In this document: positions 1 through 51,430 of the stretch, piece by piece
Layout: the number at the start of each line of letters is the position of its first letter
Position numbering within the stretch: the stretch's first letter is position 1
Notes under the pieces: model-generated
The model's database searches: none
What the model was told of the DNA's origin: nothing
Seen by the model: the letters and a program-made list of their open reading frames with translations, nothing else
Origin: a virus
Taxonomy: Duplodnaviria > Caudoviricetes
Reading direction: 5' to 3' (one strand)
DNA length: 51,430 nt
Virus record (IMG/VR): IMGVR_UViG_3300032225_002734
Coordinates: 1 to 51,430 of that record
Position numbers and translations under genes: made by a program

Positions 1-345
1 AAAATTGATCTTGCGGGGGTTGCAAGTTATGGTGGTTATGCTAATGTTACTGTTGGATACGCGGCATATGCTCTTAGTCTAGCTGCTGGAGGCACAGCAG
101 ATCGAGCAAATTACGCAAACAAAGCTGATCTTGTAAGTAGTGCAAATTATGCAGGTTACGCAGGTTATGCTGCTTACGCTGGGGCCGCAGGAGATTCTGT
201 GGCAGTTGGTCTAAACGCTGCAATAGCTGGATATACTCCTGTCGCAGGAAGCGTAAAAATTGGCACTACAGTATATTCAGATAAATCTATAAGTTTATGT
301 TATAATAATTCTGTTGTCACTGGGAAAGTATTAGGATCTTGGTAA
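1..345 (+). CDS. 3' end of Ala/Gly/Tyr-rich protein, probably tail-fibre/virion structural (partial, not in ORF track)
   Basis: Frame 1 open from base 1 to TAA at 343-345: KIDLAGVASYGGYANVTVGYAAYA...ANYAGYAGYAAYAGAAG...VTGKVLGSW*; three-residue A-x-Y periodicity. Confidence 0.6.
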   Translation, partial: KIDLAGVASYGGYANVTVGYAAYALSLAAGGTADRANYANKADLVSSANYAGYAGYAAYAGAAGDSVAVGLNAAIAGYTPVAGSVKIGTTVYSDKSISLCYNNSVVTGKVLGSW

Positions 346-1701
346 TTCAAAGTACCAAGAATCATTATTAAATATTAAAATTTCATTTGATGGAAAATGG
401 GTTAAAACAGCTTTTTTAATATAATCTTTAGACCATCCATGTCCGCCAATCGCTTTTATTCTTTTAGTCTTCCAAAAATCTATTTCATCTTTAAAAATTT
501 TAAAATCTGTTTGTCGATCTATATTAATATAAACAAATTCTATTTTTAAAAAATCTGTAAATTCACTTTTTTTGAAAAATTTAACATTTTTAAATTGATA
601 AATATCTGCTCCTAGCTGAGATTCTTTAGGAGATATACATAATACTTCTTTAAAATATTTCGAAAATATTTTTGTATAAGCTCCTTTGCCAGGATTTATT
701 TCTAATAAATTATTATTTAAATTTTTTTTATTTAAAAAATCAGAATAATAATTCATATTAAAAATTTGTTGATCTAGTTTATCAAATAAAATATCTTCCA
801 CGACTTGATTAATTTTATCTTTTACCATTTCTGGAGTTATGGATTTAGAGCATTCAAAAATTCTGCTGGTATTTTTGTGCTCTGGGCACCAAATCCAATC
901 AGATTGATCAAATAAAAATTTCTTATTATTAAAGCAAGAATTACAAACAGAATTATTAAAAACTCTATAAGGATTAGAAAATTCAATTTTAGGATTACTA
1001 AAACCGCTTATCATTATCACTTTTTTGCCGAGCGCCCAAGCTAGCCAAGACATCCCCGAACCTAAGCCAATAAAAAAATCAGCATTATATATAACATTCG
1101 CCATATCTTCTAGGGAAGAAAATACAGATTTATTTTCATTTGCTACATTTTGAGGGATCTGATTCAAATAAGAAATCGAGCCACAAACGTTATTCCGATC
1201 AACCGAAAAAACATCATATCCAATATCGTTTAAATAATCAATAATTTGTTCCCATCCTTTTGGATAGTTCCAAAATTTACATTGAGAAGTGCTGTGCGTG
1301 GCGATTGCAACATACGGTTTGCCGCTAGGATTGGTGAAATTTTTATTATTTAAATGAATTTTTGGTTTTATTTCTTTATATTTTAAACGCAAAAGCATGC
1401 AAACATATTCTTGTAAATTATAATCTTGATGAATATCTAAATCTTTATGAATTTCTGGCTTGTGTACGTGCGAATAAATATAATATCCTAGAGGAATCAC
1501 TAAATCAAAATTAGAATAATCTATGTCTGGCGGAGATACAAATGTTATATTTGGGTAACTTTTGATAAAGAAATGATTAAAATATCCTGCGCAAGTTACA
1601 TTGCAATTATTTGTTATTCTGTATTCTTCTACATATGGAACCCAAGCAATATTATCGCCTAAAGCATTAGATTGAAACAATATTAGTACATTTTTTTTCA
1701 T
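331..1701 (-). CDS. Autotransporter O-heptosyltransferase (Aah/TibC-like, GT-B) with C-terminal degenerate SAM-methyltransferase-like domain
   Basis: LGDNIAWVPY; PYVAIATHSTSQCKFWN; FFIGLGSGMSWLAWA; ISGFS; four-Cys motif CNSC...WCPEHK...FECSKSIT; tail LLEINPGKG...IGGHGW. Confidence 0.85.
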   Translation of the reverse strand: MKKNVLILFQSNALGDNIAWVPYVEEYRITNNCNVTCAGYFNHFFIKSYPNITFVSPPDIDYSNFDLVIPLGYYIYSHVHKPEIHKDLDIHQDYNLQEYVCMLLRLKYKEIKPKIHLNNKNFTNPSGKPYVAIATHSTSQCKFWNYPKGWEQIIDYLNDIGYDVFSVDRNNVCGSISYLNQIPQNVANENKSVFSSLEDMANVIYNADFFIGLGSGMSWLAWALGKKVIMISGFSNPKIEFSNPYRVFNNSVCNSCFNNKKFLFDQSDWIWCPEHKNTSRIFECSKSITPEMVKDKINQVVEDILFDKLDQQIFNMNYYSDFLNKKNLNNNLLEINPGKGAYTKIFSKYFKEVLCISPKESQLGADIYQFKNVKFFKKSEFTDFLKIEFVYINIDRQTDFKIFKDEIDFWKTKRIKAIGGHGWSKDYIKKAVLTHFPSNEILIFNNDSWYFELPRS

Positions 1702-2432
1702 GGCATCAAAAGATTTAATTTATGTATATAATCATTTTTTTCTTTATTCCCAAAAATTAATCCAATCCCTGCTGCGTGAGCTATATAAGCATTTCTAGCT
1801 ATATCTTCGGGGGGATATAACCCTTTATATGGTGGATACTCTGGCTCTATTGTGTTAATAGACATAGAATTATAAGCTCGACCTAAATTTTTATGAGGGA
1901 AACCATATTTTCTTAAAAAATAATTAAAGATTCCTTGGTCTCCATATGGAGTATGACATTTAAGATTATTTTTAAATATATAATGATGATCTTTCTCCAT
2001 GAGAATCACTCCAGCGTTATAATACCCGTGAGTCCAATTTATAGCACCAAAATAAGCTTGAAGCTGATACATTTCTTCGCATCGATTAAAGCAGTTGTCG
2101 TCATTTTTAGCGCCATCTAAAACTGCGTATAAAAATCCTTTAGGGAACATTTCAAATACATTAGGTATTTTTCTAGAAACAACGCAATCGTTATCTATAT
2201 ATAATAATCTATCAAAATTTTTTAGATGCTTTTTTATATTAAAGCTTTTTTGCACCCATGGATGCAAATTATTGATTTTTATAAAGTCATTAAAATCGGT
2301 TTCTATAATAAGCTCGGCCTTCCATTCGTTGGCGACATGCTCTAATCTTGGGCGGACGGCTTTATCAAAAAAATCAAATTCTTTGTCCGGCCCGTCCCAA
2401 AAAGAAGTTAGTATGCCTATTTTATCTTTCAT
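1698..2432 (-). CDS. GT-A glycosyltransferase, GT8-like
   Basis: LYIDND (DxD), YNAGVIL, DQGIFN, HAAG. Confidence 0.7.
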   Translation of the reverse strand: MKDKIGILTSFWDGPDKEFDFFDKAVRPRLEHVANEWKAELIIETDFNDFIKINNLHPWVQKSFNIKKHLKNFDRLLYIDNDCVVSRKIPNVFEMFPKGFLYAVLDGAKNDDNCFNRCEEMYQLQAYFGAINWTHGYYNAGVILMEKDHHYIFKNNLKCHTPYGDQGIFNYFLRKYGFPHKNLGRAYNSMSINTIEPEYPPYKGLYPPEDIARNAYIAHAAGIGLIFGNKEKNDYIHKLNLLMP

Positions 2433-2433
2433 T

Positions 2434-3243
2434 TTAAAAAATAGAAGAAAGAAAAGGGCATTTTGTATTTTTATATATTTTTTCTATATCTTGAGATTGC
2501 TCTTTTCTAGAAGACCAAAAAGTTTTTCTGATTGCTGCAAGGACGGCTTTTTCTTTTATTAGATCTTTCTCTGTAACTTCTCTTATTTTTAAATCAAAAT
2601 TTTGGTCTTTTTTAATTGGTATCATTTTCACTAAAGTAGTACCTGCTGGAAAAAAAATTTGGCCTTCATTTATGTGAATTTGTAAATTTATGTTTATATG
2701 TCTCCCAAATTCTGGATTATATATCCCTGGTACAGCAGAGAACCATTGATTATCGGAATAATAATTCGGAAGCATAAGAAAGTACCAACCTTTAGATATT
2801 GAAATCCGCCAATTAGACATAATTTTTATTATGTGTGGCCAGGTATCAGTTCTTGAACAACAAAATTCAGGAAATTGAGACCCAGAATGGGACTGTATTT
2901 CTGGAGATATTAATTTGCCATTAATAAGGTCTTGAACTTTTGTAGGAGAATCCCATTCATATCTTCCATCTTTATGCAAAATTAATTTTATATCTTGCCA
3001 AGTTTTTATATGAATTCCTTGGTCCATAAGTCCTCTGATTCCAGGGCATCTTTCAACACAAAAAGCCGTATTGGTTAAAGCGTTTTCTTCTTTAAGTTTT
3101 TTTTTGGTGACTTGAGAATGAGTTTTAACCCATTTGGGCAGAACATCATCTTTTGCTCTAATCGGCGGGCTTAAATTTTCAATCCCAGGAATAACAGAAT
3201 AAAACTCTATTTTAGGTTTCCCAAAATTAAAAATGGAAAACAT
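2434..3243 (-). CDS. Conserved phage hypothetical protein, predicted beta-rich
   Basis: 269-aa ORF in operon; RCPGI...KIMSNWRI...VPGI pattern recalls proteins common in aquatic phages. Confidence 0.45.
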   Translation of the reverse strand: MFSIFNFGKPKIEFYSVIPGIENLSPPIRAKDDVLPKWVKTHSQVTKKKLKEENALTNTAFCVERCPGIRGLMDQGIHIKTWQDIKLILHKDGRYEWDSPTKVQDLINGKLISPEIQSHSGSQFPEFCCSRTDTWPHIIKIMSNWRISISKGWYFLMLPNYYSDNQWFSAVPGIYNPEFGRHININLQIHINEGQIFFPAGTTLVKMIPIKKDQNFDLKIREVTEKDLIKEKAVLAAIRKTFWSSRKEQSQDIEKIYKNTKCPFLSSIF

Positions 3244-3253
3244 ATATTAAAAA

Positions 3254-3454
3254 TTAAAGCTTTGTCAAATTCTTGGGATCAAAAGTGGCTATTACCCTGT
3301 TCAATTCTGGCACTTCTGCACCTTTTAAATCTGCTCTAGAAATATATTTAAATAATAGTTCTAGCTCTTTTCTAGAAACTACTACGGAATAACGCTCGTC
3401 CATATTAATAGCCTGTGGGTTGTTCGCCGTCGCATCATTTTGATTTTGATTCAT
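3254..3454 (-). CDS. Small hypothetical protein
   Basis: 66-aa ORF overlapping the end of the upstream gene on the same strand. Confidence 0.55.
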   Translation of the reverse strand: MNQNQNDATANNPQAINMDERYSVVVSRKELELLFKYISRADLKGAEVPELNRVIATFDPKNLTKL

Positions 3455-4223
3455 ATTTTTTTATCCTTTCTATTAATTCAAATATTTTCGTTTTGGGTAT
3501 ATCTAATATATTAGATATATTTTCAGAATTTTCAAATTTTTCTTTGATTAATTTGGTTTTCAATGTATCAAAAGATATATTTTTTTCTTTCATTATTTTA
3601 TCGAGAACTGCGTGTGGTGAAGTTTGATTAATTGGCTGGTCCTCTTCTAAAATTTTTACATCCCCTAATTCTTCTTGACTTACTATATTTATTTTTAAAA
3701 AGTTTCTGACGCATCTTACAAACGCTCTATTTTCTGCTATTGCCGCCAGAAAAAACCTTGCAAAACTTTTAGTGTTATTGATTGTTGCATCCGCTAATGC
3801 TTCGAACACAATCTCTTGACTGCCGGTTTCATAGTTAGGAAGCCAAGTTATTCTGCATGATGTGGCAAAATAGTTTTCATTAGCTGCCACTACTTTATAC
3901 TCTACTTTAGAATAACCCCTGATTTGGGCTAGCTCTTTAATCCCTCCAAGTAATATTAAAAGATCTTTATCTTCGAGCTTAGAGACATCTGTCTCTTGAG
4001 TTTTTTGACGATTTGGTACAAGATACTCCGATTTGACCATTTTGCGCCAATTAATAGATCCATCATCATTATATACATAATTTATATTTGAATTTTCTAA
4101 CAATCCATAAATATTTCTAGTATAAATACTTGGCGGGGCTTTGGATAAAGTTTTATTTTCGGCTGGGACAGATTTAATATTATATAATTCTCCGCTTCCA
4201 ATAGAAACCGTATTGTCTATCAT
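3435..4223 (-). CDS. Putative single-strand annealing protein (Rad52/Sak-like)
   Basis: AIAENRAFVRCVRNFLKINIVSQEEL resembles the AExRA..R......EE motif of Rad52-fold phage recombinases. Confidence 0.45.
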   Translation of the reverse strand: MIDNTVSIGSGELYNIKSVPAENKTLSKAPPSIYTRNIYGLLENSNINYVYNDDGSINWRKMVKSEYLVPNRQKTQETDVSKLEDKDLLILLGGIKELAQIRGYSKVEYKVVAANENYFATSCRITWLPNYETGSQEIVFEALADATINNTKSFARFFLAAIAENRAFVRCVRNFLKINIVSQEELGDVKILEEDQPINQTSPHAVLDKIMKEKNISFDTLKTKLIKEKFENSENISNILDIPKTKIFELIERIKKYESKSK

Positions 4224-4230
4224 ATATAAT

Positions 4231-4259
4231 ATGATATTTTATATATATAAATTAGTCAA
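4231..4259 (-). promoter_or_regulatory. Sigma70-like promoter, leaderless
   Basis: TTGACT-17-TATCAT; ATG 7 nt downstream of -10. Confidence 0.65.
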
Positions 4260-5346
4260 GAGAAAAAATATAAAAATCTTCTATTGACTCCCAAAATTTT
4301 GGGTCATCGTGAATTTGTTCGAGAGGTTTACGAGGCATATTATTATAATAATTATATTCAGAACTGTAGAAATTTGATCCATTATATAATACTCTACAAG
4401 TTCTAAAATAAAGATTTTTATTTAACTTAAATTTTTTATTAGTTTTAGAAATATCTTTTTTAACAATAGGGCCATAATCCATCAATTCATATTTTAAATT
4501 CTTGATAAAATCATCGTCTTCATATGAAATAAACGTATAATTAATCCCTAAAGATCTCATATTTTTAATAAAATTAAAATCATAATTTTTTTCTAAAATA
4601 TAAATTATATTTATTATATTTTCTGAACGATTTTTTAATATATTAAAATTAATTGATTTTTTAGTAAAAATTATAGATTTTTTTAAAGATAAAAATTCAT
4701 TTAAAAAAGCTTCATGGAAATTTATATCCATTCTAACAATTTGATTGTTGATTTGAGATATTGGACCAAAATTAAAACCTTCAGAAGGAATAATTTCGAC
4801 TTTTTTATTACAAAAATCAGATCCTATATAATGGGTTTGAAAATTGATTTCATTTTTAATATTCAAAAATTTTAAAATATTTTTCGATATTGTTTCTGGC
4901 CATAAATTATCGTTTATTTTAAAAAAGTTAACGTCTTCTGATTCCGACCAATATGGTTTTATATTATCGACTTCTCCATCTGAATAAATAGATATAATTT
5001 TTTTATTAAAAATTCCGCACATATGCATTTCTATAGTTGGTTCGCCGACATACAAGCTTGATTGGCTGCATATATATCCATTTAGATTAAAATTTTTATT
5101 ATCGATAAAATGGCTCACATTTTTTAAGCCTTCATTTTCATTTTCGATTATTTGTATAATTTCATATTCGTATTTTTTTAAATCACTTAAAATTAAATCT
5201 ATTACTTCCTGCCAATATTTATATAAATTATTTTTTAAATTAATTAAAATAAATTTTTTGTAGGGTATGGGTTGATATTTTAAATAAATTTTGGGCTTTT
5301 CTATTTTTGAACCTATATTCAGAGCGTAATATGCGGCTGGATGCAT
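4252..5346 (-). CDS. Divergent GT-B (GT9-like) protein
   Basis: YKYWQEVIDLI...SLYVGEPTIEMHMCGIFNKKIISIY resembles GT9 C-terminal domain (xIGxDSxxxHxA). Confidence 0.45.
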   Translation of the reverse strand: MHPAAYYALNIGSKIEKPKIYLKYQPIPYKKFILINLKNNLYKYWQEVIDLILSDLKKYEYEIIQIIENENEGLKNVSHFIDNKNFNLNGYICSQSSLYVGEPTIEMHMCGIFNKKIISIYSDGEVDNIKPYWSESEDVNFFKINDNLWPETISKNILKFLNIKNEINFQTHYIGSDFCNKKVEIIPSEGFNFGPISQINNQIVRMDINFHEAFLNEFLSLKKSIIFTKKSINFNILKNRSENIINIIYILEKNYDFNFIKNMRSLGINYTFISYEDDDFIKNLKYELMDYGPIVKKDISKTNKKFKLNKNLYFRTCRVLYNGSNFYSSEYNYYNNMPRKPLEQIHDDPKFWESIEDFYIFSLD

Positions 5347-5363
5347 ATTAAATTATATATTAA

Positions 5364-7073
5364 TTATATAATTATATCAATATTTGTTTTATTTAATTTT
5401 AAAAGAGAATTATCTTTAGAAGAATAATTATTTAATTTAAATATATTATCAAATTTATATTCTAATTTTAATTCTCTTAAAAAATCTACATCATTATAAA
5501 TTTCATTCTTCGCTACAATGTTCTCCATTGGGATTTTGTCTGCAAATAAATTTATATATTTGTGATCTATTGCTAAATATAAATCTGATTGCTTATATAT
5601 TTGCTGTATTTTTTCTGGTATAGAGAGCGCGTAAATGATATCTAAGTCATTATCAATATTTAAAATTAATAAATTTTTTTTATTTTTTGTATCAAAAATC
5701 TTTTTTTCATTTTTTATTTTTAATAAGAAATTATTCAATTCAAATGAAAAATCAAAACTTATCGGCGGTAAACTGTCTAATAATTTTTCTATTTTTGGGC
5801 CAATACAAGATATTGAAAATTTTTCTAATGCCCATTTTCTAGAAAGACCCCCGAGTTTTATCCTTTCATTTTTTTTCATGCGATACACTTTATTTATATT
5901 ATTTTTTATTGATTTTGCGTCTGTAGACGCCTTCTTGAATTCTGTGCCATGCTCCCTATATTCGTGCCATTCTAATGGAATTGTACCATTCACATCTTCG
6001 CACATTTCTTCTCCGCAACTATAATTAGTGACTAACGTTATTAATTCAGTTAATTTCGCTTCTTGTATTGGTATTTCTTGGCCTCCACTAGTGAATGGAT
6101 GACAATATAAATCCATTAAATTATAAATTTCGTTTAATTGCTCTTCTGTAACCCCCAGATTAACACTAGAGGTATTCATAGAGTCTTTTGCGTTGCAAAA
6201 TTCGCATTTTACTTTTTCTCCGCAAAATGATTGAATTTTATAATTTTTACAGTTAGAACAAATATACGTAGTCAAAATTTCGGAATTTGCCACACCGTAT
6301 TCTTTACCAAGCTTTTGTATATTCCATCCTTCTTTCCATGAAGTGTGCAATAAGAGAGCGGAATTTTTAACGTCGGGATTTTCTTTTTTCCATAAAGCAT
6401 ATCCCTCTAAAAGATTTGGCACGCTTTTTCTAAGCTGATTTCTGAACACGAATCCTATAATAAAAGTAGATTGATCTATATTAAATTTTTTTCTTAAAGA
6501 AGATTTTTGCTCATCTGGCAATTTAAAAAAATGCTTATCATCTATAGGCCCATTAATCGTGATAGGGTGCGCAAATCCTAATTTGTGAAACTCTTTTGTA
6601 GCAAAATTGCTCCAAATCCAGTAATTTTTTATATTTTTTGCATGTTCTATCGCGTCTGGTAATAGCGGTAAAGAGTCCAGAGTCGTCCAAATGATTGAAT
6701 TTATTTTATTAAACCATTTTGAATTAATGGCAAAATCTAAACCCCAAATATCTTGAACCCCAATATATATATCTGGTTTTTCAGATTTAATAAGTTCGTC
6801 TAGATATAGGTCTCCATAAGAAGCAGATTTTGATTTTGATACGTCTTTTATTAATTCTTCTAATTCGGATTTTTTGTCGGGAAGACATCCAATAGATTTC
6901 CAAGGAGTTCTATTTAATTCAGGATTAGATTTTTGAATTCCGCAACAATAATGGACTATTTCGTATTTATTAGTTTTATATAAATAAGAAATAATTGCTT
7001 TAGCGGCTCTGCCGAAGCCAGTTTTTGCTAAAGTAAAATCTGAATGGTATAAAATTTTCTTTTTTGTCACCAA
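5364..7073 (-). CDS. GT4-like glycosyltransferase with internal Zn-ribbon
   Basis: TGFGRAA, RNQLRKS, LNEIYNLMDLYCHPFTSGGQEIPIQEA; insertion CSNC-x14-CEFC. Confidence 0.75.
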   Translation of the reverse strand: MVTKKKILYHSDFTLAKTGFGRAAKAIISYLYKTNKYEIVHYCCGIQKSNPELNRTPWKSIGCLPDKKSELEELIKDVSKSKSASYGDLYLDELIKSEKPDIYIGVQDIWGLDFAINSKWFNKINSIIWTTLDSLPLLPDAIEHAKNIKNYWIWSNFATKEFHKLGFAHPITINGPIDDKHFFKLPDEQKSSLRKKFNIDQSTFIIGFVFRNQLRKSVPNLLEGYALWKKENPDVKNSALLLHTSWKEGWNIQKLGKEYGVANSEILTTYICSNCKNYKIQSFCGEKVKCEFCNAKDSMNTSSVNLGVTEEQLNEIYNLMDLYCHPFTSGGQEIPIQEAKLTELITLVTNYSCGEEMCEDVNGTIPLEWHEYREHGTEFKKASTDAKSIKNNINKVYRMKKNERIKLGGLSRKWALEKFSISCIGPKIEKLLDSLPPISFDFSFELNNFLLKIKNEKKIFDTKNKKNLLILNIDNDLDIIYALSIPEKIQQIYKQSDLYLAIDHKYINLFADKIPMENIVAKNEIYNDVDFLRELKLEYKFDNIFKLNNYSSKDNSLLKLNKTNIDIII

Positions 7074-7606
7074 AGTTCGCTATCTTCTTCCGAAGGAGAG
7101 CCTGTTTGTTTGGCTTTATCATTTTTTATTTTTTTGATATTTTCTATTCTTTGCGATTCGAAAATTGTATCTAATGCATAAGATAAAAATTGCTTTAAAA
7201 GCCTAGCTTCATTAAAATATAAACCTATTAAATATGATTGTTTATTTTCGCTATTTTGTTTATCGGTTTTATTGACTATATAAGAATATCCCACCTGCTT
7301 ATCGTCTTTCATGTAAGGAGAAAATTTAACTTGTATAGATTGTTTTTCTGAATTATGAAATGCTGAAAATTCGGACTTTCTTTCTATTGCGTCTAAAATC
7401 CCAGCAGCCTCTCCTAAAGAAAATTTAATTTTTACACTTTTATTAGGATTATTTTGATTTTCTGAAAATGAGCCAATTTTTTTAGAATCATTCCACGAGC
7501 TTTGTTTTATCAACGAGCTCCAGATGGATTGGTCTTTAGGATTTACGGAAAAACTGCAAGCAGTTCCTGTATTTTTACTATTAGGTTTATAAAAAGATAT
7601 CATCAC
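7067..7606 (-). CDS. Putative Whirly/PC4-like ssDNA-binding protein
   Basis: Two repeats ending KFSLGEAAGIL and IGLYFNEARLL; acidic-aromatic tail EEDSELW; next to polymerase gene. Confidence 0.45.
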   Translation of the reverse strand: MMISFYKPNSKNTGTACSFSVNPKDQSIWSSLIKQSSWNDSKKIGSFSENQNNPNKSVKIKFSLGEAAGILDAIERKSEFSAFHNSEKQSIQVKFSPYMKDDKQVGYSYIVNKTDKQNSENKQSYLIGLYFNEARLLKQFLSYALDTIFESQRIENIKKIKNDKAKQTGSPSEEDSELW

Positions 7607-7609
7607 TAT

Positions 7610-7638
7610 ATGATAAGGTTTATTTGTTTATTTGTCAA
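7610..7638 (-). promoter_or_regulatory. Sigma70-like promoter, leaderless
   Basis: TTGACA-17-TATCAT, 6 nt before ATG at 7603. Confidence 0.65.
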
Positions 7639-10204
7639 TTTTTAATTCGCTAAGTTTCATATATATTTTATGGTCTTGAATTGCGATTATTTCCGCAAAA
7701 ACAGCATTTTCTTTCTTAGTTCCTTTAACTATAACTATATTTTTTTCTTGATAATTTTTATTATTATTCAAAGATTTGTTGCTCTCTATGAAATCATTAA
7801 ATAAAAGCGTATCAATTGTATTCGTTTCATCACCGATTTTAATCCTACAAAATTTTGTTTTTCTTTCATTTTGCGCCACTCCTGTATACACATCTATTAC
7901 TTCTCCAATAAAGTATACTTTTGCGCCAAACGGTGCGTCCATTATTTGTTGAACCGATGAAAGCTGTTGATTTTTTTCTGCAAAAATATCTCTTAAAGTT
8001 TTTTCGTAAGTATACCCTAAAAGCCTTTTTTCGTAATACCAATTTGCGAAACTTTCACTTTTGCTATTTTGATTGTATATGTTTAAATATGGTTCATATT
8101 TTTTCTTTATAGTATCTAATCTCGAAGTTTTTATTATAACTTTGCACTTTTCATCAGTAAATTTATTTAAATGTTTTATAATTTTAATTAAATCAAAATC
8201 AAATTGTTCTCCAAAAGATATGCAGAATTTTTTTTCTTTTGCGTTCAAAATGTTCCATAATTGGGCTTCTAGGACTATTTTACTTCTGGATTGTTTGAAC
8301 CCCGTAAGAGCTCCTGCTTGTATTAAAGAGCATAAAACACCGATGTTTAGGTCCGCCTCTTCTGCTGCTTGGAATATTTCAAATTTATTAGAGTATTTAT
8401 TTCTAAAACTGTTCAGCTTTTCTATAGATTTATCTGAAATTCCTTTAACAGAAAGAAGTCCAAATCTAATGTCATCATTTTCAATCGAAAAATCCATATC
8501 AGATTTAATAATATGAGGTCTTAATAATTTAATATTAAATGCGCCCATTTCTTTTTGAATTTTTGATATTTCCCCTATCGGATCTGGTTCATGTCTGGTC
8601 ATCTTTAATAAAGACAAAAAGAATTCTTTCGGATAATTAAATTTTAAATATATTGTGCAAGCAGCCAAAGCTGCATAAGCTATAGAGTGCGACTTATTGA
8701 AAGAATAATTGGCCGAGTCTTCTAAAATTTTCCATAAAATCTGTCCAACTTCTTTGGGCAAGTTATTTTCTTTGATTTTTAATTCAATTTTCTTTTTCCA
8801 AGCTTTAATTTCTTCCGTTTTCTTTTTGCCCACAATTCTTCTTAAAATTTCTGCTTCGTCCAAAGTGAACCCAATTTTATTTGCCATTTGCATCAACTGT
8901 TCTTGATAAAGAGCTACACCCCCTGTCTGTTTTAAGATATCATCAAAGAATGGGTGAATAACTTCATATTGCTGAGCATTGGTATATCTTGAATAAGTAT
9001 CAGCGAAATCCAAGGCTCCTGGTCTAGCCAAGGCTAAAACCGCGCTCAGTTCTTCAAGATTTTTAGGTTTCACTTTCTGGCATACTCTAAAATTAGTGTC
9101 TGCTTCAATTTGAAATAATCCATGTGGCGTTTTTAGGTCTTGCAAAACTCTATATATCGATGGGTCATTTAAGTCTATATCTGTTATTTTTATCCCTATC
9201 TGCTTACAAACGTCATCTACTACGGACACGCTTCTTAGCCCCAAAATATCAAGTTTTATATTGAACAGCGAAACCCAGTTCATATCAAATGATGATACAG
9301 ACTCTTTATCGCTCGAAAATTCTGTGGGGCACGAATCTTCTAATTTAGAATTAGACAATAAAACGCCAGAAGGATGAACTCCTTTGTTTTTAATCAAATT
9401 TCTTAACTTTAAAGCGGTATCATATATAGCTTTATTTTCATCACACCATTTTTTGAATTTAGGGACTTCATTATACGCCTCTTCTATATCTTTCACCTGT
9501 CCAAAAATTTTTGGTATAAGCGCGGAGACTGAAGTCATCTCTTGGTCAGATTTTTCTCCTATTATTTTACCGCATTCTTTAATAAGAAGCCTACCACTTA
9601 AGCTGTTCAAAGTTAAAATTTTACTAGTTTTTCCTTTAAATTTTTCTTCTAAATGCTGCAAAACCTTGTGTCTATTATAATAGCAAATATCTAAATCGAC
9701 GTCGCACATCAAGGCGCCGTCTAAATAGGTTATATTATCAATAATTTGCTTTTTAGCTCGAATTTTTGATATAAATCTTTCAAAGTAAAGATTATATTTT
9801 AAACTATCTATTTGCGTAACGCCTATTAAAAATAATATTAATGAACCAGCGGCAGAGCCTCGTCCCAACCCTACGGGAATATTATTTTCTTTACAATAAT
9901 TAATTACATACCAAACTAATAAAATATAATCTATAAATCCTAGCTCTTGGATTGTTTCAAGTTCGTGTTTTATTCTCGCAATATATTCATGATGTTCTTT
10001 GGAGTCATTTTTTAAATTTAATTTTTTAAGCCCTTTTAAGGTCAAGGCTCTTAAAAATTCATAATTATAAGCGTCTTCGCTGATTCCGACTTCATGTTTA
10101 TACTTAAGATCGATATAAAATTCAGGGAGTCTTACTCCATGAAGGGGTAAATTTATATCAGAGAATTGTTCTCCAAAAGATTTTTGATTAATTAAATTCT
10201 CCAT
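7628..10204 (-). CDS. dnaE: DNA polymerase III alpha subunit, polymerase core lacking N-terminal PHP domain
   Basis: GRGSAAGSL, FERFI, DVDLD, HPSGV, KLDILGL, RPG, YQEQLMQ, YSFNKSHS, C-terminal OB-fold-like region. Confidence 0.95.
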   Translation of the reverse strand: MENLINQKSFGEQFSDINLPLHGVRLPEFYIDLKYKHEVGISEDAYNYEFLRALTLKGLKKLNLKNDSKEHHEYIARIKHELETIQELGFIDYILLVWYVINYCKENNIPVGLGRGSAAGSLILFLIGVTQIDSLKYNLYFERFISKIRAKKQIIDNITYLDGALMCDVDLDICYYNRHKVLQHLEEKFKGKTSKILTLNSLSGRLLIKECGKIIGEKSDQEMTSVSALIPKIFGQVKDIEEAYNEVPKFKKWCDENKAIYDTALKLRNLIKNKGVHPSGVLLSNSKLEDSCPTEFSSDKESVSSFDMNWVSLFNIKLDILGLRSVSVVDDVCKQIGIKITDIDLNDPSIYRVLQDLKTPHGLFQIEADTNFRVCQKVKPKNLEELSAVLALARPGALDFADTYSRYTNAQQYEVIHPFFDDILKQTGGVALYQEQLMQMANKIGFTLDEAEILRRIVGKKKTEEIKAWKKKIELKIKENNLPKEVGQILWKILEDSANYSFNKSHSIAYAALAACTIYLKFNYPKEFFLSLLKMTRHEPDPIGEISKIQKEMGAFNIKLLRPHIIKSDMDFSIENDDIRFGLLSVKGISDKSIEKLNSFRNKYSNKFEIFQAAEEADLNIGVLCSLIQAGALTGFKQSRSKIVLEAQLWNILNAKEKKFCISFGEQFDFDLIKIIKHLNKFTDEKCKVIIKTSRLDTIKKKYEPYLNIYNQNSKSESFANWYYEKRLLGYTYEKTLRDIFAEKNQQLSSVQQIMDAPFGAKVYFIGEVIDVYTGVAQNERKTKFCRIKIGDETNTIDTLLFNDFIESNKSLNNNKNYQEKNIVIVKGTKKENAVFAEIIAIQDHKIYMKLSELKIDK

Positions 10205-10415
10205 TGTCTTTCTTTTTTTCTATTTCTTCACTAAAGGCTTTTAATCCCTTTGATAGGATTTTCAATGAGTTGTCATTCTTTAAATTAAAGAAGATATCTG
10301 CTTTGCCCTGTTTTTCCCCCTTTTGTATGCTTATTAGTAAATACTCTATATCTCTTTTGTCCAAAAGATCTACTGCATCATAAATATAATCTAGTGAGGA
10401 CATATTAAATATCAA
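10188..10415 (-). CDS. Small hypothetical protein within split-polymerase cluster
   Basis: 75-aa ORF (likely ATG at 10403) between exonuclease and dnaE. Confidence 0.6.
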   Translation of the reverse strand: MIFNMSSLDYIYDAVDLLDKRDIEYLLISIQKGEKQGKADIFFNLKNDNSLKILSKGLKAFSEEIEKKKDNGEFN

Positions 10416-11085
10416 CTTGCCATTTCAATTTATTCCATATTTTTAAATTTAAGTCAAGATCATTTAGCGCATCATGCAATTTTTCGTAATCATGGTCTAT
10501 GCCATTTTCTTTGCCAAGCGTCGTCAAAGAGCTTTTGACATCTTTTCTTTTTGTATGATATATTTTATATTGATATTCTAAAAAATTGTCGATTCTTTTA
10601 TACGGAGTATTATATTTAATTCCTCTAGCCAAACAATTTGTATCTATGATTTTATTCATTAAATGCTCCCAATGACAGCCCATCTTTTTATATAAATCTT
10701 TTATTAAGTAAATATCGAACCCTAAAATATTGTGTCCCACAATATAATCCGCATGATCAAGCCAATCTTTTATCGTTGGAAAAACCTCTTCTATTTTTAC
10801 CCCAATTTTTTTCATTTTATTATGATCATACCTAGTTATTCTGGCTGCATCTTCACTAATTTTAAGATCTGTATCCCAATTAATATAATAATTTTTACTG
10901 TCAATTTTAAAATCGCCTTTAGCTTTTATCATGCCTACTTGCCATGGTAAATTGTGGCAAAAATTTAAACACAAATTAAAAGTTTCACAATCGATAAAAA
11001 TATACGTTTTGTTTTTATCGTATCTTAATAAATGCTCATCCATTTTTAATAGCCTCCATCCAGCTTTCAAAAGAAAAATCGTCAC
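10405..11085 (-). CDS. DEDDh 3'-5' exonuclease (DnaQ/epsilon-like); likely start at 11043
   Basis: FIDCET, GHNILGFD, HDALND. Confidence 0.9.
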   Translation of the reverse strand: MTIFLLKAGWRLLKMDEHLLRYDKNKTYIFIDCETFNLCLNFCHNLPWQVGMIKAKGDFKIDSKNYYINWDTDLKISEDAARITRYDHNKMKKIGVKIEEVFPTIKDWLDHADYIVGHNILGFDIYLIKDLYKKMGCHWEHLMNKIIDTNCLARGIKYNTPYKRIDNFLEYQYKIYHTKRKDVKSSLTTLGKENGIDHDYEKLHDALNDLDLNLKIWNKLKWQVDI

Positions 11086-11800
11086 TAGTCATATGCTCGA
11101 TCTCGGGTTTATTTAGAGTAGTTCGAGCGTTAATGCATCTAAAAGTTAAATATGCTTTGAAATCTTTTTTTGATTTATAATATATGCTTTTTGTTTTTAA
11201 AATATTATTTTTATTTCGTTTTGTATATTCTATTATTTTCGATTGTATTAATCTGTCAAATGGAAGATTATTATCTTCAAAAAAGAAAATAGGCGCGCAA
11301 AAATCAATTTGTGGAGTGCATAATGAATTTCTTAATAAATTATTAAATATAAAAGAATCATAAAATGGTATGCAGAGAATCAAATCTTTCTCATCCCAAA
11401 TAGATCTTAGAGTTTTATAATCCATCCTTGGCTCGTAGTAGAATCCATATTTTGCCGCAGTACTAAATATTTTAATTAATTTTTTGTAACCATTTTCATT
11501 TTTGAAAAAAATAACAAATTTTGAATTCTTTATTCTACTTTCGTCTGTTTTGTCTTCCATGTTATCCGTCACAGTAATTCTCAATCCGTATTTTAAATTA
11601 ATATTATTTTTCTTGCAATTCGTATATGCTTGTAAAAATGATGTCATATTGTCTTCTACAACGTATAAATTTTTAAAATCATTTTCTTTGGCTATATTAA
11701 TAATAGAATCTGGGTATAGCTCTGATTCTATTTCGTCTTCAAAAGTCAATATAGATCTTCCAATACTATAATGAGATTTAAATAGGGGTATTATATCCAT
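11036..11800 (-). CDS. Stand-alone PHP domain of DNA polymerase III alpha
   Basis: FKSHYSIGRS, VVEDNM, LKYGLRI, KNENGYKKLIKI, YYEPRMD match the N-terminal PHP of DnaE. Confidence 0.85.
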   Translation of the reverse strand: MDIIPLFKSHYSIGRSILTFEDEIESELYPDSIINIAKENDFKNLYVVEDNMTSFLQAYTNCKKNNINLKYGLRITVTDNMEDKTDESRIKNSKFVIFFKNENGYKKLIKIFSTAAKYGFYYEPRMDYKTLRSIWDEKDLILCIPFYDSFIFNNLLRNSLCTPQIDFCAPIFFFEDNNLPFDRLIQSKIIEYTKRNKNNILKTKSIYYKSKKDFKAYLTFRCINARTTLNKPEIEHMTSDDFSFESWMEAIKNG

Positions 11801-11806
11801 AGGTTA

Positions 11807-11834
11807 ATTATATTTATAATATTTATCCTGTCAA
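11807..11834 (-). promoter_or_regulatory. Sigma70-like promoter, leaderless
   Basis: TTGACA-16-TATAAT, 6 nt before ATG at 11800. Confidence 0.7.
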
Positions 11835-12817
11835 TCTAAAAAATCATCTTTTTTTTGTTCATTATTTGGCATATTCGATTTCCACCTTGGGCATCCATTG
11901 TAATTTCTTTTTTCTATTTTAAATCCTTCAGTTTTTTTGAAATTATTCTCCAAATTAGATTCAACAATTTCATTTTTATCATTTAATTTAACATAATATT
12001 CGTAAGAATCTTTATAGGGGCATTTCCAACTCCCAATCTGACACATCCATTTATTTTTATCATTATCTGCCGCAAAATTTGTTTTAGCAGAATTTTCATC
12101 AAATTTATTTATATAATCATTAACATGCTCTAGATAGTGCTCGAATCCTTTGATTTGTTCTTCTGTAAAGACTAGTTCTTGTATAGGCTGTTTGGGGAAT
12201 CTTAAGAATAAAAATTTAACTATAGGTTTTAATTTAGGCCATAGTTTTAAACTAGCGAGACTATACATCATAGCTTGAATATTCGCCTGTAAATCATCTC
12301 CTCTAAATTTATATTTAGAGCTTTTATAATCAATAATATGCATTTCTTTTTTCTTTTTGATTGGCTTATCAATAAATCCTTTGATATGATATTTTGGATC
12401 ATCGTTTTTTATTTCAAATGGATATTCTGCTTGTATTATTTTGCCGCCTTTGCCAAAAAAGTCATGTTTTAAGCCGACCATAATCATTTGATTTAAAATG
12501 TCAAAATTAGATTCGTCGAGTCCTACTCTGTATTTTAATTTTTTAACTAATTTTTTAACTGCCGCGCTTCCCTCTATTGAGTTTTTTTCTATTATTTTTT
12601 CGTAATGATGTTTATGTTTTGGATTTAAAAGTAGCTCAAAGATAGTATGACATATTGTGCCCCTAAGAGCCCCATCATTTTGGGTTTGAGGTACTTTTGC
12701 GTGATAATTATTCCAATAAACCCAAGAGCAAGTTTCTAGAGTTTTTATTCTAGAGGCGGATAAAATTTTATTTTTTTCTTCTATTGATTTATTTTTGTTC
12801 ATTTGTATTGATTTCAC
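11831..12817 (-). CDS. PD-(D/E)XK nuclease, RecB/AddB/Cas4-like
   Basis: LSASRIKTLETC, RGTICH, GFID, IIDYKSS, QAMMY, C-terminal cysteines. Confidence 0.85.
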   Translation of the reverse strand: MKSIQMNKNKSIEEKNKILSASRIKTLETCSWVYWNNYHAKVPQTQNDGALRGTICHTIFELLLNPKHKHHYEKIIEKNSIEGSAAVKKLVKKLKYRVGLDESNFDILNQMIMVGLKHDFFGKGGKIIQAEYPFEIKNDDPKYHIKGFIDKPIKKKKEMHIIDYKSSKYKFRGDDLQANIQAMMYSLASLKLWPKLKPIVKFLFLRFPKQPIQELVFTEEQIKGFEHYLEHVNDYINKFDENSAKTNFAADNDKNKWMCQIGSWKCPYKDSYEYYVKLNDKNEIVESNLENNFKKTEGFKIEKRNYNGCPRWKSNMPNNEQKKDDFLD

Positions 12818-13664
12818 TTTTAATGTTAGAAGATAGTTTATTAAAATAATTAATAAATTTTAAAATATTTAAATCGCTTGGTTTTTCTTTTGGACTTATT
12901 TCGTCCCATGGGGTATATTTTTTTTTATCAAAAATTATATTATTTAATTCATCATACAGACCATAACAAAAATGATAAAAAGATGGATTTTTCGACCCAA
13001 AAATAACAAAACTGGTTGCATCAAAGAGCTCCGATTTTATGCCAAGTTCTCCAAGGGCATATACTAATCCATACATCTCACAAATCCATTCTTTATATAA
13101 GGGATTATCTTTGTGTTTATGGTATCTGAAAAAATAAGTCAATTGAAACCATCTATCAATAATATTTCTTAATATATTTTCGTCTAAGAATATCGGGGAG
13201 CCAATTGGTCTTAGGTAATTTTCAATTATATTTTCATTAATATATTTTTTATAAAAATAGAAGGTTTTCTTTGCGGTGTGGTCTAGGTTAATGTCTAAAT
13301 ACCCATAATTTTGACCGGCTACGGGAGAGTCTATTAAAAATTTATTTATTAATAAAAAGTCTTGATCAAGTATGATAATTTTACGATTTTTATTTTGACT
13401 GTTTTTTAAGAAATCCCAAATTAATGTGATTCTATTGAATGGACTATAGTAATCTCCTTCTACAAGGATTTTTTTTATTTTTTTAGAGCATAAAAAAAAT
13501 GGATACCTAGGTCTTTTAAAATTTTTTTCGTTCATAACTGCTGCGATAAATTTAATTCTTTTTTCATTTTTATATACATTTAAAAAAGATTCATATAATA
13601 TATTCGTTTGCCAGTCAACATAGGCGCTATTGTCTTTGGCTACTAAAAAAACAATTTCATTCAT
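12789..13664 (-). CDS. Plant HPAT/SGT1-like (GT95/GT96) protein O-glycosyltransferase
   Basis: YVDWQTNILYESF, DYYSPFNR, ILDQD, YGYL, IGSPI, WICEMYG, HFCYG, FDKKKY in the same order as plant HPAT/SGT1 motifs. Confidence 0.7.
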   Translation of the reverse strand: MNEIVFLVAKDNSAYVDWQTNILYESFLNVYKNEKRIKFIAAVMNEKNFKRPRYPFFLCSKKIKKILVEGDYYSPFNRITLIWDFLKNSQNKNRKIIILDQDFLLINKFLIDSPVAGQNYGYLDINLDHTAKKTFYFYKKYINENIIENYLRPIGSPIFLDENILRNIIDRWFQLTYFFRYHKHKDNPLYKEWICEMYGLVYALGELGIKSELFDATSFVIFGSKNPSFYHFCYGLYDELNNIIFDKKKYTPWDEISPKEKPSDLNILKFINYFNKLSSNIKSEINTNEQK

Positions 13665-13668
13665 AATT

Positions 13669-14571
13669 TCATAGCCAAGACAAGATTTCTTGCTTGTTCA
13701 TTTCTCCAAAATCTTTTCTTGTTGGCAATTTTATTTCTAATTGATTTTTATCAAAATATCTTAATAATTTATTTATAGCCTTTTGCGAAGCATTATTACC
13801 TGCTTGATTTTTTTCTACATCGTTATTGAATGATATATAAATTTTATTAGGATCAATTTTTAGTAATAAATTTAATATAGATATACTGATTTCTAGACCA
13901 AAAGTCACTACAATATTTTTTACGCCACAGTCCCATAAGGCTAAACAATCACCAATGCTTTCTATAATGTAGATCTCCTTTTTTTCTTTTAAAATTTCTA
14001 AATTCAAAAAAGTTGGATATATCCAATTAGATTTGTCTCCGAGATGCTTCCATTTGATTTTACTTTCGTTTGTGATGTCTCTGCCTGAAAAGCCAAGAAT
14101 TTCATCTTTATTATTAATAATTGGAAATACGTATCTATTTTTCATTTTTCCAGCTTTAGCTAGACCGCCTTTAAATAATTTTAAAGTTTGTTCATTTACC
14201 CCTCTGTTAATCCAGTAATCATGATTATTTTCTAGTTTAAGAAGTAAGTCTTTATCAAATATTTTTTTATCTTTTATTTTCGGCTGCTCATTTTGATTGA
14301 TTGGATTATGACAGTAATTCTTTTGTTTCAGCCAAGTTTTAGCCTGATCTTCAGATTCGAGTTTTAAGCTTTTTTTAATTAATAATGGAAAATCTCCGCT
14401 TATATTTTCTTTGAAATCAACCCAAAAACCAGTATCTTTATATATTCTTAATACAGTATCGTTGTCGCTTTCTCTGTATAGAGGTTTGGTCCTGTATTCT
14501 CTCCCGCAATCCTTCAAAGAATAGCCTATATTAGTAAGTATTTGATATATATTATTTATGTTTTGTTCCAT
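13669..14571 (-). CDS. DnaG-like DNA primase (TOPRIM)
   Basis: YWINRGV, NRYVFPI, GFSGR, KWKH, IIESIGDCL, KDFGEM; near dnaB. Confidence 0.85.
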   Translation of the reverse strand: MEQNINNIYQILTNIGYSLKDCGREYRTKPLYRESDNDTVLRIYKDTGFWVDFKENISGDFPLLIKKSLKLESEDQAKTWLKQKNYCHNPINQNEQPKIKDKKIFDKDLLLKLENNHDYWINRGVNEQTLKLFKGGLAKAGKMKNRYVFPIINNKDEILGFSGRDITNESKIKWKHLGDKSNWIYPTFLNLEILKEKKEIYIIESIGDCLALWDCGVKNIVVTFGLEISISILNLLLKIDPNKIYISFNNDVEKNQAGNNASQKAINKLLRYFDKNQLEIKLPTRKDFGEMNKQEILSWL

Positions 14572-15215
14572 TCTAATGCCTCTGATATTGTCGGAAATTT
14601 ATATATAAAAATATTTTTACATTCTTCCGCGATTATCCTATGCTCTTTTTGGGTGTTCTTTTCTGTTCTTAAATTTATATAATGTATCCAAGATCTTAAA
14701 GAGCCTTTCATATAAATAGTTGTTTGGGTTGTAAGCGGCAAAATCATTCTAGCTACTTCTTTAGCTATACCATTTTCAAGCATAGATTGATAGCAATTAT
14801 CGCTCAAAGCTAAAACTTCTGCTATTTGATGATTTATGGCATTATACGCTGGACTATTTTTCGGGAGCAAATTTTCACCAACTTGCCTATTTTTATGACC
14901 TTGTAATCTTAATTCTATATCTTCATACTCCGTCATCGGGCTATATCTTAAACTAAATTCTTGGAAAGAAAAAGACTTATGTCTTAGAATTTGCGCAGCA
15001 ATCGCTCTGCTAGTTTTAATTTCTATTGTCATATCTACCATCTCTAATGGTGACCAGTGTTTATGCTGGATTAAAAATTTTAATAATTTTGGCGCAGTTT
15101 CTGTATTCATTTGATTAGTTGGGCTACTTACCCTAGCGCAATAAGCTATTAAATCTTCTGAATTATTTATACCAATAATATCTGGCTTTGTGGAAGAGAC
15201 GAATTTAGTATTCAT
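14556..15215 (-). CDS. thyX: FAD-dependent thymidylate synthase
   Basis: ARVS, HWSPLEM, QILRHKSFSFQEFSLRY, EVARMILP, TQKEHR. Confidence 0.95.
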   Translation of the reverse strand: MNTKFVSSTKPDIIGINNSEDLIAYCARVSSPTNQMNTETAPKLLKFLIQHKHWSPLEMVDMTIEIKTSRAIAAQILRHKSFSFQEFSLRYSPMTEYEDIELRLQGHKNRQVGENLLPKNSPAYNAINHQIAEVLALSDNCYQSMLENGIAKEVARMILPLTTQTTIYMKGSLRSWIHYINLRTEKNTQKEHRIIAEECKNIFIYKFPTISEALEWNKT

Positions 15216-16696
15216 AAAATTTCTCCATCATTTTGATTTCTGTCGTTTAATTCATATTGCTCTCTTTGCCTTTGCGCTATTGTTTGTAACGAGCCTCTTT
15301 CTTCTATTCTAAAATTATGAACGTTATAATTTAAATAATTTTGCGCCCAAATTTGTTTACCGCTAGGATCAAGTCTTCTTACCAAATCTTGGTGTCCCGC
15401 AGCCTCTTTGCCTTGAAATCTTGTTTTTGTGGGTATCAATTTATGGGTGCCAAATTCTTGACCATCCAAAGCTAATTCATCTAAAGTTTTTCTTCTAAAA
15501 ATAGCCACAAAAGACGCGAACCATTGTAACCTATCTGATAAAGCTATAACAGAACTATCATCGACTACATTCGCGGCGGTTCTATTAAAATTTTCTCCGG
15601 TTCGATTTAATTGCATGGCCGTTACTATTGGGCATTGTATTTCTTCAGAAATTCTTTTTAGCTTGTCAATTTTTTGACCTATAGCTTGATGCTCTGCCCA
15701 GTTTTGGCCGACTTTTTCTCCAGTAAGTTTGACATAATCATACGCAATCAAAGCTTGATTTCCTCTGCCGACCTTAGAAAGATACCATCTCCTAATAATC
15801 GAACATATTTGATCTATGTTTTTGCTCCCGACATGGTAATGATAGTATTCCTGATTTTTGACCACGCTCCATGCACTTCTGACTTTGGTGGTCATTTCTT
15901 CGTTTTTTCTCCAATTTCCGGTTTCTAAATACCACATTGGTACGTCTGTCATTGATGATATCATTCTTAACTGAATATCTAAAGTTTGCATTTCTGTGTC
16001 TAAAATTAAAGTTTTTGTTTTATTTTGAGATATTTTGCTTGTTTTTAAACATATATCATTTATCCACGTTGATTTTCCTTGTCCAGGTCTACTAACTATA
16101 GCATATATATTGCCGTTTTTTAATCCGCCATATAATTTGTTAAATTCTTGATATGGTGTGACTAATCCTACCTCTTCTTTTGGAGAGTTTCCTATTTCTT
16201 CTATAATATCTTCTACGTTTTCAAAAAGATTTACGGGGTCTTCATTGGATTCATATGAAGAAATTTTATCATTATAAATTGCATCTGCTTCAGATATAAT
16301 TTTGTCAATAGATTCTTCATTGTTTTGCGATACATATTTTTTAAGTTTTTCGGCGGTTTCGCATATTTCTCTCCGAATTCTTAATTTCATTAGTTCTTTA
16401 CAAGCATTCATTGTAGCTTCTTCTGTAATTTGAGAGAAGGTCAAATTGTCTATATAATCGTAGATATTTATATCGTCTTTAAATGATATTCCTAAATTTT
16501 TAATTTTCTCCGCTAAAAGCACTTTATCAACTTTTTCTCCTTTATATTTTGTGTTTTTATAGACCGCGTATATGGTCGAATGCACATCGTGATAAAAATC
16601 ATTTTCAGATAAAAAAATATCTATATCTGTAAATAAATTTTGATATTTTATTAATCCGCTTAATACATGGCGCTCAATTTGTAAAGAATAAATCAT
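15212..16696 (-). CDS. dnaB: Replicative DNA helicase
   Basis: Walker A SRPGQGKST, DTEM, YDYVKL, MQLNR; DnaB N-terminal domain. Confidence 0.9.
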   Translation of the reverse strand: MIYSLQIERHVLSGLIKYQNLFTDIDIFLSENDFYHDVHSTIYAVYKNTKYKGEKVDKVLLAEKIKNLGISFKDDINIYDYIDNLTFSQITEEATMNACKELMKLRIRREICETAEKLKKYVSQNNEESIDKIISEADAIYNDKISSYESNEDPVNLFENVEDIIEEIGNSPKEEVGLVTPYQEFNKLYGGLKNGNIYAIVSRPGQGKSTWINDICLKTSKISQNKTKTLILDTEMQTLDIQLRMISSMTDVPMWYLETGNWRKNEEMTTKVRSAWSVVKNQEYYHYHVGSKNIDQICSIIRRWYLSKVGRGNQALIAYDYVKLTGEKVGQNWAEHQAIGQKIDKLKRISEEIQCPIVTAMQLNRTGENFNRTAANVVDDSSVIALSDRLQWFASFVAIFRRKTLDELALDGQEFGTHKLIPTKTRFQGKEAAGHQDLVRRLDPSGKQIWAQNYLNYNVHNFRIEERGSLQTIAQRQREQYELNDRNQNDGEIL

Positions 16697-16704
16697 TCAT
16701 ATAA

Positions 16705-16733
16705 ATCTTAACTATTTATATTTTAAAAGTCAA
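16705..16733 (-). promoter_or_regulatory. Sigma70-like promoter of dnaB
   Basis: TTGACT-17-TAAGAT, 8 nt before ATG. Confidence 0.55.
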
Positions 16734-16752
16734 GACAAGGTTTTTACTAAAA

Positions 16753-17028
16753 TCAATCTTCTTCGTCGTCTTCTGTGTGTTCTGTATTTTTTTTATTTTC
16801 TTTATTAATCGCTTCAGCCGTTGCATCAATATTCATTTGATCAACTGTGTTTATCCATGATCCGAGATAATATAATAAAGCCATTGCGTTCATTTGATTA
16901 TCGAATTTGGTAAAAACTTGAGGGTCTCCCTTATTTGTAAAATTAAACAATATATATCCCCCAAAACTGCACTCATCTAGCTGTTTTAATAACTGAGAAG
17001 GAAAATTAAAATTTTTTTTATTTGTCAC
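16753..17028 (-). CDS. Hypothetical protein with acidic tail
   Basis: 91-aa ORF with GTG start preceded by GTGTAA motif. Confidence 0.65.
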   Translation of the reverse strand: MTNKKNFNFPSQLLKQLDECSFGGYILFNFTNKGDPQVFTKFDNQMNAMALLYYLGSWINTVDQMNIDATAEAINKENKKNTEHTEDDEED

Positions 17029-17072
17029 TGTATATACTTACACATATTTTATAAGTTTAGAAAAAACAGAAA

Positions 17073-17507
17073 TCAAATAATATTTATATTAAAATTTTTA
17101 TATATATACTCTGCGTTAATTTTTTTTAGGTCTGTTTCGTACAATTCAATGAATTTAAATTCATTCATATTAAGCCATTTTTCTTTTTTTACGTCTCTTT
17201 TAATACTTTCTAGATACTTTAATCTTGAATTTTCATGGAAAAACTTATTAAAAGATTCATGCTGATTGCCTTGAATTTCTATTGCTATTTTTTTTGTAGC
17301 ATTTAAAAAATCTACTTTAAGCAGCGTGCCATAAACAGGAAATTCTTCATATACTATATGATTTTTCCAATATGGATAAAAAAATTGTTTAAATTGAAAT
17401 TGTAATTTACTTTTACTTTTCGCTTCCCATTTTATCAAATATTTTTTGACATTCTTATTGACTAATTTGTTATTAATATTTAATAGTCTCATTTTAAAAT
17501 AAACCAA
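17073..17507 (-). CDS. Vsr/DUF559-like endonuclease; likely start at 17492
   Basis: EEFPV...VDF...IAIEIQGNQH...RDVKK. Confidence 0.75.
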   Translation of the reverse strand: MVYFKMRLLNINNKLVNKNVKKYLIKWEAKSKSKLQFQFKQFFYPYWKNHIVYEEFPVYGTLLKVDFLNATKKIAIEIQGNQHESFNKFFHENSRLKYLESIKRDVKKEKWLNMNEFKFIELYETDLKKINAEYIYKNFNINII

Positions 17508-18154
17508 GTTTTAAAAAGATGTTCTTCATTTGTAGAATATACTTTTATTTTTTTCTCTTCTGCGAATTCATCAACTGCTAACTTGACTTGATACGTATAC
17601 GCCTCGGTCTGCTCATAGTTTAATTTATTTATAGTTTTCATATGCAAAACCTTATTTAAGTAATCATGCCCCGCAAATAATCCTCCTTTTTTTAATTTTG
17701 GATACCATAAAGAAATATCTTTTTTTGCCATTTCATAAGAATGATTGGCGTCAATATAAATAAAATCAAAAAAATTATCTTCAAAAAATTTAACCGCATT
17801 ATCAGAAAAATCTTTAATAATTTTTAATCTATTAAAATAATTTTTATTGTTATTGATTGTAGAAATTAAATTTTCTGCCATTTCTGCATCGCTGGCATTT
17901 AATATATCATGATACAGACTTGGATCTTGTGCCTGCCAACAATCTAAAAGGTACAAATTTAAATCTGGACAAGTTTTTAATATTGCATTAGAAAATTCTC
18001 CTTTATAAACCCCAACCTCAATTCCATTTCCAGATGGTTGGAATATTTCTATTAATTTTTCCCTAGAAGAAATATTATCTAATAAATTTTCTAGAATTTT
18101 ATTTGGCGTATGATTAATGCTCTCCACAAAATTAAGAAAGTATAATTGGTGCAT
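17489..18154 (-). CDS. Class I SAM-dependent methyltransferase (Methyltransf_24-like)
   Basis: GIEVGVYKG, LDCW, DFIYIDANHSYE, LKKGGLFAGHDY. Confidence 0.9.
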   Translation of the reverse strand: MHQLYFLNFVESINHTPNKILENLLDNISSREKLIEIFQPSGNGIEVGVYKGEFSNAILKTCPDLNLYLLDCWQAQDPSLYHDILNASDAEMAENLISTINNNKNYFNRLKIIKDFSDNAVKFFEDNFFDFIYIDANHSYEMAKKDISLWYPKLKKGGLFAGHDYLNKVLHMKTINKLNYEQTEAYTYQVKLAVDEFAEEKKIKVYSTNEEHLFKTWFILK

Positions 18155-18180
18155 AAGCAGTCATTGGATTAAAAATAAAA

Positions 18181-18738
18181 TTATTTAATAAAAAACCACG
18201 TAGGCCAAGATTCGTTGGTGGAATTAACTTTTAAATTATTTTCTAAAATAAATTCATCTACTGCTGATTTTACTCCAAAAACTCCATTGCTATTTACTGC
18301 ATCTACATAATCGTGACCAGCAAATAAACCACCTTTTTTAAGTTTTGGAAACCATTTATTTATATCATTTTTTGCGGCTTCATAACTATGATTTGCGTCA
18401 ATAAAGATAAAATCAAAAAAATTATCTTGAAAAAAATCTACAAATTCATCAGAGTAACCTTTAATAATTTTAACATTATGAAAAAAATTGGAAACATTAG
18501 AAATTGTGTTTTTCATAAATTCGACTTGCGTTTTATTATCTACATTTGATATATCCTGATATATTGAATCTGGTTGATTATCCCAACAATCTAATAGATA
18601 TAGATTAAGATTATTGCAGTTCTCTAATATATGTTTAGAAAAAGCTCCTTCTTTAACTCCAATCTCAATGCCATTTCCAGTTGGTTTAAGAATTTTAATT
18701 AAATTCTCTCTAGAGTCTATATTTTCTAAATTTAACAT
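18181..18738 (-). CDS. Class I SAM-dependent methyltransferase, tandem paralogue
   Basis: GIEIGVKEG, DFIFIDANHSYE, LKKGGLFAGHDY. Confidence 0.9.
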   Translation of the reverse strand: MLNLENIDSRENLIKILKPTGNGIEIGVKEGAFSKHILENCNNLNLYLLDCWDNQPDSIYQDISNVDNKTQVEFMKNTISNVSNFFHNVKIIKGYSDEFVDFFQDNFFDFIFIDANHSYEAAKNDINKWFPKLKKGGLFAGHDYVDAVNSNGVFGVKSAVDEFILENNLKVNSTNESWPTWFFIK

Positions 18739-18740
18739 AT

Positions 18741-19889
18741 TTATGATGTAAGGGCATTAATAAATTTATCATAAAAATAGTCTACAATAGGTTTATTTTC
18801 TTCCAAATAAGATCTTAAATTATCAATTCCTTGGTGTTGTTTTTTAAGTTCTAAATTTTGCGTTTTTAATTCTGCGATAATTTCATCAGAAAATGTAACC
18901 CATGCACCTTTTGCTATTGCAAATTCCCAAGCTAAAATTTGATCAATTACTTCGTATTCCTTCCATACTGAAGACCCGTCTTTTCTCCCATATTTAATTG
19001 GATACTGAACTTTAGAATTAGTGGATTCATTAGTAGATTTTTTGATTGCAATTTTTACATTATGTCCAATAATTTTATTCTTTGACTGATCGTATTTTTC
19101 ATTCGGTTTCTCTAAAATAAGATCTTTGTTATATTTTGGTTCAAATTCTAAAATCCAATTAGCAAAATGCAAAAGAGCATTTCCACCAGTCGCTGTAGTT
19201 TGCCTAATATCTTTATTGGAAGCATACGGATCGAGTTTAATATCCGACCTGACTTGGCTTATGAATATGGCCATATGCCCTCGCTTAGACAAAGCGAGAG
19301 AAATTTTTTTCATAAGCATAGATGATATTACCGCTCCGCCTGCGACTTTAGTGGCCTCTGTTAAACTTTTTTGACTATCGCCTTTCGTTATTAAACCGTC
19401 TACCGAATCTAATATAAAAATATATCTTTTGTTTTCTTGATTATTTTGGATTAAATCTTTCATTAATTCTGAAACCGTTTCAAAAATATTGCACTCAAAA
19501 ACAAAACAAGTTCCGTCTTCCCATTGTTCTGGATCAGTAACAAATTTTAGGCCAGACCTTTCTTGAATTTCTTTGCTTAATCTTCCTTCAGCTTTGAAAA
19601 GCAATGCTCTAGAATTAGGGACTGACTTCAGAAAATTTTTTGTTACTTCTAGTGCTTCGCTAGTTTTGCCGCCTTCATTCATGCCCAAAAATCTATGTAA
19701 TCCGGGGGTAAGCCCTCCACCTGTGGCTATGTCTAAATTCAAGCTTCCAGTAGAAACTTTATAATAAATTTCCTCTTCAAAGTTATAATGATCCTCTTTA
19801 TTCTCTCTTAAAAAAGAGATTAATCTAGATTTAGACGATGGCCCGTCATTTTCTTTAGCTATTGCTTCTTCTTTAGGTTTTCTTCCCAT
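18741..19889 (-). CDS. recA: RecA/UvsX-like recombinase
   Basis: STGSLNLDIATGGG, GMNEGGKTS, LDSV, FISQVR, TGGNAL. Confidence 0.9.
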   Translation of the reverse strand: MGRKPKEEAIAKENDGPSSKSRLISFLRENKEDHYNFEEEIYYKVSTGSLNLDIATGGGLTPGLHRFLGMNEGGKTSEALEVTKNFLKSVPNSRALLFKAEGRLSKEIQERSGLKFVTDPEQWEDGTCFVFECNIFETVSELMKDLIQNNQENKRYIFILDSVDGLITKGDSQKSLTEATKVAGGAVISSMLMKKISLALSKRGHMAIFISQVRSDIKLDPYASNKDIRQTTATGGNALLHFANWILEFEPKYNKDLILEKPNEKYDQSKNKIIGHNVKIAIKKSTNESTNSKVQYPIKYGRKDGSSVWKEYEVIDQILAWEFAIAKGAWVTFSDEIIAELKTQNLELKKQHQGIDNLRSYLEENKPIVDYFYDKFINALTS

Positions 19890-20209
19890 GATCTTATAAA
19901 TTGTAATAGAGTTTTAGGTTTTTGACAAGTATTTTTATCTTCTCCAACTTTTTTATCTTTAATAGAATAAGATATTCTATTGGTTTCTTTTAAATTTTGT
20001 TTTTTGAGTTCTAAATTTATGAATTTAATCCCATCTTCAGTTAAAAACCAGGCTAAACTATTTAATTTTGCTGAATTTAAATTATTCCAAAATTTATCAC
20101 CTTTGTATTGTTTTATTAATTTTTGTGCTATTTTTATTTCTCTTGGCCAATTTATATTAGTTTGAATATATTTTTTTATAATATATTGGCATAATTTATG
20201 ACTCGACAT
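19859..20209 (-). CDS. Hypothetical basic protein
   Basis: 116-aa ORF directly after a promoter. Confidence 0.6.
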   Translation of the reverse strand: MSSHKLCQYIIKKYIQTNINWPREIKIAQKLIKQYKGDKFWNNLNSAKLNSLAWFLTEDGIKFINLELKKQNLKETNRISYSIKDKKVGEDKNTCQKPKTLLQFIRSWEENLKKKQ

Positions 20210-20216
20210 AGCTCAA

Positions 20217-20245
20217 ATTTTAATTAACCTTTAATAAGTTGTCAA
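20217..20245 (-). promoter_or_regulatory. Sigma70-like promoter, leaderless
   Basis: TTGACA-17-TAAAAT, 7 nt before ATG. Confidence 0.7.
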
Positions 20246-20270
20246 ACAATTTTATATTAATATATTAAAA

Positions 20271-21425
20271 TTAATTTTCTTTAATTGCATTTTCCATCAT
20301 TCTTTTAATTAATTCATTAAAAGATATTTTTTTTCTCCATCCTAATTCTTTTTGAATTTTTTGCGAAGATCCTAGTAATTTATTAACTTCTGCGGGCCTA
20401 TATAAATTCGAATTAATTTTAACTAGAATTTGTTTTTTTCTATTTAAATTAATAGTATAAATTTCATTCAAATCTTTTTTTTCGCCATTAAACTCCCAAC
20501 GACCCGTAATCCCAATTTCTAAAAAACTTTTTTCTACAAATTCTTTTATAGAGTGACTATTTTCAGAGGCTAGTACGTAATCTTTTGGTTCTCCATCATA
20601 ATTTTGATTATATAAATCTTGATTTAGCATTCTCCAAACGCCATCCATAAAATCTTCTGCATCGCTCCAATCTCTTGTGGCATATATGTTGCCTAACTCC
20701 AGTGGAGAGAAATCTATTTTATTATCTATTTGTTTTTTAATTTGAGCTATTTTTTGCACTATTTTTTGGGTGACAAATTCTTGGCCTCTTCTTGGGCCTT
20801 CGTGATTAAAAAGCCATCCTTGTATTGCATATAAACTATATGAATCTCTATAAACTTTAACTAATTGTCTAGCGGCGGCTTTGCTGGCTCCATATGGACT
20901 TCTTGGGCGAAGAGGATGATTTTCATCTTGCGGGCTATAAATTACATTTCCAAATTCTTCGCTTGATCCAGCTTGATAAAATCTACATGATGGTTTATAT
21001 AATCTTATTGCTTCTAATATGTCTAAAACTGCTGTGGAATTCGTATTCCATGTTTGTCGAGCAAAATCCCAGCTGCTTGCTACAAAACTTTGTGCAGCAA
21101 AATTAATAAAATATTCTGGTTGTATTCTTTCTATTACCCTAGATATAGAATGAGGATCGGTGAGATCAAAATTAATTAATTTAAATCTTTCAGAATTGAT
21201 ATGTTTGATATTTTTGTGATTATACACACTTAGCCTTCTAACGCCGCCAAAAACTAAAAGATTGGTATTTTTTAATAGATAATCCACCATTAAGCTACCA
21301 TCTTGACCAGTGACGCCAGTAACTATGCATTTCCCCCCATAATGGATCATTTTAGAAGCCTCTTCTATATTTAGAATATTAACTGAATCAATTTTTTTTC
21401 CATGATAAGATTCGTTATAATGCAT
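20271..21425 (-). CDS. gmd: GDP-mannose 4,6-dehydratase
   Basis: TGVTGQDGS, AAQSFV, YQAGSSEEFG, PRSPYGASK, LFNHE, RDW, YRPAEV. Confidence 0.95.
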   Translation of the reverse strand: MHYNESYHGKKIDSVNILNIEEASKMIHYGGKCIVTGVTGQDGSLMVDYLLKNTNLLVFGGVRRLSVYNHKNIKHINSERFKLINFDLTDPHSISRVIERIQPEYFINFAAQSFVASSWDFARQTWNTNSTAVLDILEAIRLYKPSCRFYQAGSSEEFGNVIYSPQDENHPLRPRSPYGASKAAARQLVKVYRDSYSLYAIQGWLFNHEGPRRGQEFVTQKIVQKIAQIKKQIDNKIDFSPLELGNIYATRDWSDAEDFMDGVWRMLNQDLYNQNYDGEPKDYVLASENSHSIKEFVEKSFLEIGITGRWEFNGEKKDLNEIYTINLNRKKQILVKINSNLYRPAEVNKLLGSSQKIQKELGWRKKISFNELIKRMMENAIKEN

Positions 21426-21438
21426 ATTGATATAATAT

Positions 21439-22269
21439 TTAATTTAAGTATTCTTTTCCAAAAGTTATTAATTTTTCATTAAAATTTTCAAATATAAATT
21501 GTTTATATTTTTTTTGCTCTATAATTTTATCAAAAATATTAGGATTTATTTTCAAATTAAAACAAATTTCTGATGGGCATTTCTCAGATTTAAAATTCAA
21601 ATCATTAACGTTATTATCATATCTTTGATTTATTATTTCCGAAGAATATCCGTAATTTTTGTATTCAAAATGCTTGTACCACAATTGCTTTAAAGCGTAA
21701 AATTTTTTATTTAATGCCTGCAAATGAATAACTCCAAAATCTTTTGTAGCAAAATACGGAAGATTTTTCGGAATAATTCTCCAAGAAGAATGATAATTCG
21801 AATTTTTTAAATTTAAATTATTTATATTATTAACATTAGCTAAAAATAAATGATATGAATTTTCATAATACCCATCTGTTCTAAATTGACATAAGTCATT
21901 ATTAATCACATTAAACCAATAAAAATATATATTTGAATTATCAAAATTATTTAATATATTTTTTAAATTTTTAGAAAGATTTGAAGACAGCAATTCATCA
22001 GAATCTATGGAGGCTATATATTTTGCCCCATTTTCTTTACTATAATCAAGCATGAGTTGTCTGCTTTTTGATTCATTAAAATGATCAAATTGATAATTTA
22101 ATATCTTTAATTTATCATGAGGAATATGACTCGTAATAACGTCTATAGACTTATCTGTAGAATTGTCATTAAAAAAAACAAATTTATCTATATCATAGTT
22201 CTTCCATATAGGAAGAACATTGTCTAGCAGTATTTCTTCATTTTTAATCAATGTATTAAAAAATATCAT
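21439..22269 (-). CDS. GT2-like glycosyltransferase
   Basis: IKNEE, NDNSTDKS, IDSDE. Confidence 0.75.
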   Translation of the reverse strand: MIFFNTLIKNEEILLDNVLPIWKNYDIDKFVFFNDNSTDKSIDVITSHIPHDKLKILNYQFDHFNESKSRQLMLDYSKENGAKYIASIDSDELLSSNLSKNLKNILNNFDNSNIYFYWFNVINNDLCQFRTDGYYENSYHLFLANVNNINNLNLKNSNYHSSWRIIPKNLPYFATKDFGVIHLQALNKKFYALKQLWYKHFEYKNYGYSSEIINQRYDNNVNDLNFKSEKCPSEICFNLKINPNIFDKIIEQKKYKQFIFENFNEKLITFGKEYLN

Positions 22270-22966
22270 TTATTTTGATTGCTTCTTTTTCGGCTAAATA
22301 CTTTATATATGATATTCGCCCATATTCATCTACCCCGAGAACGTTTCCATGTCCATCATAAGCTTGACCGATATGAAACTCTTTTATTCTTTCGCCTGAT
22401 AATTTTGGAAAAGATTTTTTTTCGTAAAATTCATCGTGAACCATGCAAGTATTTTTTATGATGGGGTAGATTTTCTGGGCTAAAAATTTTTGATCAGACT
22501 CATAATCGTTACTTTTTGTCCATGAAGATATTAAATCGTTCATATCGGTTATATAAGGATTCTTTAACCCCCACATACCAGCCATTATTGGTCTAGCGTG
22601 ATATGGATGATCTCTCATAATGTGAGCTATTTTATTTGATTTTTCCCACTCTAATACAGCTTCTTTTTCTCTTTTAGAAAGTCTAGAGTCCGCATCTCTG
22701 CTAATAAAGATAGATACTTTGTGGTCGGACGCAGGCAGAAATCTAAATAAGGTAGAAGACCAATTTGGATCCCCAAAAAAAAATTCTATTTCAGTATTAT
22801 CATAACTTGTTATTTTTTTTATAATTTTAGGACAAACAAATTCATTTATATAAAATCTACAAATCCAATCAGGATAATATATTTTTGCTAATTCTATATT
22901 CTGTATTGCGCCAAAAAGATATCTAGTATTATCGCCCCATAAGGAAAATGATATTATTTTTTTCAT
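22256..22966 (-). CDS. Putative GT-A glycosyltransferase
   Basis: IISFSLWG, SRDADSR (DxD), HIMRDHPYH, AGMWG, DQKFL. Confidence 0.6.
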   Translation of the reverse strand: MKKIISFSLWGDNTRYLFGAIQNIELAKIYYPDWICRFYINEFVCPKIIKKITSYDNTEIEFFFGDPNWSSTLFRFLPASDHKVSIFISRDADSRLSKREKEAVLEWEKSNKIAHIMRDHPYHARPIMAGMWGLKNPYITDMNDLISSWTKSNDYESDQKFLAQKIYPIIKNTCMVHDEFYEKKSFPKLSGERIKEFHIGQAYDGHGNVLGVDEYGRISYIKYLAEKEAIKINDIF

Positions 22967-23691
22967 AACAATTTTAAATATTTTCTTCTCATCTGCGTGA
23001 CTTCTTCGATCATTCTATTTAAATTTTCTTTATTTGTAGACTTACCATCCGGATTATCATAATACAAACCAATTGGATGATTTAGCATTTTCATTTTCGC
23101 CCCATTCGCGCATGCTTTTAACCACATGTCTCCGTCTGCTGCAGATTCATATTTTTCATCAAAAAAACCAAACCTTTCGTGAAGATCTTTCCTCCACATA
23201 GGCATGCAATGTGGAGAATTATTCATTAATAAATTATGGAATGAATGTGGTAAACATGGATATATTTTTTCATAAGAATTTTCAATATATTTTTCGTTAG
23301 GTATATTAGAAATATAGGTGTATCCATAAATTAAATCTAAAGATTTGTCTTTTGATATTTCCTTATATAATATTTCTAAACCAAAATCAGGCTTTCTATC
23401 ATCTATGTTCCAATTTGTCACAAACTCTGTGGTGGCCTCTTTTATTGCTATGTTCCAGCATTGATATAATCCTGGATCTTTTTTAAAATTAATAGATTTA
23501 GCATTTTTATATTTTAAACAGAATTCTTTTATTTTATTTTGCGTAGAAATATCATCTTCAAAAGCCGCATGGACAAAAATGCAATTAATTTGGTTAAAAA
23601 TTGTTTGATTTTTTAAATTATTTAAATAACCATCTATAAATTTTTCTCCACGAAAAATAGAAGCAAATACTGTAAGATTTCGTTTAATCAA
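22963..23691 (-). CDS. GT2-family glycosyltransferase
   Basis: GLYQCWN, WNIDDR, GFFDE, DGDMWL. Confidence 0.8.
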   Translation of the reverse strand: MIKRNLTVFASIFRGEKFIDGYLNNLKNQTIFNQINCIFVHAAFEDDISTQNKIKEFCLKYKNAKSINFKKDPGLYQCWNIAIKEATTEFVTNWNIDDRKPDFGLEILYKEISKDKSLDLIYGYTYISNIPNEKYIENSYEKIYPCLPHSFHNLLMNNSPHCMPMWRKDLHERFGFFDEKYESAADGDMWLKACANGAKMKMLNHPIGLYYDNPDGKSTNKENLNRMIEEVTQMRRKYLKLL

Positions 23692-24322
23692 AAGAGCTCC
23701 CGCTAAAACTCATACCATCCTTAGTCATTCCTCCCGTATAAGACCATGTTCCATTAGAAAAAGTAATTCTTCCGGTGGTAGTAGATATAACGGATCCGCC
23801 TATCTTGACTTTTTCTACCATAAAATCTGTTCTGAATGTAGGACTACCCGTATAACTAAAAGGAACATTTATTGCACTTAAAATATTGCTGCCAGAAGCT
23901 CTTATTGTGTTGCATCCACAATCTTGACTACAAATATCAAAATTATTATAGCTTGAGCCGTACTTGGTCGTACTTCCGCCAGTTATTGAGCTTGCGCTTC
24001 TTAATCTAGTTGATGTATAGCCTGTTTGGGCCGCATTACAATAAGTGGAGCTGCCGTCTGGGTTTGTGCCATTTTTAACGTTGCACACGACGCAGCAACT
24101 ACTACACGAGGCCCAAATGTTTGAGCAACTTCCAGTCTCTGAATAACAATATTGACTTAGAGTACCACAAGCACCACAGCTGCTGTGGGAACCAATAAGT
24201 ATACTATTTAAATACAAATTATATTGAGGGTTTGGGCAAAAAGTGATATCTGTGACAGAAACTATATAACCATACAAACAATTTCCTCCACAGCACGGTA
24301 TATAATATGTTCCAGAAGCCAT
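23684..24322 (-). CDS. Cys/Ser/Gly/Thr-rich hypothetical protein
   Basis: 212 aa with 16 Cys; visibly more GC-rich than neighbours. Confidence 0.65.
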   Translation of the reverse strand: MASGTYYIPCCGGNCLYGYIVSVTDITFCPNPQYNLYLNSILIGSHSSCGACGTLSQYCYSETGSCSNIWASCSSCCVVCNVKNGTNPDGSSTYCNAAQTGYTSTRLRSASSITGGSTTKYGSSYNNFDICSQDCGCNTIRASGSNILSAINVPFSYTGSPTFRTDFMVEKVKIGGSVISTTTGRITFSNGTWSYTGGMTKDGMSFSGSSFD

Positions 24323-24372
24323 ATAAATATATTATATTTTTTATTTTAATAAATCTATAATATATTAATATA

Positions 24373-25389
24373 ATGCACGCTATTGTCATATCTAATAAAA
24401 AACAAGATGCAAAAATTGATATTTTTTTTGATGAAAATGCAAAAAGTAAAAATTTTAAAAACTTGGACGATATTACCTTTTTACATAATCAACTAATATC
24501 AAAATTAAAATCATTAAATGAAACCGATGGATATGCAATTTGTATTGATTCTAAAGATGGATATGATTTAGGGATAAAAAAAATATCTGATATAGCTGTA
24601 GAATTTTTAAATGATAATTATCATGATTGGGATATTATTAACATGTCTTCCATAGGTAATGAAATTTGGTCTGCTCAGAGACCCTTGAAAACTTCAAGAA
24701 AATCTTCGTGGGCTTTATCGGAAGATTATATGACTAATAATTTTGTAAAAAAAATATATACATTTCCTAGATATCCTTCTGGAAGAAAGTACTATATGAA
24801 TACTTATTGCAGTATGTATTTAATAAATTTAAAGAATATAAAAAAAATATATGATATATTGTGCCCAATTAGAATGAATGGAATTTTGATAAATTTTTTG
24901 GAGAATTTAAATAAATTAAATTTATATTTTTTAAATTCAAATATAAATAAATTTGAAAGCTATAACAATCCTGGCTCTGCTGATGTCAATTTAGCTTACG
25001 ATCCCACAATATTTTTTGATTGGTATGGTGGAGACCTAAAAAATAAAATTTTTTATGATAATATCTTTATTTTAAAGATCCATAAATCTTTAGTAAATCC
25101 ATTAACAGATGAAGAAATATTAAATAGATTCGTGGTAAAAATAGATAAAAAAATTGTCGATCTAGATGAAGTGAAAATAAGATGGGCTACAGATGATTCA
25201 AATTATAATATAGAAAATAATTTAATTGAAATAGTCTTCTCTGTAAAAACTTCTTTGCAAAAAATACTTCATTCTAAATACTGGAATAAAGAAATTTTGC
25301 TTGAAGCTGTCTATTTATGCCCTCACACTGGTAATAAAATAATAAAAGAAAAAAATCTTTTCTTAAAAAAGATTGACAAAAAGACATAA
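24373..25389 (+). CDS. Degenerate GT25-like protein, paralogue of 25742-26857
   Basis: WDIINMS vs WDILYLS; MYLIN..ILCPI vs AYIIN..ILPI; LKIHKSL vs LMHKSL; lacks the EDD motif. Confidence 0.55.
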   Translation: MHAIVISNKKQDAKIDIFFDENAKSKNFKNLDDITFLHNQLISKLKSLNETDGYAICIDSKDGYDLGIKKISDIAVEFLNDNYHDWDIINMSSIGNEIWSAQRPLKTSRKSSWALSEDYMTNNFVKKIYTFPRYPSGRKYYMNTYCSMYLINLKNIKKIYDILCPIRMNGILINFLENLNKLNLYFLNSNINKFESYNNPGSADVNLAYDPTIFFDWYGGDLKNKIFYDNIFILKIHKSLVNPLTDEEILNRFVVKIDKKIVDLDEVKIRWATDDSNYNIENNLIEIVFSVKTSLQKILHSKYWNKEILLEAVYLCPHTGNKIIKEKNLFLKKIDKKT

Positions 25390-25400
25390 ATATTTATAAT
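25373..25400 (+). promoter_or_regulatory. Consensus sigma70 promoter upstream of non-coding structured region
   Basis: TTGACA (25373-78)-16-TATAAT (25395-400). Confidence 0.75.
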
Positions 25401-25406
25401 TGTAAT

Positions 25407-25700
25407 TGTATCAAGTAGACATACCGCCCAATTAGCGGATAAGGTTTGCCGTACTCCGATAAACGGTAAGTTTTATTAGTTCGCGCGTGGGCAACGCTTC
25501 CGGAGCTTGCGACCCAGATAACCATTAATAAAATAATGGGAGTGTAGGTGTAAGGGCTAACACGAGAATGACAGTCCTACCGGTGTCTGATAAGTGTTAG
25601 GGAGCCGAAAGGCTTATATGACTCAATTGGGAAGTCGAACTAATAGGCTTTTAAAACCCTACACAGGGAAAGCTCCGCTTTGAAGATCTCATTGGGAAGT
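25407..25700 (+). ncRNA. Unassigned large structured RNA candidate (ends approximate)
   Basis: ORF-free, GC-enriched; TATTAGTTCG/CGAACTAATA 10-bp long-range stem; several hairpins incl. AGCC-GAAA-GGCT; potential pseudoknots. Confidence 0.7.
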
Positions 25701-25741
25701 TAAATTAGTCTGATTAAGATAAAAATCTTATAATTATTGGA

Positions 25742-26857
25742 ATGAACGTTTATGTTATTAATGTCGAAAATGCAATAATCAGAAAAAATAAAATATCTAA
25801 AAATTTAAAAGATTGTGGTTATGATAAAGTTACGTTCTTCAAGGCAGTCGAGCCAAAAGATATTAAAAAATATGAAGAATTATATTCTAAAAATTTTAAA
25901 TACAAAGAAGGCACTTTAGCTTGCGCTCTATCTCATACTCTATTATTAAAAGAAATAGAGCTTAAAAATTTTTTAACATCTCCAATATTAGTTTTAGAAG
26001 ATGATATCGTTTTGAATAAAAGCTCGAAATCTATGATTTATCTATTGAATAATTTTTTAAATGACCATGATCAAAATTGGGATATTTTATATCTTAGTTG
26101 GGGTCTCCAAAGCAATACTCATAAACTTTGGGAGGGACAGAAGCCTCTAATAATTGAAGAAAAAAAAATAAATAATGATTGGAGTAAAATCGGACAATTA
26201 ATAAATTTTTATTTTATAAGAAAAATAAAAAAAGAATCAAAAGTTGTAGAATTTTTTGAATGGAGTGATATTTATGTAGATTGGTGTAAAAATGATGTAT
26301 TCAAATATCGATCATTTCAAAATTTGATAAATCAGTCGGCCTATATTATCAATCCCAAAAGAGTAAACCATATCTTATCAAAGATTTTGCCAATAGATGA
26401 AGCGATTGATATTAAAATTTTTAAAAATTTAAATGATATGAATATATATATGCTATCTCCATCTCTAGAAATTGTCAGACCAGATTTAGAAACATCAAAA
26501 GACTCATTAAGGTTAGATTCTGATTATAAGAAAGATATTCATTTTTTGTGGCCAAAATATAACGATATTCTTAATAAAAAATATGATTATACTTTTAAAA
26601 TACTTATGCATAAATCATTAATACATAATGAAGACTATTCTTTTATAAAAGATAAATGTCAATTTTTATTAAATAACAATAAGATAGTTATGGATATTGA
26701 TATTTCCTATAATGAAGATGATTTTACTGAAATAAGTTTTATTTTAGATAAGGATACGTTATGTTCATTACCGGAGAAAAATAGACTTGAATTTATTTTC
26801 GAAACTTTTTGGAGTAAAGAAAAGATTAAAAAAATAATTAATTTTTCGGTTTCTTAG
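25742..26857 (+). CDS. GT25-family glycosyltransferase
   Basis: YVIN...R, FFKAV, GTLACALSH, LVLEDD, AYIIN, AID. Confidence 0.85.
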   Translation: MNVYVINVENAIIRKNKISKNLKDCGYDKVTFFKAVEPKDIKKYEELYSKNFKYKEGTLACALSHTLLLKEIELKNFLTSPILVLEDDIVLNKSSKSMIYLLNNFLNDHDQNWDILYLSWGLQSNTHKLWEGQKPLIIEEKKINNDWSKIGQLINFYFIRKIKKESKVVEFFEWSDIYVDWCKNDVFKYRSFQNLINQSAYIINPKRVNHILSKILPIDEAIDIKIFKNLNDMNIYMLSPSLEIVRPDLETSKDSLRLDSDYKKDIHFLWPKYNDILNKKYDYTFKILMHKSLIHNEDYSFIKDKCQFLLNNNKIVMDIDISYNEDDFTEISFILDKDTLCSLPEKNRLEFIFETFWSKEKIKKIINFSVS

Positions 26858-26952
26858 TACACTTTTTTTCTCAAAAATAAAAATGTTAACAACTTTATTA
26901 AAAAAAACTTTGTATGGCCTTAAAAGTAATGTAATATATTAGCTGATCTATT

Positions 26953-29214
26953 ATGCAAAAAAATATTAACGTAAAAAAAAGAAGTGGCTCCATTGAAAGA
27001 TTTGATATAGAAAAAATTCATAGAGTTATAAATTGGGCGGTCAAAGATTTAACTAATGTTAGTTTAACCGATATAGAAATAAATGCTAAAATAAATATAA
27101 ATGATGGAGTAAAAACTGAAGAAATTCATAAACTTCTAATAGAATCGGCTGCAAGCTTAATTTCTATAGATAAGCCAAATTATCAATATGTAGCCGGAAG
27201 ACTTTTAAATTATCAATTAAGAAAAGATGTATGGAAAGGCAAGCACGCTCCTAGATTATTAGAGTTTATAAATCAAGGATTAAAAAATAAGATTTATGAT
27301 TCTATAATTTTAGAAAAATATACAGAAGATGAATTAAATAAAATTGGAGAATTTATAGACCACGAAAGAGATTACATTTTTACTTATGCTGGCATAAAAC
27401 AATTATGTGATAAATATTTAATCAAAGATCGAGTTAGTGGCGAAATATATGAGACTCCACAGTTTGCCTACATCTTAATAGCTATATACGGTTTTATAAA
27501 TTATCCATCAAATACAAGATTATCTTATATTAGAAAATTTTATGATGCAATCAGTAAACATAAAATAAATCTTCCGACACCAGTAATGGCTGGCGTAAGA
27601 ACTCCTAGCAAAAATTACGCTAGTTGTTGTCTGATTGGCATTGATGATACTAGAGAAAGCATTACTGCTAGTGCTACTGCTGTTAGTATGGCTACAGCCA
27701 ATAGATGCGGAATAGGGATTGATGTATCTAAAATTAGAGCGATTGGTGCTCCTATCAAAAATGGAGAAGTTGTGCATACCGGCCTTATTCCATTTTTAAA
27801 AATATATGAAAGCAGCGTAAAAGCTTGGCAGCAAAATGGTTTAAGGGGCGGAAGCGCTACTTGCAATATCCAATGGTGGCATTATGAAATCGAAGATATT
27901 GTTGTTTTAAAAAATAACGCTGGCACAGATGATAATCGTGTTCGTAAGCTCGATTATACAGTTGGTATGAGTAAATTATTCTACGATAGAGTTTTGAAAG
28001 ATGAAGACGTTGCTTTATTTAATACCGCTGAAGTACCAGAATTATATGAAGCCTGGGGCACTAAAAATTTTGATAAAATATACAAAGAATGTGAATCTAA
28101 AAAAATAAAAATTAAAAAGAAAATATCTGCGCGTAAATTATTTTCTCTTATTATTAAAGAAAGAGTGGAAACTGGAAGAATATATATCCTTAATGTAGAT
28201 CACGCTAATGAACATGGAGCTTGGCACGACAAAGTCACAATGAGCAATCTATGTACAGAAGTTATTCATCCCACTATCCCACTGAATGATTATCATGATA
28301 AAGAAGGCGAAATCGGCATGTGTATTCTTTCGGCAGTTAATATGCTAGAAATTAAAAACTGGCAAGACCTTGAAAAGACATGCGATCTTATCGTTAGATT
28401 TCTTGATGAAATCATTGACCTTCAAGATTATTTTAATATTGCTGCTGAAAATTTTGCAAAAAAACGTCGTAGCCTCGGAATTGGTATAACCAATTTAGCC
28501 GCTTATCTCGCTAAAAATGAATTAAAGTATTCATTAGATAAAACGCTTCCAATAATCGATGAATGGATGGAGCATTTTCAATATTATCTCTTAAAATCTA
28601 GTTTAGAATTAGCTAAAGAAAAAGGCAAATGCAATAAATTTGATAGGACAAAATATTCAAAAGGCATACTCCCAATTGATACTTATAAAGATAAAGTAGA
28701 TGATATTTGCAAAAGAAAACTTTCTCTCGATTGGGAAAAACTTAGAAAAGATATTAAAGAATTTGGGCTAAGGCACTCTACGCTATCATCTTGTATGCCT
28801 TGCGAAAGTAGTTCGGTTATTCAGTCTTCTACAAATGGAGTCGAACCAATTCGTAGTCTTATTACTTATAAAATGAGTAAAATGGGTAAGCTCCCAGTAT
28901 TAGTCCCTGGAATTGGAAAATATGATGAAAATTATGAATTAGCTTATGATTTTAAAGATAATTCTGGATTATTAAAAATTAATTCTATTATTCAAAAATA
29001 TATTGATATGGCTATATCTACAAATTTATATTACAACTATTCTCATTATGAAAATAATATCCTTCCAGACTCTAAAGTAATGAAAGAGATTATGTATGCT
29101 TATAGTTTAGGATTAATTAGCTTGTACTATAACAATAGTGATGATGGAGATAAAGAACAACTTATGGATCAGAAAGAAGAAGGTGATTGCTCTTCTGGGG
29201 CGTGTAAATTATGA
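26953..29214 (+). CDS. nrdA: Class Ia ribonucleotide reductase alpha subunit with ATP cone
   Basis: VKKRSG ATP cone, PTPVMAG, ASCCLI, SNLCTE, MPCESSS, SLYY, CSSGAC. Confidence 0.97.
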   Translation: MQKNINVKKRSGSIERFDIEKIHRVINWAVKDLTNVSLTDIEINAKININDGVKTEEIHKLLIESAASLISIDKPNYQYVAGRLLNYQLRKDVWKGKHAPRLLEFINQGLKNKIYDSIILEKYTEDELNKIGEFIDHERDYIFTYAGIKQLCDKYLIKDRVSGEIYETPQFAYILIAIYGFINYPSNTRLSYIRKFYDAISKHKINLPTPVMAGVRTPSKNYASCCLIGIDDTRESITASATAVSMATANRCGIGIDVSKIRAIGAPIKNGEVVHTGLIPFLKIYESSVKAWQQNGLRGGSATCNIQWWHYEIEDIVVLKNNAGTDDNRVRKLDYTVGMSKLFYDRVLKDEDVALFNTAEVPELYEAWGTKNFDKIYKECESKKIKIKKKISARKLFSLIIKERVETGRIYILNVDHANEHGAWHDKVTMSNLCTEVIHPTIPLNDYHDKEGEIGMCILSAVNMLEIKNWQDLEKTCDLIVRFLDEIIDLQDYFNIAAENFAKKRRSLGIGITNLAAYLAKNELKYSLDKTLPIIDEWMEHFQYYLLKSSLELAKEKGKCNKFDRTKYSKGILPIDTYKDKVDDICKRKLSLDWEKLRKDIKEFGLRHSTLSSCMPCESSSVIQSSTNGVEPIRSLITYKMSKMGKLPVLVPGIGKYDENYELAYDFKDNSGLLKINSIIQKYIDMAISTNLYYNYSHYENNILPDSKVMKEIMYAYSLGLISLYYNNSDDGDKEQLMDQKEEGDCSSGACKL

Positions 29215-29822
29215 TGCATTTAAAACTTATAAATTATGAGCCTGAATATGCCTTAGATCTTCAGGGATGGAATAGCAATCATTTTATTTTTGAAAAATTA
29301 ATAATAGAATATAAACCTAATATTATAGCAGAAGTAGGATCATGGAAAGGTGCCTCTGCAATTCATATGGCTAATATTTGTAAAAAGAATAACTTAAATT
29401 CTAAGATATACTGTATTGATACTTGGCTTGGAGGTTTTGATCACATTTTAAATAATTTTGATGATTTAAAAATAAAGAATGGTTATCCTCAACTATATTA
29501 TCAATTTTTAAGCAATGTTTTTATCACTAATAATCAAGACTTAATAATACCAATACCGAATACGTCCTATATTGGATATATTTATTTGAAATATAATAAT
29601 ATTAAGCCTAACCTTATTTATATTGATGGTAGTCATGAATATGAGGATGTTGTAAACGATATAAAAAATTATTATGACCTATTAGCCGATGGTGGAGTTA
29701 TTTTTGGCGATGATTTCCATGATTGTATTTGGCCAGATGTAAAACGTGGCGTTGTAGATTTTTGTAGAAATAAAAATATAAATTTTAAAATAGAAGATGG
29801 AAAATGGATAATAAATAAATGA
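29211..29822 (+). CDS. Class I SAM methyltransferase inserted between nrdA and nrdB
   Basis: EVGSWKGAS, IDTW, IYIDGSHEY, GGVIFGDD. Confidence 0.9.
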   Translation: MMHLKLINYEPEYALDLQGWNSNHFIFEKLIIEYKPNIIAEVGSWKGASAIHMANICKKNNLNSKIYCIDTWLGGFDHILNNFDDLKIKNGYPQLYYQFLSNVFITNNQDLIIPIPNTSYIGYIYLKYNNIKPNLIYIDGSHEYEDVVNDIKNYYDLLADGGVIFGDDFHDCIWPDVKRGVVDFCRNKNINFKIEDGKWIINK

Positions 29823-30883
29823 AATCAGTTTTAAATATTAAAAACATAGATCATACAAAACAGCCTCTATTTTTTGGAGAAGACTTAAATCTTCAAAGAT
29901 ATGATCGTTTTAAATATCCTATATTTTTTGAACTTTTCAAAAAACAAGAAGAATTTTTTTGGTGGCCTCACGAAGTCTCATTAAATAAAGATCGTAGCGA
30001 TTATAAAGATTTAGCTGGACAAGAAAGATTCGTATTTGATACTAATTTAAAATTTCAAACTCTTGGAGATTCAATGCTCTCTCGCAGTATACACTCTCTT
30101 AAAGATTATGTCTCTAATCCAGAGTTAGAGATTTGCATGAATACGTGGCAAAGATTTGAAGGTATTCATAGCTATTCATATTCTTATTTATTAAATAATG
30201 TGCATCCAGATGCTAGTAAATTTTTTGATAGCATTATGGAAGACAAAGAGATTACGTCTAGAGCGGAATTAATAAGAAATAATTTTGATAAAATTCTTGG
30301 CTTAGATGATAAAAAAGATTTAAAACAAAAAATATTTGATTGTGTTCTTTCTGTCAACGTAATGGAAGGACTTGTATTTTATGTTAGTTTTGCTTGTTCT
30401 TTTTATTTCGGATATCGCGGTAAAATGGAAGGCAATGCTAAAATTATTAAATTTATTCAAAGAGATGAAGCTTTGCATTTCGGTATTACTCAAAATCTAC
30501 TCAAAATCTTGAAAGAAGAAGACAAAGAAGGTTTTACTTCGATAGCAAAGAAAAGCGAAGATAAAATATATGCATTTTACGAACAAGCAGCAAAAAATGA
30601 AATTGAATGGGCTGAATATCTTTTTAAAAATGGCTCCTTATTGGGTTTAAATGCCGAAGTACTAGGCGGATACGCAAAATGGTTATGCGATAACAGATTG
30701 AGATCCTTAGGTTACAAGAAGATATTTAATCAAAAAGAGAATCCTATAGCTGGATGGATGGATAGTTATATGGATAGCAGTAAAGTACAAACCGCTCCTC
30801 AAGAAACTGAGCTGCAATCTTATAAAATAGGTGCAAGGAATACTAATATTTCGGATGACGACTTTGAAGATATGAAGTTGTGA
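29819..30883 (+). CDS. nrdB: Class Ia ribonucleotide reductase beta subunit
   Basis: FFWWPHEV, QTLGDS, EGIHSYSY, EGLVFYVSF, RDEALH, APQETE. Confidence 0.97.
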   Translation: MKSVLNIKNIDHTKQPLFFGEDLNLQRYDRFKYPIFFELFKKQEEFFWWPHEVSLNKDRSDYKDLAGQERFVFDTNLKFQTLGDSMLSRSIHSLKDYVSNPELEICMNTWQRFEGIHSYSYSYLLNNVHPDASKFFDSIMEDKEITSRAELIRNNFDKILGLDDKKDLKQKIFDCVLSVNVMEGLVFYVSFACSFYFGYRGKMEGNAKIIKFIQRDEALHFGITQNLLKILKEEDKEGFTSIAKKSEDKIYAFYEQAAKNEIEWAEYLFKNGSLLGLNAEVLGGYAKWLCDNRLRSLGYKKIFNQKENPIAGWMDSYMDSSKVQTAPQETELQSYKIGARNTNISDDDFEDMKL

Positions 30884-31781
30884 TTATTTTTTGGTTCTTT
30901 AATCCAATGTCTTCTATTTCGTTATACTGACTATTTAGTAAATCATAAATATTTATTATCTTTCTATAGTTAGCAAAATTATTTGCATCCATTATATTTT
31001 TAATATCTAGGTTATGATTTGTATTTTCTATGAATGCTTCTATATCAGAAAGCTTGTTTGGATTTATTAAATTTACGTCGGGTTTATTCATTTTTTCAAT
31101 CCATTTTTGTTTTGATTGAGTTTTGTAATGGTTGATTCTAAGTAAATTATTATTAATTTCATAAGGGTTTAAGCATAAAGTACTTTCTTTTAGATTTTTA
31201 TATAAATGAGTATGTATTCCTAATTTTATTAAATTTTTTGTATGAACAATCTGTTTGAAATAAAATTTTTTTAATAAATATTCTTGAGCTTCATTTTTAC
31301 TAAAGTTTTTTTCTTTACATTTTTTTTCTATATTTTGGCGTTTTGTGAATGAGTTAATAATTTTTTTTGGTTGATAAATTATATTATTTCCACCAAATAT
31401 CAAACTCCATATTATTATTCCTTCTATTTTATTTTTGTAAAGATTATCTAGTATTAAATTTAATTTTTTCGTATATGGACTCCATAAAAATTCATCTAAA
31501 TCTATTATTCCTAGCCATTCGCTTTCTTTAATCGCTTTTTTAAAATAAAAATTGTATAATTCTGCTTGCCTTCCATAATGAAAATTTTTTAAATTATTCT
31601 TATAAATTGAAACCTGTTTTATTTTTATATATGGATTTAGTATATCCATATAATTATCGCTGCTATAATCATCTATTAGATATATATGCTCTATATTTCG
31701 ATCTAAATGATGTTTTATCCATTCTTCTAGACAATCTGATTCATTTTTGAATATCCCACCTATTGTTAATTTGTATTTCAT
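30843..31781 (-). CDS. GT92/GT2-like glycosyltransferase
   Basis: IFKNES..LEEWIKHH, IDDYSSD, IDLDEF, INHYKTQS. Confidence 0.8.
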   Translation of the reverse strand: MKYKLTIGGIFKNESDCLEEWIKHHLDRNIEHIYLIDDYSSDNYMDILNPYIKIKQVSIYKNNLKNFHYGRQAELYNFYFKKAIKESEWLGIIDLDEFLWSPYTKKLNLILDNLYKNKIEGIIIWSLIFGGNNIIYQPKKIINSFTKRQNIEKKCKEKNFSKNEAQEYLLKKFYFKQIVHTKNLIKLGIHTHLYKNLKESTLCLNPYEINNNLLRINHYKTQSKQKWIEKMNKPDVNLINPNKLSDIEAFIENTNHNLDIKNIMDANNFANYRKIINIYDLLNSQYNEIEDIGLKNQKIITTSYLQSRHPKY

Positions 31782-31835
31782 TAGATTTTACATATATATT
31801 ATATGTATAATATATAAATATGTGTAATCATAATT

Positions 31836-32180
31836 ATGGAAAGTTTACAATGGTTATTAAATATCAGTTTCGGGGTGTTAGCCTTTTTAGGCGGATGGGT
31901 ATTTACTAGGCTTTTTTCAGTTATAGATAATCAAGAAAAATTATTAAAAGATATTAATGATAAAACTTTTACTGATTTTATAACTTTAAGAAAAGAAGTA
32001 GAAGAGCTTAATAGAAAAAGTCAGCACGAAATATCAGATTTAGCATTAAAAATTAGTACTACTTATGTTACTAAAGAATCTTATGAATCTTATTTTAATA
32101 AGTTAGAAAGTAAATTAGATAGAAATTTTGAATATATTCAAGATTTTATAATAAATCATAAAAAAGATTCTTCTAAATGA
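31836..32180 (+). CDS. Protein with N-terminal transmembrane helix and coiled-coil-like tail
   Basis: WLLNISFGVLAFLGGWVF followed by charged helical region. Confidence 0.6.
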   Translation: MESLQWLLNISFGVLAFLGGWVFTRLFSVIDNQEKLLKDINDKTFTDFITLRKEVEELNRKSQHEISDLALKISTTYVTKESYESYFNKLESKLDRNFEYIQDFIINHKKDSSK

Positions 32181-32911
32181 AAGTAGAAGTTAAAGACAGA
32201 GCGATAATCATTGATGATGCTATCAATGCCGATGATATTTCTCTTTTAAAAAATTTAGTTTTTAAATACGCTCAAGATAAATTTGATGAAGCTTTAGAGG
32301 CTAGTAAAACTGATAAAGATTTTTATCATTTTCTTGGTATGAATGATTTATATGAAAATAATTTAAGTTTTGAAGAAAAAACTGCGTTAGATAAATGTCA
32401 TGATATTTTATTTAAAATTTTAAAAATAAGAACTTCTTTTCCAAAATTAGAAAAAGAATTTTATGGAATATCTATTTCCTCTAATCATTCTATGGCTTAT
32501 CATGCCGATGCCGAAAGACCATTTTGCAGAAATGAATCTCATATGGGATCACCCAATGATTCAGATAATTTAAATTTTAAAAATCCACTAAAGAACGAAT
32601 GGGAGCCTAATCACACTCCAAATAGAGTTTATACAAGCTTGGTTTATTTAAATGATGATTTTATTGGAGGGGAAACTACTTTACCAATTAAAGAAATCCA
32701 CGTGAGACCTTTTCCTGGCAAATTATTTGGTTTTCCGTGCTCTAGGGATTATATACACGGAGTAAGGCCAGCAAAAAATGGAGTTAGATTAGCTTTTACC
32801 GCTTGGTACGTATACTCTAAAGATCTATATTCTGATTATAAAGATTCGTATGGAAAAGATACTCAGGATGTATGTCCCCCAAGGAAAATAAATAGTTTTT
32901 ATATCAAATAA
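32177..32911 (+). CDS. 2OG-Fe(II) oxygenase, prolyl hydroxylase-like
   Basis: HAD, RVYTSLVYLNDDFIGG, HGVRP, RLAFTAWY. Confidence 0.85.
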   Translation: MKVEVKDRAIIIDDAINADDISLLKNLVFKYAQDKFDEALEASKTDKDFYHFLGMNDLYENNLSFEEKTALDKCHDILFKILKIRTSFPKLEKEFYGISISSNHSMAYHADAERPFCRNESHMGSPNDSDNLNFKNPLKNEWEPNHTPNRVYTSLVYLNDDFIGGETTLPIKEIHVRPFPGKLFGFPCSRDYIHGVRPAKNGVRLAFTAWYVYSKDLYSDYKDSYGKDTQDVCPPRKINSFYIK

Positions 32912-33294
32912 AATTCAAATGGATTTTCTGTATCAGACTGAGTAATGATATAACGATTATTGTCTAAACCGCTTAATAATTCAATAGCATAATTAGTTAC
33001 GATTGGTTGAATCGGTAAATTAGCCCAAACAACATTAGTTCTATTGATTGATCGCAATAAATTATTATAATCTATTTTTATTTGTGCATTAGCGGCTTCT
33101 AGAGACTGTTTACTTAGAAGGTTAAAATTATTCATTTTTTCGTTTAAAAAAATGTCTACTTCATCTCCATGAAATAAATTATATCTTAATTGGATATCTA
33201 TAAATCCCCTCCAATCATATATGCTCATATAATAACCGCTTACAGAATACATGTCATTTTCTATAGTGTTTTCTTCTTGTCGAAAATTATTCAT
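32899..33294 (-). CDS. Hypothetical protein
   Basis: 131-aa ORF, last of minus-strand operon. Confidence 0.55.
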   Translation of the reverse strand: MNNFRQEENTIENDMYSVSGYYMSIYDWRGFIDIQLRYNLFHGDEVDIFLNEKMNNFNLLSKQSLEAANAQIKIDYNNLLRSINRTNVVWANLPIQPIVTNYAIELLSGLDNNRYIITQSDTENPFEFYLI

Positions 33295-33631
33295 ATTTCT
33301 TTAATTTTTTTCCTTTCCTTTTTTTAGACCATTGTTCTTTAAATTCTTTTTTCACTGGATCTGCGCCGTAAATTTTTCTTCTTTTCTCTGAAAGTTCTTT
33401 GCTCCTATCCCAAAGATCGCCAATCGTACCTTTTTTGCTTTTAGTGAATTCAGAGAATTTCTCTTTTGTGCATTCTGCGCCTAAAGTTCCTTCGGTATTT
33501 AATTGAGGGGCAGTAAAAACTCTTTGCCATTCGAAACCGTTCTCATCAATATAAATATGTTCAGCATGGATGCTTTGGACGATCTCTTTATATTTTTTCG
33601 TTACTGGGTGCTGAAATATATAAATAGGCAT
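33287..33631 (-). CDS. FmdB-like small protein lacking zinc-ribbon cysteines
   Basis: MPIYIFQHP...RVFTAP resembles FmdB-type MPIYEY...RxxSAP. Confidence 0.45.
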   Translation of the reverse strand: MPIYIFQHPVTKKYKEIVQSIHAEHIYIDENGFEWQRVFTAPQLNTEGTLGAECTKEKFSEFTKSKKGTIGDLWDRSKELSEKRRKIYGADPVKKEFKEQWSKKRKGKKLKKYE

Positions 33632-33632
33632 A

Positions 33633-34712
33633 TTATTTTATAATATTAGTAATATTTTTTACTAAATTTTCTGGACTAAAATCTTTCTGCAATTTTAATC
33701 CTTGTTCATTTATTTTTTTATTCTTATATAAAGATATAGCTTTTTCGCACGCATCAATAAAATCATCTTCTTTAAAATCAAGAATATTTCCTTGATTATA
33801 TTTAGAATTTTTTAGAAAATGAATATCATCATAAGCTTCTATTTTTGATGATGGTTTTACCAAAATAGAATTCTCTTTGTCAGCCCAGCTTCTGTAGCCG
33901 CTTCCATCCATTATTACTCCATATTTTCCAAGTGCGACTGAATGGAATTCTGGTAAACCCCAACCTTCTCCACCACTCATTCCAATGACTATATCTCCGC
34001 TATTTAAAAAATCATTATATAATATATTTTGCTGCATAAAAGACAGAAAAGAGATATTAAAATATTTTTTATCATTTAGAGCTTCATTAAGAATCATTTT
34101 TTGCTTGTCTTCTTTTATAAAGGGATTATAAATCGCGCATTGTAATGAATAGTCTTTATTATTGCCATACTTTTTAAGCCAAGCTTTTATTAATTTTACG
34201 TGATGCTTTCTTTTTTCTAATTTGCCTACTAAATTAAAAGTGATCCTGTCTTCGAAATATTTTTTATTTGTATTAAAAAAATTATATTTGTCAAAAGCTA
34301 ATGGCAAATAAAATACATTATCGCACCCTAAATTTTTAAATAGATCCACCGTAGCTTTCGAAGAGAAGCATACCTTGTAATTGTTTTTAACACAATTGAT
34401 TTCTGATTTAGTAGGAGAATCTAATTCATAGAAACTTAATAATATTTGTTTCTCAGAAAAGCTTTCAATTCCGCCATTTAAATGCCATATTTTAAAAATA
34501 TTACTACTTCTTTTATGAAAATCTGGAAAATCTTCTATAGCTTTTTTTAGTTTAGAAGCCAATTTTTCATTTATGCTTTGAGAAGACGCATCAACTTGAC
34601 CTATTGGTGATATCAATAAATCTATATTAGAATCAAATAACGATCTAATTACATTGAATGATAGTTGCCCAAAAGATACAGAATTTAATGGAAGATTTAA
34701 AGATACATGCAT
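33633..34712 (-). CDS. GT4-like glycosyltransferase
   Basis: VGKLEKRK, SGGEGWGLPEF. Confidence 0.8.
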   Translation of the reverse strand: MHVSLNLPLNSVSFGQLSFNVIRSLFDSNIDLLISPIGQVDASSQSINEKLASKLKKAIEDFPDFHKRSSNIFKIWHLNGGIESFSEKQILLSFYELDSPTKSEINCVKNNYKVCFSSKATVDLFKNLGCDNVFYLPLAFDKYNFFNTNKKYFEDRITFNLVGKLEKRKHHVKLIKAWLKKYGNNKDYSLQCAIYNPFIKEDKQKMILNEALNDKKYFNISFLSFMQQNILYNDFLNSGDIVIGMSGGEGWGLPEFHSVALGKYGVIMDGSGYRSWADKENSILVKPSSKIEAYDDIHFLKNSKYNQGNILDFKEDDFIDACEKAISLYKNKKINEQGLKLQKDFSPENLVKNITNIIK

Positions 34713-35069
34713 TTATAATACATCTTCTTCATCCAAAGCGTTTTCATTGTTTAGATTATTTGAAGCAGCAGAAACTGCTTTGGCTGGCTTTACTGGAGCC
34801 TTTTTATCCTCTTTTACTTGCGAAGAAGCTGAAGGCGCATTATTCTTATCTTGAGGAACCGACAGGTAAACTCTATAATCTGGGGCTTTAGGATTATCTT
34901 TTTTATTCTTATTAGAAAAAACTACAACTTTTAGTTCTCTTTCGATTCCTAATTCGTCTACCTTGACATATCCAGATAGATATTTCTGAGTAGCGCTTTC
35001 TCTTTTCCATAAAGCTCCTACGTCTCTTTTAGACCAATCACTTTTGCTATTATTGTTGTTATTATCCAT
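34713..35069 (-). CDS. DUF736-like putative ssDNA-binding protein
   Basis: VGALWKR..YLSG..KAPDYRVY; acidic tail EEDVL; AAGGAG SD at 35075-35080. Confidence 0.55.
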   Translation of the reverse strand: MDNNNNNSKSDWSKRDVGALWKRESATQKYLSGYVKVDELGIERELKVVVFSNKNKKDNPKAPDYRVYLSVPQDKNNAPSASSQVKEDKKAPVKPAKAVSAASNNLNNENALDEEDVL

Positions 35070-35092
35070 ATTTTCTCCTTTTATTATTATTA

Positions 35093-35695
35093 TTAAATAA
35101 TATCACTATTATTTATACTTGTCAACTTATTTTTTAAAATTTTTATAGTTTTATTATGTAGATTTATTACGGTTTGAGTGCTTAAATTTAATTTTTTGGC
35201 TATATCATTCCAAGATCTTTTCTTATCAGAAAAATATCTCATTTTATATATTGTATTTATCCTCTTGTCTTTTAATTTTTGAATTAAACTTAATATCAAA
35301 TCAGAGTTTTCTTTTATCAAAGAATTAGTAGTCAAGTCCTTTTTTTGTTTTAATTCTATATGATATTTAATTTTTTCGTGATCCATATTAGTTGTGGAAA
35401 TAGTCTTTTTATTTATGCAATTTAAACAGTGATATCTCATTTGATTACCAAGCCATGTAGAGAATTTAACATTTTTGTTGCAATCAAAATTTAGAGCAGA
35501 TTTATATATTACCATTAATTTATCAGAAGTTATTTCTTCTGGGCTTAAGCCAACTGAAAGAAAACTATTATAATACTTCCTTATCATTTGATGGCAAATA
35601 CCGCTATGCCTAGCTTCCAGTTCTAGAAGAGCAGAACTATCCGCATCATTTTTTACTTTTTCAATTAATTCAAAGTCTTGTTTTATACAATTCAT
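35093..35695 (-). CDS. RNA polymerase sigma-70-family factor
   Basis: Region 2 FDCNKNVKFSTW; region 4 HTH SWNDIAKKLNLSTQTV. Confidence 0.85.
   Translation of the reverse strand: MNCIKQDFELIEKVKNDADSSALLELEARHSGICHQMIRKYYNSFLSVGLSPEEITSDKLMVIYKSALNFDCNKNVKFSTWLGNQMRYHCLNCINKKTISTTNMDHEKIKYHIELKQKKDLTTNSLIKENSDLILSLIQKLKDKRINTIYKMRYFSDKKRSWNDIAKKLNLSTQTVINLHNKTIKILKNKLTSINNSDII
35097..35125 (-). promoter_or_regulatory. Sigma70-like promoter
   Basis: TTGACA-17-TATTAT inside the 3' end of the sigma gene. Confidence 0.6.
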
Positions 35696-36254
35696 ATATT
35701 TCTTCTAGATTGTTTTTGTATTCTTTATACAAAAGATTTACGTTTTGCTCTGTACACCATGTTATAGAATAATCAGACCGCTTGCTTAAAATAATATCGT
35801 TTTTATTTTCTTCTGCATTAGCTGGAGGGATTAATTTGCCTTTAAAAATTCTAGATACATGTATTAAAATGCCATCATTCTCTTTTTTAAGCCAAGAAGA
35901 TTCGTCATTTTCATATTCTTGATATCTTATATCTGTTATAATAGGTATAAATTTTTCATTTTTATATTCGTTTATATTTAAATTTAATTTTTCTATCCAA
36001 TATCGTCCATTAGAATTTAATCTTTTTATTTTGCCGTAAGCTACTAAAATTGGGCGGATTAATTCTTTTTCTTCTTGTTTTAAATTAAAAATATTTAAAT
36101 TAAATTTTTCTCGCACAAAAGGCTCTAAATCTTTTTTAAGAATGTCTGCTAGAGCAAATCTTTTTACTACAATTTTTTTTTCTTTGAAATGATTTTCTAT
36201 TAAATTAAATAATGTATCTTTCCCAGACGTAGCTACTCCAGTTATTCCAATCAT
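35670..36254 (-). CDS. Deoxynucleoside monophosphate kinase
   Basis: IGITGVATSGKDT, LADILK, ITDIRY. Confidence 0.8.
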   Translation of the reverse strand: MIGITGVATSGKDTLFNLIENHFKEKKIVVKRFALADILKKDLEPFVREKFNLNIFNLKQEEKELIRPILVAYGKIKRLNSNGRYWIEKLNLNINEYKNEKFIPIITDIRYQEYENDESSWLKKENDGILIHVSRIFKGKLIPPANAEENKNDIILSKRSDYSITWCTEQNVNLLYKEYKNNLEEIYELYKTRL

Positions 36255-36297
36255 TTCTTTATTGTATGTGTTTAATATCGAAAAGTAAAGATAAAAG

Positions 36298-36326
36298 TTG
36301 ATTTTAATATATTTTTAAAATATAAT
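36298..36326 (+). promoter_or_regulatory. Sigma70-like promoter, leaderless
   Basis: TTGATT-17-TATAAT, 6 nt before ATG. Confidence 0.65.
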
Positions 36327-36332
36327 ATATTT

Positions 36333-36749
36333 ATGAGAATATCTTTTGAAGATATGGCAATCAAAATTGCAGAAGCAGTATCATTAAGGTCAGAAGACCA
36401 ACATAAAAAAGTAGGATGTACAATTCTTGATCAAGAAGGCAGATTGTTATCTATAGGATACAACGGCGTTAAACCAAAACAGAAAATACATAAATCGTTT
36501 TGGTTGGATAGAAACGAAAGAAGAAAGTATGTTCTTCACGCAGAAGCTAATGCATTGTCATGCATATCTAGGTGTGATAATCCTTATTTATTAGCCACAA
36601 CGCTTTTGCCTTGTTCTGCTTGCGCCGTTAACATAGCCACATATAATATTAAAAAAGTTCTATACTTGGAAGATTACGAAAAAGATCAAAAATCTTTAGA
36701 TATTTTTAAATTTTATAATATTAAATTAATTAAGTATAAAAATGTCTAG
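36333..36749 (+). CDS. dCMP deaminase
   Basis: RSED..KVGC, GYNG, HAEANA, PCSAC. Confidence 0.92.
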   Translation: MRISFEDMAIKIAEAVSLRSEDQHKKVGCTILDQEGRLLSIGYNGVKPKQKIHKSFWLDRNERRKYVLHAEANALSCISRCDNPYLLATTLLPCSACAVNIATYNIKKVLYLEDYEKDQKSLDIFKFYNIKLIKYKNV

Positions 36750-37734
36750 AAAAATCATATTACAAAATTTTCAATCTCCTGGAGACGTTATGATGCTCAC
36801 TTCCGCCGTAAGAGATTTAAAAAAAACCTTTCCGGAATGGAAAATAGATGTGAGAACTAGCACTATGGAAATATGGGAGAATAATCCATATTTAACAAAA
36901 TTAGACGAAAATGATACTAAAGTCGAAATAATTAAATGCGATTATCCTTTAATAAATAAAAGTAATTCTCATCCTTATCACTTTATACATTCGTTTAGAA
37001 TGTTTATTGAAGATTATTTAAAAGTTAAAATACCTCAAGGCGAATTCAAGGGCGAAATTTTTCTTTCTGATGAAGAAAAAACATGGATAAGCCAAGTGGA
37101 AGAAATTGGCATAAAAAATAAATTTTGGATTATAATGTCTGGTGGAAAATATGATTTTACTGCTAAATGGTGGAATCCATTAGAGCATCAAAAAGTCGTA
37201 GATTATTTTAAAAATAAAATAACTTTCGTGCAGTGTGGAGAAAGCGATCATTTTCATCCCAAATTAAATAATGTTATTAATTTAATTGGCAAAACGAATA
37301 CTAGAGAGTTCATTAGATTAATGTATCATTCTGTAGGGGTAATTTCTCCCATAACATTTGCGATGCATTTAGCCGTTGCAGTAGAATCAAAGTATAATCT
37401 TAAAAACCGACCAGCAGTAATAATTGCTGGAGGCAGAGAGCCAGCTCAATGGGAAGCTTATCCACACCACAGATTTCTCTCTCTAAACGGAGCCTTAACA
37501 TGCTGTTCTAACGGCGGATGCTGGAAATCTAGATGCACCAAAGTGGGAGATAAAGACGATAAAGATCAAGATTTGTGTGAATTTCCAGTAGAGATTAATT
37601 TTAAAATTAAAAATCCAGCGGAAAATTTTTCTAAAAATCTTTTGATCCCTAAATGCATGGATATGATTAAAGCCGAAGACGTTATTAAAGCCGTTGAGTC
37701 TTATTATATTGGAGGAATTTTAGAATATAATTAA
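36742..37734 (+). CDS. GT9 heptosyltransferase-like protein with Cys-rich C-terminus
   Basis: SPGDVMM, NNPY, AKWW, NLIGKT, AMHLA, CCSNGGCWKSRC...C...KCMDMI. Confidence 0.8.
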   Translation: MSRKIILQNFQSPGDVMMLTSAVRDLKKTFPEWKIDVRTSTMEIWENNPYLTKLDENDTKVEIIKCDYPLINKSNSHPYHFIHSFRMFIEDYLKVKIPQGEFKGEIFLSDEEKTWISQVEEIGIKNKFWIIMSGGKYDFTAKWWNPLEHQKVVDYFKNKITFVQCGESDHFHPKLNNVINLIGKTNTREFIRLMYHSVGVISPITFAMHLAVAVESKYNLKNRPAVIIAGGREPAQWEAYPHHRFLSLNGALTCCSNGGCWKSRCTKVGDKDDKDQDLCEFPVEINFKIKNPAENFSKNLLIPKCMDMIKAEDVIKAVESYYIGGILEYN

Positions 37735-37758
37735 TTTATATTATATAATATAGCTAAT

Positions 37759-38340
37759 ATGATTAGGGATAAGCCACTGCATAATTTTTTATTTGAGATG
37801 GATGAAAATAATTTTTTTAAAGATTTAAACGCATATTGCACGCCTTGGATAGACGTTTGTTGCATTTTATCCTTGATAAAATATCATAAGCCAAAAAATT
37901 TATTAGAAATTGGAACTCATTATGGACATACTACAAAAATTATTTCTGATAAATTTCCAGAATTAAAAATCACCACAATTGACCCAGGAGATAAAGTCCA
38001 ATTTGCTGATAGATCTCATATACAGCAGCAAGAATATCTTAGCCAAGACGAGATAGGCAAAATGTTTCGGGGGAATGAAAATATTAATTTAATAAAAGAG
38101 GATTTTCATCAAATAGATTTTAAAGAAACTTTTGATTTCATTTTCATAGATGGAGACCATACTTACCCCGCGGTAATAAATGATACAAAAAAAAGTTTAA
38201 GTTTATTAAATCCAAAAGGCGTCATTATATGGCACGATTGGGAGAATGTAAAAGATGTTAATGCCGCGTTGAATGAATTTAATTTGCCCAACCCTATTGT
38301 CTACCTTCATAATACATGGATTGCATATTATGAATCGTGA
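37759..38340 (+). CDS. Class I SAM methyltransferase
   Basis: LEIGTHYG, DFIFIDGDHTY, GVIIWHD. Confidence 0.9.
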   Translation: MIRDKPLHNFLFEMDENNFFKDLNAYCTPWIDVCCILSLIKYHKPKNLLEIGTHYGHTTKIISDKFPELKITTIDPGDKVQFADRSHIQQQEYLSQDEIGKMFRGNENINLIKEDFHQIDFKETFDFIFIDGDHTYPAVINDTKKSLSLLNPKGVIIWHDWENVKDVNAALNEFNLPNPIVYLHNTWIAYYES

Positions 38341-39133
38341 AAAACATTTATTTATCCAAAATCAATATTACGAATACAGCTCTTTGGGAGATGCTTGCAT
38401 GGAAGCTTTTTCGTATTATACAATCGTCAAAAAATATAATCTTGACGCAAAATTTATAATTAAAACTAATCAAATATTTGATGAAATTTGGTATGATCTT
38501 TTAGGTAAAGAAAATGTACTCAGATATTTACAAGATGTGCCAGAAGAATATAAATTAGGGAAATTGCATAGGCCTACAGATAAAGACGTAGGATATGGTC
38601 AATGGGCGTCGTATGATTTAATAGAAGGATTAATGTGGGAAAACGGTTTTTTTGACACAAAAAATATTAAATACGAGGTTCCTTCCCTCTATAACTGTCG
38701 TTTTAATACGAAAAATGTTTTAATATATCCTGACGAAAAAACTGACGGAAACAAAGTTTTTGATTCTGATTTTTGGATTTCTACCTATAAAGATTTAAAA
38801 AAACACAATTATAATGTATATTATCTTGGTACAAAAAATAATATTCATTTAAAACCATTTTATGATTCTTGCCGATTTGATATAGAATTTCAGCCTAATA
38901 TAAAAAATCTTAAAGAATGTATAAATAATTGCACTTTAGCAGTTGGTGCGTCTACGGGCCCAACTTGGTTTTGTCTATTTTCAAATATAAGGCAAATAGT
39001 ATTTCAATCTAAATCTAGCGCAGGATATTGGAATCTAGAAAGATATCAATTCTCTTTGCAGAAAAAAATCAAATTGATTCCCACTTTTGATGCTACTCTT
39101 AGAGATTTAATACATTCTAATAAAATTATTTAA
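38273..39133 (+). CDS. Divergent GT9-like protein; likely start at 38330
   Basis: SLGDA, AVGASTGPTW. Confidence 0.5.
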   Translation: MNLICPTLLSTFIIHGLHIMNREKHLFIQNQYYEYSSLGDACMEAFSYYTIVKKYNLDAKFIIKTNQIFDEIWYDLLGKENVLRYLQDVPEEYKLGKLHRPTDKDVGYGQWASYDLIEGLMWENGFFDTKNIKYEVPSLYNCRFNTKNVLIYPDEKTDGNKVFDSDFWISTYKDLKKHNYNVYYLGTKNNIHLKPFYDSCRFDIEFQPNIKNLKECINNCTLAVGASTGPTWFCLFSNIRQIVFQSKSSAGYWNLERYQFSLQKKIKLIPTFDATLRDLIHSNKII

Positions 39134-39145
39134 ATTATTTATTAA

Positions 39146-39174
39146 TTGACATTTCGATATATTTAATATATAGT
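39146..39174 (+). promoter_or_regulatory. Sigma70-like promoter, leaderless
   Basis: TTGACA-17-TATAGT, 6 nt before ATG. Confidence 0.7.
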
Positions 39175-39180
39175 TTTTTC

Positions 39181-40284
39181 ATGTCCTATTTCAAAGAAGC
39201 ATTAGGTTACGATGATATTTCGTTGCTACCAAATTTTTCTGATATAGTTTCTAGAAAAGAAGTTTCCACAAGGAGCAAAATATCAAAATCCAAATACATT
39301 GATATACCTATTATATTATCTCCAATGGATACAGTATCTTCTGTAAAAAGTTGTATCAAAATGAATCAGCTTGGCGCAGTTGGAGTTTTACATAGATTTA
39401 TGTCAGTTGAAGATCAACTCAAAAAATCTATTAAAATAAAAGATCAGAGCAATTTATCGGTAAATGCAATAGGTTTGAAAGACGCAAAAGAAAGAATATC
39501 TGCGCTCTCAGAATATACTGATATTTTCTTTTTGGATACAGCAAATGGTTTATCTTCAAGAGTTGAAGAGTTTCTTATCGAATACAAGCAATCTTCTCAT
39601 AAACAAGATATTATTGTAGGAAATACCTTAACAAAAGAAAGTGTGTATCGTTTAGCTAATTTAAAAGCAGATGGATTTAGACATTTGATTGGCCCAGGCT
39701 CTATGTGTTTGACTCAAATAAAAACTGGTATTGGTTGTCCAAGTGTTACAGGTCTTTACTACGGATGGAAAGCTGTTAGAAACTTTCAACTAGCAAATTT
39801 AGATTATTTTAGACACGAAAATCCCAAGGAAGAAAATCGTCCAAGTATACTTGCAGACGGAGGAATTAGATATCCTAAAGACTTAGCCAAAGCAATTGCT
39901 AGTGGTGCAGACGCAGTAATTTGTGGAAGAATATTTGCTGGATTAGCTGATATTGCGGATGAAGAGAATATAATTGAACAAGATGGAAAAAGATATTTTA
40001 AATATAGAGGCATGGCAAGTAAAGATGTAGTAGAAGATTATGAGCTCTATGATGGCTCAAAAAAGAATCTTTTTGTAGAAGGAGATAATGCTTTAATTCC
40101 AATTAATGAAAATAAAACTATTGAAGATGTTGTTTATGACTTTGCTAATGGCTTAAGAAGTTCTATGAGTTATTTAGGATTTTCTTCTATTGAAGAAATG
40201 CGTGGAGGCTTGTGGACAGATAAAATAAAAGCCGTTAGAGTAAGCGCAAATAATATGTATGAGGGATTTGCTCATGGAAAATAA
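39181..40284 (+). CDS. IMPDH/GMP reductase family enzyme, probably GMP reductase
   Basis: SPMDTV, HRF, DTANG, IGPGSMC, ADGGIR, YRGMAS, VEG; no CBS domains; no Arg-Tyr flap dyad. Confidence 0.85.
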   Translation: MSYFKEALGYDDISLLPNFSDIVSRKEVSTRSKISKSKYIDIPIILSPMDTVSSVKSCIKMNQLGAVGVLHRFMSVEDQLKKSIKIKDQSNLSVNAIGLKDAKERISALSEYTDIFFLDTANGLSSRVEEFLIEYKQSSHKQDIIVGNTLTKESVYRLANLKADGFRHLIGPGSMCLTQIKTGIGCPSVTGLYYGWKAVRNFQLANLDYFRHENPKEENRPSILADGGIRYPKDLAKAIASGADAVICGRIFAGLADIADEENIIEQDGKRYFKYRGMASKDVVEDYELYDGSKKNLFVEGDNALIPINENKTIEDVVYDFANGLRSSMSYLGFSSIEEMRGGLWTDKIKAVRVSANNMYEGFAHGK

Positions 40285-40287
40285 AAG

Positions 40288-40316
40288 TTGACTTTTATTT
40301 AAAAGAAATATAATAT
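40288..40316 (+). promoter_or_regulatory. Sigma70-like promoter, leaderless
   Basis: TTGACT-17-TAATAT, 7 nt before ATG. Confidence 0.6.
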
Positions 40317-40323
40317 TCAATAT

Positions 40324-40554
40324 ATGGGAGATTTTATTAAATATTTAGTAATACTTTTGGTGCTTCTTTGGTCTGTCACATGGAAATCTTTGTCTGAAGA
40401 AAATTCCGCAATTTACATTGTAAAAAATGGCAAACTAGTACCATTCAAAAATACTTCAAATTTTTCTGATAATTATTATGGAAGATCAACAAATTCAAAT
40501 ATAGGATTCACTAAAATCATCAAAGATAAAAATGGCAAGGAGATCAATGAATAA
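40324..40554 (+). CDS. Small protein with hydrophobic N-terminus
   Basis: YLVILLVLLWSV. Confidence 0.55.
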   Translation: MGDFIKYLVILLVLLWSVTWKSLSEENSAIYIVKNGKLVPFKNTSNFSDNYYGRSTNSNIGFTKIIKDKNGKEINE

Positions 40555-40750
40555 TGTAAAGTTTAATATTCTAAGAAGAATTATCGGAAAAAAAATGGTA
40601 ATTGTCGAAGACCATATTAAAAATATTTATTTTTATTCCTATATAGATTCAATTCTAGACGATTCTCATGTTAATATAAAAAATGAAGATGGGTCCTTAA
40701 GAAAAATTTCAATTTTTGATATTAGATCTCCAAGCGCGGATTATTCATAA
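40532..40750 (+). CDS. Small hypothetical protein; likely start at 40547
   Basis: AAGGAG at 40537-40542 before ATG 40547. Confidence 0.55.
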   Translation: MARRSMNNVKFNILRRIIGKKMVIVEDHIKNIYFYSYIDSILDDSHVNIKNEDGSLRKISIFDIRSPSADYS

Positions 40751-41018
40751 TTTTATGGAAGAAAATAATAAAGAATCTACTCAATCAAAAGACGATAGAA
40801 AGTATTCGGCTGAAGAACTTGAAAGCTTTTCTAAAATATGTCATATAAGAGGCAACGAATTTTCTCCCATCAGAAGAGCTGCTCCAAAAATTAAAAGAAA
40901 TGAAAAATGTCCATTCGATTCTAATAAAAAATTTAAAAAATGTTGCGGTGGAAGCGGCTCAAACCATTGCACTAAAATGCTACTAGATTATCTTAATTCT
41001 ATAAATAATAGCATTTAA
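40716..41018 (+). CDS. SEC-C motif protein; likely start at 40755
   Basis: KIKRNEKCPFDSNKKFKKCCG vs SEC-C [21 protein letters not shown]. Confidence 0.7.
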   Translation: MILDLQARIIHNFMEENNKESTQSKDDRKYSAEELESFSKICHIRGNEFSPIRRAAPKIKRNEKCPFDSNKKFKKCCGGSGSNHCTKMLLDYLNSINNSI

Positions 41019-41019
41019 A

Positions 41020-41832
41020 ATGCCTTTTTATCAAAAATTAAATTTAACATTTATTGAGATTCCAAGTAATGCGGGAACAGCTATAAATTATTCTTTATTG
41101 AAAAAAGAATACGATTTAGAATTTGCCCCCATCAGAGAATATAGAAAAATTTTGTTTGATTCAAATTTCCAAAGAAAATCAATTTACAAAGTATGTCCTT
41201 GGTGGATGATCGCTTACGATTATCCCCAATCGATTAATTCTAATATTACATTTGCCATAGTAAGAAATCCATTTGATAGGATGATATCTATTTTTCATAA
41301 CTTTACTAAATTTAGGGAAAAATATTTAAAATATAGATTATCAGAAGATGACACAAAAAAAGATATTCAAAATAAATTTGATAATTTTATTAAAGAATAT
41401 CATGCTTGGAGAAATATGGCCGCTGGAGCTGGACTTAATTTAATTGAAATCCTATCGAGAAAAAATCCTGTTATAACAAAAGATATGTATATAGAAAATA
41501 CTAAAGCGATCAAAGATTATTATTATTACGATCAAGCATATTTTTTGAATAAAGACTTCCAAAAAAATAAAACAATTTTTAGTGAAATTCTTCATAGGGA
41601 TTGCGATGTAATAAAATATGAAAATTTAAATTTAATTTATCAAAAATATCCTAATATTTTCACCGAAAAAATAGTTTATGAAAATTTTGATAAGCTTAAA
41701 AATGGTAAAAGTCAATTAAATAGAATACCATATCAAGCATATTATAGTAAATATACTAAAAAATTTGTCCAAGAACACTTCGAGATAGATTTTTATAATT
41801 TTCATTATTCATTTGATTTTAATTTAATATGA
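41020..41832 (+). CDS. Sulfotransferase family 2-like protein
   Basis: FIEIPSNAGTAI, FAIVRNPFDRMIS, IKYENL, DFYNFHYSF. Confidence 0.75.
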   Translation: MPFYQKLNLTFIEIPSNAGTAINYSLLKKEYDLEFAPIREYRKILFDSNFQRKSIYKVCPWWMIAYDYPQSINSNITFAIVRNPFDRMISIFHNFTKFREKYLKYRLSEDDTKKDIQNKFDNFIKEYHAWRNMAAGAGLNLIEILSRKNPVITKDMYIENTKAIKDYYYYDQAYFLNKDFQKNKTIFSEILHRDCDVIKYENLNLIYQKYPNIFTEKIVYENFDKLKNGKSQLNRIPYQAYYSKYTKKFVQEHFEIDFYNFHYSFDFNLI

Positions 41833-42830
41833 ATATAGAATTTGTTGATATCATTTTTGGTTTGCAATGGGGAGACGAAGGCAAAGGCAAAATTAGTAAT
41901 TCAATAGCTAAAAATTATGATATGGTTTGTAGGTGGAATGGTGGGCCAAACGCTGGGCATACAGTTTATATTAATAATAAAAAATATAAAACTCATATTA
42001 TACCTTGCGGCATTTTTCAAAATAAAGTTAGCGTCATAGGACCAAATTGCGTAATCAATGTAGATAAATTTTATGAAGAAATAGAATATCTCTCTAACCA
42101 TGGATTCGATACTTCTCTAATAAAAGTTAGCCCAAAAGCTAATATAATTACGGAAAGACATATTGTATATGACAGAATTTATCTCAATAAAAAACTTGGA
42201 ACCACTGGGCAAGGAATCGCTCCGGCTTATTCAGATAAAGCTTTGAGATGCGGTAAATTGATTGGAAAATATATAGATAAAAAATATTTATGGGATGGAG
42301 TTCTCAATGGTAAAATACTTTGCGAAGGCGCGCAAAGTTTTTGGTTAGATATAAATCACGGAAATTATCCATACGTTACGAGTAGTGAAACGCTTCCATA
42401 TTCCGCTTGTTCTCTTGGTTTTTCTCCGAAAAAAATAAAAGATATAATTGGTGTTGCCAAAGTATATGATACAAAAAGTGGCGTAGATCCATTATTCCCT
42501 TCGAGTTTATTTGAAAATCATATAATAAATGAATTGATTGAAATAGGCCAAGAATACGGATCAACCACTGGAAGAAAAAGGTCCGCTAATTGGCTTAGAT
42601 TAAACTTTCTATCAAAAGCGATAAATGTTTCGGGTGCGACAAAACTAATACTTAATAAATATGATATTTTATCTAAATTAAATGTTTATAAATTATATAT
42701 TGGAGAAAATGAAACCGATATTATTGATTTTCAAAACTTCGCTAATATGAGTCAATTTATTGAAAAATATATAAAAAGTAATTGTGGAGATATAGAAGTT
42801 ATTTTTTCTGGAAATAAAAACGGTATTTAA
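41829..42830 (+). CDS. purA: Adenylosuccinate synthetase, short form
   Basis: QWGDEGKGK, GGPNAGHT, GTTGQGIAPAY, EGAQ, YPYVTSS, STTGRKR. Confidence 0.92.
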   Translation: MNIEFVDIIFGLQWGDEGKGKISNSIAKNYDMVCRWNGGPNAGHTVYINNKKYKTHIIPCGIFQNKVSVIGPNCVINVDKFYEEIEYLSNHGFDTSLIKVSPKANIITERHIVYDRIYLNKKLGTTGQGIAPAYSDKALRCGKLIGKYIDKKYLWDGVLNGKILCEGAQSFWLDINHGNYPYVTSSETLPYSACSLGFSPKKIKDIIGVAKVYDTKSGVDPLFPSSLFENHIINELIEIGQEYGSTTGRKRSANWLRLNFLSKAINVSGATKLILNKYDILSKLNVYKLYIGENETDIIDFQNFANMSQFIEKYIKSNCGDIEVIFSGNKNGI

Positions 42831-43132
42831 ATATTAGATATAATATCTTCTAAAGCCGCTAGGTCTAAAGTGCCAGTCCTTCTTTGTACAAGAGAGTTAT
42901 TCTTGAAAAATAATAAAGTTGGCACAGAACTTATATCATAATCTAATGATAAATCCCTATGGCCATCAACATCAATTTTAATACATTCAATATTTTTAGA
43001 ATTTTTTTCTAAAAAAGCGTCCAATACTCGTTTAAACATTTTACATGGACCGCACCATGTAGCTGTAAAATAAATTAAAATAAATTTATTTTTTTCTTTA
43101 GAAATAAAATTTTCTATGTATTCTTTTGTCAT
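42827..43132 (-). CDS. trxA: Thioredoxin
   Basis: WCGPC, SVPT. Confidence 0.92.
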   Translation of the reverse strand: MTKEYIENFISKEKNKFILIYFTATWCGPCKMFKRVLDAFLEKNSKNIECIKIDVDGHRDLSLDYDISSVPTLLFFKNNSLVQRRTGTLDLAALEDIISNI

Positions 43133-43133
43133 T

Positions 43134-43415
43134 TTAATATTTTAAAATATGCCTTACAAATAAATAATTTATAAAAAATCCATTAAAACCGGAAACTATA
43201 TTAGATAAATATATTGGTAATATTTCACTAAATGGATTCATAAATAAACTTAAGCCTAACGATATCCAAAAACTACTACATTCATGGCACAATAATGGTT
43301 TTCTTATATAAGGGATTTTGGCTATAAAATTTCTAAAAGGTCTAGATGCTTCTGTATCTGACCAACCATAAGACAGCGCTAGACAGCTAAAAAGATACAT
43401 TATATATAATGTCAT
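43134..43415 (-). CDS. Small membrane protein with CxxC (DUF1360-like)
   Basis: LLCHECSSFW between hydrophobic segments. Confidence 0.55.
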   Translation of the reverse strand: MTLYIMYLFSCLALSYGWSDTEASRPFRNFIAKIPYIRKPLLCHECSSFWISLGLSLFMNPFSEILPIYLSNIVSGFNGFFINYLFVRHILKY

Positions 43416-43416
43416 T

Positions 43417-43875
43417 TTACATTAAATATACAGTTATAGTTCCATTATTATTATCTAATACAGAAAAAGCGCGAGGATCAAAATGATTTTTTTCTAAAAA
43501 TTTTACAAAATCGGCCCAAGAATCGTCTCCTTTTTTTACCGTATGAATTCTTGGGAAATTTTTATAAGCATTTTCTCTTTCTTTTGTGTCTTTAATTATA
43601 GGAGTACTTTTCTCGATAAGAGCTGGAATAGAAAATAATTTTAAAATAAAATCTTTTTCTTCTTTTGAAGATTGATATTTTTCATTCAAAAATGAACCGA
43701 CTCTAGTTCGGCAACTGCAATTGCTATTATATTTTGCTGAAGTTAAATCTGCAAGCATTTGTGGATATCTATTCTTTAAGGCCTCCCACGATTCGTCCAC
43801 TTCTACTAATGCTGGCACAAATGTATGTAATTTATAAATTAAATCTTTATCTTCGATAATTAAATTTTCACTCAT
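43417..43875 (-). CDS. Hypothetical protein
   Basis: 152-aa ORF with NCSC. Confidence 0.6.
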   Translation of the reverse strand: MSENLIIEDKDLIYKLHTFVPALVEVDESWEALKNRYPQMLADLTSAKYNSNCSCRTRVGSFLNEKYQSSKEEKDFILKLFSIPALIEKSTPIIKDTKERENAYKNFPRIHTVKKGDDSWADFVKFLEKNHFDPRAFSVLDNNNGTITVYLM

Positions 43876-43918
43876 ATTTTATATTATATATATAATAGTA
43901 AAATTTATCTAAAATTTT

Positions 43919-44304
43919 TGGACCTGCTCGGGGTCGAACCGAGGTCTTTTAATGATTTGAATTAAAATACTACAAGTTTAGCTCTTTTTATTTTTAGCCT
44001 TGTGTAGATAAAGAACAAACACACTTAGCGATTTTATTTTGAATATTGAATACTATAAGAATAAAAAAACTTATAATATTCAAACATCTAATAACGCAAT
44101 ATTCCAGTAGATGTGTCGTGGATATCACGCTGTAACTTAGGCTACAGATTCGGTCATCTCAACAAGAGAAACTCTTGCGGAAATATGACCTTTATATTTA
44201 GCTGTTTTGGCAGTTAATATAATTAAAACTTTTTAAAGAGACCCGTTTTAACCTCTACTTGCATTTTAATTTTAATTATTAAAATCGAAACCAAATTCAG
44301 GCCC
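43919..44304 (-). ncRNA. ssrA: tmRNA
   Basis: 5' GGGCCTG pairs with 3' CAGGTCC-A (G3:U); T-arm CTCGG-TTCGACC-CCGAG; TAACT-GCC resume site; tag ORF 44211-44137 AKTAKYKGHISARVSLVEMTESVA*; CCA not encoded. Confidence 0.93.
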
Positions 44305-44307
44305 AAA

Positions 44308-44353
44308 TTTTAAAGAACTATTCTATATTACATTTTTTATTAGCATTTGTCAA
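44308..44353 (-). promoter_or_regulatory. tmRNA promoter plus boxA-like element
   Basis: TTGACA (44353-48)-17-TAATAT (44330-25); GTTCTTTAAAA at 44318-44308. Confidence 0.65.
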
Positions 44354-44374
44354 TATATTAATATATAATTTAAT

Positions 44375-44533
44375 ATGAGTCAAAAGTATTATGCAATTTT
44401 CTCTAAAAAAGATAATTTTTTGCACGGGGCTTTTCCCTTTACAAAGGATGGATTAAAACTTGCTAAAAATTATTTGTATAAAATAAGCGGTAAAAATAAA
44501 AAAAATTTTTATATCAAAAAAAATTCAAAATAA
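44375..44533 (+). CDS. 52-aa basic hypothetical protein (not in ORF track)
   Basis: ATG 44375 to TAA 44533: MSQKYYAIFSKKDNFLHGAFPFTKDGLKLAKNY...; TATAAT just upstream. Confidence 0.6.
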   Translation: MSQKYYAIFSKKDNFLHGAFPFTKDGLKLAKNYLYKISGKNKKNFYIKKNSK

Positions 44534-44568
44534 AACTACGGGATAATGCGCAAGAAGTGTAATTTTCT

Positions 44569-45567
44569 GTGCCCATGAAAAAATTATTGATTTCTTGCCC
44601 CAGCCTCAAAGTGCCTCATGGAGGGATTAGAGTTATTATAGAGTGGGCACGCAGATTATCTAAATGGTATGAAGTTTCTATTTATGTATTAGACGGAAAT
44701 ACGGCATGCGACTGGATAGAAATCCAAAATAACATAAAACTTTTAAAAAATCCGCAATTAAATACATTCGATATTGTTATCATTACTAGTCCACACGCGA
44801 TATTTTTAGAAGATCAAATTAATAAAAATCAAAAATGTTTTATTTTCGCGCAAATGCTTGAACACTTATTTGACCCTACAAATAAAATTTGGGTTGAAAA
44901 ATGCAAAAAATTTTATCGGTCCAAATTCCCAATGTTTGCAATTTCTGAATGGAATATAGAATCGATTTATAGAGATTTCGAAAGAAATAAAAATATTTTT
45001 TATATTGGAAATGGCGTTAATTTAAAAGATTTTCCAATCAATTTTGGTTTTAAAGATAATAAAACTATATTACTCGAAGGATGGGAGCCTTCTAACATAA
45101 CGAAAGACACAGAGTATATTGGACCAAGAGTATGTCAGCTTTTAAAAAATAATCACGGGTATAAAATAATTGCTTATTCCAGCAAGAACATACAGCATTT
45201 TAAAGATGTTCCAGATGAATATTATGTGAATCCAGATCTAAAAAAAATAAATGAGCTTTATTCTCGCGCAAATATTCTAATAAAAGCTACAAAAATAGAC
45301 GCAAGAAGCTGCTCTCCTGTAGAAGCTATGACAAAAGGTACGCCAACCGCGAGAGCCATTATGTATGGGGATGACGATTTAATACATGATTATAATTGTT
45401 TGAAATCATATTATGACGCTAATCAACTATATTTAAACGCTTTAACTCTTATGCAAAATCAAGAAAAAAAGGAAAGGATGGCACTGCATTGTATAAATTA
45501 TGTGAAAGCTTTTACTTGGGATTTTTGGATTGGAGAAATACAAAAAATAATATCTACCTATGAATAA
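44569..45567 (+). CDS. GT4-like glycosyltransferase
   Basis: HGGIRVI, IGNGVN, ELYSRA, SPVEAMTKGTP. Confidence 0.8.
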   Translation: MPMKKLLISCPSLKVPHGGIRVIIEWARRLSKWYEVSIYVLDGNTACDWIEIQNNIKLLKNPQLNTFDIVIITSPHAIFLEDQINKNQKCFIFAQMLEHLFDPTNKIWVEKCKKFYRSKFPMFAISEWNIESIYRDFERNKNIFYIGNGVNLKDFPINFGFKDNKTILLEGWEPSNITKDTEYIGPRVCQLLKNNHGYKIIAYSSKNIQHFKDVPDEYYVNPDLKKINELYSRANILIKATKIDARSCSPVEAMTKGTPTARAIMYGDDDLIHDYNCLKSYYDANQLYLNALTLMQNQEKKERMALHCINYVKAFTWDFWIGEIQKIISTYE

Positions 45568-46855
45568 AAATAAAATATGTATCGTCTCTTTGATATATTT
45601 AGAGCCCCATTGGGAAGAAACGAAAAAAAATATTATTGAATCTGGATATCCAGTTATTTACGTAGATAGAGAAGGGATTGGGTCAATGACTAAAGCTTTT
45701 AATAGTTCTATAACAAAAATAAAAGAAAGATTTAAAAATGATTTACCCGAATATTTATTTTTTGTCACAAATATTAATTTTGATAAAAAATTAATTGATA
45801 GGCTTATATCCTCTATGGATTCAACTGGTTTCGGCGCCATACACCCCACCCATCAAAGCCATCATAAATCTCATCATTACGCAGACCACAATGAGGTTGT
45901 AGAAACGAAATTTATAGAATGGACTTCTCCAATAGTTAAGACAGATCTTTTTTTAAAATTAAATTTAAACGAAAATCATAGGTATTGGTATTTTGATTTA
46001 ATTTGGAGCTATGAGGCTAAAAAGATGGGATATAAACTAGGAGTAGACCACGGAGCAAAGGTTGGGCACACGTATTTATTGGACAACAAAAGTCATATCA
46101 TTTCGAAAATAAGAGACGATCTTAGGTGGTATCATAATCCTGAAGAATTAAAAACTTTAATTAAAAATTACGGTTTAAATTGGAAGCAAACATTAATGAA
46201 AGATGTTCTTAGTGCGAAAGATATTAATATTAAAGAAATTCGAAAAGAATTATCTTTTTGGAAAACTTTTGTAAAAACAGATAGATTTTTAAAAGATTGG
46301 ATAGCCGACAGAAAGACTTCTGAATTAGATGAATATGCCTCTGAATTTATTAAAAATGTCAAGCACGACAAGATCTTAGATGTTGGAAGTGGACCAGTAT
46401 CGATACTCCATGGGCTTTTAAAAAATTCAGATATTACCGCTGTTGATGCGCTCGCTGATTATTATCAGCAAATTTTTAATTTTAAAAAATACAAAATTAA
46501 TCCTCCAATTTTTAATAGAGCAGAGACTCTTAATTATGAATCAGTTTTTGACATTGTTCATATTTCAAATGCGCTTGATCATTGTCAAGATTTAAATTTA
46601 GCTGTAAATAATTTATATAAAGCAGTTAAGCAAAATGGGTATCTTATTATACAAACTTTCGAAAAAGAAGGAACAGAGCAAAAATGGGCAGGATTTCATA
46701 AATGGGATATTTCTTACAGTGCTAAAGGGATTTATGCTTTTAGCGAAAATGGGGAGAAGAACTTAATTATAGAAAATAGCAAAATTTATAAAATTAAACG
46801 CCAACGGAAACTATATAATAGAATATGGACAATTTTAATAATAAAAAAGATATAA
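45560..46855 (+). CDS. Divergent GT2-like domain fused to SAM methyltransferase
   Basis: N-terminal SMTKAFN...FDLIWS; C-terminal ILDVGSGP, FDIVHISNALDH. Confidence 0.7.
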   Translation: MNKNKICIVSLIYLEPHWEETKKNIIESGYPVIYVDREGIGSMTKAFNSSITKIKERFKNDLPEYLFFVTNINFDKKLIDRLISSMDSTGFGAIHPTHQSHHKSHHYADHNEVVETKFIEWTSPIVKTDLFLKLNLNENHRYWYFDLIWSYEAKKMGYKLGVDHGAKVGHTYLLDNKSHIISKIRDDLRWYHNPEELKTLIKNYGLNWKQTLMKDVLSAKDINIKEIRKELSFWKTFVKTDRFLKDWIADRKTSELDEYASEFIKNVKHDKILDVGSGPVSILHGLLKNSDITAVDALADYYQQIFNFKKYKINPPIFNRAETLNYESVFDIVHISNALDHCQDLNLAVNNLYKAVKQNGYLIIQTFEKEGTEQKWAGFHKWDISYSAKGIYAFSENGEKNLIIENSKIYKIKRQRKLYNRIWTILIIKKI

Positions 46856-47277
46856 AGAAAATACTTCTAGATTTTGATGGAGTCTTAACTGATGGGAAAA
46901 TTTTCTACACTCATGATGGAGAACAGTTCAAAGGCATAAATACTAAAGATATTCGTGCGATTAGAGAATTAATTTCTTATGGATACGAAGTAATTATACT
47001 TACTGCCAGCAATTGGCCGGGATCTAAATTTTTTGCCAAAAAAACTGGGGCGGAAATAATTGTATTAAAAGATAAAGGTAAATATATACAAAATTTAAAA
47101 GAAAAATATATTGCTGTCGGAGATGATGTATGGGATCTATCTTTAATTGAAAAATCTTATCGTTTTTTTGCTCCTAAAAATGCTGATAAAATTTTAAAAA
47201 AATATAAAAAAGTAGAATTTTTAAAAACTAATGGTGGCGACGGTATTATAGCAGAATTAGTTTGGCTTCTAAAATAG
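46825..47277 (+). CDS. KdsC-like HAD phosphatase
   Basis: LDFDGVLTDG, VGDDVWD, GGDG. Confidence 0.8.
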   Translation: MDNFNNKKDIKKILLDFDGVLTDGKIFYTHDGEQFKGINTKDIRAIRELISYGYEVIILTASNWPGSKFFAKKTGAEIIVLKDKGKYIQNLKEKYIAVGDDVWDLSLIEKSYRFFAPKNADKILKKYKKVEFLKTNGGDGIIAELVWLLK

Positions 47278-48143
47278 TGAAATATTTTTTTTCGATAGGA
47301 GCCATGTTCAAAAACGAGGCGCCATATTTAAAAGAATGGCTAGAACATTATTTAAATAGAAATATTGATCATTTTTATTTGATTAATGATTGTAGTACTG
47401 ATAATTATATTGAAATTTTAAATAAATATTCAAAATATATTACTCTTTTTAATGTAGACGAAACTATTTCTGTTACGGGAAGACAAATTTATTTTTATAA
47501 TAAGTTTTTTAGAACAATTTTAGACAAAACAGCGTGGATTGGAGTGTTTGATATAGACGAATATGTTTGGAGCCCCTACTCATATGATTTTAAAAAATGT
47601 GCTAATTTTTTAAATCAAAACCATATTGATTATTATAGAATACCTATGGTTCTTTTTGGAAGCAACAAACACATAGAACAACCCAAAGAAATAGTTAATT
47701 CATTTACCAAAAGAATAAATTTTGATAAAGAATATCTTAAGTTTATTCGTCAATGGTGGCAATATAAAAACGTTGCTAAAGCTAATAAGATCATTAGTTT
47801 TAAGATTCATGATTATGAGACGGTTGATAGCTGCAATAAAATTTTTCAAAATAATCTAGATTTAAATAAAAATTTATTTAGATTGAATCATTACAGGCTT
47901 CAATCAAAGAATAAATGGGAAAATAATTTAAATAAAAGTGATATTAATTTATATATTCCTCCAAGCTCAGAAAATCTTTGTCCAAATGTAAATATAAAAT
48001 TAAACAATAATCCCTATAATTATAGAACTATGGATTTATTTTACGAAGCAGATAAACATCAAAATCAGATAGAAGATTTAGATTTAATTTATCAAAATAA
48101 GTGTAATTCAAATGAAGATGCAAAAAAATATTTTAATATTTAA
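47262..48143 (+). CDS. GT92/GT2-like glycosyltransferase, paralogue of 30843-31781
   Basis: MFKNEAPYLKEWLEHY, NDCSTD, FDIDEYVWSPY, LNHYRLQSK. Confidence 0.8.
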   Translation: MASKIVKYFFSIGAMFKNEAPYLKEWLEHYLNRNIDHFYLINDCSTDNYIEILNKYSKYITLFNVDETISVTGRQIYFYNKFFRTILDKTAWIGVFDIDEYVWSPYSYDFKKCANFLNQNHIDYYRIPMVLFGSNKHIEQPKEIVNSFTKRINFDKEYLKFIRQWWQYKNVAKANKIISFKIHDYETVDSCNKIFQNNLDLNKNLFRLNHYRLQSKNKWENNLNKSDINLYIPPSSENLCPNVNIKLNNNPYNYRTMDLFYEADKHQNQIEDLDLIYQNKCNSNEDAKKYFNI

Positions 48144-48720
48144 TTATTCAATTTTTTCTGAAGAAGAAAAGAAGAAGAAAACATTAAATAAACCTTTCCG
48201 ATTGCCCAAAGGTAATAATAAAAAATTTGGAGTATACGTCAAAAATGACAAAGGAAACGTGGTTATGGTTAAATTTGGGGATCCAAATATGGAAATTAAA
48301 AGAGATAATCCAGAAAGAAGAAAATCTTATAGAGCTAGACATAATTGCTCAAATCCCGGTCCTAAATGGAAAGCTAATTATTGGAGCTGCAAAATGTGGA
48401 GCGCAAAACCAGTAAGTAAAATAGCTGGTTCTTGTGGTAAGCCAAACTGTGGATCAACAGAAGATGCGGAATTTACTTTAGATATGGATCTTCAAGCAAA
48501 AAATAAAGGTCTTTGGTATAATATACAACAAAAGAAAAAAAGAATGGGTAAAAATTATAAACCAGCCAAACCAGGGTCTCCTGACCGCCCCAAAAAAGAA
48601 GCTTTTGAAAAAGCTCAAGGTGAATACGAATGGGATGGAGAAGAAGAATTTAACCAAGAAGAACTTTTAAAGCTAGATCCTACATTAGCTAACGCAGAAA
48701 TTATTGAAGAAATTAATTAG
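48112..48720 (+). CDS. Basic phage protein with acidic tail
   Basis: KKFGVYVK..VKFGDPNM..RRKSYRARHNC..YWSCKMW and GLWYNIQQK modules recall widespread uncharacterised phage proteins. Confidence 0.6.
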   Translation: MKMQKNILIFNYSIFSEEEKKKKTLNKPFRLPKGNNKKFGVYVKNDKGNVVMVKFGDPNMEIKRDNPERRKSYRARHNCSNPGPKWKANYWSCKMWSAKPVSKIAGSCGKPNCGSTEDAEFTLDMDLQAKNKGLWYNIQQKKKRMGKNYKPAKPGSPDRPKKEAFEKAQGEYEWDGEEEFNQEELLKLDPTLANAEIIEEIN

Positions 48721-48738
48721 GTTTGTGTAAACCAGTAT

Positions 48739-49269
48739 ATGCTTGGTATTGGAGATCTAGAATATCTTTCTTATAGAACTGGTCTTACTGAAGAAAAAGT
48801 TATTTTATTGTCTGAGTCAGAAAATGATTTAGATCTTATTATTAATGAATTAGCAAAAGAAGAAATAGAAGATGGCCTTCTTCATATTAGTTTTGAGCTT
48901 TTTACTAAATTATATGTATACAGAATAAGCTCAGAACTAGATTTTAAAATAAAAGAAAAAAGTTATATTAGTTCTACTATAAGTTCTATATACCCAAAAT
49001 TAGAAAAACATAAAATAGAAAATGTTACGATACAAGAAGATTGGGAAAGTCTTTGGAAACCAGACGAACAAATAGCTAAATATTATTTCGTATTATTGAG
49101 CATGTTTAAAGACAGTTTAGAAAAAAGAAGAAGATCATATCCTAACCCCAATATGTTTTATCTTAAAGCTGTTGAGGGATTTGAGAATGCAGATAAAAAA
49201 GAATTAGCATCTCATTTAAAAACTTGGATTAATTTAATACGCAGGATGAGAGAAGAATATTGGGTGTAA
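48739..49269 (+). CDS. Hypothetical protein
   Basis: 176-aa ORF preceded by GTGTAA. Confidence 0.6.
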   Translation: MLGIGDLEYLSYRTGLTEEKVILLSESENDLDLIINELAKEEIEDGLLHISFELFTKLYVYRISSELDFKIKEKSYISSTISSIYPKLEKHKIENVTIQEDWESLWKPDEQIAKYYFVLLSMFKDSLEKRRRSYPNPNMFYLKAVEGFENADKKELASHLKTWINLIRRMREEYWV

Positions 49270-49811
49270 TCTATATTATAAATATTAAAAATATATTTAA
49301 TTGGTTTGGATGGAAAAGCAAACTATTTTTAGTTCTACTAGTTAATATTGTTATTTTTTATTTTGGCATAAAAACAGGTTTTGATTTAAAAAAAGAAACT
49401 AATTTTACTAATATTCCAAACTCTTGTTTTGTTGATTCTTTAATTTGGGCATCTAAATGTAATTTTTACTTAAATACTCATACTGAAGTTTGGAATAATA
49501 TATATTGCTATACATTTCATTATAAAGACGATCCAACTTTTCAATTTGGTCATGCTATAACCGCTTTTGAATATAAAGATACATTATGGATTTATGACCC
49601 AAATTGGGGCACAATGCCTATTGATGCAAAAGGAAATAGATTAGAATATAATAAAAAAATTAAATCGTATTTAACATCAATTTACAATATAATAGTATTA
49701 GAGGACTTTATGGTAGACGATTGGTCTTATATTCAAAGAATAAAACAAAAAAAGATGAACGAAAATCAAACTCAAGTGTCAAAATATTTAGATGAACCAA
49801 AAAAGGAGTAA
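49260..49811 (+). CDS. Membrane-anchored transglutaminase/papain-like Cys-His-Asp protein
   Basis: N-terminal TM; NSCF, GHAI, WIYDPNWG. Confidence 0.55.
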   Translation: MGVIYIINIKNIFNWFGWKSKLFLVLLVNIVIFYFGIKTGFDLKKETNFTNIPNSCFVDSLIWASKCNFYLNTHTEVWNNIYCYTFHYKDDPTFQFGHAITAFEYKDTLWIYDPNWGTMPIDAKGNRLEYNKKIKSYLTSIYNIIVLEDFMVDDWSYIQRIKQKKMNENQTQVSKYLDEPKKE

Positions 49812-49817
49812 GGAAAT

Positions 49818-51430
49818 ATGAAAATAAACCTACTAAAAGGGTTACTAAGAAGCACAGCCGCAAAATTAATTGCGGCTTTTTTAATGTCTGGAGCGGTCCA
49901 AGAATCTCAAGCAGTAACGTTCTTATGGAATAATACTGGATCAGCATGGACATCTGGAACCAGTTGGACAAATGGCGTACAACCATCTTCAACTAGTTCT
50001 AGCACTACAACAGATGATATTCAATTTAGTAATTATGGAGCAAATAATAATACAGTTATATTAACTTCTACTAGAGCTGCAGCAAGTATGGCATTTCTAA
50101 CTAATGCTAATGCATATACCGTTAATAGTTCTACTGGAGCTCAAACATTATCAATAAGCAAAGGTCTTACTAATAATTCAACTGCAACTCAAACATTTAA
50201 TATATTAGTAGAAAATGCTAATGCTAGTAATACTTGGTATCAAACTTCTGGTGGTAGTTTAGTATTTAATAATAATGTCGGTTTAACAACTGCATCTTCT
50301 AGTACGGCTAGAACATTGACTTTAGCTGGTGGTGGCACATTCACTTTCAATGCTGGTATTACTCAAGGATTATCTACTGGTGGAAAATTATCAATTAATA
50401 ACGCTGGTGGAATTGTTAATTTGAATGCTGCAAATACAATGGGTGGTGGAACAGTAATTAGTGCTGGTACAGTTAATATTAGTAATTCTCAAGCATTAGG
50501 TACAGGTATTGTTGAGTTAGGCGCAACAACTGGAACTACTTATGGAAATAGTATTTTAAATAATACTAAAGGTTCTGCTCTAACATTAACAGGACTTACA
50601 GGAGTATTATGGTCTGGAACAACTCCAGCTGGAATTCAGATTGGAACATCTTCTAGTACAGCTGCAAATAATATAGATTTTGGTAACGGATTAGTAACGA
50701 CAACTACATCTCGACAAATGAATATTGCTGGTACAGGAGTTACGATTTCCATGGGAACACTAACTACTACAGGTACAGGCAATGGTTACACATTCCAATT
50801 TGATGGCACAGGAAATACCATTGACTTAGATGGTTGGAAAATTAGTTCAGCTGCTACTCCTTCACAAAATGTAATACATCAATTAAAAGGCACAGCTAAT
50901 TTGAACATGGGTACGATTGAGAATGGCACAGCAGGATGGGTGAATGGCATTGAAGTGAATGGTGGCGGTGTTAACAGGTTTACTGGTAACAACACCTACA
51001 CTGGTACTACTTCTTACTTGAATGGTACTAACATTGTTTCTGGTGACAACAGCGCCGCTACAGGTGCAGTTTCAGTTGCAGGTACTTCTGGTTCAGGCAA
51101 AATGCCTTATTTGAGATTAGACAATCCCAATGGTATATCTAGTTCCAGTATCATATCTGGATCCACAAGTACTTCTACAGCAGGTACTATTGACTTTAAT
51201 GGTGGTACAAATTATGTGTTTAATTCATTTGGCGGAAACAACATGTTCTTCACCAATTCATACAATCAAGCAGCCACAGTCACATTTACAAACGCTGCCA
51301 ACACCCTTACATCATCTGCTGCTGGTAGCGGTGGCAGACAGTTGATAAACAACAGTACCAATTTGACTATAGTGTTCAATGGTAACGTAGATATTGGTTC
51401 TTCTTCTACAGGATTAAGCGATACCTTTGG
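49818..51430 (+). CDS. Secreted Ser/Thr/Gly/Asn-rich protein with autotransporter-associated beta-strand repeats (partial, not in ORF track)
   Basis: ATG 49818 after AAGGAG/AAGGA; frame open to window end; signal peptide ending ESQA; repeats LNAANTMGGGTVISAGTVNI and FTGNNTYTGTTSYLNGT. Confidence 0.85.
   Translation, partial: MKINLLKGLLRSTAAKLIAAFLMSGAVQESQAVTFLWNNTGSAWTSGTSWTNGVQPSSTSSSTTTDDIQFSNYGANNNTVILTSTRAAASMAFLTNANAYTVNSSTGAQTLSISKGLTNNSTATQTFNILVENANASNTWYQTSGGSLVFNNNVGLTTASSSTARTLTLAGGGTFTFNAGITQGLSTGGKLSINNAGGIVNLNAANTMGGGTVISAGTVNISNSQALGTGIVELGATTGTTYGNSILNNTKGSALTLTGLTGVLWSGTTPAGIQIGTSSSTAANNIDFGNGLVTTTTSRQMNIAGTGVTISMGTLTTTGTGNGYTFQFDGTGNTIDLDGWKISSAATPSQNVIHQLKGTANLNMGTIENGTAGWVNGIEVNGGGVNRFTGNNTYTGTTSYLNGTNIVSGDNSAATGAVSVAGTSGSGKMPYLRLDNPNGISSSSIISGSTSTSTAGTIDFNGGTNYVFNSFGGNNMFFTNSYNQAATVTFTNAANTLTSSAAGSGGRQLINNSTNLTIVFNGNVDIGSSSTGLSDTF
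49856..49882 (+). terminator. Intrinsic terminator-like hairpin inside signal-peptide coding region
   Basis: AGCCGCAA-AATTAA-TTGCGGCT followed by TTTTT. Confidence 0.4.

Follow-up and report, generated by a model that had tools for sequence, protein, structure and literature searches.

A predicted structured RNA of a large phage clade carries twin boxes that change in step

A predicted RNA gene in a large phage genome

The window analyzed here is the whole 51,430-nucleotide stretch of IMG/VR virus record IMGVR_UViG_3300032225_002734 (Duplodnaviria, Caudoviricetes), a fragment (34% complete) of a large AT-rich phage genome encoding a DnaE-type polymerase, primase, DnaB, RecA, nrdAB, many glycosyltransferases, and a tmRNA. 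There is no ORF of at least 50 aa at 25390-25741, and the GC content of the RNA region described below is 45%, compared to 29% for the whole window. A sequence-only reading of this DNA had drawn attention to an ORF-free, GC-enriched gap here; both properties were borne out, and the strings that it quoted were all found where it had placed them.

A sigma70-type promoter, TTGACA-16-TATAAT, occupies 25373-25400 on the plus strand, with the -35 element (25373-78) within the last codons of the ORF at 24373-25389 and the -10 element at 25395-400. It is one of only two perfect sigma70 consensus sites in the window, and a similar promoter (TTGAC-N15-19-TAnnnT) was present upstream of 59 of 61 homologues, in agreement with the earlier view that the element has its own consensus promoter. 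That view also had the element begin at 25373, where the promoter does lie, but the conserved RNA start (ACAUA) is at 25419. From there the predicted structured noncoding RNA (ncRNA) gene extends for 285 nt on the plus strand to 25703, its 3' end being set just past the second of two boxes discussed below. A terminator-like hairpin after the RNA was found in 0 of 62 homologues. Behind the -10 box, a 6-nt tandem duplication (25397-25408) that is not in a related contig lengthens the distance to the conserved RNA start.

The nrdA gene (26953-29214, plus strand) is the direct downstream neighbor of the RNA in types A, B, and C of the homologues. In the window, a glycosyltransferase family 25 gene (25742-26857, plus strand) is inserted between the two; it was missing from the corresponding place in all seven homologous loci examined. 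A conserved element, TACAC-N22-TGTTAATAA-like-N-TGTAA, is located upstream of nrdA (window positions ~26855-26950 and loci L402-L481), with or without the RNA. Its middle part resembles a DnaA box, which suggests host DnaA control of phage nrdAB.

Several other features of this genome and its relatives were recorded. The PHP, exonuclease, and polymerase parts of DNA polymerase III alpha are each encoded by a gene of their own (7628-11800, minus strand), likewise in contig G003. A probable phage sigma factor is encoded at 35093-35695 on the minus strand, with weak Pfam r2/r4 matches and a G003 homologue that has a PHROG sigma match; GTGTAATAT-like motifs upstream of many genes may be the promoter of this factor. 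What looks like a terminal gap at 49818-51430 (plus strand) is an open frame; it encodes an autotransporter-associated beta-strand repeat protein that has hundreds of relatives, and this repeat-rich autotransporter-like gene presumably hints at Verrucomicrobia or relatives as the host. The tmRNA gene (43916-44304, minus strand) ends without CCA, and its 24-residue tag (AKTAKYKGHISARVSLVE..SVA) is strongly conserved in every clade contig with a tmRNA. A tRNA-Ser with the called anticodon ACT, unusual for bacteria, recurs in contigs G001, G002, G003, G006, G007, G014, G016, and G019, some of which carry a long tRNA-Ile(TAT).

Homologues and distribution

Pattern scans of viral and metagenome contigs yielded 33 type-A sequences, and the divergent types were obtained from loci around 80 nrdA relatives, 56 of which had a full or edge-cut copy of the RNA within their flanks. 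With 6 incomplete loci left out, 105 loci gave 62 distinct RNAs of 281 to 322 nt, which were aligned with MAFFT (alignment A2). The window RNA shows a mean identity of 81% to the other type-A members and 50 to 53% to types B, C, and D/E. The RNA is found upstream of nrdA in types B and C; types D and E have it downstream of nrdB or at another site on the opposite strand, in head-to-head orientation to the tmRNA. Since the RNA moves between nrdA and tmRNA neighborhoods, it is a stand-alone gene. The earlier suggestion of a switch does not fit this arrangement, with the type-D/E RNAs lying elsewhere, by the tmRNA, on the opposite strand and a glycosyltransferase gene standing between RNA and nrdA in the window; an nrdAB riboswitch or leader is likewise not supported, as the type-D/E RNAs do not keep a fixed position 5' of the gene on its strand. 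In types D and E, a 69-aa ORF (L460:11389-11598; L419:10622-10828) lies upstream of the tmRNA, in divergent orientation to the RNA; its copies are 42 to 81% identical, had no Pfam match, and were not found beside types A, B, and C.

Exactly one copy of the RNA was present in 13 of the 14 contigs analyzed in full, the exception being a distant phage, and the complete genome G042 likewise has a single copy. In five partial contigs of distant phages (nrdA 76 to 78%), the RNA was unmatched. Among clade contigs, 19 of 24 gave no match to a strict pattern and 16 of 20 none to a sequence-only model. However, none of 20 RNA-negative contigs that we checked had both nrdA and tmRNA, and those with a single landmark end within ~5 kb of it, so true absence from clade members does not follow.

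No sequence match was found in INPHARED phages, apart from one 26-nt chance piece, or in PLSDB plasmids. The B/D/E twin-box pattern had 0 matches in GTDB genomes; the A pattern had one, approximately the chance expectation (estimated at 0.7), which is an intergenic pair of ATTGGGAAC 9-mers in Singulisphaera acidiphila (L749:1501-1574, minus strand) without homology to the RNA. When viral sequences were scanned twice with degenerate patterns in search of further box types, the second scan covering 33 of 64 parts, known members alone came back, among 199 loci.

A conserved fold with two pseudoknots

Single-sequence folding was modestly above chance (z of -2.4 on the plus strand and -1.4 on the minus strand), and the real support for structure is therefore comparative. 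The 73 proposed pairs were standard in 80.7% of the cells of A2, compared to 66.3 +/- 0.4 after shuffling (0/500), and showed 711 double changes among the 62 RNAs versus 291 when shuffled, figures to be read with the knowledge that the structure was derived from the window, that related sequences inflate counts, and that MAFFT misregisters subfamilies; per-helix counts thus weigh more than these totals. Pairing fell to 33 to 46% when the proposed pairs were slid along the alignment. RNAalifold on the full MAFFT alignment returned 12 pairs only, because of the misregistered subfamilies. Per-helix tests were performed on 32 type-A homologues, in nearly all of which H2, the H3 core, H4, H5, H7, H8, H9, and both pseudoknots were paired.

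Most helices proposed by the sequence-only reading survived this comparison, some with altered boundaries. The 5' CCGC/GCGG hairpin, H1 (25424-25438), is retained as a variable element, paired in 20 to 27 of 32 RNAs in MAFFT columns. H2 pairs 25448-52 with 25463-67 in all 32 RNAs, with compensatory changes; it is the inner part of the proposed TTGCCGT/ACGGTAA hairpin, whose outer two pairs belong instead to the long stem. This long-range stem, H3 (25468-82 with 25637-50), closes the core junction; its core, 25476-82/25637-43, is paired in 31 to 32 of 32 RNAs, and it extends beyond the original proposal to 25468-72/25647-50. Within the proposed hairpin at 25488-516, H4 (25488-91/25513-16 plus 25495-97/25509-11) carries pseudoknot 1 in its loop; its outer strands are paired in 32 of 32 type-A RNAs, and the hairpin is paired in 62 of 62 RNAs across subfamilies, with double changes at five of seven pairs. 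The CCATTA/TAATGG hairpin, H5 (25522-25539), is paired at 25522-27/25534-39 in 30 to 32 of 32. H7 (25557-63/25594-600) encloses H8 (25570-73/25584-87). The CTAACAC/GTGTTAG pairing is present in 32 of 32 but is nested rather than crossing as had been thought, being crossed only by pseudoknot 2. The AGCC-GAAA-GGCT hairpin, H9 (25603-25614), is kept in type-A homologues and is longer in types B, D, and E. H10 (25657-25668), which precedes the 3' strand of pseudoknot 1, is longer in most homologues.

Pseudoknot 1, overlooked earlier, joins CGGAGCUU (25501-08) to AAGCUCCG (25670-77); with the partner strand taken as the best match within a search window, 6 to 8 of its 8 pairs are kept in all 62 RNAs in 13 sequence combinations. 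Pseudoknot 2 joins GUAGG (25544-48) to CCUAC (25576-80) in the H8 loop in 32 of 32 type-A RNAs and covaries across subfamilies, where by the same procedure 4 to 5 of 5 pairs are kept in nine combinations. The earlier GTGTAGG/CCTACAC pairing (25658-64), whose columns are paired in 23 to 32 of 30 to 32 RNAs but are interrupted in most homologues by the insertion of a hairpin, was set aside, since GUAGG pairs better with 25576-80. Three further proposals were dropped: AGACATACCG/CGGTGTCT, paired in as few as 9 of 32 RNAs, whose 3' strand (25581-88) covaries instead as GACA/UGUC versus GGAUG/CAUCC; the CCCAATT/AATTGGG loop-loop kiss, at 19 to 31 of 30 to 32 per pair with zero compensation; and the GACT/AGTC hairpin (17 to 32 of 32). 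The G-U pairs and GAAA loops lie on the plus strand, which favors RNA over a DNA-level element.

On this comparative and sequence evidence, the element is almost certainly a structured ncRNA gene, with 62 distinct homologues that keep the predicted fold with compensatory changes.

Comparison with known RNAs

In Rfam 15, the whole window matched the tmRNA only; at E values up to 10, region 25300-25800 gave one chance match, outside the RNA, and five homologous loci gave tmRNA plus one match (E of 0.8) elsewhere. In the window, ARAGORN found only the tmRNA, at 43919-44304, and no tRNA-like domain in the RNA. The idea of a new phage ncRNA is backed by covariation, the conserved promoter, the single copy, and the lack of an Rfam match.

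The segment ahead of pseudoknot 1, GAGGGAAAGUC in type E, is similar to conserved region I of bacterial RNase P. In RNase P RNA, the P4 helix has a bulged U, and conserved regions I and V lie on either side of it in single-stranded junctions. RNase P RNA, also in permuted form, was rejected: the strand order is reversed, pseudoknot 1 is bulge-free with its 5' strand in the H4 loop, and there is no Rfam match. A region IV look-alike, GAGAAUGACAG, is a helix strand that gives way to GCGAUGGAUGA in 24 of the 32 type-A RNAs. A permuted group I intron was rejected for want of covariation, which the RNase P reading likewise failed to show.

Broadly, the RNA is comparable in kind to ROOL, GOLLD, ARRPOF, and GEBRO, as far as the available portions of the report on these motifs describe them, but shares no model with them (PMC5737381). 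Like ROOL, GOLLD, and OLE in the parts of the accounts available, it is a stand-alone, multijunction, pseudoknotted phage RNA near other RNA genes (PMC5737381; 10.1101/2024.12.08.627333); at 281 to 322 nt, however, it is shorter than ROOL (581) and GOLLD (>800), the topologies differ, no model matched at E values up to 10, and lock-step twin boxes are not described for these RNAs in those parts. ARRPOF and GEBRO, found at plasmid origins according to the same partial source, share its size class (223 to 349 nt) and are tied to replication regions (PMC5737381), but they are plasmid-borne, whereas the present RNA is phage-borne and without an Rfam match.

No description of the RNA was found among literature titles and the starts of abstracts. 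The box strings were absent from six of the nine supplementary files of a catalogue of viral structured RNAs, which may hold the RNA unnamed (PMC10690425). We conclude that this is a real, undescribed RNA class.

Twin boxes that change in step

A near-repeat noticed earlier at 25622 and 25688 was confirmed and proved to be the most important feature of the RNA. Box 1 (25619-25635, plus strand), a junction strand, consists of R-G-A, S-U-Y, one extra base, and the 10-mer AUUGGGAAGU (25626-35); box 2 (25684-25700, plus strand), in the 3' tail, consists of R-G-A, one extra base, M-U-Y, and the same 10-mer (25691-700). The 3' 10-mer of box 2 recurs identically in box 1 at all 105 loci, compared to 42 comparable repeats in 5,250 shuffled RNAs, and comes in eight types, including AUUGGGAAGU, AAAGAAAAGU, and AGGGAAAAAG. 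Allowing one extra base per box, the match spans 17 nt, and the repeat carries two conserved offset bulges. Fifteen of the 16 paired positions agree between boxes in 73 to 74 of 74 distinct RNAs, nine of them variable between phages, and the window RNA is the single exception to agreement at position -7. The sixteenth is C/C or G/A, with G in box 1 and A in box 2 in 40 of 74. Flanking positions agree in 4 to 53 of 74 only. Within the boxes, A, U, A, G, A, and A are invariant in the 74 RNAs. The boxes are 81% purine, lie 65 to 75 nt apart (not a multiple of 3), and fold largely unpaired (0.68 and 0.55, versus 0.41 overall, with pseudoknots ignored).

Individual lineages change both boxes together. 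Locus L397 differs from 31 relatives by private changes at 25627, 25692, and one base past box 2; L385 has private changes at 25631, 25696, and one end of pseudoknot 1; those in L242 and L465 are likewise paired; and L846 has an otherwise fixed G altered in both boxes. With the private box changes coming in pairs, no third internal RNA position covaries with the boxes. On a quick nrdA tree (73 of 81 rows after duplicate removal), box types intermix, with four variants among the near-identical nrdA genes of L462-L466, a mixing that nrdA recombination could also yield.

Searches for a pairing partner were negative. No complement to the boxes was found inside the RNA, and the 14 contigs showed neither enrichment of their own box nor a shared target site tracking box type. 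Only 1 of 69 shared protein families separated box types, unconvincingly, with 2+2 members and a position 34 kb away. Pairing of the boxes with tmRNA or tRNA ends showed no covariation and was rejected. A partner, if there is one, may lie in an unlinked phage or the host, most contigs being partial.

A possible R-loop primer and the evidence for an origin

Box identity without a visible partner would be explained most simply if one box paired with the complement of the other, and the template strand of the gene is a complement that is always present, which we propose as the pairing partner. We give nearly even odds to the idea that either box realigns on the complement of its twin. A loop of ColE1 RNA II anchors in this manner, with upstream G-rich RNA on C-rich downstream template DNA, and such loop-to-template anchoring would impose the same identity constraint as the twin boxes. 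In the available text on ColE1, RNA II is a promoter-driven structured RNA running into its origin, where its persistent hybrid primes replication (PMC5043065). By analogy, the folded core would expose box 1, which is transcribed first. Once polymerase unwinds the DNA at box 2, the box 1 segment of the growing transcript would invade and pair with the template strand there, and this hybrid would anchor a persistent R-loop from which phage DNA replication could be primed. This more specific proposal, with box 1 RNA on the box 2 template as primer anchor, is possible but doubtful, although still the likeliest of the mechanisms considered.

The purine-rich boxes, absent terminator, single copy, and portability of the RNA fit the primer reading, as does the direction of the fixed G/A difference, which is wobble compatible only as box 1 RNA on box 2 template. 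An own promoter without a terminator, a trait of ColE1-type primers, is seen here as well (promoter in 59 of 61, terminator in 0 of 62). However, the RNA has half the length of RNA II, no plasmid sequence match in PLSDB, and no antisense RNA I-like gene that we could find, and it belongs to a phage of lytic type that encodes a primase and a helicase itself, and in which an origin role is a proposal. Counting against the primer are also the invariant box bases, which pure identity leaves unexplained, the two conserved offset bulges, and the position of box 1 in the H3-closed junction, which limits its winding around DNA. No phage RNase H was found in five contigs, so a host enzyme would be needed.

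Evidence that the RNA lies at a replication origin is weak. A local GC-skew minimum falls within ~1 kb of the RNA in 10 of 13 contigs (two of the ten near contig ends) and 4 to 8 kb away in the other 3; in the complete genome G042, it is 9 kb away (18 kb detrended). The tmRNA is 12 to 23 kb from the minimum in the six type-A/B/C contigs that have one. Near the RNA, 73 to 100% of coding sequence points away, but the skew minimum simply follows gene divergence and is confounded as an origin signal. Codon-site skew also failed as independent evidence: GC skew at fourfold sites showed no difference between genes that point away from the RNA and those that point toward it (P = 0.2), and an AT-skew signal (P = 9e-10) was explained by gene class. 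DnaA boxes were not clustered around the RNA. Should the RNA serve as an origin primer, the ncRNA reading and the alternative of a DNA origin that accompanied it may both be partly true.

Other explanations for box identity

A trans-acting RNA, in which both boxes bind one external partner (a host RNA, or a protein dimer of either host or phage, with the RNA as decoy or sponge) and change along with it, would account for the invariant bases, which suggest specific recognition, for the largely unpaired boxes, and for the strong early-type promoter. We consider it somewhat unlikely, because each lineage-private single-base double change demands a matching change in the partner, because the 14 contigs revealed no phage target and the 69 families no convincing protein, and because the box types are intermixed in phages with evident recombination, which thus probably share hosts.

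It is also conceivable, although unlikely, that the boxes contact each other like with like, in a parallel or noncanonical helix, within one molecule or in a multimer made of RNA alone, of the kind formed by OLE, ROOL, and GOLLD. To our knowledge, there is no precedent for a homo-helix of 10 to 16 pairs that tolerates U/U, C/C, G/G, and A/A alike; moreover, the G/A position in 40 of 74 RNAs breaks the symmetry, and antiparallel box-box pairing is uncompensated in L397 and L385. Such contact would require no partner and would suit the purine richness and free 3' tail, and the symmetric four-pair A-A helix between OLE chains, as depicted in the available part of that study, offers a precedent (10.1101/2024.12.08.627333).

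A third possibility, quite unlikely, is a copy-and-jump template: one box would be copied by a polymerase, and the copy would then re-anneal to its counterpart, as with A/A' of DRT10 and telomerase RNAs. The genetic signature is the same, two copies that must match each other rather than a fixed sequence; in DRT10, according to the portion of the report available, single A or A' mutations abolish repeat addition and double mutations restore it (PMC12632851). However, the reverse transcriptase family PF00078, expected for template RNAs of the retron, DRT2, and DRT10 kinds, was unmatched in nine contigs, including complete G042, which leaves room for divergent enzymes beyond PF00078 and for host enzymes; the segment between the boxes is engaged in H3 and pseudoknot 1; and the 17-nt repeats lie across helices at a spacing unlike the 9-nt repeats with 2- to 4-nt homology of DRT10. 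G042 has no second copy of the segment. DNA contigs aligned to 24400-26300 showed no box-to-box joint, a result that carries no information because rare forms are lost from contigs. In a telomerase-like variant, which is very unlikely, one box would be copied, for re-annealing to the other, by a host defense reverse transcriptase or by an RNA-copying polymerase of the phage or host; if true, the RNA would serve as a hijacking template or decoy whose 17-nt address can be freely reprogrammed.

Finally, a self-sufficient ribozyme, an nrdAB cis-regulator, or a purely DNA-level element would suit the complex conserved core and a location directly upstream of nrdA, near the gene-divergence point, in types A, B, and C, but all three are improbable given the position and strand of types D and E, independent of nrdA, the occurrence of the nrdA-upstream element without the RNA, the plus-strand G-U pairs and GAAA loops, and the lack of an internal guide for the boxes.

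Implications

Large bacterial RNAs with comparably extensive conserved tertiary pairing are rare and are usually catalysts or RNAs of core processes. New here are the position-by-position register of the boxes, the negative partner tests, and the test of the origin idea. The twin boxes provide a built-in genetic handle, unlike ROOL and GOLLD, since they must match each other while almost any sequence is allowed. If the primer reading is true, a phage with a full replisome would be using a ColE1-like origin that is anchored by RNA; if the jump template is true, a telomerase-like reaction would proceed without a linked reverse transcriptase. This RNA class occurs once per genome and has been retained throughout a large phage clade in which the neighboring genes are freely swapped.
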